A stretch of 64,000 nucleotides of DNA from Isurus oxyrinchus (lineage: Eukaryota), in the NCBI GenBank assembly GCA_026770705.1, contig JANJGN010000007.1, positions 96,658,001-96,722,000 on the forward strand, given 5' to 3'. Both the position numbers and the translations under genes were made by a program. Positions 1-64,000 of this stretch are shown piece after piece (position 1 is the stretch's first letter; each line of letters begins with the position of its first letter). The notes below the pieces were generated by a model, which was not told the origin of the DNA, ran no database searches, and saw nothing but the letters and a program-made list of their open reading frames with translations.

Positions 1-1200
1 CAGCCAGGACATTGGTGCCCCTCCAGTTTAGATGCAATCTGTCCTTCTTGTACAGGTCCCACTTACCCCAGAAAAGATCCCAATGATCCAGATACTGGGA
101 ACCCTCCCTTCTACACCATCTGTTCAGCCGTGGGTTTAGCTGCACTATCTTCCTTTTTCTAGCTTCACTGGCACAAGGAGTAATCCTGAGATTACAACCC
201 TAGATGTGCTGTTTTTTAACTTCCTGCCTAACTCCCTGATCTCTCACTGCAGGACTTTGTCACTCTTCCTGCCTGTCGTTAGTACCATTGTGTATCACGA
301 CCTCTGGCTTTTCTCCCTCCCCCTTCAGAATGTCCCGTGCCTGATCAGAGACATCTTGGACCCTGGCACGAGGGAGGCAACATACCATCCTTGTGTCTCT
401 TTCATGACCACAGAAGCGCCTATCTGAGCCCCTGATTATAGAGTCCCCTATGAAAATTGCTCTTCTTTGCTTTGACCCCCCCCCCCCACCTCTGCTGAAC
501 AACAGAGCCAGTTATAGTGCCACAGCTTTGGCTACTGCTGTTGTTTTCCCCTGATAGGCCATTCCCCCCCTTTTCCCCTGATAGGCCATCCCCCCCCCCC
601 CCCAACAGTATCCAAAACGGTATACATGTTAGAGAGAAGGACAGCCACAGGGGATTCCTGCACTGTCTGCCCCTTCTAGCGGTCAACCATCTATCGGTCT
701 GTACCCTGGGTGTGACCACATCTGCAAAGCTTCTGTCTATGATGCTTTCAGCCACCTGAATACTTCTAAGTGCATCCAACTGCTGCTCCAACCAATCCAT
801 GCTGTCTATGAGGAGCTGCAATTGGGTACACCTCCTGCAGATGTAGTTGTCCGGGCCACTTGAAGCATCACAAATTTCCCACATCCCACAGGTGAAGCAC
901 TTTGCCACAGCACCTGCCATTTCTGGAACTATTTAATAAATTAATTTAAATCTAATAACTGCTTATTGACTCCTTATTAACTATACGTTCCCTAGGGCTA
1001 AATTTCTACTTTTAACAGTAGATTCTAAGAATAGTAATCACCTGCTTCTGTTCTAGATACCCTCTACTTATTAATAAAGTGATTAATTTATTTGGTTTAA
1101 TTAGTTTAACAATGTTTTAGTTTCAATTTCAGCGTAGATTCCCTACTAGCCAATCAAGGCACAGATTTACCGTGATGCCACTTTTAAATTTTTTTTAAGA
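1..1200 (-). mobile_element. CR1 LINE 5' part (ORF1: Cys-rich N-terminus plus SGNH/GDSL esterase), frameshifted
   Basis: ORFs 420-920 (CFTCGMWE..CRRCTQLQLL) and 260-502 (IFIGDSIIRGSDRRFCG..VCCLPRARV); continues past the window edge. Confidence 0.9.
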
Positions 1201-2664
1201 CCCGAGGTCTACCCTTCGACTCTGGTCCCTGGGACTAGCTCACGAATCACCAGAGAGATTGGAGGAATAGAAAACCTGGTTACGGAAAAGGTATTAGTTC
1301 TAGCAAACAAGCAGAAAGATGACAAAATAATAAAAGAGCTAGGCTAAAACTTAAAAATGATGTATACAAATGGTATGCTTGTATTGTAATAAAACTGGAC
1401 ACACTAAACAAATTGCTGGTAATTAATTGGGACACTTATTGCAGTAGTAGGATTGCCTAAGGAATCTTCAGAAAAGTCTGTACCAGAAAAGGAAATACAT
1501 TTTGAAACTGTTGCAGTAGTGCAAGTGAAACGTCTTCCCTCGAAACCTTCTAGGAAGGGGAATATGGCTCAGGATAGTCAAAAGAATTTTTCCTTGACTA
1601 CTGCTAAAGAGGGTAAGGCTGCTGGAGATTCTGGGGAGGGTGTTTCCCTGGTCGGGCGGGCTTGGTGCGGGGGGACAGGGATGGTCGGGAAGCCAATCGC
1701 TGCCTGCGATCAGGGCCTCACCTTGATTTCACACTGGTGGGCCAATTAAGGCTCACTCAGCTCTGCCTGTGTGCGAGAGGGAGGAGGGCGAGTACGAACT
1801 TCACACATGCGCACGGGTACGGAGTTGCCTCAGGGAGATGGACATTTTAAAAAATAAAAAAGAAAGATTTCTAAAATATGATAAAACATGTCCCCTCATG
1901 TGACTCTGCCAGTTAATTTACAGTTTCCATCAGCTTGGTGTTAGCAGGAGGGATGGGATGACAAAGGCTGGGGTGGGAAGAGAAGAGATGGGATGGAACT
2001 GAATGATAGAGTGACAGGGAATGGGATGGAATGGAATTTCCTCTCGATGTCTCCTTCTTTCTGAAACCTTGGGAACAAATTCAGTTTTCAGGTGAATTTT
2101 CTTATTAATCTACTGGGTAAAGATTGTCTCAAATATGGCTGTAGCATGGCAATAAATATTACCCATTCCTTATTAGGCTTGTACTTAACCTTTTGAAGTC
2201 AATGATATTTGGTGTTGCAAATAGCTGGAAGTAGGAGATGGAAATGACAAAACATCATATCTGGGATCTGAATGAACAAGGAAAAACAACTGAATATCTC
2301 CTTAACCAAACAGATTGTAGTATTGTGAAATTTACGGCACAGTAATTGAGACAGAGAAGGAAGTGTTAGAGTGGAGGAATTCAATGTCAAATCAGGTACA
2401 GAAAGAGAAATAATGAGAAATGAAGAAAAGAGAGAGAAATAAAATAGTCGCAGGCAGAAAAGTTAAACTAATGAAAACCTTTTTCTAAATCTCCAGTAAC
2501 ATTTATAACCTGACTCTACACATCGTTGAAAAGTTAATTAGATTTGAAATGGCTTAAGTATCTTTGCTGAGTTCAGTTTGTATTGACAGTACAAGTACAG
2601 AAACTTCACGCTGGTCAGTGTATGTAAATATGAGGCAGACAGACAGACTCCGGTTTCCTAACGC

Positions 2665-3090
2665 TCCCTAGAGATTGGATAGACTTGTGTTGTTTTCGTT
2701 GGAGCAGAGAAGACTGAGGGGCGACCTGATCGAGGTGTACAAGATTGAGGGGTATGGACAGGGTGGATAGGGAGCAGCTGTTCCCCTTAGTTGAAGGGTC
2801 AGTCACAAGGGAACATAAGTTCAAGGTGAGAGGCAGGAGGTTTATGGGGTATGTGAGGAAAACCTTTTTTACCCAGAGGGTGATGACGGTCTGGAATGCG
2901 CTGCCTGGGAGGGTAGTGGAGGCGGGTTGCCTCACATCCTTTAAACAGTACCTGGAAGAGCACTTGACACGTCATAACATTCAACGTTATTGGTCAAGTG
3001 CTGGTAAATGGGATACGGTAGGTAGGCCAGGTGTTTCTCACGTGTCGGTGCAGATTCGATGGGCCGAAGGGCCTCTTCTGCGCTGAGTGA
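2665..3090 (+). mobile_element. CR1 LINE 3' end
   Basis: RLRGDLIEVYK-like start, FFTQRVMTVWNALP ORF2 C-terminus and 3' UTR. Confidence 0.9.
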
Positions 3091-3429
3091 TTGTAATTCT
3101 GTGATGTTTTATAGCAAGGATCAGTGATTCCCCATGAAATGGCATAGGTCAGGGGAAATAAAGTTTATCAATTAAATTTCTGGTTTAATTTAGCGTTAAC
3201 AGTTAGAACAGAGAAGTGTTTCTAATAAGTTAAGAAATGACTTGGACCGTTTTATCCTGGTAACTAAGGTTACTGTAATATAGCTGTCCAGATACCCTCA
3301 GTGCAATGGAGCTGTGGCAAACAGCTGATAATTGCTCAATTTTGGTAAATATATTACTATTGTACATGTACAAGCTCTGTTTGTTGCAGGTCATTTCAAC
3401 CAATAAATCGACGTGTTTTCTTTTGTATA

Positions 3430-3625
3430 GAAACGAAATACTGTGGATGCTGGAAATCTGAAATAAAAGCAAAAGTACTGGAAAGACTGAACAGATCTGG
3501 CAGCATCCGTGGAGAGAAAAACAGAGTTAAACAGAAGTTCGAACGTTATCTCTGTTTCTCTCTCCTCAGATGCTGCCAGACGTGCTCAGTTTTTCCAGCC
3601 TATTTTTTGGTTTTTTTTGCTTTCT
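3430..3625. mobile_element. Penelope-like pLTR fragments in inverted arrangement
   Basis: gatgctggaaatctg...tctggcagcatc / gatgctgccaga; same family as 47844-48688. Confidence 0.7.
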
Positions 3626-4449
3626 TCTCTGTTTAAAATACTAACTATTGTTGGGACGTACTTTGACGAACAACGACCTGTCAAGTAACGATCAACATCA
3701 AGTTTTGTAACTTTAAAAATGCAGACACCTTGAAAATGAATCTGCAGCCATTGTTATTCTATCATTAACAGAACAATCATTTAACCCTGGCGAAAAGTTT
3801 TGTTAACGCCCAAATTAGACAAGTTAACCATTTATTGTGGGTTTCCAGAATTTTTCTTTCCAATATCACGGCAAAAGAGCGGGAGAACGACTACATTAAT
3901 GAATTCCCATTTAGAACCTTCCGTTCAAAGGTGCAGAGTTTGGACTCTATTACTCCAACGAGAGACATTACGCGATTAATTGTGTTAACGTGCAGCCGAG
4001 TGAATTTGAATGCCTGATACCTAAGGAAACGTTCAAAGCGACTGTGATCGTTCTTCACATCTGCAATTGCAGAGCTAAACTATTTATTAGAGTTAAGCTG
4101 CTGCAGCAGAGCCTGTGAGTGCTGGCGGTGGTGAGATGGCTCCGGGCATGGTGCTACTGTGAATAGCATCTTTTTTTTTTCCCGAAGTTCACTGTAATTT
4201 AAATTCGCCCGGGTGTTAGTGCAAAACGGACTACCGAAATGTGTCTACTTTAAGCTACAGATCAATAAAAATTCGTGCCCGATGGTATCCAGGTAGTGCA
4301 TGGATTTGCGTGAATTTTAGTCAATTTACAACAGACATGCTGAAGAAACGTATTGGATAGTCAGTTCCTTTGTTCTTTTGAAAATTTAAATTAGTTGGTT
4401 TTGAAGTAAGAGATGTCATAAAACAGTGGCTTCGAACAATACATAACCT

Positions 4450-4665
4450 GGACATAGGACATGGCAGTTTACCATAGTCCGCGAAGGACCATAGACGCCT
4501 CTCTCCTTACTGGAGGGACAATTGATGATCTAGCTTGAGGAGTACCACTCCAAGAGTTAAAACATGAAGAAAGGCAAACCTCCATGAAATACCAAAGCCC
4601 ACTCAGGGACTGAGCCCACGTTGTTGGCTTCGGTCTGCATCACTGTCTGGCCAAGTGACCTAACC
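4450..4665 (-). mobile_element. Degenerate tRNA-derived SINE
   Basis: Degraded tRNA-like head at the right end (gggactgagccc...aagtgacctaacc). Confidence 0.4.
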
Positions 4666-5477
4666 AAAATGGCGAAAACAATAGATCGAGATGGAAGCAC
4701 ACTGTTCATATATTCGGAAACATCCATGCTCAATATGTTGCAACTCCCTCAAAGCTTTCTCAGTTCAATAGAACAAATAGAAGCAGGGTTGCCTCTGGCT
4801 AATATTGCAATGTTAGACAACAAAGTGTGGCAGGAAGCTTGCTTATGAATCTGTCAAATACTTCAGTTATTCCTTACCTTTTAACCTCTCTTTGATTCTA
4901 CGTTTAATCAGGTCTTGTCCCTCCTATGCACAAATCTCTACTCCCTACGACAACCCTCTGTAAGAATATAGGAATTGCGATACAAAAAGGCTCAATGTCC
5001 AGTTACTTTATGGTTCACTTCCTGTTAGTAGCATGGTACAATGATATCACTGACTAATCAGAACCACCACTTAACCTAGAACGTTGGAAAGCTATGCGAG
5101 CGATAGGTCCGAAAACAACTGCTTCTCCCAAGCATTTAAATCATGAAAACATTATGGATGGAAAAGAGAGCAATCAGTGGCCAATGTATGAATTGACGTT
5201 TAAGAAAGAGAACCAGTTAATTATAGGAAAGTTTAGGAGAACAACGAATGGAGGAAGACATGCAGGATTTGGTCTGGACTCTTTGGCATCGTGTTAAACG
5301 GGTGATAGCTTTTCACATCTATGAGAGAATGGCACATAATGGCAGGGAACATAATAGGGGAAAAACTCCATGTGCAGAATTGTACGTTCCCCCGCCAGCG
5401 GGGGTGGCCCTAATTCATTTTCAGATGACCTTCGGCCTCCCGACCTCGCCACAATTTTATGCTGAGATGGTGCTCCT

Positions 5478-5945
5478 CACCTGGAATTTGTGTCCCCTCG
5501 TGACTGAGCCTTCAACTAAGGGGAACAATTGCTCAATATCCACCCTGTCCATGCTCCTCATAATCTTGTACACCTCGATCAGGTAGCCCCTCAGTCTTCA
5601 CTGTTCCAACAAAAACAACCCACGCCTATCCAACCTCTCTTCATAACCTAAATGTTTCATCCTAGGCAACATCCTGGCGAATCTCCTCTGTAACCCCTCC
5701 AGTGCAATCACATCCTTCCTATAATGTGGCGACCAGAACTGCACACAGTACTCCAGCTGTGGCCTCACCAAGGTTCTATACAATTCCAACATGACCTCCC
5801 AACTTTTGTAATCTATGCCTCGATTGATAAAGGCAAGTGTCTCATATGGCTTTTTCACCACCCCACTAACATGCCCCTCTGTCTTCAGAGATCTATGAAC
5901 AGACACGCCAAGGTCCCTTTGTTCCTCAGAACTTCCTAGTGTCAT
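5478..5945 (-). mobile_element. CR1 LINE ORF2 fragment
   Basis: LYRTLVRPQLEYCVQFWSPHYRKD motif. Confidence 0.9.
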
Positions 5946-7059
5946 GCGCGCATTTTAAAGTTCTTTCTTGCTACAAAATGCATTGGCAGTGTGGGAAACG
6001 CTTAACTAATAAAAATGTGTCCACCTCAAACTTGTCACGGCGGGAAAACATTCGATTCAGCCAAGTCCAGATTTATAGTGTCACTTGTCATTTGACTTCA
6101 GTTTCTGCCCTTCAAAAAATCTGGTTCACTTGTGATAAATCGTGTCCTGGTCAAATAATCAGCGATTCAGCGATTGTGTAACATTAATTAAAAGCGCGGT
6201 CTCATTAAATACCTATTTACTATTTGGTTCCAAATCATAGTCCACCCTTCTCTCTATTTCGAAACAAAATACGAAATCTCATTTAAAGACTGCGTTCACT
6301 CCGTTATGAAGAATAATGTTAGTTTTGTTGAGGTTTCACTTTTGACATATTAGGAAATTTGCTTAAGATTTTCTAGTCATCCCTTTTCCAATTGAACATT
6401 GTAAAAGATCAGCCGTACAATTGTATTTTTATAAAGTTTTCTTATGTATTGCACCTGTCACTTGTGTAAGGCAGCGTTAGAACATTGTTTTCCAGATACA
6501 TTGCTGAGTTTTGTTGAATGTCACTGCCGGCTCCAATTAGGAGCCGCTTTGTTGAAATGCAACATCTGCTGATGGAGAAGACGACAGAAAATCCTTCTCA
6601 AGATTCTTGTATAATCTTCTCTTTTGCATAATTGCCATGAATTTGGTGGCTGCTACTGAACGTGATTGTTTTCTTAACCGTGGACGGATCCGTTTACCTA
6701 CAGCCTTTGGAGTTCGTTACACTCCATTGATCTCGGCCGTTTCCAGGTTCCAGTCTGACGTTGCAATTTTTTTTTCTCATATGGGTGAATTGCCTTTCTA
6801 CTTAACTTTCCGAATATTCTCCATGCACGACTCATCGGCATAGAATCCCCTGGAAATAATCGCTGGCATATGTTACTCCTATGTTTCATACATGCACGAC
6901 AAACAGCTAGAAAGCTGCTGATGTAGTATTTCAAGGGTTTATCGTTTGTCCGATCATAGAGTGGTTGATCAGTTCTTAAATGCTCTCAATATCGCGAAAC
7001 CGTGGGTGGGGGTGGTGGTGGGGGGGGGGGGGGGGGGGGGGGGGGTTGGGGTGGAGTGG

Positions 7060-9600
7060 GGGCAAGGAAAGTATCCATTGGGTTAGAGTTGAGAAGCGAA
7101 ATGGGTATATCGCGCCATTGGGGTATTCTATAGGTTTCCGAATATGTGAGAGACAGAGATGAGCAAATCTGCAGCAAAACCTCAGAGATGTGCAAGGACT
7201 ATAGTGTAGTGATATTGGGGGATCTTAATTACCCAAATATCGATTGGGATAATGTTAGAGGAAAGAGTAAGGAGGGGAGGAATTTTTATAACATGTTCAG
7301 GGGAACTGCTTTGATCAGTATGTTCTCGGCCTAATTAGAAAGCAATTGATTGATCTGGGGAATGAGGTGGGCCAAGTGAACCAAGTGCTTGCAGGGGAAC
7401 ACTTGGTTAGGAGTAGTCATCATATCATAATGATTAGAACAGAAATGGAGAAAAGTTAGAACAGAATAAAGTATAATGTCTGGAGTGGAAGAGGACTAAT
7501 TTCAATGCCACGGGAAGGGATCTAGCCAGCGTAAAATGTAACCAGAGACTCACAGGAAGAACTGTACGTGAACACTGGGTAATCTTTAAAGATGAGATGC
7601 TTCAGGTACAGACTAGCTACATTGCAATACGTGTGGAAATTAGGGGAATAAAACAAGGTACCTTGCTTAAGGACGGAGATAGCGATTACGGCGAAGGAAA
7701 GAAAGAGGCTATATGATGCATGTCAGGTGCATTTTTCAAGTGAGAATCAGGTTAAATGCAAAAGGTTGAGAGGAGCGGAGAAATGGAAAATACTGGCAAG
7801 GAAGGAATATGAGAATAGAACTGGAGTGAGCACAAAGGGGATTCTAAAAAATCTTCCACTGGTAAGTCAATAGTACGTGGATAGTAAGGGATGAAATGGG
7901 TCCTGTTCGGGACAAAATAGGCGCACGGTTAGGTTAGAATAATTAATAACTGCTTTCGTCACTGTTTACTTAGTAGGAGGACTCTTGTCACTGGAAGCAG
8001 AGATAATAGAAACAATGGATAGAATAAAAATTGAGAGGGAGGAGATACTGGAAAAGTTGTCTAGGCATAGATCACATCCGTCACCTGATCCCCCAGTTGC
8101 TCAAGGAAGTGGAGGGGGAGATAACGGATTTGCTGCCCTAATCTTCCAACCATTCCTAGATATGGTGGAGGCGACAGAGGATAGGAGAAGGGGAGATTTG
8201 GCATCCTCATTCAAGAAAACGTGTAAGCGCAGACCATGAAACTACATGCTAATTCGTTTAGCATCAATGGTGGGCATGTTTCAAGAAGCAATGATGAGGG
8301 AAAAAATCAACAGGCACTGAGCGAGGGAGGGGTGGCAGGGTTGGGAGGGCCGCTGGAGATAATTAAATACAGTCAGCACGGCAGATCATGTTTGACTGAT
8401 CTAATTGGATTTTTGATGAAGCCATAGAGAACGGGAATGCGCTAGAAGTTCGTTGTGCTGATTTTAAGGAGGCACTGCACAAATTACCACAACGAAGGCT
8501 GCTTGACAAAACTGAGGCGACTGCATTAGGAGGATCAGTGCACAAGCGGATAATATAATAGTTTAAGGGCTGGGAATGAGTTGTGGTAAATGCTTATTTT
8601 TCAGATTGGAAGATAGTAGTCAGCGGCGTTCTGCAATGGACAATGCTGGACCACAGTGTTTTACTATATGTAAATTACTTGCAAATTGGCATACAGAGCT
8701 AAATCTCAAAAAATGCCGATGATACCAAACTTGGAGGAATGGCAAACAGCTATGACAATAAGAAATATCTGCAACAGGAATTAGATAGGCAAACAGAATA
8801 GACAGGCAAGAGGCAGATGGAATTTACTATCGAGCAGTGTATGTGAAGCATTTAAGCATAAGGGCTAGGGAGAGGGAATATTTACTCAATGGCAGAGTTC
8901 TAAAGAACGTTTTGGGATAGAGGGGTCTGGGGGTTCATGTGCAACGATATTTGAATGTGGCAGGACATATGCAGAATGTGGTTTGTAAAACATTGGGGAT
9001 CGTGTCCTTCATAAACCGACGCATTGAGTACAATAACAAAGAAACATAACTTTACCATTGTGAAGTTCTGGTTAGGCCCCACTAGAGTATTGCATCCAGT
9101 TCCGATCATCACACGTTAGGAAGCATGTGAGGGTCATTGAGAGAGTGCAAAAGAGATTCACTAAAATGCCTGCAGAGATGGCGGATTTTAGTTAAAAGGT
9201 GCGGTTGGAAATGCTGCGGGTTGTTCTCTTTGCAGGAATGGAGATTGAGAGGAGATTTTTTTTATAGAAATGCACAAGATTTAGTTAAGGTAGACAAGGG
9301 GAAACTGTTCCCATTAGCTGATAGTGCAAGGAGCAGGCGACTTAGATTTGAAATTTTGGGGAAAATCTGCAGCAGAAGTTTGAGGAACAGTATTTCCATG
9401 CAGCGAATAGTTATGATTTGGAATTCGCAGCCTTTGAGGGTGTTGGAAGCGGAAACAATCGATGTTTTCACAAGGAAATTGACGGGAAGTTGAAGGAAAT
9501 AAATATGCTGGGCTGTGAGAATGAAGCGGGGCTGTAGGAGTGACTGGACTGCACTGAGCGGGGACAGGAACTCGACAGGCCGAATGGCCTTCTTGCCGCA
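7060..9600 (+). mobile_element. Old CR1 LINE ORF2 (endonuclease to 3' end), heavily degraded
   Basis: VILGDLNYPNIDW endonuclease motif, RT remnants, QRIVMIWNSQP C-terminus. Confidence 0.85.
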
Positions 9601-9870
9601 AAGAATTCGGTACCGGTGGATTGATGAACAAAACCAAGGTCTTCTGAGCTTCATAATACATAGCCGAAGATAGTACACCAAAGTTTAAATCTCAAGATAG
9701 AAACGTTCCAAAATCCTGCGCTAGTTCTCCTGATGTCCAGTCCAAACTCTGACAGGAGGCGCCAGAACTCGAGGGAAGCCACACAAACGGCGTATTAGCT
9801 AATGCGGTGCGGTTTCACAGCCTTTAGATTTAGGAGTCGCGGTTATACTTCATCAGTCATAGAAATAATC

Positions 9871-9985
9871 TCAATAAACCGTGCTTTCAAAATCATGACC
9901 TTCATATTCCCCTGAAGCTCTCTCGCCGCCAGGTTCTAACTTTCCACTGTGAACGCCGTTTTTTCTCGTCTCTTCGCCTCGACAC
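9871..9985 (-). CDS. Gene A candidate cytoplasmic exon (RCRGEETRKNGVHSGKLEPGGERASGEYEGHDFESTVY*)
   Basis: Acceptor atatttgaacag|G matches the phase-2 TM donor; hydrophilic, two tyrosines; the 6.6-kb intron is mostly LINE insertions. Confidence 0.5.
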
Positions 9986-12900
9986 CTGTTCAAATATAAT
10001 TCAAAAATCGGGAGAATCCGTCCCAAATGCCTTGTTTGGAAACCTTTAACAATTGTTTGACAGTAACCCAATTCCTTAGTTAATGTGGCAGCAAGTTCAT
10101 TGACAAAGTGGACGTAAGTGCTCAGGGGATCATAAGAAATAGGAGCAGGAGTGGTCAGTCGGCCCATTGAGCTTGTTCCGCTATTCAGTAAGATCATAGC
10201 TAATTTGATTGGGTCCTTAACTCGACTTTCCTGACCGCCACTTCCACCACTTCCATCTCCCCATCACAACTCTTGACTTCCTTGTGTATCAAAAACCTAT
10301 GCCACTCAACTTTGAATATACTCGATGATCCAGCCTCTACTGCTTTCGGGGAAGAGAATTCCTAGGCTCAACGACCCTCTAGGAGAAAAGATCCCTCCTC
10401 TGTCTGTTATAATTATTTTGATACTAAATTATTATTGAATTTTTATGTTATTTTTAAATCATGGTCTCTAGATTCTGATTACTGTAGCCACAGTTCAGTT
10501 TACTATAAATTCAGCATTCTTTATTTCAGCCTTGGCAACGGAGGACCGCCGACTGAGTGAAGACTTGCAGTTTGGTGAGAGGGGAGTCCGGTGAAGGGAG
10601 AGAACGAGTTTGTTTCATCTTTCTATCTTTCTCATTCCATAGAAATTGCTCCTACAGGGGAATGAGCTAGCTATTTGGTGAATATTTGGTAAGTTGGTAA
10701 GTTCTATTCTATCCTTAAGGTTTAAAATAGTACATAATTTGGTGGTAAATTTAATAAAATATATAAGGAAGCAACTTAAGTAAGTGATTAGTATAATTAA
10801 GTAATTGATTAAGACACATTAAGGATGGCAGGGCATGTGATGTGTCAAGACTGCAGCATGTGGGTGCTCCTGGATAACATTGTGATCCAGGACAAACAAG
10901 TCATCAGTTAATGTTTACAGCTCAAGGAACTTCGGCTCAGAGTCATTGAGTTTGAGGCTGAGCTACAGACTCTGTGATACATCAGAGCTGGAGACAGTTA
11001 CCTGTATGTTTTATACCAGGAGGTAGTCACACCACATAGATAGGGTATTCTGATTTTGTCCATGGTCAGGGACAGGAGGGTGTGACTACGAGTGAGGCAG
11101 ATGAGGCGACACAGAGGGCAGGAGTATGAGCCTGTGCAATTGTCCAACAGGTTTGAGGTTCTCCCACCTTGTTTGAAGGAGTGTGAGGGCTGCAGGGTGG
11201 GTGAGTGAACTGACCATGGCACCATGGTACAGGAAGCCAGCCAAGTTGGGAGGAGCAAAAAGGAATGGACTGGTAGTAGGGGACAGAACAGTATGGGGGA
11301 TTGACACTGTTCTCTGTAGCAAAGAGGGAGAGCCCAGATGGCTGTGTTGCCTGTCCAGTGCCAGGGTTGGGGCATCCACTCAGGGCTGGAGAGGAACTTG
11401 CAGTGGGAGGGCTAGAATCTAGAGGTTGTGGTCCTTATAGGTAGCAACGACATAGGCAGGATGAGGAGGGAGGCTCTACATAGCCAGTATGAGGAGCTCA
11501 GCACCAAATTAAGAAGCAGAACCTCAAAGGTAATTTCTGGATTATTACCTGGGCCACATGCAAATTGACATAGGGAAAATAAGATTAGAGAAATAACTAT
11601 GTGGCTCAAAGGCTGGTGTGGGAGAAATGGGTTCCATTTTGTGGAGCACTGGCACTAGTATTGGGGAATGTGGGATCTGTACTGTTGGGATGGCCTACAT
11701 CTGAACCCTGCTGGGGCTGATGTCCTTTTGGAGCCAACCAGACAGCAGTCTATACTTGAACTGGTATTGAGTAATAAGATAGGATTAATTGATGACTTCC
11801 TAGTGAAGGTACCCCTAAGTAGCAGCAATCATAATATGATTGAATTTTACACTCATTTTGAGTGAGAAACAAGGGTGTCCAAGACTATTGCTTTGAACCT
11901 AGACGAGGGCAATTATGAGGGCATGAAATCAGAGCTAGCTAAAGTGAACTGGCAAATGGTTCAGTGGCAGACATTTAAAGACATATTTCAGAATTCACAG
12001 AATATATGTATTCAAATTATAAAAAAAAACATTGCAAGGGGAGGGCCTGCCATCCGTGGCTAACTAAAAAAGTTAAAGACAGTATCAAACTTAAAGAAAA
12101 GGTATATAATTATGCAAAGACAGGTGGCAGGTCAGAAGATTGGGAAGAACACAAATAACAGCCAAGAATGACAAAAAAGATCAATAAGGAAGGAAAAAAT
12201 AGAATATGAGAGAAAGCTAGCTGGTAATATAAAGACAGGTAGTAAGAGTTTCTATATAAATTTAAATAAGAAAATAGTTCACAAAATGAATGTTGGCCCA
12301 AAGAGAGTCTAGGGAATTGATAATGGAAAACAGGGGGATGAATCAAACAGGTATTTTGCTTTGGTCTTCACTAGAGAGGGCACATCCTAGAAATAGTTGT
12401 AAATTAAGAAATGGAAGTGAGGGAGGAATTTGGAAAAATTACAAGCAGCAGGGAAGTGGCATTGAGTGAATTGTTGAGGCTGCAGGCTGACAGATCCCCA
12501 GGTCCGGATAGACTTCACCCTAAAATCTTGAAAGACGTGTCCTGTGAGAAAATTGATGCACTAGCTTTAACTTTGAAAAATTCCCTGGGTTTGGGGCAGG
12601 TTGATTAGATTTAAAAAATAGCAAATGTAACTTCTTTATTGAAAAAGTGAGATAGACTGGAATCAGGAAACTATAGGCTGGTTAGTCTAACATTTGTCAT
12701 AAAGAAAATATTAGAAGCTATTGTTAAAAATATTATAGCAGGGCACTTAGAAAAAAATCAAGTCAGTCATACAGAGTCGACCTGGTTTTGAAAAAGGTAC
12801 ATAATATTTAACCAATTTACTTTCTTTGAAGGAGTCACATGTGCTGTGTATAAAGGGGAACTGGTGGATGTACAAAACTTGGATTTCCAGAAGGCATTTG

Positions 12901-15900
12901 ATAACATGCTACATCAAAGGTTATTGCAGAAAATTAAACCTCATGGTATAGGGGGTAACATATTGGCATGTATAGAAGATTGGTTAGATAACAGGAAGCA
13001 GAGGGTTGGCATAAATTGTTTTTTTTTCTGTCTGGCAGGATGTGATGAATGGTGTACCTCTGGGATCTACCTTTCACAATTTATATAAATGACTTAGATG
13101 AAGGGACCAAAGTAATTATGGCTAAATTTGACACAAACATAGGCAGGAAAGTAAATTGTGAAGAGAATGCAAGGAGGCTACAAAGTGACATTGATAGGTT
13201 AAGTTAGTGGGCAAAGACCTGGCAAATGGAGTATGATGTGGACAAATGTGAAATCATTCCTTTTGGCAGGAAGAATAAAAAGGAAGCTTATTATCTAAAT
13301 GGTGAGATATTGCAGAGCTCTGAGATTCAGAAGGATCTGGGTGTCTTAGTGCATGAATCAAAATTGGTTGGCATGCAGGTACAGCAGATAATTAGGAATG
13401 CCAATAGAATGTTATCATTTATTGTGAGGAAGATTGATTAGAAAAGTAGGGAGGCTATGATTCCATTGTACAAGGCATTGGTAAGACCACATCTGGAGTA
13501 TTGTGTACTGTACTGTTCTCTTTATTTAAAGAAAGATGTAAATGCATTAGAAGCAGTTCAGAGAAGGTTTGCTAGACTAATAGCAGAAATGGGTGGGTTG
13601 TCTTATGAGGAAAGGCTGGACTGGTAGGACTGTATATACTGGAATTTAGAAGAGCATGAGATGACTTATTTGAAACCTTTAAGATCCCGAAATGTTTTGA
13701 CAGGACGGATGTGGAGAGGATATTTCCTCTTGTTGGAGAATCTAGGTCTAGGGAGTCACTGTTTAAAAATAAGGGCTCGCTCATTTAAGACAGAGATGAG
13801 GAGAATGTTTTTTCTCTCAGAGGATTGTGAATCTTTGGAACTCTCTTCTCAAAAGGCAGTGGAAGCAGAGTCTTTGAATATTTTCAAGGTAGAGCTAAAT
13901 AGATTCTTGATTAACAACGGGGTGACAGGTTATCGCGGGTAGGCAGCAATGTGGGGTTGAGATTGTGTTCAGATCAGCCATGACCTTATTTAATGTCAGA
14001 ACAGGCTCAAGGGGACGAGTGGCCAACTCCTGTTCCTAATTTGCACTTTCGTATGTTCATATATATTTCCCGCGAGGGGAAGCATTCTCTCGGTATATGC
14101 TCTGTGAAACCCCGTCAGAATCTTTCACGTTTCAGTAAGATCGCCTCACATTCTTCTAAACTCTAATGAGTATAGGCCCAACCTACTCAAACTTTCCTTA
14201 TAAGATAACTGAATCAGACTAGGGAACGCTTTCTGAACTGCTAATGCAAGTATACCCCCCTCCTACAGTAAGGAGACCAAACTATACACAGTACTCTAGG
14301 TGTCTTGTACGTCTATTACAAGGAAACCTGCAAGCCAGATATGAAGATGATGGATATTACCACTGACTACTGGGAGACAGTCATTGACAGCCATTGACTA
14401 TTGGAAGCTAACTGTTTGGAAGGCCATTGGAAGAGGTGAGAAACAACGAAAACCTCAGCTGTCTGTGAAGAGAGCCCAGAGAAAACAGAGATGGACACAT
14501 CGTGCACCATCCCAGCTCAGAGTTTCTCTGTAGTAAATATGGCAGAGGCATGCTAGACTGTGGCTCCTGAGCCACAGCAGGTGATGCTTAACACAAACTG
14601 ACCACTACAGCACAAACTTTGGTAGTCAATATTGCAGGCTTTCATAAAGTCTAGGCGGGGCCTCAGCAATGCCCTATACAGTTGTAGCAAGGCGACCCTA
14701 CTTTTATACTCCAGTCCCCTTGCAATAAAGGTTAACCTTCCATTTGCCCTCCTCATAACTTGCTATACCTGCATACTATTTAGTCTGTTTCCAAAATCCT
14801 GGAACTCCCTCCCTAACAGCAGTGTGGGTGTACCAAGACCACATGGACTGTAGCGGTTCAGGAAGACAACTCATCACGAACCTCTTAAGGGCAATTAAGG
14901 ATGGGCAATAAATACTGATGTAGCCAGCGATGCCCACATCCCTTAAATGATTAAAACAAAGACAAGAACACCCCGAACCCTTTGTACCACAGCATGCTAC
15001 AGTCTCTCTTCATTTACGTAATATTCTCTTCCTGTTCTTCCTGCCAAAATGGACAATTTTACATTTTCTAACGTTATACTCCTGAAAACCGTTTGTCCAC
15101 TCACTTAACCTATCTATATCCTTTTTAGGCTCTTCCTTACAGTTCCCTGTTCTAGGGGCATAGGAAATAGGAGCAGGAGTGGGCCATTTGTCACCTCAAG
15201 CCAACTCCATCATTCAATAAGGTCAGGGCTTACCTTCAACCTCAGAGCCATTTTTCTGCACAATCCCCATATTCCTTGATATCTTTAATATCTAGAAATC
15301 TACCAATCTCTGTCTTGAAGACACTCTGTAAGCAAACCTCCATAGCCCTCGCAGATGAAGAATTCTAAAGGTTCTCCACTCCCTAATTGAAGAAATTCCT
15401 CCTAATCTCATTACTGAATGGCATACCTCTTGTTCTGAGACTGTGTCCCTTGGTTCTAGATCCTCTTATAGGGGAAGCATCCTTCCTGTATCTACCCTGA
15501 CGAGCCCTGTAAGAATTTTGTAAGTTTCAATAAGATCACTTTCCATTCTTCTAAACTCTGGAGAATACAGGCAGTGTCCTCAATCTCTCCTCAGAGGGCA
15601 ATCCTGTCATCCCTCAAATCAGGCTGATGAACCTTCATTACATTCAGTCTATGGCAAGCATAAACTTCCTTAGGTAAGGAGACCAACACTGTAGACAATA
15701 CTTTGGGTGCAGTCTCACAAACGCTCTGTACAACTGCAGGAACATTTACTCATGCCTCAAATCCTCTTGCAATAAAGGCCAACACCATTTGCCTTCCTAA
15801 TTGCTTGCTGCACCTGCATGTTAACTGTCAGTGACTTACCAAGAAGGACACTAGGTGCATTTTGATATTAACTATACCCCATCTCCCACCATTTAAGAAA

Positions 15901-18900
15901 TACTCTGCATTTTCTTTCCTACCGAAATGAAAAACTTCACATTTTTCCACATTATAATCCACCTGCCATGTTCTTGCCCACCCACCAACAGAGACATCAT
16001 ACTTCCAGTGTTATGTGGTAGATCTCCAAATGGTCCAGGCTTAAGGTAATTGCTCGCAGAACCTGCAAGTTAATATTAGAGTTGTTTTTTTTAGGCAGAA
16101 TGTACAATACACTGACAGATAAGGTGGTGGAAGATAGTTCAATGGTAAATTTCGGAAATACATTGGTCAAATACGTCCGAGGAGAGGGATGGGGCGGGGG
16201 GTGGTGGGGGTGGCGATGGTGCGGTGGCGTGGTGTGTTATATTGGTGGGGGGGTGTACAGTGGAAACACAGGTGTCGAAATAAGTGGATAGTAATTTCAA
16301 AGTGTAGGCAACGAATCAGGGACTTGGGGGAAGAATTATTGTGCTCCATTTGTGCTGTAGACTGTGTGTTTGAGCGATGTCTCATTGAAGAGCTGAGGAC
16401 AAAATGATGAAGATTTTAAGTTCTGCATTAATCGAAAATTTCACTACGAGCCTAATATTACACCCTGGGTATTCTCCTGGTTTCGGGTTTTATTATAATA
16501 TTTACTGGTTAGCAAACGTCAAATCTTCCTTCGGTGTCATATATCAACAAGTGCTGCTGAACATTATAATTTTGTCTTCAAACGCTCTTACCTATGGAGT
16601 TGACCTGGTGCAATGTGGTCGAAGATGATCATCATTAATATAACAATTACCAATATCGCCACAATGGATCGATAAATCAGGAGGACAGGAAGTACAAAGT
16701 GATAATCTGGAAAAGTATAAGGTAATCAATGACTTACAGTTCAAAGCCAGAAACCATCCCACCCTGGTAATATTTTTGACTACTGAACCCGGAATCATAC
16801 TTTATCCGCGTGTTGATTTCCATATCTATTTTGTGTTTTGCATAACAATGCAGTTCAACAAAGCATGGGCAGGCGGTGGTGAAGTGATAATATCACAGGA
16901 CTAGTAATCCAGAGGCCCAGTTTGCTGCTCTGGGAACACGGTTTCACAATTCACAATGGCAGCTGGTAGAATTTCAATTGAATTCAATTAGTAAATCTGG
17001 GATGTAAAGGTAGACTCAGTGATGGTGACCATGACATTTATCATCGATTGTCAGAAAAACGCACGTGTTTCACGAATGTCTGTTAGGTAGGGAAATTTGC
17101 GTCCTTAGCTGGTCTGGCCTACGTGTGACTTCAGACCCATAGCAATGTGGTTGATTCTTAACTGTTCCCTGGGTGGCCTAGCAAGCCGCTCAGTTGAAGG
17201 GCAATTAGGGATGGGCAACAAAAGCCCACATCGCAAGAAAGAATAATTTTTTTTCGCAGTTACAGTACATTATAATAAGAATTTCTCTGATCTAATTGTT
17301 ATTTGTCAATAAGTCATCAACACTTTGCTAAAGGTTGTCTCTGCCCGTTATGTTTAGTGATGCTATAAATAAAATCTTAAGAGCATTGCTTAAGCGTCCC
17401 TAGATATATTGAGAATACTAAACCTTAATAAGCGGCCAGGACTAATGCAGCTAATTAATACTACATACACAATGTGCATATTTGAGAAAAACACGTGCTG
17501 AACCTGACCTGGTAATGCTTCATGACTCCAAATGGTAAAACTCCTAATTATTTTCGCCTAACCTTCTAGCTGTTGATACTGCCATGTTTTGGTGTTACTC
17601 ATTCTCTGATCGGAAATCACTACGACATTTTAGCTTTAGCTGCAGTCGTTTGAAATAAAAAAAAACATTTTCATGTCCTCGATATGTTTTATTGACCAAT
17701 TTGGCAGTGGCCGGAATCATTTGTGATTTGCAAGTCATGGCGTAAGAAGACAGCATATGGTCGCTTGCAGAGGAGGGCTTGTAGATCAGTGAGTAGTGTT
17801 CCTGCCTCTGAATCGGAGGCTCAAGTCCAGGCCCCGCACTTGATAGCCAAGAAATGTGTGTTCTTAGTGCGGCCAAGTAAGTTGACACCCTGGAAATCCT
17901 TCCAACACACCCCAATGGCAAGTGGTAAGAGCAGGAGAGATTCCCGGTCAGCCGTGCGGTGGAAAGAAAGTTGGAGCCTCTACCATCACTATCGATAGGC
18001 CAAAAGTGCACGTTGCCACAGTGACTGGGACTCCTTGAGTGGTCTGCAACACACCGCCACCATAGCCGGTGCTTCGGATGTCACATTAGGAAAGATGTGC
18101 AAATAAATCGGAGAGATATTATTTTCACTCCTTTACTTTGTACAGTGTTAAAGTCAGGATTTGTGGATAAAGGTGAATATCGTACGTGATTGTGGCAGGC
18201 AACTATCATTTTTTTTACATCAGCTAGAATCGAATATCGTATATTGGGAAAATAAAACGATCCCGTTGTGTTCTCTGATAGAATACTGTATTTAATATTA
18301 TTACAGGTCAACTAGAATTGAGAGAGAATCACGAAACACCTTTTGGTGATTATCCTAAATCCACGTTATCTGCTAACCGATTCGCTACAGAGAATGCTCT
18401 TCTATTTCACTGGCCTTTCTCCTTCAACATTTCCAACATCCCATTAGGTCTCATGTTAATTGTCTTACCTGGATAAAATCTAGCACCCGGAATTCCTCGT
18501 ATTGGTTCCCACTGTAACCGAAAAGTCGCAGCTTTGATACAAAGGTAGTAAAAACATGTTTATAACACTATGTCCCTGACATTCTTTATTAAACAATTTG
18601 CCCAAATATGTAGATAAATTTCTAAGTGCACTTTATCCGACGCTGTGCATACGTTCAGAACTAGCTCGCTGATTTTGAACCCTAACTCCCCATTAAAGAA
18701 ACCTATTACCCCTTCCAGTATTTCTCCGCAGTTACTACCGTGTCACTGTGAAATATCTGTGAAGCAGCACTTTCACACAGGTTTTATTTTAAGTTAATTT
18801 GAATGTCTTTTTACTACTTCCGACTCATCAATTGTTACTCCTGCTACTAACATTTACGCGCCCGTTATTAATGCGGAAACAACTTAATCAGAGAGATTTC

Positions 18901-21148
18901 TGCCAAATTTGCTTCAACGTCCACATTTTCATAAAACCTTCTGAAATTTTCATCATTCTATGCACTTGAATGTTGTGTCTGTCTTTAAACTATCATTGGT
19001 AATGTTGCCTCAATTTTGCTTGGATAGTGAATCCACCCCGTCACATTACTTCGACTATGTTATCATTAATCACATTTCTGAACTACTTGCCGATTCGAAG
19101 GTACCATAATATAGTGGAAATTAAATTTAATAATCTCCTTACTTTTTCTTACATTTGTCCAATATCTGCAATGACAACTGAATTGCTGTGATATTAAACG
19201 ATATAACCTTTAAACCATAAACCACGTGTGAAATAATATTACCTACGTTGCCGACAGTGTAGCTGCCATTTGCTGGAACGGAGAGAGAAACGTGATAGAT
19301 TTGACACGTATAAACTGTCCCCTGCTCAACTGGTCGTGCCTCTTCTAAGGAGCTAATAACTTCATACAACCTCTCTGCCTTTTCCCGTTGTTCAATTACG
19401 AATCCTACTGTAATTTCGGTGCCGTTTTTACACCAGATGAGGTTAAAGTCCTTGGGGTGAAATTCAGCCGTTCGACACAGGAGTCTCAAGAAGATAGAAG
19501 TATCCCCGTCGAATGGTATCGAGACAATCTCCACGGGTACGGGGGCAACTAAATTAAACACAAACAAAAAATACATAGAAAGAGAGATAGCAATGCCTTT
19601 ATATATTTACTCTTATCTACGTTTCCCAGTGACAGTGTTCAGGCATCGTAGTTGGACCACAAGTCGTTGTTTATGTGAATGGGCCCCAATTAAATTTGTT
19701 CTTCACTGTATCGAGAAATATTATCCTCAGAGTTTCCCCCTTACAGCATTAACATATTACGTCTGTATTTAACAGAATTCATTTATAACATCAGACATTC
19801 TTTTAACCGTATCAATGGGGTCGAATTGGCATTCAGCGCTTGGGTCGTTTCAATAGTATAGGCCACGTTCTGGTCGAGCAATCACAACATCGTTTTCTTC
19901 GAGGTCAAAGGGATAGAATTTGGACCGCTGTCTGGGCTGCTACACCTGCGTTACGGTGCGTGCCTCGCCAGTCGCTGCAGATGGTGTTTCAACGGTTTTG
20001 TCCCGATCCCAAAAAACCGGAAGCACCCTGCCTCAATGATAGGAGTTGGGATCGTGCTAACCTCTTCTTTCAAAATAAGAGAGTCTTTAAACATGTGCTG
20101 TATTTCAGATACCACAGGAAGGGGAATAGGAATTTGGCTCTTTTTACGATGGAAGTATCCAGCCTGACGTAGAGTGCTCAAATTGAAAGTGTTCTTTAGT
20201 TTCCAGCCTTGAACTAATTTTCCATTATATAAAATACAACAAATAAGAAGAGGCAATAAAGGTCCGTAGACTTTGTTTTCAGAGCTTCTGGTGCTAGAAA
20301 TCTTCTTAATTCTTCAACGCATGTTGTTCTATGTATTGCACTCGAGAGCTGTATTTTTTATGCACTGATTTATTGATTGAAACGCCATTGGGATATTTGC
20401 AGCAACTAAACACTTCACCTTTCTAATTGCAGCACCACTTACCATATACAAGAAGTTGTACAGCAGCTCCTTTTCCAACCGTTCGTCGCTGATAATTGAC
20501 GACACAGTAATATGTCCCGGCATCCGGGACAGTCACATTCAGGAGATGCATGTACGCGCCGCCTCTCCTAACACTGAATATTTTCCGGTCGCCTTTTTGC
20601 AGAAAGCTCTTGTTACCATCTTTCCACCAGTGAGGGAGTACGTTCGAATGATCGAGATGAAAGGGGAAAGGACAACGGAAGGTAACGTTTGTGCCTCGAT
20701 TCGCCTTCTCTTGTACAATATCCGGAGTCACCGCGCCCCAACTGCACACAAAAACTATCAACAAAACGCGGATTAAATCGATCATATACAGAGAAAATAA
20801 TCGGCACCGCCAAAAATGCCATCGTTCGACCAGTCCATTAATACAATCGTAATTCAATGGACTTAGCTATCAGAATGGTCTCCAGTTTACCAATATGTTT
20901 TCCCAGTATCATAAGTAATATTGCCTTCCTTATTCAGTTACTCCCCTTTGTCAAATAAGACATGGCATTAAAACATTTAATCAAATTAAAACTGCAGAAA
21001 CAGTAGTTAAAGCGCATCAACTATAAGATGGCCTCCAAGCATCAGTTCTTGCTCAGAATGGTTAAATAATCAATAACAAATGTAAAAGTCTACCTGGATA
21101 CAAGATTCCCAAGAAGCACATGCCCCAAAGTGATCGAGGCTTTAACAT
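9871..21148 (-). CDS. Gene A: non-rearranging VJ-C1 immunoglobulin-superfamily membrane receptor (antigen-receptor/SIRP/NKp30-like); join(21148-21094,20754-20443,19548-19243,18531-18469,16706-16592,9985-9871), ~321 aa
   Basis: Six exons with GT-AG boundaries and matching phases (1,1,1,1,2) sum to 966 nt in one open frame: leader, V, C1, stalk, TM, tail. The V, C1 and TM exons are strong; the stalk and distal tail exons are less certain. Confidence 0.8.
10130..10400 (-). mobile_element. CR1 3' end (continues at ~14070 after a nested insertion)
   Basis: cataagaaataggagcaggagt...ggcccattgagc terminus typical of the CR1 copies in this window. Confidence 0.75.
10520..14060 (+). mobile_element. 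Near full-length CR1 LINE with an internal deletion near 11725
   Basis: ORF1 esterase (LVVGDRTVWGIDTVLC..LCCLSSARV) jumps to ORF2 (EPTRQQSILELVL); RT LDFQKAFD; 3' UTR. Confidence 0.92.
14070..15980 (-). mobile_element. Nested CR1 fragments interrupted by other LINE pieces (14300-14620 possibly RTE-like; 14790-14960 plus-strand LINE tail)
   Basis: LLQLYRALLRPRL motif; second CR1 3' terminus at ~15160. Confidence 0.75.
16489..16494 (-). terminator. AATAAA polyadenylation signal for the short-tail form of gene A
   Basis: AATAAA on the minus strand ~95 nt after the read-through stop at 16588. Confidence 0.4.
16592..16706 (-). CDS. Gene A transmembrane exon with intramembrane Arg (DYHFVLPVLLIYRSIVAILVIVILMMIIFDHIAPGQLHR)
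   Basis: Acceptor ttatacttttccag|, phase-1 start, ~25-residue hydrophobic run, donor AG|GTAAGA in phase 2. Read-through of the donor gives AGG TAA (stop 16590-16588). Not in the ORF track in this frame. Confidence 0.85.
16868..17245 (+). mobile_element. tRNA-headed SINE sharing its 5' head and 3' tail with the local LINE family
   Basis: Head ggactagtaatccagaggcccag, body tctggcctacgtgtgacttcagaccc, tail gggcaattagggatgggcaa. Confidence 0.85.
17765..18080 (+). mobile_element. Probable tRNA-derived SINE (different family)
   Basis: tRNA-like head (tagatcagtgagtag...gcctctgaatcggaggctcaagtcc). Confidence 0.45.
18469..18531 (-). CDS. Gene A candidate stalk exon (AATFRLQWEPIRGIPGARFYP), with an alternative acceptor at 18511
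   Basis: Consensus donor CAG|GTAAGA; acceptor ctttgtatcaaag| gives a 63-nt phase 1-1 open exon between C1 and TM. Confidence 0.5.
19243..19548 (-). CDS. Gene A exon 3, C1-set Ig domain
   Basis: LLCRTAEFHPKDFNLIWCKNG...YEVISSL...YTCQIYHVSL (C1 motifs FxP, W, YxCxxxH); acceptor tttaatttag|, donor AG|GTAATA; 306 nt, phase 1-1. Confidence 0.93.
20443..20754 (-). CDS. Gene A exon 2, V-set Ig domain with built-in J-like G strand
   Basis: VTFRC...HWWK...LLNVTVPDAGTYYCVVNYQRRTVGKGAAVQLLVY; acceptor ttgttgatag|, donor G|GTAAGT; 312 nt, phase 1-1. Confidence 0.93.
21094..21148 (-). CDS. Gene A exon 1, signal peptide (MLKPRSLWGMCFLGILYP)
   Basis: ATG at 21148, hydrophobic leader, 55 nt, phase-1 donor CCAG|GTAGAC, 340 bp upstream of the V exon. 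Confidence 0.8.
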
Positions 21149-21249
21149 CTCGGCCAACGGAAAGAGGTAGATCACAGGGCTCTCCTGAGTGTGAAATGCA
21201 TGAGGTTATGGGGAACAGAACCTGCGTCTCCAATATAAACTCCTATTTA

Positions 21250-21261
21250 CATGTGACGTCA
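21250..21261 (-). promoter_or_regulatory. Gene A proximal promoter: full CRE palindrome TGACGTCA overlapping an E-box
   Basis: TGACGTCA at 21254-21261 and CATGTG at 21250-21255, ~105 bp upstream of the ATG. Confidence 0.5.
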
Positions 21262-22104
21262 GGAATCACATGGCGTCTCATTGACAGCGGAGAAATCTTC
21301 AGCGTAAAATCCGGGCATCAACAAGGACGAGTAGGCCGTATTTCCCTACAAAAAGGGAACTCAACAGCATTGTGCATGAGTTAATAAGCCATTAATTCGT
21401 TTTTTCTTCAGCTGCTCACATATATTTAGTATTTGGGGAATAATTGATTCTGAAGAACCAGCTCATTCCTAACCCAGAGACGAGTTTTAGCTTTCGGTCG
21501 GATTCGTGAACAAAGCATGTTTGGGAAACAAGGACGTCTCCCGGATATTTGGACAAAGCTCCGATTACCTGACTTCAAAACACAGTTCAATTTATCGGAG
21601 ATGAGACCACTAGAAGATCGGTGGAAATTCTCGGTTAGATCTTCACATTTAAAAAGATTGGAGCATTTTTTGATGATAGATTTTAGGCATTTTATTCTCA
21701 ACTCTGCAGAGACAGCTGCATCAAATCTAAGCTTCAATTAGCAGATCGTTTCTGAGTTGAGTCGAGTTCACTGGCAACAGGCCGTGTCAGTGTAAGATGG
21801 TCTCAGCCTGGAGAACCCGTCCGCAAATGGGTGCAAATTGTTGAATCTCCTGGAGACCAAACGCCGCAAGGGAGGACAATCACGTTGTTGAATCACTACG
21901 TTCAACCAATTTGTTCAGCGCTCCGTGCTTGGTCGCTTAAGAAAAGCATTAACCCTATCCCTAGAGTTATATTTACCCCAATTGTCCATAATGCCGATAT
22001 AAAAATGGAGTATCAGCTTCACGAATTATCGCCATATATCTGAGGGTAGGCCGCGCGAATTTGAACCACTGTTTGAGTTCTCCCGAGTCAGTATCAAATT
22101 TGTT

Positions 22105-24415
22105 TTTTTTTTAATTCATTCACGGGATGTGGGTTTTGCTGGCTGGGCCAGCATTTATTGCTCATCTCTAGTTGCCTTTGAAAAGGTGGTGGTGATCTGC
22201 CTTCTTGAACCTCTGCAATCCATGTAGTGTAGGTACACCCGCAGTGCTGTTCGGGAGGGAGTTCCAGGATTTTGACTCAGCGACAGTGAAGTAACGGTGA
22301 TATATTTCCAAGTCAGGTTGGTGAGTGACTTGGAGGGGAACTTCTAGGTTGTGGTGTTCCGATCCATCTGCTGCCCTTGTCCTTCTAGATGGTAGTGGTC
22401 GTGGGTTTGGAAGGTGCTGTCGCAAGAGCCTTGGTGAATTCCTGCAGTGCATCTTTTAGATGGTACACACTGCTGCCACTGTAGTGTGTGAAAGGAGTGA
22501 ATGTTTGTTGATGTGGTGCCAGGCAAGCGGGCTTCTTTGTCCTGGATGGTGTCCCACTTCTTCAGTGTTGTGGGAGCTGCACTCATCCAGGCAAGTGGGG
22601 AGTATTCCAGCACACTCCTGACTTCTAGCTTGTAGATGGTGGACATGCTTTGGGGAGTCAGGAGGTGACTTAATGGTGGCAGGATTCCAAGCCTTTGACC
22701 TGCCACAGTATTTATAAGGCTAGCCCAGTTCAGTTTCTGTTCAATGGTAACCCCCAGGATGTTGATAGTGGGGGATTCTGTGATGGTAATGCCATTGAAC
22801 ATCAAGGGTTTGTTTCTTGTTGGAGATGGTCATTGCCTGAAAATTGTGTGTTGCAAATCACTTTCACCTCACCTTGGGAGTTCAGCTCTTTTTTCCATGT
22901 TTGAACTGATGCTGGAATAAGATTAGAAGCTGTAATGAGATTAGAGCAGGTTATTGCTGAGCAAGTGCCGCTTGATAGCATTCTTGATGACCCCTTCCAT
23001 TACTTTACTGATGATTGTGGGTAGATTGATGGAGCAGTAATTGGCAGGGTTGCATTTGTTTTGTCTTTGTGTACAGTGCATACCTGGGCAATTTGCCACA
23101 TAGCTGGGTAGATGCCAAACTTGTAGCTGTACTGGAACAGCTTGGCTAGCGCAAGTCGTCAGTAATATTGCCAGAATATTGTGAGGGCTCATAGCCTTTG
23201 CAATATCCAGTGCCTTCTTCCATTTCTTAATCTCATGTTGAGTGAATGAGATTGTCTGAATATCTGTGGACCTATGGAGGAGGCCGAGATGGATCATCCA
23301 CTTGCCACTTCTGGCTGAAGATTGTAGCAAATGCTCCAGCCTTATCTTTTGCACTGTTGTGCTGGTCTCCTCCATCCTTGAGGATGTGGATCTTTGCAGA
23401 GCCTCCTCCTCCAGTGAGTTGTTTAATTGTCCACGACCATTCACAACTGGATGTGGCAGGGCTGCAGAGCTTAAATTTGATCCATTGATTGTGGGATCGC
23501 TTAGCTCTATCAATCACTTGCTGCTTATGCTGTTTGGCACACAAGTGGTCCTGTGTTATATCTTCACCAGGTTGACACCTCATCTTTAAGCATGCCTGGT
23601 GCTGCTTCTGGCATGCCCTCCTGCACTTTTCATTGGACCAGGATTGATCCCTTGGCTTGACAGCAATGACAGAGGGGAGGATATGCCGGTTTATGAGGTT
23701 ATAGATTGTGTTTGAGCACAATTCTGCTGCTACTGATGTCCCACATCACCTCATGGATGCCCAGTGTTAATTTGCTAGATGTTTTCGAAAACTATCCCAT
23801 TTAGCATGGTGGTAGCGGCATACAGCATGATGGAGCATAGCCCCAATGTGAAGATCTCGTCACAGTGCGATGGTCACACCTATCGATATCATCATGGACT
23901 GATGCATCTGTGGCAGGCAGTTTGGTGAGGATGAGGTGAAGTAGGTTTTTCCCTCTTGCTGGTTCCTTCACCACCTGCTGCAGATCCAGACCTTCAGCAA
24001 TCGGCCAGCTCGGGAGTATGGTGGTGATGCCGAGCCACTCTTTGTGTTGGACATTGAAGCCCCTCACCCAGAGTACATTCTGCAACATTGCCACCCTCTG
24101 TGCTTCCTGCAACTAGTGTTCAAAATGGAGAAGCACTGATTCATCAGCTGAGGGTTGGCGGTACGTGGTTATCAGCAGGTGATCTGCTTACCCATATTTG
24201 ACCTGATGCCATGAGACCTCAGGGCAGGTAGAAATGACGTTGAGGACTCCCAGGGCAACTCCCTCCCCACTGTCTACCGCTGTGCCGCCACCACTGCTGG
24301 GTCTGTCCTGTCAGTGGGACAGAACATACCCAGGGATTGCGATGATGGTGTCTGGGACATTTACTGTAAGATATGATCACGTGAGGATGACTATGTCATG
24401 CTGTTGCTTGACTAT
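22105..24415 (-). mobile_element. CR1-group (L2/Crack-like) LINE, internally deleted
   Basis: VRSVLEYSPLAWMSAAPTTLKK and NPANYCSINLPTIISKVME motifs; 3' tail at 22105. Confidence 0.9.
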
Positions 24416-25444
24416 TGATCCGATTGGCATTGAGTATTGGATGCAATTAATGGAGCTTTTTTCATGTACATGTCTCTTTTAATGTTACATTTCAATGTAG
24501 GTTGTTTCATAGAGATTGATTTTCAATTTGGACTGATGCGGGGGTGTGGGCGGCGGGTGGGGTTGGGGTGTGCGGGGGTGTTGGGGGGGGGGTGGTTGGT
24601 GGCGGGGGGCGGAGGTGGCGAAACGAAGGCTAAATTAATAATTGGCACAACTCACAAATCCAAACGGGAAATGAACGTGCCTAATACTTTGTGGGAATGA
24701 TGGTATACTTAAAATGCAATATACACTGGAACACAGATCTGACTGTAGAGAAAAAAACAAATAAATAATGTAAATATATAATTCGTATGATGTGTGTTGT
24801 GCAAAAATGCGCTCTTCAACCACGATATTACGAGTGCCACATAAAACGAGTTAAGCAGCGTATCAGCGAAACTTCCGGTCTGTCATTGTTCACCAAAAGG
24901 CCGTAATGGCTGAGCTGATCACAGTTTGAATTAATATGCTCCAGGTGAAAGAAGAGCAAACTTATTCTGTTATTTGCTGTAAAGAACGTCATCGATTTTG
25001 CAGCTGACTGATAATATCTGCAAATGCTGAGGCCCTGGGCTTTTTAAAAATGACTTGCCTGGTAAATAACAACATCTATGATCGACCACAAGTGTGAAAC
25101 ACGGATGGGGAAACCGCAGCACGTATTGACTTGAAGTCAGTTCTATAATGCGTCTATGTGATTTAACACTGGGCTGAAAAGGATATGTTGCACAATAAAT
25201 TGCCGCAAAAGTGGTTCCTGGGGTTCACGTTCAGTTACTCGCATCATTGTTCATTCTTTCAAGTTGCGTGGAACTATCTAACCACAAGGTCGTTAAATGA
25301 AATTATAAAAATAGGGATTCAGTTAACATCTCTACATTTAGGTGACGCCAACCACAAGGAAGTCAGTAGCTGATGGGGTTGGCTGAAGAGCCTGGCAACA
25401 GTGCCAGAGGGACCTGAATGATCTTGTGCGTTCCCCCTACGTGA

Positions 25445-26880
25445 GCACGGCATCGCGTCAGCTGGTGGAATTAAATTGAGTTAATAAATCCGAAATTAAT
25501 TGGTTGGTATCGGTAATAGTGACGATGAAATCATTATCGGCTGCCGTAGAAATATCTGGTGCACTAATGTTCCTTATGGAAAGAAAACTGCTGTCCTTAG
25601 CTGGTCTGACCTACATGCGACTCCAGACCTACAGCAATGTGGCTGACCTCTGAAGTTGATTAGCAAACCACTAAGTTGTATTAGATATTTACAAGACCTA
25701 CAAAAAGGAATGGAACCAGACAGGCAAACTGGAATTGATCCAGGCACCGTAAACGACAATGGCAAACCCAGCCCAATCGACCTTGCAAAGTCCGCCATAC
25801 GAACATCTGGGCGCTAGTGCCAAATATGGGAGAAATGTGTCACAGACTAGTCAAGTAATAGCCTGACAGCGTCATACTCATGAAAGCAAACCTGGCAAAA
25901 AATGTCCCAGACACCACCATCCCTGGCTATGTTCTGTCCCACCAGCAGGACAGATCCGGCAGAGGTGGCAGCACAGTGGTATACAGTGGGGAGGGAGTTG
26001 CCCTGGGAGTCCTCAACATCGACTCTGGATACGATTAATTCTCATGGCATCGGGTCAAACATGGGCAAGGAAACCTCCTGCTGATTACCACGTACTGTAA
26101 TCAGTACTGATTTACCACGTACCAGCTGAGCAATCAGTGCTCCTCCATGTAAAGCACAACTTGGAGGAAGCACTGAGCGTAGCAAGGGCACAGATTGTAC
26201 TCTGGATAGGGGACCTCAATGTCCATCACCAGTAGCTCCACTACTGAACAAGCTGGCCGATTCCTGAAGGACATAGCCGCTGGACTGGGTCTGTGGCAAC
26301 TCCTGAGGGAAGCAAGGGGGAAAAACGCACTTAACCTCGTCCTAACAAATCCACCTGTTGCAGACACATCTGTTCATGGCAGTATACAAGTGGCCATCGC
26401 ACAGTCTTTGTGGAGATGAAGCCCACCTTCACAGAGAGGATACCCTCCATCGTGTTGTGTGACACCACCGCTGTGCAAAATGAGGTGGATTTAGAACAGA
26501 TGTAGAATCTCACAACTGAGCAGCCATGAGGTGCTGTGGACCATCGGCATGGCAGAATTGTATATGACCAGAATAAGTAACCACATGGCCTGGCATATCC
26601 TCCACTCTACCATTGCCACCAAACAGGGGATCAAACCTGGTTCAGTAAAGAATGAAGGAGGGCATGCCAGAAGCAGCACCAGGCATTCCTGAAAATGAGG
26701 TTTCAACCTGGTAAAGCTGCAACTCAATATTGAATTTTGCGTGCCAAACAGCAACAACAGCAAGTGATAGATAGGGCTACGTGATTCCACAACCAATGGA
26801 TCAGACCTAAGCTCTGCAGCCCTGCCACACCCCATCGTAAATATAGGTGACAATTAAACCACTGGAGGGGAATGGCTCAA
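25445..26880 (+). mobile_element. 5' part of the same LINE family: SINE-like head directly followed by endonuclease
   Basis: SINE body 25445-25680 contiguous with endonuclease-coding sequence (REARGKNALNLVLTN). Confidence 0.85.
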
Positions 26881-27067
26881 CCATGAGATTCCATTACCCT
26901 TCTCAGCGTTTTTCAGGCTGTTATTTTCTGTTCTAAAAACAAACAGTTATCAACTTTTTAATTAGTATTTTTCCATACTTCCTTTGGCACTTGAAACATA
27001 TCTCTTAATTTTGGTTGATCTAGGAAACAACTACAAATTTGAGTCCCTTGATAGTACACAAGTCAAA

Positions 27068-27310
27068 AATTGCTGAACAGAGGGACATGCTGCCGAAGCT
27101 TTTGGTTTTGCACTCATCAGGACAAACGCAAGAATTTCAAATTTAAAAGTAGCACAATAATTTACACTACAAGGAATAAATGAGTGCTGTTTTGGCTTAC
27201 AAGTCGACTCTGATTGGCGGAGCCGTAATTAAAAACAGGCGCAAGAATTGAACTCATTTGGTTTGCAGAAAACGGGTCCTTGCGCATGAATGTAGGTCAA
27301 CGAGCACTAG
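27068..27310 (-). mobile_element. Penelope-like pLTR fragment, family 2, with degenerate hammerhead at 27091-27124
   Basis: Homologous to 62005-62330; TGTC-CTGATGA-GT-GCAA-AAC-CAAA-AGCTT-C-GGCA. Confidence 0.7.
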
Positions 27311-27919
27311 AAAAGTAAAGGAATTGCCACCCCACAGTAACATTTCATCCTATTCTTTCTCCATAACGCAATGACATAGTTTCCATCTCATTGAGGTCAA
27401 TGGAAAGGAAAATGGAGGGGCATAAATTACGTTGAGCGATACCCCATTGCCCAATTCGACCATCACATTTGTGTTGGTTGTGAATGGATAAATTCATCCT
27501 GCAAGTAACTATGATATAATTCATAAAATATTTTATTGCAGTTACCGTGAATTGTTCGGCGTGTTTGTTATTTTGGGTGCCTTTCCTATACGGCATGCTT
27601 GGCACGGGCTTACATTGAAAACGTATTTTGTCCACTAAGCCATTCCAATGGCATTGTAGGGGCCTTTACTGCCTGCCCGCTTCACACTCAGGGTAAACCA
27701 TGCAAAACCGGCAAATAAAACAGCGTGCTACGTCTATTGTTTATTCTTCGCCCGGAGAACCCCATGTGGTTGGTTATTTGGCGACTGTCTATTGAATATT
27801 CCAAGTTTTTTTGAAATATTACATTGAATTTGCAGCATGGCAGTGATTAGGAGGAATATTGATTTAATGTTCCACTTTGAAGCTGGACTATTCACAATGC
27901 ATTATATGCACTTGTGACT

Positions 27920-28215
27920 TATTTTATTCATTCACGGGATGTGGGCTTTGCTGGCTCGGCCAGCATTTGTTGCCCATCCCTAATTGCCCTTGAGAAGGTG
28001 GTGGTGAGCTGCCTGCTTGAACCTCTGCAGTTCATGTGGTGTAGCTACACCCAGTGTGCTGCTAGGGAGGGAGTTCCAGGATTTTGACCCAGCAACAATA
28101 AAGGAATGGCGTTATATTTCCAAATCAGGATGGTGAGTAACTTGGGGTGGGGAGAGGACATCCAGGTGGTGGTGTTCCCTTCTATCTGCTGCCCCTGTCC
28201 TTCTTAATGGTAGAT
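27920..28215 (-). mobile_element. LINE 3' tail (same family as 22105)
   Basis: Nearly identical to 22110-22400. Confidence 0.85.
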
Positions 28216-28259
28216 GATCACTAGATGATTTGGTTGCTTCAACAGTTTTAGTTCTGTAT

Positions 28260-30080
28260 CATAGAAACATAGCATGGTGACAAAATGAAATCAGACATTT
28301 CGGCCCGTCGTATTTGAGGTGGCCCTCGGAAGGAGCAATTCACATTTTTCCACTTCCTGTCTTCTTCTCCTAGCCCTGCATATTTTTCCTCTTCAGATGA
28401 TAATCTAGTTCCTTTTGTATTCCCCACTTGAGACTGTCTCCATCACACCAACAGACAGTGCATTTCAGATCCTAACCACATGCAGTGCGAAAACAATCAT
28501 TTGGCCGCTGCATCTTTTCTTTAAGTCAGTGCCCTCTGGTTCTCGATATTTGTACCTTATCCACTCTGTCCACACTGCTCATTAGTTTGAATACGTCCAT
28601 AAAATCTCCTCTCAGCCTGCTCTTCTCCAAGGAGAACAGTCTTAAATACTCAAATCTATCTACATAACTGAAGTTCCGCATCCCTGGAAAAAATTTCGTG
28701 AATTTATTCTGCATCTTCTCTAATGCCTTCACAACTTTCTTACTGTGTGGTACCCAGAACTGGATTCAATACACCAGTTTAGCCCGAAACGGCGTTTTAT
28801 GAAAGCTTAAAATAATTTCTTGCTTATGTGTTCTATATTCCTATTCATAAAGCCCACGATGTCTTATGCTTTATTAACTGCTCCTCAACCTGTCCTACCA
28901 TCTTCAATGATTCATTTATATGTACATGCAGGTCCCTTTGCTCCTCTACCTCTCTTGGAATTGTACCCTCTATTTTACATTGTCAGTTTGCATTATTCCT
29001 ACCAAATTAATCACTTCATACTTATCTACATTGCAATTCATCTGCCACTTGTCCGCCCATTCCATCAACCTGTTTATATCGTCTTGAAGTATTACATTAT
29101 TCGCCTTGCACTTCACAATATTTCCAAGGCTCGTATCGCCTGCAGATTATGAAATTATGCCCTATCCACCAAGGTAACATGAATCGAGGAAGATCAGGGG
29201 TCCAAACACCAATCCCTGGGGAACTCCACTATAAACCTTCCTCCAGTCAGAAAATGAAGGGTTTACGAGTACTGTAAGTTTACTATTACTCAGTCAATTT
29301 TCTATCTTTGTTGCTTTTAGTTGTTAACCTTTAGCTCTAAATGTTGCTCACAAGTCTGTTGTGCATCACCTTATCAAATGCCTTTTCAACGTCATAGGAC
29401 AGATGCTGAGGCTAATACTGTTGATGTGGTATGCATGAACTATGCTCTGTCTACACTCGCCATGTGGCCCATCACTTTCATCAGGATTGAGAACTGAATA
29501 CAGGTTGCAGAGTGAGCTGCACTCGGGAGGCTTTTGAGCCTCCTGTCTGTTTCTTCTTGACTTCCCATTCCCTCTCTCCCCGCATACTCTTGAGTTGTGG
29601 GGTGACCCCATGCACAGAAAGGGGCTATACACGAAGCTCTCAGCGTAACCAATGCACCATAGTGATAACAGCTGTTTTCCAAGCTCAAAAATACGGATTT
29701 GCGCTGCTGCAACTGACAAAACCTCCCGCACATTTGATTATTCAAAACATGGGAAGTGCTCAGGAGTTAAACATAACACTGGATGTGAAATTAAGAGGTC
29801 GGCACTGTTCGAGTTATTAGGGAATAAACCTTACTACTGTTTATAAACATGATTACTTAAATTAAGACTCTTCAGCTACTCAGTTCTCTACTGTCGACGT
29901 CACTTAACTGTAGAAAATTAAGTGAATATTTTATTTTATCATTTTTTTTAAAATTTCCCAGTTCCTTAGACTAATTTGGTAACCTTGGAGAAACGGAAAC
30001 AAAGCTACAATACTCACCAGCTAATCAACTAACAGTCTTCCTCTGGTGTCACAGCTCAATTTTCTCTTCCAAATCCAGCG
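28260..30080 (-). mobile_element. CR1 LINE remnants (ORF2 3' part joined to ORF1 N-terminus and 5' UTR)
   Basis: SLEKSRLRGDFMDVFK; CGRFCQLQQ / RIFELGKQLLSLWCI. Confidence 0.8.
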
Positions 30081-30512
30081 CCTTCGTCCCCTTCCTCTGC
30101 CAAATATCGCAAGGCCCTGTCCCATTTCTTCCACTTTTATTTTTGACCATGGTCCCTTGAGCGGAATTTTCACAAACAAGAACGCTCAAATAATATAAAA
30201 AAAACACAAAGTGATCAAGTCGCTGCTGATCCGACAATGAAACTGTCGATATTTAAATACATTTTTTAATATCTGGGCGTTCAACAAATCTCTGCTTTGC
30301 AAACGTCCTCGGTGGGAGTTGCAAAACTGGAACAGCGAATCAAAAATCTCGCTTTTAAGACGGAACAACCACCTGGCACAGACAAGTTCCTCAACGGTCC
30401 GGCATAACATTCAACTATGGTATAACTATACGTGCCATTATAATAGTTGTCAGATCGGAATGTTTTCAACACTCAACTCAGTTAAGGATGTGCTGAGTTT
30501 GATGGCGCCGCA

Positions 30513-30526
30513 TCGGCAGGGGGCGC
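30513..30526 (+). promoter_or_regulatory. Candidate CTCF site
   Basis: TCGGCAGGGGGCGC, one mismatch to the CCRSYAGRKGGCRS core. Confidence 0.45.
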
Positions 30527-30585
30527 ACTTTCCGTGATGGCTTCAAAGATGGCATTGACAAACGGAAGTCGAGGAACAATTGACT

Positions 30586-30694
30586 CGAAACTTTAACCCC
30601 GTTAATCTCTGCACAGATGCTGTCAGACCTGCTGAATTTTTCCAGCAATTTTTGTTTCGTTTCAGATTTCCAGCATCCGCAGTATTTTATTTTT
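30586..30694 (+). mobile_element. Penelope-like pLTR fragment with 11-bp TSD AACAATTGACT
   Basis: TSD at 30575-30585 and 30695-30705. Confidence 0.8.
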
Positions 30695-30829
30695 AACAAT
30701 TGACTGAAGTCTTCGTGAAGCTGTATACAATGAAGTACCTGAAGCTGGAGTAGTTAACGTTTAGTGAATTTTGAAGTATTTTCTGTTATCCCAATCACTT
30801 CAAGTTATTATAATAGGATGCGAATTTAT

Positions 30830-31215
30830 TTTCTTTGTTCTTTAATGGGATGTGGGTGTCCACCCTTAATTTCCCTTGAACTGAATGGTTTGGTCGGACA
30901 TTTCAGACGGCAGTCAATATGTCACCATTTTGCTGTGGATCTGGAGTAACTTTTACGCCAGGCCGGGTAAGGATGGCATATTTCTTTTCTTAAGGCACGC
31001 TAGTGAACCGGGTGGGTTTTTACAACATTCAATAACGGTTTGATGGTCACCATGACTGAGGCCAGTTTTATATTCCAGGTTCATTGATTGAGTTTAAATT
31101 CAATCAGCTGTTGGGAGGCGAGGGGTGGATTTGAACCTATGACCCTAAGAAAATTAACCTGGGCTTCTCTGGATTATGAGCCCAGTGATGTTACTACTAG
31201 GCCACCATCGCCCGC
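30830..31215 (-). mobile_element. tRNA-headed SINE
   Basis: B box GGTTCAAATCC on the minus strand near 31126-31136; same body as 16868. Confidence 0.85.
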
Positions 31216-32504
31216 TTGGGCAGTCGCTGACGGAAACTACGCTTTCGATCAACAATCGGAAACTCAACGACGCGGGAAGGGAAAAACCGTGCGGGATGGG
31301 GTTTGGGTAGCAAGGGACAGGGGAGAGGGGCCGGAGAGCGCTGGGAACGAGACAGAACAGGGCTCTTTGATAGGCACGCTTTGAATGGCGTCACTTCGCG
31401 CAGGCGTACACCCGTTCTGGCACCACATCGCTAATGCGAGCTGGGTGCGCATGCAAATTGTTCCTGGCGCCGGGCACATTGGCGTCAGGAGTAACAGTGT
31501 AACGTATAATGGTCTGCCATTATCGAGGTTTCCTTTATTTTATAAACATACAGCTGAGACCTTAACCTTAAACGGACACTATTTTGAATTCCTCCACTAA
31601 CATCATCTCGTTAAGGTCATGGCAACTCTGTTCCACCTTCATCGACCTACATCACCTATGGAACACTGTTTCCATTTTGCTGACGATTTCTACGTAAGTC
31701 ATTCACAAATTTCTTCTGTACGACGTAATATTAGTGGACTCATCAATTAAAGCAAATAACACAAAATGAAATACCTGTTTCATATTTGAAAAGAAACAGA
31801 TAGTTAGCAGATATAAATAGAAGTGAGGAGATTTGTTGACCAAAGGCTCATCAAAAGTAGAGGAAGCATTTTGCGAAATTCCATATTTAGAATTTAGGAT
31901 CGAATATGTTGAAAACGCAAAATAATCAATCCTAGATCTTACGTAGAGGGATCACTGCTACAGTCTACTATAAAAGAGGGCTTGATTGTAATATGTAGAG
32001 ATGAACCTGCACATATAAGAACATGCGAAAGAAGTGCGCTCAATCGCCCGCGCTGAAATAATTGAAAAATGCAATTTTATATGGACTGAACTTGGAAGGA
32101 AATGACTTTTCAGTACTGGCATTTGAATTATCTAGTAGGTGGAATTAATATTGCAATTATTTTGGCCGTACTCTGACCGATACTCCGTGTTTACAAAGTA
32201 AACGTCATGGAATACTAAGAAGACCGAATATAAAAAAAAATGATCGTAAAAGAGGCCGAATATCCAAAAGCTTCTAATCCAAATGATATGAATACAATAT
32301 GCATACCTTAATTACATTATGCTTCATCTGAGCCCTGAACAATACATAGCATGACATGCTGAAACATGAGTCTATTCAGGTATCATAATCAGCCATGATG
32401 GGTAACAAAAAAAAATTCCATTCATGTAACACGTTACGCAACCACCCGACACTTTCAATGTGTTTTACAGCGACTGAAGTACTTTTGAAGTGTAGTGACA
32501 TTTT

Positions 32505-35500
32505 TATATTCTTTCACTGGATGTGGGCGTTGCTGGCTTGCCCATCCAAAAGTGCCCTTGGGAAGGTGGTGGAGACCAACATGTTGAACCGCAGCCGCCC
32601 ATGTGGTGTAGGTACACCCACAGTGCTATCAGGAAGGGAGATCCAGGAATTTGACCCACCAACAGTGAAAGAATGGCCGATATAGTTCAAAATCAGGATG
32701 GCTTGTGGCTTGCAGGGGTTCTTGCAGTTGGTGGTGTTCCCATTCATCTGCTGCCCTTGTCCTTCTAGGTGGTAAAGGTCGTAGGTTTAACAGGTGCTGC
32801 CTAACGTATCTTGGTGAATTCTTGCAGTGCACCTTGTAGATAGTACACATTGCTGCCACTGTGCATTGGTGGTGGAGGGAGCGAATGTTTGTGCCTGGGG
32901 TGCCAATTAAGCAGGATACTTTCCCCTGGATGGTGTTGACCTTTTTGAGTGTTGTGGGAGCTGAACTCATCCGGGCAAGTGGGGAGAGTTCCATCACCCT
33001 TCTGACTTGTGCCTTGTGGATGGTGGACAGACATTGGGAAGTCAGGAGGTGAGTTACTCGCCATTGGATTCTCAGCCTCTGACCTTCCCTTGTATCCACC
33101 GTATTTATATGGCTAGTACAGTTCAGTTTGTGATCAATGGTTGCCCGCAGGGTGTAGATAGTTGGGAGATACAGTGGTGGTTATAGCATTAAATGTCAAG
33201 GGGAAATGGTTTGATTCTCTCCTGTTTGGGATGGTTAATACCAGGCACTTACGTGGCACAAATTTAATTTGCCACCTAACAGCACAAGCCTGAATGTTTT
33301 CCAAGACTTGCTTCATTTCCGCATGGTGTGCTTCATCCGAGGAGTCAGGAAAGGCCCTGGACATTGTGCAATCGTCAGGAAACACCCCCGCTTCTGAACT
33401 TATGGAGAGAATGTAATTGATCAAGCAGCTGAAGATGGTTGGGCCTAGAACACTGCCCTGTGGAACTCCTGTAATGATGCCCTGGAACTGAAATGATTGA
33501 TGTGCACCAACCACAATCATCTTCCTTTGTGCTATACATGACTCCAAGCAGTGAAGAGGTTCCCCCCTGACGCCCTACGACTTCAGTATTTCTAGGGCCG
33601 CCTGATGCCACACTTGGTCAATTGCTTCCTTGATGTCCAGGGCAGTTACTGTCACCTCACCTCCTGATTGTACATTTCGGTCCATGTTTGGGCGAAGGCT
33701 GTCAAGAGGTCAATAGCCGAGAGGTTCCAGAAAAAAAACCAAACTGAGCGTCAGCAGGTTATTTCTGAGGAAGTGCTGATTGATAGCGCAGTCCACGACC
33801 TCCTCAATCACTTTGCTGATGACGATGAGTAGACTGATGGGTGGTAATTGGCTGGTTTGGATTGTCCTGCTGTCTTTCATACAGAGCATACCTGGGCAAT
33901 TTTTCACATTGTTGGGCAGATGTCAATGTTTTAGCGGTACTGGAACTGCTTGGCTTGACGCAGGGCCAGTTCTCTTGTCAGAACCCATGGCTTTTACAGT
34001 ATCCAGTGCCTTCAGCCCTTTCTTGATATCACGTGGAGTGAATCGAATAGGCTGAAGGCTGGCATCTGTGATGATTGGGACCTCTGGAGGAGGCCAAGTT
34101 TCATCATCCGCTTGGCACCTCTGGCTGAAGATGGTTGCAAATACTTCGGTCTAAACTTTTGCACTGATATTCCGGGCTCCCCCACTATTGAAGATTTGTG
34201 GAACCTCCTCCTCCAATTCGTTGTTTAATTGTCCAGCACCACTAACGACTGGATGTGGGAGGACTGCAGAGCTTATATCTGATCTGTTGGTCTGGGATCA
34301 CTTAACTTTGTCTATCTCTTGCTGCTTATGCTGTTTGGCACGCAGGTAGTCCTGTGTTGTAGCTTCAGTAAGTTGACATCTCGTTTTAGGTTTGCCTGGT
34401 GCTGCCTTTGTCATGTCCTTTTGCAATTTTGATTGAACCAAGGTTAATCTGCTGGCTTGCTGTTACTCGAGTTGTGTGGTACAGATTGTGATCATACACA
34501 ATTCTGATGCTGCTAATGGCCCACAGTGCCTCATGGATGGCCATTTTTAAGTGGCCAATTCTGTTCAAAAGCTATGCCACTTAGCACAGTGGGAGTATGA
34601 TGGAGGGCATCCTCAGTGTGCATATTGGACTTTGTCTCCTCAAGGACTGTGTGGCGTTCACTCCTGTCATAACTGTACAGATTCATCTGCGAGTGGTAGA
34701 TTGGAGAAGATGAAGTCTAGTGTGTTTTTTGCTTTTGTTGGCTCCCTCACCACCTGCCACAGGCTGAGTCCAGCAGCTATGTCCTTTAGGACTCGGCCAG
34801 CTTGGTCAGTAGTGGTGGTACCGAGCTACTCTTGGTGATGGTCATTGAAGTCCCCCTCGCAGAGTACATTCTGCACCGTTGCCACACTCAACGCCTCGTC
34901 CAAGCGATGTTCAGCATGAGGAGTACTGATCCATCAGCTGAGGGGCTGAAAGGTGGGGGGATGGGAGGGTGATGTTGGTGCAGTAAGTGGTAATCAGTGG
35001 AAACTTCCTTGCCCATGTTTAGCTTAATGCCATGAGAAAACATGGGGTCTGGAGTCAATGTTGAGGCCTCCCAGGGCTACCCACCCGATTGTATACCACT
35101 GTGCCGCAACTTCTGCTGGTTCTGTCCTGATAGTGTGACGGGACGTACCCAAAGGTGATGATTGTGGTGTCTGATGTTACCTGTAAGGTATGATTTCATG
35201 AGGATGACTATGTCAGATTCTTGTTGACCAGTCTGTGAGACAGCTCTCCAAATTTTGGCACAAGCCCCCAAATGTTAGAAGGATGAATTTTGTAGGAACG
35301 ACAGGCCTGAGTTTGCCTTTGTCATTTCTGGTATCTAGGTCGATGCCGGGTGATCAGTCGAGGCTCTCTTTTTTGCGGCATTTTAGTGGTTGCATACAAC
35401 TGAGTGGTTTGCTAATCCATTTCAGAGGGCATTTAAGAGTCAACCGCGTTGCTGTGGGTCTGGAGTTGCATGTAGACTAAGCCAGATAGTCCAGGCAGAT

Positions 35501-35925
35501 TTCCTTACCTAAAGGACATTAGTGAATCAGATGGGTTTTTACAGCAATTGACGATGGTTTCATGATCACTATTACCATGACCGGACAGTTAAATCCAGAT
35601 TCATTAAGTGCCTTTAAATTCCACCAGCTGCCCTGGTTGGATTTCAACCCTTGCTCCCAGACCATTGGCCTGGACCTCTGGACTACAAAATAAAAACAGA
35701 AAATGCTGGAAAAACTCAGCAGGTTTGACAGTATCTGTGGATAGAGAAACTGAGTTAACGTTTCGAGTCCGTATGGCTTTTTCAGAGCTCGGAACGTTAA
35801 CTCTGTTTCTCCCTCCACAGATACTGTCAGACCTGCTAAGTTTTTCCAGCATTTTCTGTTTTTATTTCAGATTTCCAGCACCCGCAGTACTTTGCTTTTA
35901 CCTCTAGATTGCTAGTCCATTTACA
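32505..35925 (-). mobile_element. Near full-length CR1-group LINE with tRNA/SINE-like 5' head, degraded
   Basis: Head 35340-35925, endonuclease, RT (ITGVPQGSVLGPTIFSCLIN, FPDD), 3' tail at 32505. Confidence 0.9.
35686..35900. mobile_element. Penelope-like inverted pLTR pair nested in the LINE head
   Basis: Inverted arms; diverged TSD cctctggact / cctctagatt; hammerhead remnant on the minus strand ~35752-35789. Confidence 0.8.
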
Positions 35926-36049
35926 GTAATGTGGGAGACTCGGCAGCCAAATTAAGTGCCGAAAACTCCAACCAACCGCTTTGTAATAGCGACCATGTTA
36001 TCCGTTACTGTCGGATAACTTCTCTATTTTACACCTCGGATTCTTTCAG

Positions 36050-36215
36050 ATCCACCAAGCAGGCCGACGGGGCCTTTGTTTCACGTCTCTTCTGAAAAAC
36101 GACACTTCCAACAGTGCGGCACACCGTCAGTCATTGATTATCCTGCTCAGGTCCTGGGATAGGACTTGAACCGGAACATTAGAATTCAGAAGTGAGAGTG
36201 TTACCAATTGGGCAA
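36050..36215 (-). mobile_element. Deu-domain SINE (SacSINE1/AmnSINE1-related) fragment
   Basis: gacggggcctttgtttcacgtctcttctgaaaaacgacacttccaacagtgc resembles the Deu core as recalled; B-box-like ggacttgaacc. Confidence 0.65.
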
Positions 36216-37049
36216 CAATTGTTTTCTGTTTAAAACAACGGCCACGTATTTGTTAGATATCCAGTAGCTTGATGTAAGCTAATTATATTTCTAATTTCAT
36301 TCATTAAAACTGACACAAATTGCAGTCGCCACGGCGATTGGGTATGAACTGCTTTATGTTATGTGAGATCTTAATGTAATTTCTGCTGAGCCTGCAAATG
36401 GGGTTAATCTTAGAAACTGTGGGGTAAATTTTCAAGATTTTGCTCCCGACTAAATTTGGCATTTTACATTTCAATGGAATTTGGGCGATATCTGTAACGA
36501 ACGATCCAAACTTATCGCACGTTTAACGGCGGGATGAAAGGTTGCAAAACTATTCCATTGCAAGTATACTTTCTGACGTAATTCCGAATTCGGAATATAC
36601 CAGCGTGAAGCCACTGGGTTTGCTTATGTTTTGTGTGCGACGCTGGTCCAATTATGGTACAATATTTGACCATGGAAGACTATTATTCCCCTCTGTCTCC
36701 TGCCATCAAATTTAATCGTTCAAGAGGATATTACTGGAAATCAATGCTAGAGTGTTTACAACAACGCCTTTCCAAAATTATATGCAATAGTCTGTATTTA
36801 GTGTTATTAGGAATGCACTGGCGTTCATCGCAACTCAGGCTAAGTACATCGGCATTATGCTGCATTTGATGGTACTTTTTTGTCGATAAATATTAATTAA
36901 CATAAAACATAATTACGATCATCAGCAGGAGGATCATTCGGTTTTGTGAACGGGATAATTCAGAAGTGCTTGCCGTGCTTGTGATTAAAGGCCCTTACTC
37001 AAGGTCGCCTATTGAATGGACAATGCTTTAATCAGTAGATCCGAATCGT

Positions 37050-37240
37050 TACCACAGAAAGTAGTTGAGACCCAAGCATTGTATGTTTTCAAGGAGTTAG
37101 ATATAGCTTTTGGGGTAAAAGGGATCAAAGGGTATGGGGAGAAAGCGGGAGCAGTCTTATGAGTTGGATGATCAACCATGAGCATAATGAATGGCGGAGC
37201 AGGCTCGAAGGGCCGACTGGCCTAGTCCTGCTCCTCGTTT
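37050..37240 (+). mobile_element. CR1 3' end
   Basis: gaatggcggagcaggctcgaagggccga...cctgctcct terminus. Confidence 0.8.
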
Positions 37241-37597
37241 CAATGTTAATGAGGAGCACTGGCTAATCGCAGGTTCGAATCCGAATGGGTGGTAAGTACT
37301 TGCCTCAATGTGTGAAATAGTTTCGACCACATCCGTTCCCTTAGACTCAGTTGTTACACATTCTGTGTGACTTCAATTTGATTGCCAGCTCTGAGGCTGT
37401 TTGAGTGAAAGAACAGATTTATTTATAAACAACGTGTGTTGGTTTTGTAGCCTTATATATCACATTTGGTTATCAGAAGGCATCTCACCACCACCTTCTG
37501 AAGGGCGATTCGGGATGGGCAATAAATTCTGGCCCAGCCAGCGACGCCCGCACCACATGACCGAATATATATTTAAACAAATACTACAAGCTGCGAA

Positions 37598-37761
37598 AAC
37601 AAAAACAGAATTGCCTGGAAAAACTCAGCAGGTCTGGCAGCATCGGCGGAGAAGAAAAGAGTTGACGTTTCGAGTCCTCATGATCCTGCCAGACCTATTT
37701 TTTTCCAGGTAATTCTGTTTTTGTTTTGGATTTCCAGCATCCGCAGTTTTTTTGTTTTTAT
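37598..37761. mobile_element. Young Penelope-like inverted pLTR mini-insertion with 16-bp TSD TACTACAAGCTGCGAA
   Basis: TSD at 37582-37597 and 37762-37777; arms match 47844-48688. Confidence 0.9.
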
Positions 37762-38594
37762 TACTACAAGCTGCGAATTTGCTTCGATGTGGAGGATATG
37801 TTTTTCTTCTGCGACACCCAAACAGTACTGACAAACTGAGTGACCTTTCATTTGCAAGGTAGAAAACGGGTTATGGTTACGGCCAATGACCAAACGGGGT
37901 TTCCCGGCTTGTGCATATTAATTAATTATATTTGTTAACGGAACAAAACGTTACTCTTTAATGTTTTCTCTCGAATTATATAACTGCAAAGGAAGCTAAT
38001 TTATTTCAAACAACGTATGTGAGAGAGAACTGGGGCTGTGAAATAATATTTTGGAAATAAAAATAAGAATGCACAGTCATTCTAAAAGTAAAGCAGCCAG
38101 GACGTAACACTTCTGAATTTTCACCTGTACCTTCAGAAGTATGCAAGAAACAACGAAGGGAGTTTAACAGGACCACAATGCAGCCATTAAATAGTTCACA
38201 CGTTTCAATCTGTAAATTAAGAAATCGTGGGTTGCGCAATAGGCGAGGAATGGATTAAGTATGTGGTCTCTATATGTATTGGGTGCATATTGTGAAACAG
38301 TATGTAGAATGTGTTATACTGAAATCATTGTAACGATATCTTGCGTTTCAATGATGTCGCAATCAATGGCCTAAATCCATTGTTCGAATCACTGGAGCAT
38401 AGACACAAGTAAATGTCTCAAGTGCGGTTAAAATAAAAGAACGATTTCATGTAACAGACATTTGCGCTAAGCAGAACGCCTAGATATGGAACAAGATAAA
38501 AGTTTAAATTAACAGAAAATAACACATCGACAGGCCACTCTGATTGTCTAAAACTGAACATGTATTAAACTGTGAAAATAAATTAAGAACATGT

Positions 38595-38985
38595 TTTTTA
38601 TTCTTTCATAGAATGTGGGAGTAGCTGGTAAGGCCAGCATTTGACGTGCGTCCCACATTACCTTTGAACCGGAAGGATTGCTAACTAACTGCAGAGTTAA
38701 GAGGCAACCACATCGCAGTGGGTCGGGAGTAACATGTAGGCCAGACCGGGTAAGGGCGGAAGATTTCTTTTCCTAAGGGACATTTGTGAACCAGATGGGC
38801 TTTTTCAACAAGGGATGATAGCTGTAATGGTCATTGTTACTGACACTAGCTTTATATTCCAAATTTATTAATTGAGTTTAAATTCCACCAGCTGCCATGG
38901 TGGCATTTGAGTCTATATCCCCAGAGCGTTAGTTCGGACCTAGAGATTATTAGCCCAGTGACATTATCCCTGTGCCACCGTCTCC
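38595..38985 (-). mobile_element. tRNA-headed SINE
   Basis: Full head-body-tail homologous to 16868-17245. Confidence 0.85.
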
Positions 38986-39714
38986 TCAATTCGCTGAGTA
39001 AAAATGCTTTAATTTGATATGATGGTATACCGTCATTGCAAAATCAACCTCAAACCTAAAGCTCTAGCCCGAAAGATATGTGACCTATATTAGGAAGCGA
39101 TGCATAATGGGATAAATGCGAAACATTTACACTCCTCAGGAGGGAGAAGGTAATGTAAGCAGAAGTGCATTTGATTTGCAGAGATGAAATCAAACTTAAT
39201 AACCTGGGGCCCTCTAGATTCTGCTTCCGCAGTTACTGAAATAATGAAATCACAGTCGCGAATAATCGAGAGAAAATCTTTTGAAAATAACGTTATTTTC
39301 AGACCAATTGGTCATTACAGAGCACACTCTGACGAATTACGGCGCCATTTCCAACAGCAACCTCAGCAAAGCCTTTTAGTGAAGCCACGAAACAGATTTA
39401 ATGCAATTGGCATCCTCGGGGCCACTTGAAAAAGAAAAGCCTGCGCGAGAGAACCTGGCGAGAATTGACGAGCGGTTGTGTTGGACATATGATTGTCTCC
39501 GGTTTTCAGCCTGTTATCTACTGTAGATAACCAGATAAAGAAAGTCAATGTAAATAGTTCGACATGTTAGAGAACAGTCAAGTTGGAAAGGAGGTTGGGG
39601 TGCACCTTGCATAACTAGCTCAGATATTGCAAAATATATCTTTGGCGGCAAACGACCGACGAAAATGAAACAGATCATAGAAGGCTTAGAACGCGGGCTC
39701 AATAGACCACCACA

Positions 39715-39960
39715 TGTTTATTTGTGAATGGGGCTTAGACATCGCTGGCACTGCAAACACTTATTATTCCTCCTTAATTTCCCATGAGAAGGTGCCGGTG
39801 AGCGGACATCTTGAATCATTACAATGCTTGCGTTCAAGGTACGCCCACAATGCTGTTGGCAGATATTCCAGAATGCGGATCCAGAAGCAATGAGGAAAAA
39901 TCTGCATTTCCAAGTCAGATGGTCTCGTAGTTGGAAGGGAGCTTGTAGTTGCTGGTATTA
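39715..39960 (-). mobile_element. Degraded LINE 3' tail
   Basis: Similar to 22110-22360. Confidence 0.6.
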
Positions 39961-41899
39961 CGTTAAGTGTGTCCAGAATATATTGACATGTAATAACTGG
40001 AGATGTGTGTGGACTTTGTTCTTATTTCCCATATGTCCCTAGAAGAACTAGAATTGATCAGTTGCATCAAGAAGATGATAAACACAGAAAGTGCGCTTTG
40101 GAAGTTACACCCTCGGGTAAAGGGCTGATAGCAAACTGGCAGCCGCGTCACTATCACAGGTTTGACCCTGCCGCTCAAAGTCAAAAACATATTAAGCTGT
40201 GGAAATGGTAAGATGCTCAGCATTGTTCTTATGGCGTCATTCTGTGTTTCTGACCCTGCTGGGAATAGAACTATCACAGTTACCATCAGACTATATTCCA
40301 GATGCAATATCTCAGCATTTAGATATATTCAAATGTTCTGCTTTAGAACTGCTCATAACCTCAACGAAATGCTGAAAATATTATACTAACAGACCAAGGT
40401 AAAAAAAGTATTTTATAGTTAACGCATGCTATTTTGTATTTTACACCAAAATTAAATGGCCATCTTCTTCTTCAGTTTCCTCCCTTTAGCCGTCGGTTGG
40501 ATGCAATGTTGCGCCCGTCGCTTCTATTTTAAGCAATGGCATTTTTGCGACTAGGGTTCATTGTTAACTGTGGACTTATAATTGGCAAGGTTCCAATCTT
40601 TGCAGAGGTGAATGGCCACAAATCCGGTTCGTCAAGAGAGTTTTTGGATGTGCCACACATCTTGCTGTTATCGGCCTTCAAAACCATTGCCCTCATGCAA
40701 GGAGCATCTGGCCCTTCCATTGGTCCCGGCTTCAGGCACTTTGAGGGGTGACCTCACTCCATGCACCAGGGCAAGCTGATTAAACACTCGCTTAGGTTAG
40801 CTCGTCAGCCGAGATGACGTACCAGCCCGCTGGAGTGCATGATCAGCTGCTTGGAGGCATAAGCGAGAGCGGAGGACGCTGTGGAACACCAAACCACCTT
40901 ATCCACATTCAAAACCATAATGTGAGCTTGACAATGCCTAACGGGTGCTAATCCTGTCACAGAAATCTCCCATACACCCTCTGTGTAAATTAAACTTTCT
41001 GCCTGGCTGGACATTGATTCTAATCTTATCGAAATGAAGTTCTTGATTTCAGAAAGAATGCCGCCTGGGTTTTTTAGAATGTGACAGAAATACAGTAATG
41101 GTTTGGATATAAAAGAGAAATTTTTAATGGATAATCTATTTTGCATGTGTGTAAGGAGATTGTGCGTGTTGTGAACGTTCAAATGTCCTGCTGATGTTAC
41201 CAACACAGATCACAGTGCTGGCTCGAATGTGGGGGTAATCATCAAATTGTATTGCAACTAGTCAATGTATGTAGTATGGCACGGTGTTAGACACATAATT
41301 GCGATTAAGTCATTTGGAAGCTTCATTCAATTAGCTGTGCAGCGTCGTTTTCAATAGTGGCAGGAATGGGAATGGTACACTGTTGCACTGAGTACAAAGA
41401 TCATCAAAATAAAATAACATTAGTTTGTTTTGGTTCCACAAGCTCATTTTATTAAGAATTGATAAACACTGTTACATAGTAGAAACCAAGCATTCTGCCT
41501 TATTTTCCAAACGCGTAAAATTGCATAGCACTCATTATTGTATTGGTGTAATACAACATGCAGCTCCATGCATTGTATTCACAGAAAAAAGAGCGCAAAC
41601 TTTAGCTGAAAAGGCGACATTTACAGCCTATATAAACTGAAGTGATATCGGTGATGAACGAAATTGATCCTTTGTTTTCTGCAGTAATATCGGAAACTAA
41701 CTATTGTAATTTAACTTTTGTGGAGTTACCCGACCTGGTAGAAAATAAAGTGTTCATGAATGTTATTGTAAGGACTGGAAGAAGGCACTAGACACGTTTT
41801 CAAATAAGATATAATTTCAAATAAAAAAATGAAGCTACACATTTCGTTGGAGAGAGAATTCCTTTCAAAGTGGGAAACAAAGTTCAGATAATATGACGT

Positions 41900-42640
41900 A
41901 GGCTTTAAAAATAGCAGGTAGTGACCAGTGGTGTCCCTTATTAACCTGTACACAGCCGCAACTTTTAATATATTTAAAAATTACGAAAAAAAGGAATAGG
42001 GAGCGCATATTTTAGTTTGTGCGCCACACGAGTTGGGTAGCACAGTTAATAGCACAGCAGGCAGTTGCAAAGGGACATTGAACAAACGATTGGGCAAACC
42101 TGAGGCACCTGGAGACTGAGGTGAAATTATCCATTTTGAACCTAGTGGTGGGGTTTGAATACAGAAATTACAAGATTCCAGTGCGCAGGTGCATACAGCT
42201 ATTTAAAATACAATTGAATATTATTCGCTATCTCGCGAACTCTGGCGTATGAACTGATGGAAGTTAAGGCACGAAGGCACTGAAGCCTCGTTGGACTGGA
42301 ACTGGATTGCAGCATACAACCCTGGGCAACGCTTGCCATGAATAATTTATTGGCCGTAAACGGGGTGCGATGGAGACTCAGATCTATGGGTTTGGAGCTA
42401 ATACAATTATATTAGAAGGACCTGTTGCATAAATCTGACATGTGTTGACAAATCCCTTTGAAGCTAGATTACTTGGAATTTTGAAAATTGTGATTGATTG
42501 GATATTGTCAAGCAAGGATATTAATGATTGGAGTGTAAAGGTGTGCTGCTGAAGTTAAAATACATAACCAACCATGTTATAATCGAATGTCAGAGCAGGC
42601 TCGGGACGAAATGGCGTGGTTCCGTCCTTATATTCCTTCC
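41900..42640 (+). mobile_element. Very old CR1 3' fragment
   Basis: Residual RT-region sequence and a cagagcaggctc...tcctta terminus. Confidence 0.45.
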
Positions 42641-44019
42641 TATGTCCATTTCCGCATTAATGTGACACTCTCAATGTCGGTACCATGACCCTTTTCCAAT
42701 ATTAAAGCGTTCTCCTTAATGTAATGCTATGGAATGATGGCATGATATTTATTTTAGGCGATATATACTGAAACGGTATAGCAGCCGACCCCAGAAATAT
42801 TCATAATGGAATTAACTGCTGGTTCAGTAACTGTAACAAGATTTAAGTACTACTTTCTTTCGGAGGACTGCTGCCATCACGTACTGTTTTTTTTTAACTG
42901 TGCGTTTCCATATTCTTGCCATTGCTTTTATGATTTTCAGAATTCTCTGAGTTGATAAATGGTCGACCCGTTCCTTGCACAGTCTGTAGAAAAAAGATAT
43001 CCTGGTTAGCACGATTTCAGGAAAATAAAATCACAGATGACAACGTTAATCATTTCAATAATGTCTCTGTTTGAATAGAAAACGTCTGCAGCAACTTACG
43101 GTGCAGTCCATTCTGTGGCTGGGCGCCAATCGATATTTATTAGTTAAGTTCACTATCCATAAATGAAAAGTTAGGATACATTAACAACTTGAAAGCTTAA
43201 TAGATTTCAAGCACGTTTGGTCCACAATGTATACGCTCTTTCAGAGAAAGTGCCATTGTTCAGGATTATTCTTGTTCATCCTAAAATACCTTCCCATTCG
43301 TTTTGTTTTAAATTTGCAAACAGCGACTGAATGACGTAGTGTAGCTAATTAAATCCGTGTAGAAATATTGTGTTAATCGCCCTTATTGGAGGATAGAATC
43401 AAACAATGTCCTTATACTTAGAATCACAATAACTTTGCATTTCCAAACATGAGAATTACATCCTCAAAATCCAGCCGTGGATTCCTAATTCTTTCCAATA
43501 AGCCGCTGCGTGAAGTCAAGGAGGTGGAAAATTTCATATATAATGTGCTTGAATCAATGAAAGAAAGCAAACACTGATCCAAGACTCCATGTTAATGTAT
43601 ATGATTTACACGACACGATTACTTTTCCGAAAACGAGATTGCCGATTGTTAATAATGATGTTCAGAAATTTGAAATAATTATGAGAAAGAATGAAAGGGC
43701 GAGATATACATAAATATTACAGATATACTTACCAACAGCCCCGAGTCATGACTGCACTTTATTATGTGGAGCCAATTGGAATACTAGCTTTTCTTCTTGT
43801 CTGATGATGCCGTATTTCACATTTTAAGGTTCAGACACGTTTCTGTCCCTTCTCCAACGAGGAATTTATCATTTTAAGGAACACTGTATTGAAACCCGCC
43901 ATGTATATTACGATGGATAATGCATGTTCACCTTGTTAGCGAGGCTCGGATTCGTTAACGAAGAACACCTACAAAAATAGCTAAGAAGAACGTTTATGAC
44001 ATTGTTGCCTTTACCTTAC

Positions 44020-44131
44020 CTTTACAAATCCTTTAATTGACGTAGTTTTCAAATAAAGACAAGGAACAGTAGACATATCAGACCATAGCCTATACATACA
44101 GAAATCAGTAGATAATGGGAACTTTGACTGC
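44020..44131 (-). pseudogene. Gene B TM exon (GSQSSHYLLISVCIGYGLICLLFLVFI*KLRQLKDL*R)
   Basis: Acceptor attaattttacag|, donor AG|GTAAGG, phase 1->2 as in gene A; stops at 44049-44051 and 44022-44024. Confidence 0.75.
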
Positions 44132-44754
44132 CTGTAAAATTAATATAAAAGACAATAACAAATATTGTGGAGAGTATCGCCTACTCACACACCTACCACC
44201 ATTTTCGCGGTTAATCGTGCTTTCTTTAATGGCACATTATTGTAGTTTTATCAGTTATGATTTACCGAACATACTATCTCTGGTTTTCTTGCTTCATCAT
44301 TGATTTATGAAGCCCGAATGTGCAGTGTTGCTTTTTCAGCCGGAGGAAGGAGCAAATCATTTATACTAACTTAATTCGAAAGATAGTTTAGACTTTTTGC
44401 GATGCTTTTATTGAATTTACAATGTCATTTTCAACCACTCTCAAATTATACCTCCTATTTCCTTCAGCGGACAGGGATCGGCAAAAATAAATAAATAAAA
44501 ACATAATGAGTACATATGTCTATACCAACATTGCCGTGGGTTTGTGATCAGCACAGTTTGTGTGAAATACCCTACGTGAAGAATCAAGTGGCGTCTCCGA
44601 TGATTAAACCTCGTGCTTTGTAGGTAATGGCTGCATTGGTGTGACAGACATATTGAGCAGGTGTGATGTTCAATAGCGGGCCTACTGCACCGGCCTGCTT
44701 CCATTTGGACACATTTTGTTCGTCGAATAATAGAACTATACAAAAATAGCACAT

Positions 44755-45885
44755 AGAAAGATAGAAGCAGGAGGAGGTCATTCGGCCGTTCGAGCCTGCT
44801 CCGCCATTCAATATGATCAGGGCTGATATTCTAAATCAACGCCATACCCCTGCCCTCTCCCCACACCTCTGGATGCCTTTAGGATATAGAAATCGATGTA
44901 TTTCCTTTTAAATATATTCAGTGACTTGGCCTCCACAGTCTACTTATGATAGAGAATTCCACACGTTCACCACCCTCTGAATGAAGAAGTTTCTCTTCAT
45001 CTCAGTACTTAATCCGTATCTTGAGACTGTGATCCCTTATTCTTGACACTTCAGCGAGACAAAACATCATCCCGGCAACAAGTCTGTCCATCCTTTTCAG
45101 AATTGTATACTTGTCAATGAGATACCCTCTCATTCTTCTAAACTCCAGTGAATACAGGCCTATATGACCAAATCTCTTCTCATACGACAATCCTGCCACC
45201 CCAGGAATCAGCCTGGTGAACCTGTGCTGCAGTCTCCCTATGACAAGTATATCCTTTCTTCAGTAAGGAGACCAAAACTGCACACAGTATTCCAGGTATT
45301 ATCTCACCAAGGCCTTATACAGCTGCAGTAAGACATCCTTGCTCCTGTACTCAAATCCTCTCGCAATGATGGCCAAAATACCATTTGGCTTCTTAACTGC
45401 TTGCTGCACGTGCATGCCTGCTTTCAGTGATTGGTGTACAAGGATACCCAAGTTCCTTTGTACATCAATATTTCCCAATCTATCACCACTTAAATAATAC
45501 TCTGCCATTTTGTTTTTTTCTACCAAAGTGATTAACTTCTAACTTATCCACGTTATACTGCATCTGCCAATCACTCAACTTGTGTAAATCGCCTTGGATC
45601 CCCTTAACACCCGCAACACCACACAATCCCACCTAGTGTTATGACAAAAGAAAACTTGGGAATGTTACATTTGGTTCCCTCATCCTAATCATTGATATAT
45701 ATTGTGAATAGCACTGATCCTTGCAGTGCCCAACTAGTCACCGCCTGCCACTCAGAAAATTACCTATTTATTCCAACTGTCTGTACCCTGTATGTTAAAC
45801 AATTCTCAATCCATGCCAATATATGACCCCAAACCCATGTGCTTTAATTTTGCACACTAAGCTCTTATGTGGGACCTCATCAAAA
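44755..45885 (-). mobile_element. CR1 LINE 3' part
   Basis: LLQLYKALVR; GLYSLEFRRMRG; 3' terminus at 44755. Confidence 0.9.
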
Positions 45886-46717
45886 ATTACGCAATACGCT
45901 GGGTGGTAATGCGTCTCATTGTGTCTCTATCTGCTCTTTGGTAGAACCACCCATTTCGTTCCGCTTTCCAGCACTTTCCCCATCGCTCTTTAAATCGTTC
46001 ACTTCAAACTTATTTTTAAAGTCATATATGAAACAGCTTCGATCACTCTTTCAGACAGAGCATTATATTTCATGACCATTCGGTGCGCTCAACCTTACCT
46101 CTTATCTCGCCTGCACTTCAATTATCAATTAACTTAGATCAGTATCTGCTAATTACCAGCTCTTCTGTCACTGGATGTCGTTCATTTTTATTTGCTCTAT
46201 CAAGCCACTGCATGATTTTGAACACTTCTAATCACAGATTAACCTACTTGGTTGAAAAGGGAGCAATCCCAGCTCATCTAATCATTGTAAGTAACTGAAC
46301 TCTTCCACTCTGACGCAATTCCAGTAAATCTCTATGTGTCCGCTTAAAGATATAGGAATCCTTCATAACGTGCGATGCCCAGTTTATAAGGAAGACACTG
46401 CAATCAATTGAAAAGAAAATTAAGCGCGGTGTAAAATGGACAGCCGATTGTGTCTGTTTTTGATATAAATGATACAAGTACCCCCTACACCAGCCCCAAC
46501 CATCGTTATATCCGACTAAATGATATCCCACTAGTGAACAAAGCTAAATATAGATCGTTTGAAATGGGATAAACAATTACTGTATTATATCTACAGGGTA
46601 TATTTGGCCAGGAATTAAAGCATAGTGTGCTTTGTATTGATTTAAGTGAGGTGTACCTGCTGACCGGTATTGTATTAATGACGGTTAACTACGTCTCTTG
46701 TCTTGTTGGATCTGTAC

Positions 46718-47023
46718 CTGTGTTAGAATATGTAATAACATGCGTGACAAGTAATGGAGTTCCGAATGTGTTATGAGACGCCAGGCAGCTGTAAATACTT
46801 CCACTCTGGGCAGGCTGTGTCTCTTCCAAAACGCTGCGAGCTTCGTGCAATCCGTCTGAGTTCCGCTGCTTAATGACATATATCCCGGTTAGAATTTCGA
46901 TGCCATCTTTATTCTTGTCGAATGCAATAATCTCGGGGTAAAATACAGATGGTTCACATACAAGAGACAATGGTGAATCCCTTGGAGGTTCTCCACAGAG
47001 AAGTTGTACTGGCCTTGGAGGTA
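46718..47023 (-). pseudogene. Gene B C1-set exon (open frame, core Trp lost)
   Basis: VPPRPVQLL...LSLVCEPSVFYPEIIAFDKNKDGIEILTG...SVLEETQPAQSGSIYSCLASHNT; colinear with gene A C1; 306 nt, phase 1-1. Confidence 0.9.
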
Positions 47024-47905
47024 CTGTAAAACACAACATAGAACGGGGGAGATGGGGTGGAGAAAGGAAAGATACTGTGATAAATCACATCAGAGCTTAA
47101 CTGTTTTAATAGTTTACGAACGATTATGATTCATTGATTGGGATTACTTGTAGCGTTTTCCCTACAAATGTGGATATCATCGCATTCCTGCGAATCCTAA
47201 CGAATCTAAGCAAATAAAATCGAGCACCATATGTGGAGGGGAACATAAGAATAGGAGAAGTGACAAATTCAAAGTTGCAACTCGCCATCGATGTTTGCAG
47301 CAAACCCACCTGTAATATATAAGTGAGAATTTGAACTTTTTGTACCTTCAGGTGACCAAATATTGAATTGCCAGCTTTATTTGCTGCCTGTTCGCTGGAC
47401 AGATATATTCCTGCAGCCCCGATTTGAAAAAGTGAAGAATGAGTTTCTAACAGTGATAAGAGATGTTGCCATGATTTCCGTTGATAATGTCACGGCCATT
47501 TTTGCAGCCCCTGTAAACTCAAAGCCTTGTTCCTCTGTATACAAATGCTGCTAGGCAATGCTGACAAGCAATTCTACCATTTTGTGTTTGTTGAATGTTC
47601 CCAACATCCCGGACCACTTTGCTTTTGTTCTTGCGTTTTACCCTATCACGCAATTGAACACGCAGCTGAAATGTGACGTACTTTCCATAGTTAATATCTT
47701 ACATCTTCCAATGCTCCGTTGGGTATAATGATTTGATCTAATAATTGCAATTAATTCCTGTCGTTGAATATGACTTTATCAGAAATTCATAATACATTCT
47801 GTGCTATCTTGATACTCACCCCTAACAGTTAAGTTAGATCCAAAACAAAAACAGAATTACCTGGAAAAACTCAGTAGGTCTGGCAGCATCGGCGGAGGAG
47901 AAAAG

Positions 47906-47944
47906 AGTTGACGTTTCGAGTCCTCATGACCCTTCGACAGAACT
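47906..47944 (-). ncRNA. Minimal type-I hammerhead ribozyme, second copy
   Basis: Exact reverse complement of 48548-48586. Confidence 0.7.
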
Positions 47945-47994
47945 TGATTTCGAGTCCAGGAAAGAGTTGAAATATAAGCTGGTTTAAGGTGTGT

Positions 47995-48030
<36 letters not shown>

Positions 48031-48547
48031 AGGAGAGAGAGAGAGAGACAGAGGTGCTTGTGTAGACAAACAAGCAGTGATAGAAGCAGATCATCAAAAG
48101 ATGTCAGTAACAATGGTACAAAAGAACACATAGGTGTTAAAGTTAAAGTTGGTGATATTATCTAAACGAATGTGCTAATTAAGAATGGATGGTAGGGCAC
48201 TCAAGGTACAGCTCTAGTGGGGGTGGGGGGAGCATAAAGGATTTTAAAATATTTAAAAATAATGGAAATAGGTGGGAAAAGAAAAATCTATAAAATTTAT
48301 AGGGAAAAAAAAAAAGGGGGAAAAAAGGGGGAAACAGAAAGGGGGTGGGGATGGGGGGAGGGAGCTCACGACCTAAAGTTATTGAATTCAATATTCAGAC
48401 CAGAAGGCTGTAAGGTGCCTAGTCGGAAGATGAGGTGTTGTTCCTCCAGTTTGCGTTGGGCTTCACTGGAACTCCTTCCCCCCCCCCCCCCCCCCCCACA
48501 CACCTTAAACCAGCTTATATTTCAACTCTTTCCTGGACTCGAAATCA

Positions 48548-48586
48548 AGTTCTGTCGAAGGGTCATGAGGACTCGAAACGTCAACT
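48548..48586 (+). ncRNA. Minimal type-I hammerhead ribozyme (variant core CUGUCGA)
   Basis: AGTT-CTGTCGA-A-GGGTC-ATGAG-GACTC-GAAACGTC-AACT: stem I AGTT/AACT, stem II GGGTC/GACTC, palindromic ACGT stem III. Confidence 0.7.
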
Positions 48587-49675
48587 CTTTTCTCCTCCGC
48601 CGATGCTGCCAGACCTACTGAGTTTTTCCAGGTAATTCTGTTTTTGTTTTAGATTTCCAGCATCCGCAGTTTTCTTTGTTTTCAACTCTAAGTTAGATCC
48701 AACCGTGCTTCCTTTTGTGTATTCATGTTCTTGCACAGCGCAGTAATGTATCCCTGCGACCTAGAAACGTACATTGGTGATCTGAAGAAAAGCCGCCGAA
48801 TTTACTTTTGAAGCCAGCAACCTTTCGGTAGTTGGTCGCTGTACTCAGGTATTTGCGATTATCTTTTCCACCAATTGATACTCACTTCCGAGCCGGCTCC
48901 AGTGAAGTGCATTGAACAATGAAAAGTGACGCTTGTACCTTGGACTGCGCTCAGACTTTCTGGAAGTTGAATCACTCCGATTGGATTATCTGTCGAAACA
49001 GTAAAGTATAAAATTTGTTAGATGTCATCCCGGAGTGGGACGAACGGTGGGAGTTAACAAAGATTTAATGTACCCATATTATATACATGTATGTCTATGC
49101 TTGTGCACAGGAACTCATTCAAGTTGATGTTGAGAGAGACCAGGCATAAAATAACTAAACAGGTAAACGATCGCAAAGGTTGAGAAATACAGACCCAGCT
49201 TATTCTTCAACATTGCGATCAGTCATAGGCCTTTTGTTGATTATAACGAACGTTCCACGATTTGCAAAACAGATGTTTCCTTTTGTTTAATATGGTAGAG
49301 GTCGCAGTGACGTTGTTATCCGGGCATCGCGCTTTCAGAACGGTGTTCCTATTATTTGGTCATATCCACAGAACTTTCCACACTGAACAATTTATGATAA
49401 TTATCCGCCGATCCAGAAGACATAACCCGATTTGCTGTAGAAATTGACGGAACTTTAAATTTAGAAGTAGTTTGCAAGTGTTGAACTAATAATAACAATG
49501 GTCCAAATTCTTCAGGGCATCAAATTTACTTGTCCTTTCGTAAACTCCACATGTTCCCTTTCAGATGGCGCAACGCTGAAGAAGACGAGTAATTAGAGGA
49601 AATGTACATCGAGAAGCTGTTGTAGACTCGGGGGGACAACAGTCAGCAAATTAAACCCCGACGTTACTTCGTTAC

Positions 49676-49730
49676 TTATAGTAAAATCAGAGCCAAAGAA
49701 AATAAACAAAATTCTGGAAATACACACCAT
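49676..49730 (-). pseudogene. Gene B leader exon (MVCISRILFIFFGSDFTI)
   Basis: ATG at 49730, hydrophobic, 55 nt, phase-1 donor A|GTAACG. Confidence 0.55.
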
Positions 49731-49919
49731 TTTACTGGTTATGTTACTAGGCTGAACTCCTGCGATGTACACAACAGGGAGGCTATTAAATCACCTTATT
49801 CATGTGAAAATTGACCATTAACTTTCGCTGAATGCAGAGGCACAGTTACTTTCACAGATAAAGATGTGACTCTCCGAGTCGCATTACTCCTCCAAACCTT
49901 GCCTGACAACTAAATCTTT

Positions 49920-50505
49920 CTCATAGATTCATAGAAGTTTACAGCACAGAAAAAAAGGCCCTTTGGCCCATCGAGTCTGCGCCGGTCAAACAATGCCAAA
50001 CTATTCTAATAACATTTTCCAGCACTAGGCCCATGGCGTTGTATGCCATGGCATTGCAAGTGCACATCAAATACTTCTTCAATGATATGACGGTATCTGC
50101 CCCTACTACCCATTCAGGTAGTGAGTTCCAGATTCCTACCACACTCTGGGTGAAAAAAAAAACTCCTCCTCACATCCCCTCTAAACCTCCTGCCCCTTAC
50201 CTTAAATCTATGGCCACTGGTTACAGATCCCTCCACGACAGGAAAATGTTCCGTCCTGTTTACCCTATCTATGCCCCTCATAATTTTATACACCTCAATC
50301 ATGTTCCCCCCTCAATCTCCTCTAATCCAGGGAAAATAACCCCAGCCTATCCAATCTCACTTCATAACTAAAACACTCCAGCCCAGGCAACATCCTGGTA
50401 AATCTCCTCTGCACTCTACCTAGTGTAATCACATCCTTCCTATAATGCAGCTTCCTGAACTGCACGCAATGCTCCAGCTGTGGCCTAACCAACGTTTTAT
50501 ACAGC
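49920..50505 (-). mobile_element. CR1 LINE 3' end
   Basis: LYKTLVRPQLEHCVQF; IEVYKIMRG; WNSLP. Confidence 0.9.
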
Positions 50506-51179
50506 ACCTGACTCAATATGCAAATATATTGAATAGTGTGATTTATTGTACTAACTTATATATTAAAAAAAACTCACGAGGAAAAATATCCTTTCCATCC
50601 CAGGGCAAGTTCCCTTATGAATGCATTTTGTTATGTCTTACTGTCAAGCAAACTCTCTGGCACTGAATGTTACCTTTTCCGAGTTGGGAGGCTCATTCAT
50701 TGAGGTTTTAGTTATTGTTGGAGATATCAAAAATGTGGAGCATTTTTCTGTTTGAAACTCCTTGTAATCTCATGCTATATAATTAATCTATGCTTTTATT
50801 TCCTTTTCGTGTTATCATGTTAAATAGCTAATTTTACCTGACAACTCAGACCCTTGACATGTTGTTAACTATTCTTCAATCTAAGTAGGAACAGAAATAC
50901 AACTGTTATTGCTCACACAGGACTCATATGCTCTGTGAAGACATCTGCACTTTATTGGCACTTTAAATTTCAATAGGTTACAATTCAATTCCCTATTGAA
51001 AATCCATGGAGAAGTGCAAAGCTGACAAAATGCAGCCGTCATTTTTCTCCCGCGAACAGAATGTTGCAACCCAAAAACAAAGCAGATCAAAGATTGTGTT
51101 AAAAAGCAGACAATGTGATACTACAACAATGCATATTGTTGTTATAGATTACAGCACACAGTGGAAATTCCTTACAACA

Positions 51180-53425
51180 TTTTTTTGTATTCATTCATGC
51201 TATGCCAGTATTTCATGCCCATCCGTGGTTGCCCGTAAGAAGGTGATGGTGAGACCTGCTGCAGTCCATGTGGTATAGGAACACCCACATTGCTGTTAGG
51301 AAGGGAGTTCCAGGATTTTGACCCAGCAACAGAGATATGTTTCCAAGTCAGGATGCTGAGTTACTTGGTGGGGAACCTCCAGGTGGCGGTGTTTCTAACT
51401 ATCTACTGCCCTGTCCTCCTAGATGGCAGTAGTCGTGGGTTAGGAAGGCTCTGTCTAAGGAGTCTTGGTGAATTCCTGCAATGCATCTTGGAGATGGTGC
51501 ACACTGCTGACACTGTGCTTTGGTGGTGGATGGAGTGAATGTTTGTGGATGTTGTTTCAATCGAGAGGGTTGCTTTGTCCTGGATGGTGTCCAGCTTCTT
51601 GAGTGTTGTTGGCGCTACACTCATCCAGGCAAGTGGGGAGTATTCCAACACTCTCCTGACTTGTGCCTTGTAGGTGGTGGGCAGGCTTTGGGGAGTCAGG
51701 ATTTGAGTTACTGGTCACGCAATTCCTAGCCTCTGGTCGGCTCTTGTAGCCACAGTATTTATACGTCTAGTCCAGTTCAGTTTCTGGTCAATGGCAGCCC
51801 CCAAGATATTGATAGTGGGGGATTCAGTGATAGTAATGCAACTGAACATCAAAGGGCGATGGTTGGATCCTCTCCTGTTAGAGAGGGTCATTGCCTGATA
51901 CGTCTGTGGCACAAATGTTACTTGCCACTTGTCAGCCCAAGCCTAGACATTGTGCAGGTCTTGCTACATATGGACATGGATTATTTCAGTACCTGAAGAC
52001 TCACGAATGGTGCTGAACATTGTGCACTCATTAGCGAAGATCCCCACTTCTGGCCTGAGAATGGCAGGATGGTTATTAATAAAGCAGCTGAAGATGGTTG
52101 GGCCGAGGACACTACCCTGAGGAACTCCTGCAGTGATGTCCTGGAGCTGAGATGACTGACCTCCAAGAACCACAACCATCCTCCCTTGTGCTAGGTATGA
52201 CTCCAATCAGCAGGGGGTTTCCCCCTGAGTCCTATTGACTCCAGTTTTGCGAGGGCTCCTTGATGCCACACTCAGTCAATTGCTACCTTGATGTCAAGGG
52301 CAGTCACGCTCACCTCACTGAGGGAGTTCAGCTCTTTTGTCCACATTTGAACAAAGGCTGCAACAAGGTTAGGAGCTGAGTAACCCTGGCCGAACCAAAA
52401 CTAGGCATCAGTGAACAGGTTATTGCTAAGGAAGTGCTGCATGATAGCACTGTTGATGACCCCTCTATTACTTTACTGATGATCGAGGGTGGATCGACCA
52501 GGCAGTAATTGGCCGAGTTACATTGTTCCTGTTTTTTGCGTATGTGACATACCTGGGGAATCTTCCACATAGCCGGGTAGATGCCAGTGTTATATCTCTA
52601 CTGGAAAAGCTTGGCTAGGGTCACAGCAAGTTCTCTAGCACAAGCCATCAGTAGTATTGCCGAATACTGTCAAGGCCCATAGTCTTTCCATTATCCAGTG
52701 CCGTCAGCCGTTTCTTGATATCACGTGGAGTGAATCGACTTGCCTCCTCTGTGTTGCTGGGGACCTCCGGAGGAGGCTTCGATGGCACTTATGGCAGAAG
52801 ATTTTTGCGAATGCTTCAGCCTTATCGTTTGCACTGCTTTGCCGGGCTCCTCCATCATTAAGGCTAGGGATATTTGTGGAACCTCCTCTTCCACTTAGCT
52901 GTTTAACTGCCCACCACCAGTCACGATTGGATGTGGCACAACTGCAGAATTTAGATCTGATCCGTTGTTTGTGGGATCGCATGGCTCTATCACTTGCTAG
53001 TAATGCTGTTTGGCACGCAAATAGTTCTGTGTTAGGGCTTCACCAGGTTGACACCTCATTTTTAGGTATGCCTGGTGCTGGTCCTGGCATGCCCTCCTGC
53101 ACTCTTCATTGAACCAGGGTTCTTCCCCTGGCTTGGTGATAATGCTAGAGTGGAGGATATGTCGGGCCATGAGGTTACAAGTTGTGTTCGAGTACAATTG
53201 TGCTGCTGCTGATGGCCCACAGTGCCTCATAGATGCCCTGCCTTGAGTTGCTAGATCTGTTCGAAATCTACCTCATTTAGCACGGTGGTAGTGCCACATA
53301 ACACGGTGGAGGGTATCCTCAGTGTGAAAACGGGACTTCATCTCCACAATCACTGTGCGGTGGTTACTCCTACCAGTATTATCATGGACAGATGCATCTA
53401 CGGCAGGCCCGCTGGTGAGGATGAA
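51180..53425 (-). mobile_element. CR1-group (L2/Crack-like) LINE, 5' truncated
   Basis: ITAGVPQGSVLGPTIFSCFIN; LEYSPLAWMSVAPTTLKKLDTIQDKA. Confidence 0.9.
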
Positions 53426-54599
53426 CTCAACTATAAACTGAGGCCGCTTTGCCAGCATTAACGTAATGGACGGATGATGAACCGATGTTTCTGCTGCATT
53501 TCCGTTCGCAAATGTCTTGCAGAGGCGGTGAAGCTGAACAGTTTCCATGTCTTTAATGTCCCTGTGTGGTTAGTGCTGCTGTAGCTGTTGTGGACAGTGA
53601 AGGAGATTTAGTGATATGGTACAAATTAAACATGAATGAAGTAGTATATGGGACCGGATATCATCGTCAGTGGCGATACTAACAATTTAAATCTGTAAGG
53701 GAATCTTCCACACTTATAAAAATGCATTTGCAGCTTTGGGCTGTCGTTTGAGATTTACCATGCCACTCAAACATACTTACACTCCTGTTTTTTTTCTTCT
53801 GTTGAATTTAATTCCAGCATATTAAGAGCGCTCAGCAAGGTAACGCTGTTACTGGTATATGAGTGGGGAAGGATGACAATGAGACGTTTTTGCGGAACTT
53901 TGGGAAGAGTCGGGCCTCCTGGACAGCGGCTTCTTGATTTCGGTATTTAACTATGTATTTTAGGACGGCGGAAGCGGCTGTGTCATTCGCATGTAAATAA
54001 TGGTGAGCCCTATAAATCTTATTTCTACCCCAAGATTTGTCACTGCTCTGTGGTTTGAGTTGTGGGCTTGACTGAATTAAAAATAAATTATAGCGTAGGC
54101 AAATATCCCGTCAACATACCACTGGTTTTCGAAGTTCACGGATTTGGAACCGTTAAAAGAGGTGGTTGCATTTATTTTTTGTTAAAAAGAAATAAGGTGA
54201 TGTGGCAATTTTCAAGTCAGCGACACTATGTGGAAAATCCTAGGAGCAATTACAGAAGCTGCAAATATTTTATGAGTGCATAACGGCAGTTTCAGTAATG
54301 AAATCACCTTGTTGAACATATTAACCATTAGAACATAAAAAATAGGAACAAGGGTGGGACATTTTGAAATTCGAGAAAAACAAAAAAATGACAACGCACA
54401 ACTGAAAAAAAGACAAGCGGCATCATAGTGTAAGTGAAAAATAAACAAGAATATAAAAATAACAACATTTTAGAATGCAGATAATAGAAGATCTCAAAGG
54501 GTAACAAAGTAGGAATGTAAACAAAAATTGCAAGGTTTGCCAGAGGCAACATAACAAACTTGTACAATTATATTCGGGGGTAACGGATAGTGAGGACTA

Positions 54600-55830
54600 A
54601 TTTGATTTTTAAAAAACTAACAGTTAATTATGATATTTGAAATGTAAGTAACAAATTTGCAGACACATTAAAGATATACTTGCATCAGCATTCACAGTTT
54701 AGGAAAATTATACCCTTCAGGTAATCCCAAGGTAATTAACATTGCATCAGGGACCTGGACGGATAACGATAATTGTTTAGCAAATTAACAATACTGAACA
54801 GCATTATGACACTAGCCAATTGCTGATTGCCAGCACCAGATTGTTCTAATTACAGGGATTTAAATCAAATAGTTGAGAAGATTGCTGAGGCTCTTAACAT
54901 GATCGTCCAACGTTGCCTCAGTTCAGAAACAGTTCACATAGTTTGGAAAATACCATGACCCTTCAATATTTAAGGATATATGGAACCAGGAAACTATGAA
55001 AGTGGCCTAAGATCTGTTGTAGGGCCATATCTACCAGACTGAGCCTGGAACTGGTGGCGCGAGTACTTGCACAATGGACAAACCTAATGGGCCGCATCGT
55101 CACCATTCTACATGTTACAGATGTATCTAATCATGAGAGTATTGGTAGAAGTGACAACTGCACAGTCCTTGTGTAAATGAAGTCCAGTCCTCTTCCTGAG
55201 GACATGCTCCATTGCGTTGTCTGGTTTTACTACGTTCTAAATTGGATAAATTCAGAACTGGTGTAGCAGCTCAAATCTGGGGACCCATGAGGCGCTGTGA
55301 GCCACCTTTAGCAACCAAATTATTATTTTTCCTTAATGCGTAACAGCATGACCCAGCATTTTTATCTCTAACATAACAAGCAGGCATGCCTGCCCCACAC
55401 CCCCAAACCCCCGCCTCTCGTTCAATAAGGAATATTGGAGACATTCCAAGAGCAGCACTGGCCATACCTAAACATGAGGTGGCAACCTGGGGAAGTTATG
55501 ACGCAGTTGTTCGTGCATTCTAAGCAGCGGAAGTACTATACTATGGATGTAAGCAAGTTCTACTTCAAGAATCGGAATAGATCAAAGTTCTGCAGTCTTG
55601 CCACATCCAAGTGTGAATAGCGAGGGGCAATTAATTCACTAACGGGAGGAGACAGCTAGATGAACGTCCCCATCAGTGATGGCGAATCCCAGCAAGCCAG
55701 TGCAAAATACAAGGTCATTGTACTTGCAACCATATTTAAAGAGAAATGTTGGGTGATAGGTCTGTCCTACCTCCCTCTTGAAGTCTACATACTGACAAAT
55801 GCCAGTTTTCAGCCCACACAAGTAACTCCC
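54600..55830 (+). mobile_element. Degraded CR1 and CR1-group LINE fragments
   Basis: YLNMRWQPGEV..SKFCSLATS matches the LINE family at 23272-23721; CR1-like tether region 54600-55030. Confidence 0.6.
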
Positions 55831-56139
55831 CTGTAAGATTATGGCCCGGGCGTTACAGATAACGCAAAAAGAGGGTCGAGCTCATAAGTGATCTTATTAG
55901 GTAGTTTATTAAGGAGCAACATTAAATATAATGCATCCACTAAATGGCCAGGAAAAATATATGATTCATGACAGTGATAATGGGTTACTGGTCCGCGAGT
56001 ACGACCGGACAGTAGATGCGGCACGAGTTTTGATCCCTGTAGCTCGGGCTGGCAGCCTTCTGCCCCCCAGCCAAATTTTTAGAAAGCTCTCTCAACTGAG
56101 GAAGGCCAGAAGCTGCCCTCCCATGGACCTGTCCATATG

Positions 56140-59100
56140 AGTATTCGAAAATAAGAAAACGGAGCAGGAGTAGAATATTCAGCCCTTCGATCCTGCTTCG
56201 CCATTTAACAAGATCGTGGCTGATCTGATTGTGGCCCCAGCCCACATTCCCGTCTATCCCCGATAGCCTTTGACCCCATTATTAGTCAAGAATCTATCCG
56301 CCTTTGCCTTAAAAAAAATATTCAATGACTCTGCTTTCACCATTTCCTGGGGAAGAGATTTCCAAAGGTTAATGACTTTCTGAGAGAAATAAATTATTCT
56401 CATCTCCCTCTTAACTAGGAGACACCTTATGTTAAAATGTGGGCCCTAGCTCTAGCCTCTCCTAACATTCTTTCACATGCAAGCTGTCAAAGCCCCCTCT
56501 GGATCTTATATGTTTCAATACAATGACCTCTCATTGTGGAAAATGCGAATGGATACAGCCCAATCCTGTCCAACTTCTCCTCATGAGATAATCACACCCT
56601 CCTCCGCACCCCGGGAGTCAGTGGCGTGAATGTTCTTTGAACTGCTTCTAAGCCATTTATGTCCTTTTTTTAAAGTACGGAGACCAAAGCTGTGCACAGT
56701 AGTCAAGATGTGGTCTCACCAACAATCTATAAAATTGTAGAAAAACTTTCTTACCTTTATTCTCCATTCCACTTGCAATAAGGGACAATTCTATTTGCCT
56801 CCCTAATCACTTGCTCTATCAGCATACTAATATTTTTTGTGATTCATCTACAAAGACACCCAGATCCCTCTGTACCTCAGAGTTCTGTAACCTCTGTACA
56901 TTTAAACAATATGCTGCTTTTTGATTTTTCCTGCCAATGTGGACATGTTCACATTTTCCCACATTACACTCCATCTGCGATTTTTTTGCCTACTCACTTA
57001 ACCTATCTATACCATTTTGAAATTCCTAACATTTTCTTCACAACTTACTTTCCTACCTATCTTTTTATCAATAGCACATTTAGCATCCAAGTCATTGATA
57101 TAAATTTTAAATAGTTGAGACCCCAAAATTGGTCTCTGTGGCACTCCATTCATCACACCTTGCTGACCAGATAATGACTCATTCATGCCGCCTCTGTTTC
57201 CTGTTAGTTAACTAATCCTCTATCCAAGCTTATATGATATCTCTTCTACCATGAGCTCTTATGTTGTGCAGTAGCTTTTGATGTGGCACCTTGTCAAATA
57301 CCTCCTGGAAATCTAAGTGCAGCAGATCCACAATTTCCCCTTTATCAACGTTGCTTGTTAATCTCTCAAATAACTCCAATAAATTAGTCATTCATGATTT
57401 CCCTTTCACAATGAAACGTTGAATCTGCCTAATGATTTAAGATTTTCTAAATGCCATGCTATTGCCTCGTTAATAACAGATTCCAGCATTTCCCTGTAAC
57501 AGACAGCTATCTGGCATGTCGTTTCCTGCTTTCTGTCTCCGTCCTTTCTTGTATATAGGCCTCATGTTTGCTATTTTCCAACTGATTGGGACTTTCCCAG
57601 AATTTAAGGAATTTTGGCAAATTAAATCTATGCTTCCATAATCCCAGAACACTTACTTAAGGGCCTTAGGATGCAGTCCATCAGGGCCTGAGGGCTTGTC
57701 AGTCTTTAGTTTTATCAACTTTCTCGGTACCCTTTCCTTGGTAATTGTAATTGTTGTCATTCATCTCTCCTTCTACCCAAGAATCACAATTATTTTTGGG
57801 GTGTTACTTGTATCCTCTACAGTGAAGGCAAACACAATGCATCTCTTTAATTCAGTGCCATGTTCTTATTTTCCTTTATTAATTCCCCAGACTAGCTTTC
57901 TAGAGGACCAACGTTCAAGTTACATACTCTTTTCCTTTACAAATGCCTGTAGCAACTCCTAACATCTGTGTTTTATATGTATAGCTAGCTTTCTCTTGAA
58001 CTCTAATTTCTCCCTCCTTGTTAAGCTTTCAGTCATTCTTTGCCATTGTTTATATTCTATCCAATCTTCTGATGTGCCACTCATCTTTGTGGAATTATAC
58101 ACTTTTTATTTCAATATGATACTACCTTTAACTTCCTTAGTTAGCCTTGAATGTTGCATTGTTCTCTTGGCATCTTTCTTTCTCACTGGAGTATACCTTT
58201 CTGCATATTCTGGTACACCTCCTTAAATGTCTGCCGCTGAACTTCTACTGATTTATCATTTAATCTAATTTCTAAGGTCACTTTAACTAGCTCTGTATTA
58301 ATGCCCTCATAATTGCCCTTATTTAAATTTAAAATGCTAGTCTAGGATCTACTCCTGCCTCCCTCAATCTGAATATGTAATTCAAACAAATGATGATCAC
58401 AGAGGTGCCTTCACTATTGGGTCGTTGTTTAATTCTGACTCATTGCATATTAACAGATATACTATTGCCTGCTGTCTGGTTGGTGCTAAAACGTGCACTC
58501 TAAGACCCTGCCTAGAAAATATTCTATGAACTCACCATCCAGGCTACACTTGTCATTCTGATTCGTTCAATTTGCATGTAGATTGAAATCACCCATGAAC
58601 ATTGCTTTAGCCTTTTCACAAACTCCCATTACTTCTGCCTATTTATCCTGTTCTACAGCGCTGTGGGAGGCTGGGAGGCTATAAGCTACTTCCACAAGTG
58701 ACTCCTTACTTTTCATATTTCCCATGTCTACCCAACTGATTCTATATCTTGATCTCCAGAACTGAGGTCATCTCTCTTTAACGTACCAATATCATTCTTA
58801 ATTAACAGAACTACAACTGTCTTTTCCTAGCTTCCTGCCCTTCCAAAATGTCACATACTCTTGATTATTCAGGTCTCAGATTGTAATCTTCGTAATCATG
58901 CAACCATGTCTCTGTAATGGCAATTAGCTCATACAGGATTATATCTATTTGTGCTGTTAATTCATCTGTTTTATTACGAATGCATGCGTATTCAGATATA
59001 GAGTCTTTCGTTTTGATGTTCTGTGCATTTTTGTTAACTCTAGCTTTATTTCTTGGTGCATTTTTACGTTTATGCACACTGTGTCTTCCTGGCACAATCT

Positions 59101-59620
59101 GATCACCATTATGCTCATTGCTACCTTGCTCTTTTGCCTTGTCTTATTTAATTAGCTATCACATCTTTCCTTACTTGATCCCCTGCCCCTATTATTTAGT
59201 TGATGGGGTTCTCACCGTCCTACTTTTATGACTCGCCAGAATCCTGATCCCAGTATGATTCAAGTGAAGGCCTTCCCAATGGTACAGCTCCCACATTCCC
59301 CAGTGCCTCACGAATCAAAACCCATTTCTCCCACATCAATCTTTGAGCCATGCATTCAGCTCTTTAATTTGGTTTATCCTACGCCAAACTGATCGTTGCT
59401 CAGGTAATAATCCAGTGATTATCACATTTGAGGCTATTTATTAATTCAGCCCCGAGCTGCTCATGCTCCCTCAGCAGAATTTCTTTCCTGGTTCCAGTTC
59501 ATTGGTACTTACGTAGGCAACTGGACGCTTCCCCTCCCACTGCAAGTCCCTTTCCGACATATGCGGGTGTCCCGAACTCTGACAACGGGCAGACAATACA
59601 ACCGATTCGGCTCTCGGTCT
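56140..59620 (-). mobile_element. CR1 LINE (ORF1 esterase end, ORF2, 3' UTR), degraded
   Basis: ACIRNKTDEL..LIAITETWL endonuclease start; SLNSGKVPISWKIAN; 3' terminus ~56145. Confidence 0.88.
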
Positions 59621-59679
59621 CAGCCGCAGATAACAATGTCCATCCTACTGACTATAATGTCCCCTACCACCATTACATT

Positions 59680-59995
59680 CCTATCACTCAATCATCTCAG
59701 TTCCGGGACATCTCTGCAGGAGTTACTCAGGGGAATGTCCTAGGGCCAACCATCTCCAGTTGCTTCATTTATGACCCTCGTGCCATTATAAGAGCAGGAG
59801 TGGGGATGCTCGCTGATAACTGCACAATGTTCAGCACCATTCGTGACTCCTCAGATACTGCAGTGAACGGTTCCCAGATTAAGCAAGACCAGGACGATAT
59901 CCAGGTTGGGGCTGATAAGTGGAAAGTAACATTCGTGCCACACAAGTGCCAGACAATGACCATCTCCAACAAGAGACAATTCAACCATTGCCCCT
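59680..59995 (+). mobile_element. LINE RT fragment
   Basis: DISAGVTQGNVLGPTISSCFI..MLADNCTMF within ORF 59428-60048. Confidence 0.85.
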
Positions 59996-62004
59996 TGTCA
60001 TCTTCCTGCTTGAATTGCTTTGTGCATCATGATACATATATATTTTAAAATATATAACATATAATGTTTATTTCGCCTTTATCACTATAGCATATATAGC
60101 TATACATAGCTAGCTATACATAGCTATAATGCATTTAACTATGCCATATCAAGCTTAAATGTTTTATTTTTAGGGGCTGGGAACTTCTCCCATGTCAATC
60201 AGTTGTTTGATCCCAACTGATTAATTACCAATGGATAGGCGTCGAAGATAAGCACTAACCCCGGTCATCGCATTTCCTTCAGGTCGCATTTCAGCTTTTC
60301 TCATGCCAAGCGCCTTTTGTCAACTCCTTCCATATATTTGTCTCAATGAAAGGGTTCAGGACTCGATCCTCTCGACACATGAATGCCAACATGGAAGCCC
60401 GCACCAGTCGATCTGGTACCATTAGTAGTGAAAACCATGTTAGCACCATTCTGCTTATCTTTGTTTACTTCTGTCCCTGCCTACACGGAACTGACGTTTT
60501 TTCTTCCCGAAGAGACGGAGAGGGAAGGAAAAGCAACCTTCTGCTAGGCGTTTGCAATTCCATGCCTGCTGATTCTATACTATTCGAAAGCTGTAATTTC
60601 TTACAGCTACCCCCAAACACATGCTTGGCTATCCTAAATAATTCCGAGCTACGAGCTAGTTTCCCTAATTCTTGATTGTATGCCATATATAACACTAAAG
60701 TTACTAGAATTATATGATCATTATTGACTCCTTACATGCAGACCAACTCACCCAATGATATTCTCTATTCTTTTCAGCAGTGTTGGTATTTCTAACTTTG
60801 TTCTGCTAATTCTAAGTCATTAACACATTATTAGCAAAAAAATATGCTTGGACTTTTCACACCCTCCAGTTTTCCTTCAGAGTAAACCTGCTCTGCAGAA
60901 CAGCCCCAGACATATTCGGCTGACTCACAAATAGCGTGAAGTAGAGTAAGAAAACAACACTTAGAAATCACCAAGAAAGTGGCACATACTGCACACAGAA
61001 ATTGACTGTGAAACAATCAGGATAGAATTAAACATGCTGGTAATGGCCAGAGGGAGTAAAATTAAAATGAAGGGGATTTTTTGACACAATTAAAAGCGAT
61101 ATGGTGGAAAGAGTGCAACAACATTTACAAGAATCACACTTGAACTGAAAGTTTAAACCTATCCGGGAATAATGATCATGCTGCATGTATTTTCTTTCGA
61201 CAATGGGAGGCAGTGTGTAGAACAAATAGTTTTTTTTAATGTGAAAGGGTTTAATAGAATAAACACATTGTTTTCAATTGCGGGAAAGAACATAACTGAT
61301 ACAATAAATGTAAGATAGACGGCAATAAGTCAATTTCGGTGGTGGGATCCTGAGATTCGCTAACGAAGAGCAGGGTTGCGGCCAATAGTTAAGAGGCACT
61401 CATGTGGGGACTGGATATACCCATGAGGGAGATGGTTATACTCATGGAATAGTTGAACATAATGCCCCATTTCTCTGTTGTATGTTTTAGTAATTCTGAG
61501 ATTTGTTATGACCTGGAATTGAATTATCAGACAGACTGTGGGAAGGAGATTAAATAGAAAAGTTCAAAGGGCAATTAGGTGAATAATTTAATAATAAATA
61601 TTTGGAACAATATGGGGAAAATAGTGGAATGGGCCTAATTAGATAACGCTTTCAAAGATCTAGCGGAGGCAAGGCGTGCATAATTGTTTCCTCCTGTGTG
61701 AATTATTCTTCAATGATTCTATAATGGTCTACAGTTCTAATTTCTAACATTCATTTGTCCTGTCCCCAGGCTGAGGCAATCAGCTGTAATTGTCTTCCTC
61801 TGCATTTTCGCTCAAAAGTTCATTTTTGTCAGTTAGATTCTCCAGTCTTATCCATAAAGTCTTTCACAATTTCGGAAATTACCTCTAACTATGCAAGGTT
61901 GCCGCACATGCAAACATCACTTTCAATGCAGAATATATCATCATTTTAATTGTGTAACATGCAATTTATTTTAGTCTATCCATTCTGGTCGTACAGAACT
62001 TGAG

Positions 62005-62775
62005 TATTGTTGAAAAAGGATATTTTGTCAAAGCTTTTTGTCTTGCAGTCATCAGATCAATCTCAAGAATTCCAATATCAGGGAAAGCAACAACTTTATC
62101 GTGCATGAGAAGAGAGTGCTAATTAGTTGACAAGTGGACTTTGATTGGTAGAGGCGATGCCATGGAAAGTGCACCAGTTAATGGTGACTGACAGTTAACG
62201 GCCAAGCATTGTTTGGAATTTATATCAGGCAGCTTGATTCTGACTGGTCGAGGTATTGCCCTGAGGAATGAATGGCTATTACTTATTTTGTTTAGCTGAA
62301 ACAGACAATGTGCCTATACATACAGCAATGTGTATATACCTTATTTCCTTCTGCAATGATCAGGGCCTTGTGTATTAATATGTGCAGCTTCCAGTACACG
62401 CAAATATGCCACACTGCAATTCTGACTCACATTCTTAAATTGGTTGTTCGCGTAATTCTTGGCACACCTTTGACAAAACTTGGCACAAATTTGACAGTTG
62501 TTGTCGAATTGCGTAATCACACTGAATGTTCGTCACTGTGTTTTGAACTTTTTAAGCACGGGCTGGTTGTGTACAGCCTGTACCTTCCCCATTGCGAACA
62601 GCAGAAGGTACACGTTGTTTGATACAATCTGCCAGTCTCTGTACGTATGTCCTACCTACCTACCAACATACTGGCACAAACATTCATATACCACATTATT
62701 CATGTGTGTGATAGGCTTTGGCATTCTTGTGGTTGTCCTGATGAGTGCAAGACAAAATGCCCCTTTTCAGCGCCA
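62005..62775 (-). mobile_element. Penelope-like element family 2: GIY-YIG remnant, pLTR and inverted pLTR piece with degenerate hammerheads
   Basis: Minus strand ~62655-62345 reads VGHT..RLADCIKQRVP...AIRQQL...CAKNY..QFK...LRVLEAAHINTQGP; CTGATGA cores at ~62049-62055 (-) and 62738-62744 (+). Confidence 0.8.
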
Positions 62776-63429
62776 CTGTCATCTATTTGTTAGATTATAA
62801 GTTTAAAACTGTTTTGATGTATCTAACTTTCAAAGGATATAAGTACAATTACAGTGTATTCTTACAACAAAAAATATGTAGCCAAATATTCAAGGCTCTT
62901 AATTTCAACAACCTATCAAATAACATGCTGGGGACCCGTGAATAAATTCCTGTCTCTGAAAAAAAAGTAGCTCTGTGGTGAGGAAGCACAGCTCTAGCAG
63001 AAACGTTGTTGGATGCAGTACAGCTTGATTAATGCAATGAAGTTTTATACGAACATGTCAATAATGTCGGGCGAGTAAAGACATCATGGTTTATCCATCC
63101 TACTCCAGACAACTGTAAAACATTGTGGGTGACAATATATACACTTGACGCCCCAATGGAACTGCTTCCTTGGTGGAGGGAAACAAACGGATTGAATTCA
63201 GTTCAAATGTGAGGGAAATATATGTAGGAAATTTCTCTCTAGCCCATCTTGACCATCAAAACTAGCCCGGGAAATCGCCTTTGCGCCGAATCCCCGAAGT
63301 CACTGTCGTTTATAGGAGGAAATGGCCACTCCACCCAGAACCAGGTCAAGGTCACCTTTGACAAAACTCAACGTATCAACCTCTAACACACGAGACAGAA
63401 ACTTGTTCCAAGGATGCACGATTTATAAT

Positions 63430-64000
63430 CTATATTAATTATGTAGATGAAGAAAATGGAGTCATGCACATTCTATATATGTGTAAGGTTTTCTGATGAC
63501 ACAAAGGATGGAAATGTGAGGACATAGAGAGGCTGTAAAGAGATACAGGCAGGTTATGTGAGTCCACAACAAGATAGCAGATAGAGTATTGAATGAGGAA
63601 ATGCAATGTTATACACATTGCTTGTAAGAATAGAAAACTAGAACATTATATGAACGGATTAAACTCCTTAAGGTTGATGTTCAAAGACAGTTGGATGTGC
63701 TTGTGCAAGGAACACAGAAAGTTAGTATGCAGGTACTGTCGTCATTTGGAAGGCAAATTGCATATTGGTCTTTATTGCAAGGCATTGGATGACAAAAAAA
63801 AAATAATTATTGGTACAATTGTATAAGGCTTTGTTTAGACCACACCTGCAATACTGTGTGCACTTTTGGTAACCGTATTTAAGGAAGGATATACTTGTAT
63901 TAAATGCAGTGCGACGAAGGTTCATTAGATGCAGGGCGAATGTGTTGTGAGAGGCTGCGTAAATTCGGCTTACCATTCTCTGTAATTTAGAAGACTATGA
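63430..64000 (+). mobile_element. CR1 LINE RT fragment
   Basis: ttttctgatgacacaaag (FSDDTK), KCNVIH, LYKALFRPHLQYCVHFW. Confidence 0.85.

Follow-up and report, generated by a model that had tools for sequence, protein, structure and literature searches.

A probable activating-type member of a paired SIRP-like V(J-like)-C1 receptor family of cartilaginous fish in Isurus oxyrinchus

Non-rearranging V(J)-C1 genes hold a central place in the debate on the origin of Ig and TCR. To our knowledge, those characterised so far are few, namely UrIg, UrIg2, NKp30, the SIRPs and the PRARPs. A stretch of 64,000 nucleotides from Isurus oxyrinchus (contig JANJGN010000007.1; here called the window) carries a gene of this general shape. 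The questions are whether it is a working gene, to which family it belongs, and whether that family descends from an antigen-receptor precursor or is something else.

The gene and its predicted domains

The gene lies on the minus strand and looks intact, with five phase-compatible exons, AG acceptors with pyrimidine tracts, and GT donors. It spans 11.3 kb with all five exons open, and its cysteines, tryptophan and N-glycosylation sites are all intact. Joined in silico, the leader, V, C1, transmembrane (TM) and tail exons sum to 903 nt with no internal stop. This joined product was used solely for length, frame and stops, and the homology and fold searches were run exon by exon. No polyadenylation signal was found within 1 kb of the stop. 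The features of the window are as follows.

21094..21148, minus strand: leader exon, with its ATG at 21148 and a donor GT at 21093-21092, phase 1
20443..20754, minus strand: V exon, 312 nt, encoding the end of the signal peptide and a short V/I-type Ig domain
19243..19548, minus strand: C1-set Ig exon, 306 nt, phase 1 to phase 1
18469..18531, minus strand: rejected candidate for a stalk exon, in frame, with AG/GT
16592..16706, minus strand: TM exon, 115 nt, phase 2 out, encoding DYHFVLPVLLIYRSIVAILVIVILMMIIFDHIAPGQLH-R (hydrophobicity scan and sequence)
11400..14000, plus strand: LINE-type reverse-transcriptase remnants in the 6.6-kb last intron (ORFs at 12846-13088 and neighbours; Pfam RVT_1 0.0031)
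9871..9985, minus strand: tail exon, 115 nt including the TGA (9873-9871), with its acceptor AG at 9987-9986, encoding CRGEETRKNGVHSGKLEPGGERASGEYEGHDFESTVY and the stop
46698..49011, minus strand: tandem paralogue, at least partly decayed (tblastn and three-frame read)

The leader exon encodes the first part of a split signal peptide, MLKPRSLWGMCFLGILYP plus 1 nt, and over 17 aa shares 82% identity with the N-terminus of the S. torazame protein P0167 (tblastn). When 12 family proteins were used as tblastn queries, the V, C1, TM and tail exons were all matched, the TM and tail exons solely by the orthologues described below. Identities in these searches were 57–61% for the V exon (to P0003, P0167 and P0008), 59–61% for the TM exon (to the TM segments of P0003 and P0167), and 67% over 39 aa for the tail exon (to the C-terminus of P0167). 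The TM arginine sits near the outer end of the helix, in the motif LLIYRSIV, and reading through the TM-exon donor leads to an immediate stop (AGG TAA). The tail is 38 aa long and contains no ITIM. Its motif CRGEE(T/A)RKN is also found in P0226 and P0227, and P0003 has YRNEETKRN.

A sequence-only reading of this DNA had proposed leader, V, C1, stalk, TM and tail exons in matching phases. All of these stand apart from the stalk, which was rejected because its sole ground was being in frame. The candidate at 18531-18469 was matched by none of the 12 family proteins (tblastn), it is missing from every orthologue model, where C1 is joined straight to the TM exon, and a related genome diverged by about 2% has a 1-nt deletion at or beside its upstream acceptor (18532). 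The C1/TM junction reads ...GNV/DYHFVLP in the window (the slash marking the junction), ...GNVGCHFVLP in P0167 and ...DNVDYHAVP in P0003.

Both Ig exons are recognised by Pfam, the V exon as V-set (1.9e-06; 28.5 bits against a cut-off of 26) and the C1 exon as C1-set (3e-08; 34.3 bits against a cut-off of 21). The V domain is short, with 55 residues between its cysteines, and its AlphaFold model (pLDDT 89.6) has no C' or C'' strands and a G strand that is interrupted at G93-K94-G95. The nearest folds are titin/obscurin I-set domains, the PD-L1 V domain, TREM-1, BTLA and the IgNAR V domain, PD-L1 V domains being found among the sequence matches as well. Searching the ESM Atlas with the V exon returned only generic Ig V/I-set clusters, and NKp30 gave no match in its sequence or fold searches. 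A protein search with the V ORF, in a length window that leaves out full-length relatives, gave no match. On the basis of the model, the V domain is predicted to be truncated and I-set-like, which does not agree with the 'TCR/Ig-light-chain-like' architecture assigned to it earlier.

The G strand of the V exon is J-like (VGKGAAVQLLVY), and is found exactly as the sequence-only reading had quoted it (YYC-VVNYQRRTV-GKGAAVQLLV). The motif is degenerate in this gene (VGKGAAVQLLV), older family members having the canonical GxGTxLxV and elephant-shark members GNGTGxxLxV. The window gene has lost the threonine, reading GKGAAV where its orthologues have GKGTGL or GKGAVV. A canonical GT donor closes the V exon, of which the J-like strand is a part. 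The surroundings of the V exon contain no RSS-like heptamer or nonamer, and the lone weak match between 9 and 22 kb is intronic, at 17468, the whole window having 7 such matches by chance. The gene thus reads as a non-rearranging V(J-like)-C1-TM gene, and both the absence of an RSS around the V exon and the non-rearranging VJ-C1 organisation are as first described.

A chondrichthyan family with two kinds of tail

Used as a query against 1.84 billion representatives, the C1 exon identified 103 proteins below 1e-10, P0003 among them at 1e-35, and most of these have a single C1 at around residues 123–224. A profile of 18 members found 80 proteins, every one of them chondrichthyan (sharks, rays and chimaeras), and usually with many on one chromosome per species. 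The first whole-protein matches outside the chondrichthyans are SIRP-like proteins of lungfish and coelacanth, at a depth where the C1 tree is flat. The window protein itself was absent from the protein collections searched. The gene is therefore a new member of a chondrichthyan family that is already in public annotation, and the earlier suggestion of a poorly characterised elasmobranch family holds in that no description was found in the searchable literature. NCBI names for the family are inconsistent, and include tapasin-related-like, SIRP-alpha/beta-like, NCR3LG1-like, Ig-lambda-like and 'MHC class II beta'; the elephant-shark protein P0217, a V-only splice form, is automatically named NCR3-like.

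In the C1 tree the window gene groups with P0167 (S. torazame) and P0003 (C. punctatum) with a support of 99. In the V tree it is sister to P0167, within a clade of 18 elasmobranch (shark and ray) sequences with a support of 100. The C1 of the gene is 77% identical to that of P0167, and the V domain 66%. Judged from these sequences, the gene is the orthologue of XP_038662036 and XP_072373773 of catsharks (automatically named 'tapasin-related protein-like') and of XP_072403667 of the bamboo shark ('uncharacterized'), so that it can be assigned to a gene after all; GCB66622 is also among the catshark and bamboo-shark orthologues. These have the same exon plan, arginine TM (LIYR[ST]) and tail exon (CRGEETRKN...) as the window gene, and the lineage with an arginine TM and this specific tail exon is kept in catsharks and the bamboo shark, two shark orders.

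The window holds a second copy, the tandem paralogue at 46698..49011. Its V exon (49011-48689) is broken by two stops and a frameshift, while its C1 (47042-46698) is open (Pfam C1-set 0.00082) and is sister to Mustelus asterias P0148 with a support of 98.

Two kinds of membrane and tail region are present in the family. P0003, P0167, P0168, P0169, P0171, P0173 and P0226 have a TM arginine and a short tail, whereas P0170, P0008, P0184 and P0192 have an uncharged TM and a tail with repeated LTYAAL / xVYAE motifs. The two forms fall in one clade and their ectodomain types are near-identical. The ITIM tails align collinearly with the tail of a lungfish SIRP-alpha-like protein (z = 5.5–11.7 against shuffles). 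Because ITIM-tailed members exist beside arginine-TM members, the family behaves as a paired activating/inhibitory family, and we consider that the window gene is probably an intact activating-type member of a paired, SIRP-like V(J-like)-C1-TM family that extends across cartilaginous fish.

A two-domain model of an orthologue has pLDDT mostly above 90 in the ectodomain. It matches B7-H6 best (TM 0.69, rmsd 3.7 A), with further matches to SIRP-alpha and Ig light chains. We hypothesise that the V-C1 ectodomain, like that of B7-H6 or SIRP-alpha, would reach out from the membrane, and that the V domain would provide the binding surface for a ligand. The TM arginine could pair with the aspartate of an ITAM adaptor (of FcR-gamma/CD3-zeta or DAP12 type), through which binding of the ligand would activate the cell. 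The ITIM-tailed relatives may recruit SHP-type phosphatases and thereby oppose activation. Soluble forms of the receptor are likely, since among the RefSeq isoforms of the S. canicula orthologue are some that lack the TM exon or continue past C1 by read-through.

Decayed copy, B7 ligand or antigen-receptor relic

Four sequencing runs match the stretch, all of them genomic DNA of the relative diverged by about 2%. The C1 exon, the only one scored, has seven substitutions against this genome, all seven nonsynonymous. Such a pattern speaks against strong purifying selection and would be explained by diversifying selection or by relaxed constraint. It could also be the mark of a young pseudogene in a birth-and-death cluster, unexpressed or decaying, with its frame open by chance. 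The divergence of the exons (2.3%) equals that of the introns (about 2.0%), the adjacent paralogue is visibly decayed, and no RNA is present among the matching runs, all of which speaks for such a copy. However, the 11 indels that separate the window from the related genome are all intronic or flanking, and the exons have none (the TM exon has zero coverage in the related contigs, a hole that proves nothing). A decaying copy is also hard to reconcile with five open exons and canonical splice sites across 11.3 kb, with preserved cysteines, tryptophan and N-glycosylation sites, or with retention of the arginine-TM and tail-exon lineage in two shark orders. We therefore regard decay as improbable.

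The structural comparison raises a different possibility, that the family consists of B7-H6 (NCR3LG1)-type B7 ligands for NKp30-family receptors and not of receptors. B7-H6 gives the best two-domain Foldseek match of the orthologue model (6yjp_E, 5.2e-14, and also 3pv7_A; TM 0.68–0.69, rmsd 3.7 A), the V exon matches PD-L1 V both by sequence and by fold, and several members are automatically named 'NCR3 ligand 1-like' by NCBI. On the other hand, the conserved TM arginine together with tandem-ITIM sister genes is a signature of paired receptors, the inhibitory tails align with a SIRP-alpha-like tail, and older members have the canonical J motif GxGTxLxV, while we know of no GxG motif in the B7-H6 V domain. 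Among PDB sequences, moreover, the 60 that the family profile matches best include SIRP-alpha, SIRP-gamma, UrIg2 and Ig chains but not B7-H6, although such searches are dominated by multi-domain Ig chains with summed scores and cannot rank single-C1 families. A ligand of this type is about as unlikely as a pseudogene.

The earlier reading had placed the gene in a family of receptors discussed as relatives of the pre-RAG antigen receptor. A third alternative is a relic of that precursor, related to UrIg/UrIg2, Ig light chains or TCR. The gene does have a split leader, phase-1 introns and a C1 behind a V domain whose J-like strand is germline-encoded. In addition, PDB sequence searches with the C1 exon and with the family profiles both place UrIg2 (9dmx) among their best matches, those of the C1 exon (phmmer) being MHC I alpha3/b2m, MHC II beta2 and UrIg2. 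However, UrIg2 and Ig heavy chains have several C1 domains, whose scores add up in the whole-chain values. When single C1 domains are scored, in a set without UrIg2 (a PDB chain), no favourite emerges, the values being around 31–35 bits against a reptile MHC II beta and lungfish SIRP-like proteins. The V domain is moreover truncated and I-like in its model, and a paired arginine-TM/ITIM organisation is typical of innate receptors. The arginine TM and the ITIM-tailed sisters therefore point to a paired innate-type receptor and not to a relic antigen receptor, and we consider a relic very improbable, more so than the other alternatives discussed here.

The preferred reading, a paired activating/inhibitory receptor, implies that innate receptors shaped like light chains, in activating and inhibitory versions, form a large and fast-evolving family in sharks. 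The window gene alone adds little to a family that is already publicly annotated, but a curated name and phylogeny would mend the misleading labels 'tapasin-related', 'MHC class II beta' and 'Ig lambda'.

Comparison with known V(J)-C1 systems

No decisive link of the family to SIRP, B7-H6, UrIg or antigen receptors could be shown from the sequence comparisons, and the likenesses to each are partial. In the germline of Ig L and TCR genes V and J lie apart and are flanked by RSS, which is not the arrangement of the window gene. UrIg/UrIg2 (PDB 9dmx) are closer: like the family they are elasmobranch genes that do not rearrange, have a split leader, encode VJ in a single exon and carry C1-type domains. 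They are however disulfide-linked dimers encoded by single genes, while the family has one C1, is multigenic and has paired activating and inhibitory forms; the window gene, with its one C1 exon and many relatives, departs from the UrIg plan of VJ plus three or more C1-type domains in single copy. In UrIg and UrIg2 the C domains number 3 to 11, and the genes are located in the MHC or the antigen-receptor complex; NKp30 is MHC-linked in sharks (PMC12227049). Shark NKp30/NCR3 and the family are both non-rearranging, with a VJ-type V and a TM arginine in activating forms. The C1 exon of the window gene is present and conserved, which sets it apart from the single-VJ plan of NKp30, a protein not known to have a C1 domain.

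B7-H6 (PDB 3pv7, 6yjp) has the same V-C1-TM plan, with 23–24% identity in the best rigid two-domain match. It is a ligand, unlike the receptor proposed here, and we know of no charged TM residue or paired ITIM relatives for it. Clear orthology to SIRP or B7-H6 had been named in advance as an outcome that would remove the novelty. Resemblance to both was found, as were automatic names of the SIRP-alpha/beta-like or NCR3LG1-like kind, but not clear orthology.

SIRP (SIRP-alpha/beta/gamma; PDB 2wng, 4i2x) has two C1 domains (V + C1 + C1), while the family has one, and in the window gene there is a single C1 exon between V and TM. The family V is short and without C'/C'' strands, unlike that of SIRP, and the basic TM residue is a mid-membrane lysine in SIRP-beta but an arginine near the outer end in the family. 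Per domain, the C1 of the window gene scores 26–31 bits against the SIRP C1 of lungfish or coelacanth and 34.5 bits against a reptile MHC II beta, and so is no closer to the former. What the two have in common is an extended ectodomain with an N-terminal V carrying a germline J-like strand, also present in the window gene, followed by C1-set domain(s). SIRP is paired and the family appears to be so too, with inhibitory forms that have a four-tyrosine tail and activating forms that have a basic TM residue and a short tail. The window gene itself has no four-tyrosine tail, but the tails of its paralogues align with the lungfish SIRP-alpha-like tail, and SIRP-alpha and SIRP-gamma are among the best PDB matches by sequence profile and by fold. 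That the family is the cartilaginous-fish co-orthologue of the SIRPs is nevertheless a tentative proposal, with the odds against it. If it were true, the jawed-vertebrate ancestor would already have had paired V(J)-C1 receptors, one-C1 and light-chain-like in form, with a four-tyrosine tail of the SIRP-alpha type. The family would then join UrIg/UrIg2 and NKp30 as a third lineage of non-rearranging VJ-C1 genes, with a bearing on how antigen receptors were assembled, and the window gene would be an old, stably kept activating partner common to two shark orders.

Exon structure and germline joining

The gene lies on the minus strand and consists of five exons.

Exons of the gene
21148-21094, minus: leader exon, ATG at 21148; 18 codons plus 1 nt
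20754-20443, minus: V exon, 312 nt
19548-19243, minus: C1 exon, 306 nt
16706-16592, minus: transmembrane (TM) exon, 115 nt
9985-9871, minus: tail exon, 115 nt including TGA

On sequence reading and a splice-site check, all donors are GT and all acceptors AG, each preceded by a pyrimidine tract, and the intron phases are, in order, 1, 1, 1 and 2. Joined and translated to count length, frame and stops, the exons give 903 nt with no internal stops. Pfam identifies the V exon as V-set (1.9e-06) and the following exon as C1-set (3e-08). The leader is split, as is typical for antigen-receptor-like genes, and the last intron, of 6.6 kb, is full of LINE reverse-transcriptase remnants. Intron retention at the TM donor (16590-16592) would read AGG TAA, so that the protein would stop directly behind the TM. 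Two Heptranchias orthologue models, P0168 and P0169, stop at the equivalent point.

The J-like strand YYCVVNYQRRTVGKGAAVQLLVY sits within the V exon, which closes with a perfect GTAAGT donor, and a scan found no RSS near this exon. The gene is therefore germline-joined and non-rearranging, as the sequence-only reading had proposed. Its claim of matching phases holds for these five exons, while the additional stalk exon that it placed at 18531-18469 is not supported. This candidate is in frame with AG/GT, yet C1 joins TM directly in every orthologue model, and none of 12 family proteins compared by tblastn matches it. The C1-TM junction (marked by a slash) reads ...SYTVGNV/DYHFVLPV in the window, ...SYTVGNVGCHFVLPV in S. 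torazame, ...SYIVDNVDYHAVPV in C. punctatum and ...NYTVGNEDYHSVRPV in H. perlo. With the stalk omitted the frame is intact, and the junction codon G/AT encodes Asp as in the orthologues. A relative known from genomic DNA, with about 2% divergence (68 mismatches over 3.4 kb), lacks one base at or next to the acceptor of this candidate (18532). The V(J-like)-C1 receptor gene that remains is real, non-rearranging and apparently intact.

Relatives among cartilaginous fish

A search with the C1 exon against 1.84 billion representative proteins returned 313 at E <= 0.001, 103 of them below 1e-10. In most of them, of 230-370 aa, C1 matches once, around residues 123-224, which implies a leader and a V domain in front. 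An 18-member profile matched 80 proteins, all 80 from cartilaginous fish (Callorhinchus, Heptranchias, Heterodontus, Scyliorhinus, Mustelus, Stegostoma, Chiloscyllium, Hemiscyllium, Carcharodon, Mobula, Hypanus, Hemitrygon, Pristis, Amblyraja and Leucoraja). There are usually many members per species, on one chromosome. Their automatic NCBI names are inconsistent: SIRP-alpha-like, SIRP-beta-1-like, NCR3 ligand 1-like, tapasin-related-like, Ig lambda-1-like, MHC class II beta-like, CD276 homologue, TCR beta-like and 'uncharacterized'. None of the protein collections searched contains the window's own protein.

Orthologues in catsharks and a bamboo shark are clear. The gene, previously considered not assignable to any named gene, can be assigned: the catshark orthologue is 'tapasin-related protein-like' in RefSeq. 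In exon-wise trees the window C1 shares a clade (branch support 99) with P0167 of S. torazame (77% identity) and P0003 of C. punctatum, and the window V is sister to P0167 (66% identity) within a clade of 18 shark and ray sequences (support 100). The TM and tail exons find matches only in these orthologues, at 59-67% identity. In S. canicula the orthologue comes as a membrane isoform, X1, and as isoforms in which the TM exon is skipped or the reading continues past C1. Its soluble RefSeq isoforms (P0223, P0224, P0225) comprise a TM-exon skip with a frame-shifted tail, an alternative short exon, and a read-through after C1 (GNVGNIST, then stop); the window sequence past C1 likewise reads GNVGNI...

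Other features of the window
46698-49011, minus: tandem paralogue of the same family, 25 kb upstream of the gene; V 49011-48689, C1 47042-46698
11400-14000, 22300-23700, 32600-33550, 59400-60050: LINE-type reverse-transcriptase fragments (Pfam RVT_1, 1.7e-07 to 0.003)

Two stops and a frameshift interrupt the paralogue's V. Its C1 is still open, and is sister to the Mustelus asterias SIRP-alpha-like protein P0148 (59% identity, support 98). Retroelement debris makes up most of the remaining window; the fragments at 11400-14000 lie within the gene's last intron.

Published work on UrIg2 and shark MHC treats VJ-C1 genes without this receptor family (PMC12227049, PMC10751288). A full-text literature search found no description of SIRP-like V-C1 receptors of cartilaginous fish; subscription papers on B7H6/NKp30 and PRARPs may hold an earlier one. 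The proposed 'poorly characterised elasmobranch family' is supported as to its characterisation; its range is that of cartilaginous fish, Callorhinchus included. The family is already in databases under automatic names, yet seemingly unstudied, and the gene is a good example of it rather than a discovery.

Receptor type and selection

The TM helix VLLIYRSIVAILVIVILMMIIF has an arginine near its outer end, kept in the shark orthologues and in ray family members, and the tail is short, with no ITIM. From its position, the arginine would pair with the aspartate of an ITAM adaptor such as FcR-gamma/CD3-zeta or DAP12. The same V clade holds genes with uncharged TMs and long tails of repeated LTYAAL...(about 22 aa)...xVYAE units, for example P0170 and P0008 of Heterodontus and P0184 and P0192 of Stegostoma. 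In the V tree the arginine-TM protein P0169 is sister to the ITIM protein P0170 (support 96). The presence of both types in one V clade is the pattern of paired activating and inhibitory receptors. Aligned to a lungfish SIRP-alpha-like protein, the inhibitory tails are collinear with its four-tyrosine tail (z = 5.5-11.7; 0/500 shuffles reached the observed score), which supports the label 'SIRP-like'. Convergence can also produce such spacing of tandem ITIMs, since the tandem SH2 domains of SHP phosphatases dictate it. On these sequence features, the gene is probably an activating-type member of a chondrichthyan SIRP-like paired receptor family.

The sequencing runs that contain the stretch are genomic DNA of the relative; no RNA run does. 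Introns and flanks hold all 11 indels that separate the window from the relative. All seven C1 substitutions are nonsynonymous (E6K, S17P, V47A, V50A, R54Q, R59G, I64F), and exon divergence (2.3%) is not below that of introns, which excludes strong purifying selection on C1 over this short span; the pattern fits either diversifying selection or relaxed constraint. For these seven differences, comparison with S. torazame suggests changes on both lineages. Over longer evolutionary spans, two shark orders retain the arginine TM and the tail exon of this lineage. We consider an expressed, functional gene much more likely than a young pseudogene.

Four runs of the relative gave no contig over the TM exon and flanks (16300-16812), a coverage gap that by itself proves nothing; the exon may be lost or strongly diverged there. 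The C1-TM intron holds very high-copy repeats (16813-17325 and 17839-18009; in whole-genome runs of the relative, summed contig depth is 1e4-3e5 here and about 20 in unique sequence), which break its assembly just below the C1 exon.

Ectodomain and named families

Most ectodomain blocks of the AlphaFold model of P0167 exceed pLDDT 90. Foldseek places B7-H6 first (TM 0.69, rmsd 3.7 A), followed by Ig light chains, whose elbow angle differs, and by SIRP-alpha. Modelled alone, the window V exon (pLDDT 89.6) forms strands A', B, C, D, E, F and G and leaves the stretch from C (residues 38-44) to D (57-62) without a strand; in fold it comes closest to I-set (titin, obscurin), PD-L1 V, TREM-1, BTLA and shark IgNAR V. 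These two features indicate a truncated, I-like V domain. The modelled G strand is broken at G93-K94-G95, in keeping with a J-type bulge. Elephant-shark members have a canonical J motif (GNGTGxxLxV), which in this gene is degenerate. The TCR/Ig-light-chain-like architecture suggested earlier is overstated for this V domain.

As a single sequence, the C1 exon matches MHC I alpha3/b2m, MHC II beta2 and UrIg2 in the PDB, all at about 1e-7 to 1e-8; PDB profile searches are dominated by multi-C1 chains, whose scores sum over domains. Per domain, a reptile MHC II beta (34.5 bits) scores best outside the family, followed by SIRP-like proteins of lungfish and coelacanth (26-31 bits); members of the family score 40-168 bits. 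The exon encodes a genuine C1-set domain with no decisive affinity. The defining architectures of UrIg/UrIg2, NKp30 and rearranging receptors differ from that of the window gene, as does the V-C1-C1 ectodomain of SIRP, and the likeness to B7-H6 is one of fold only.
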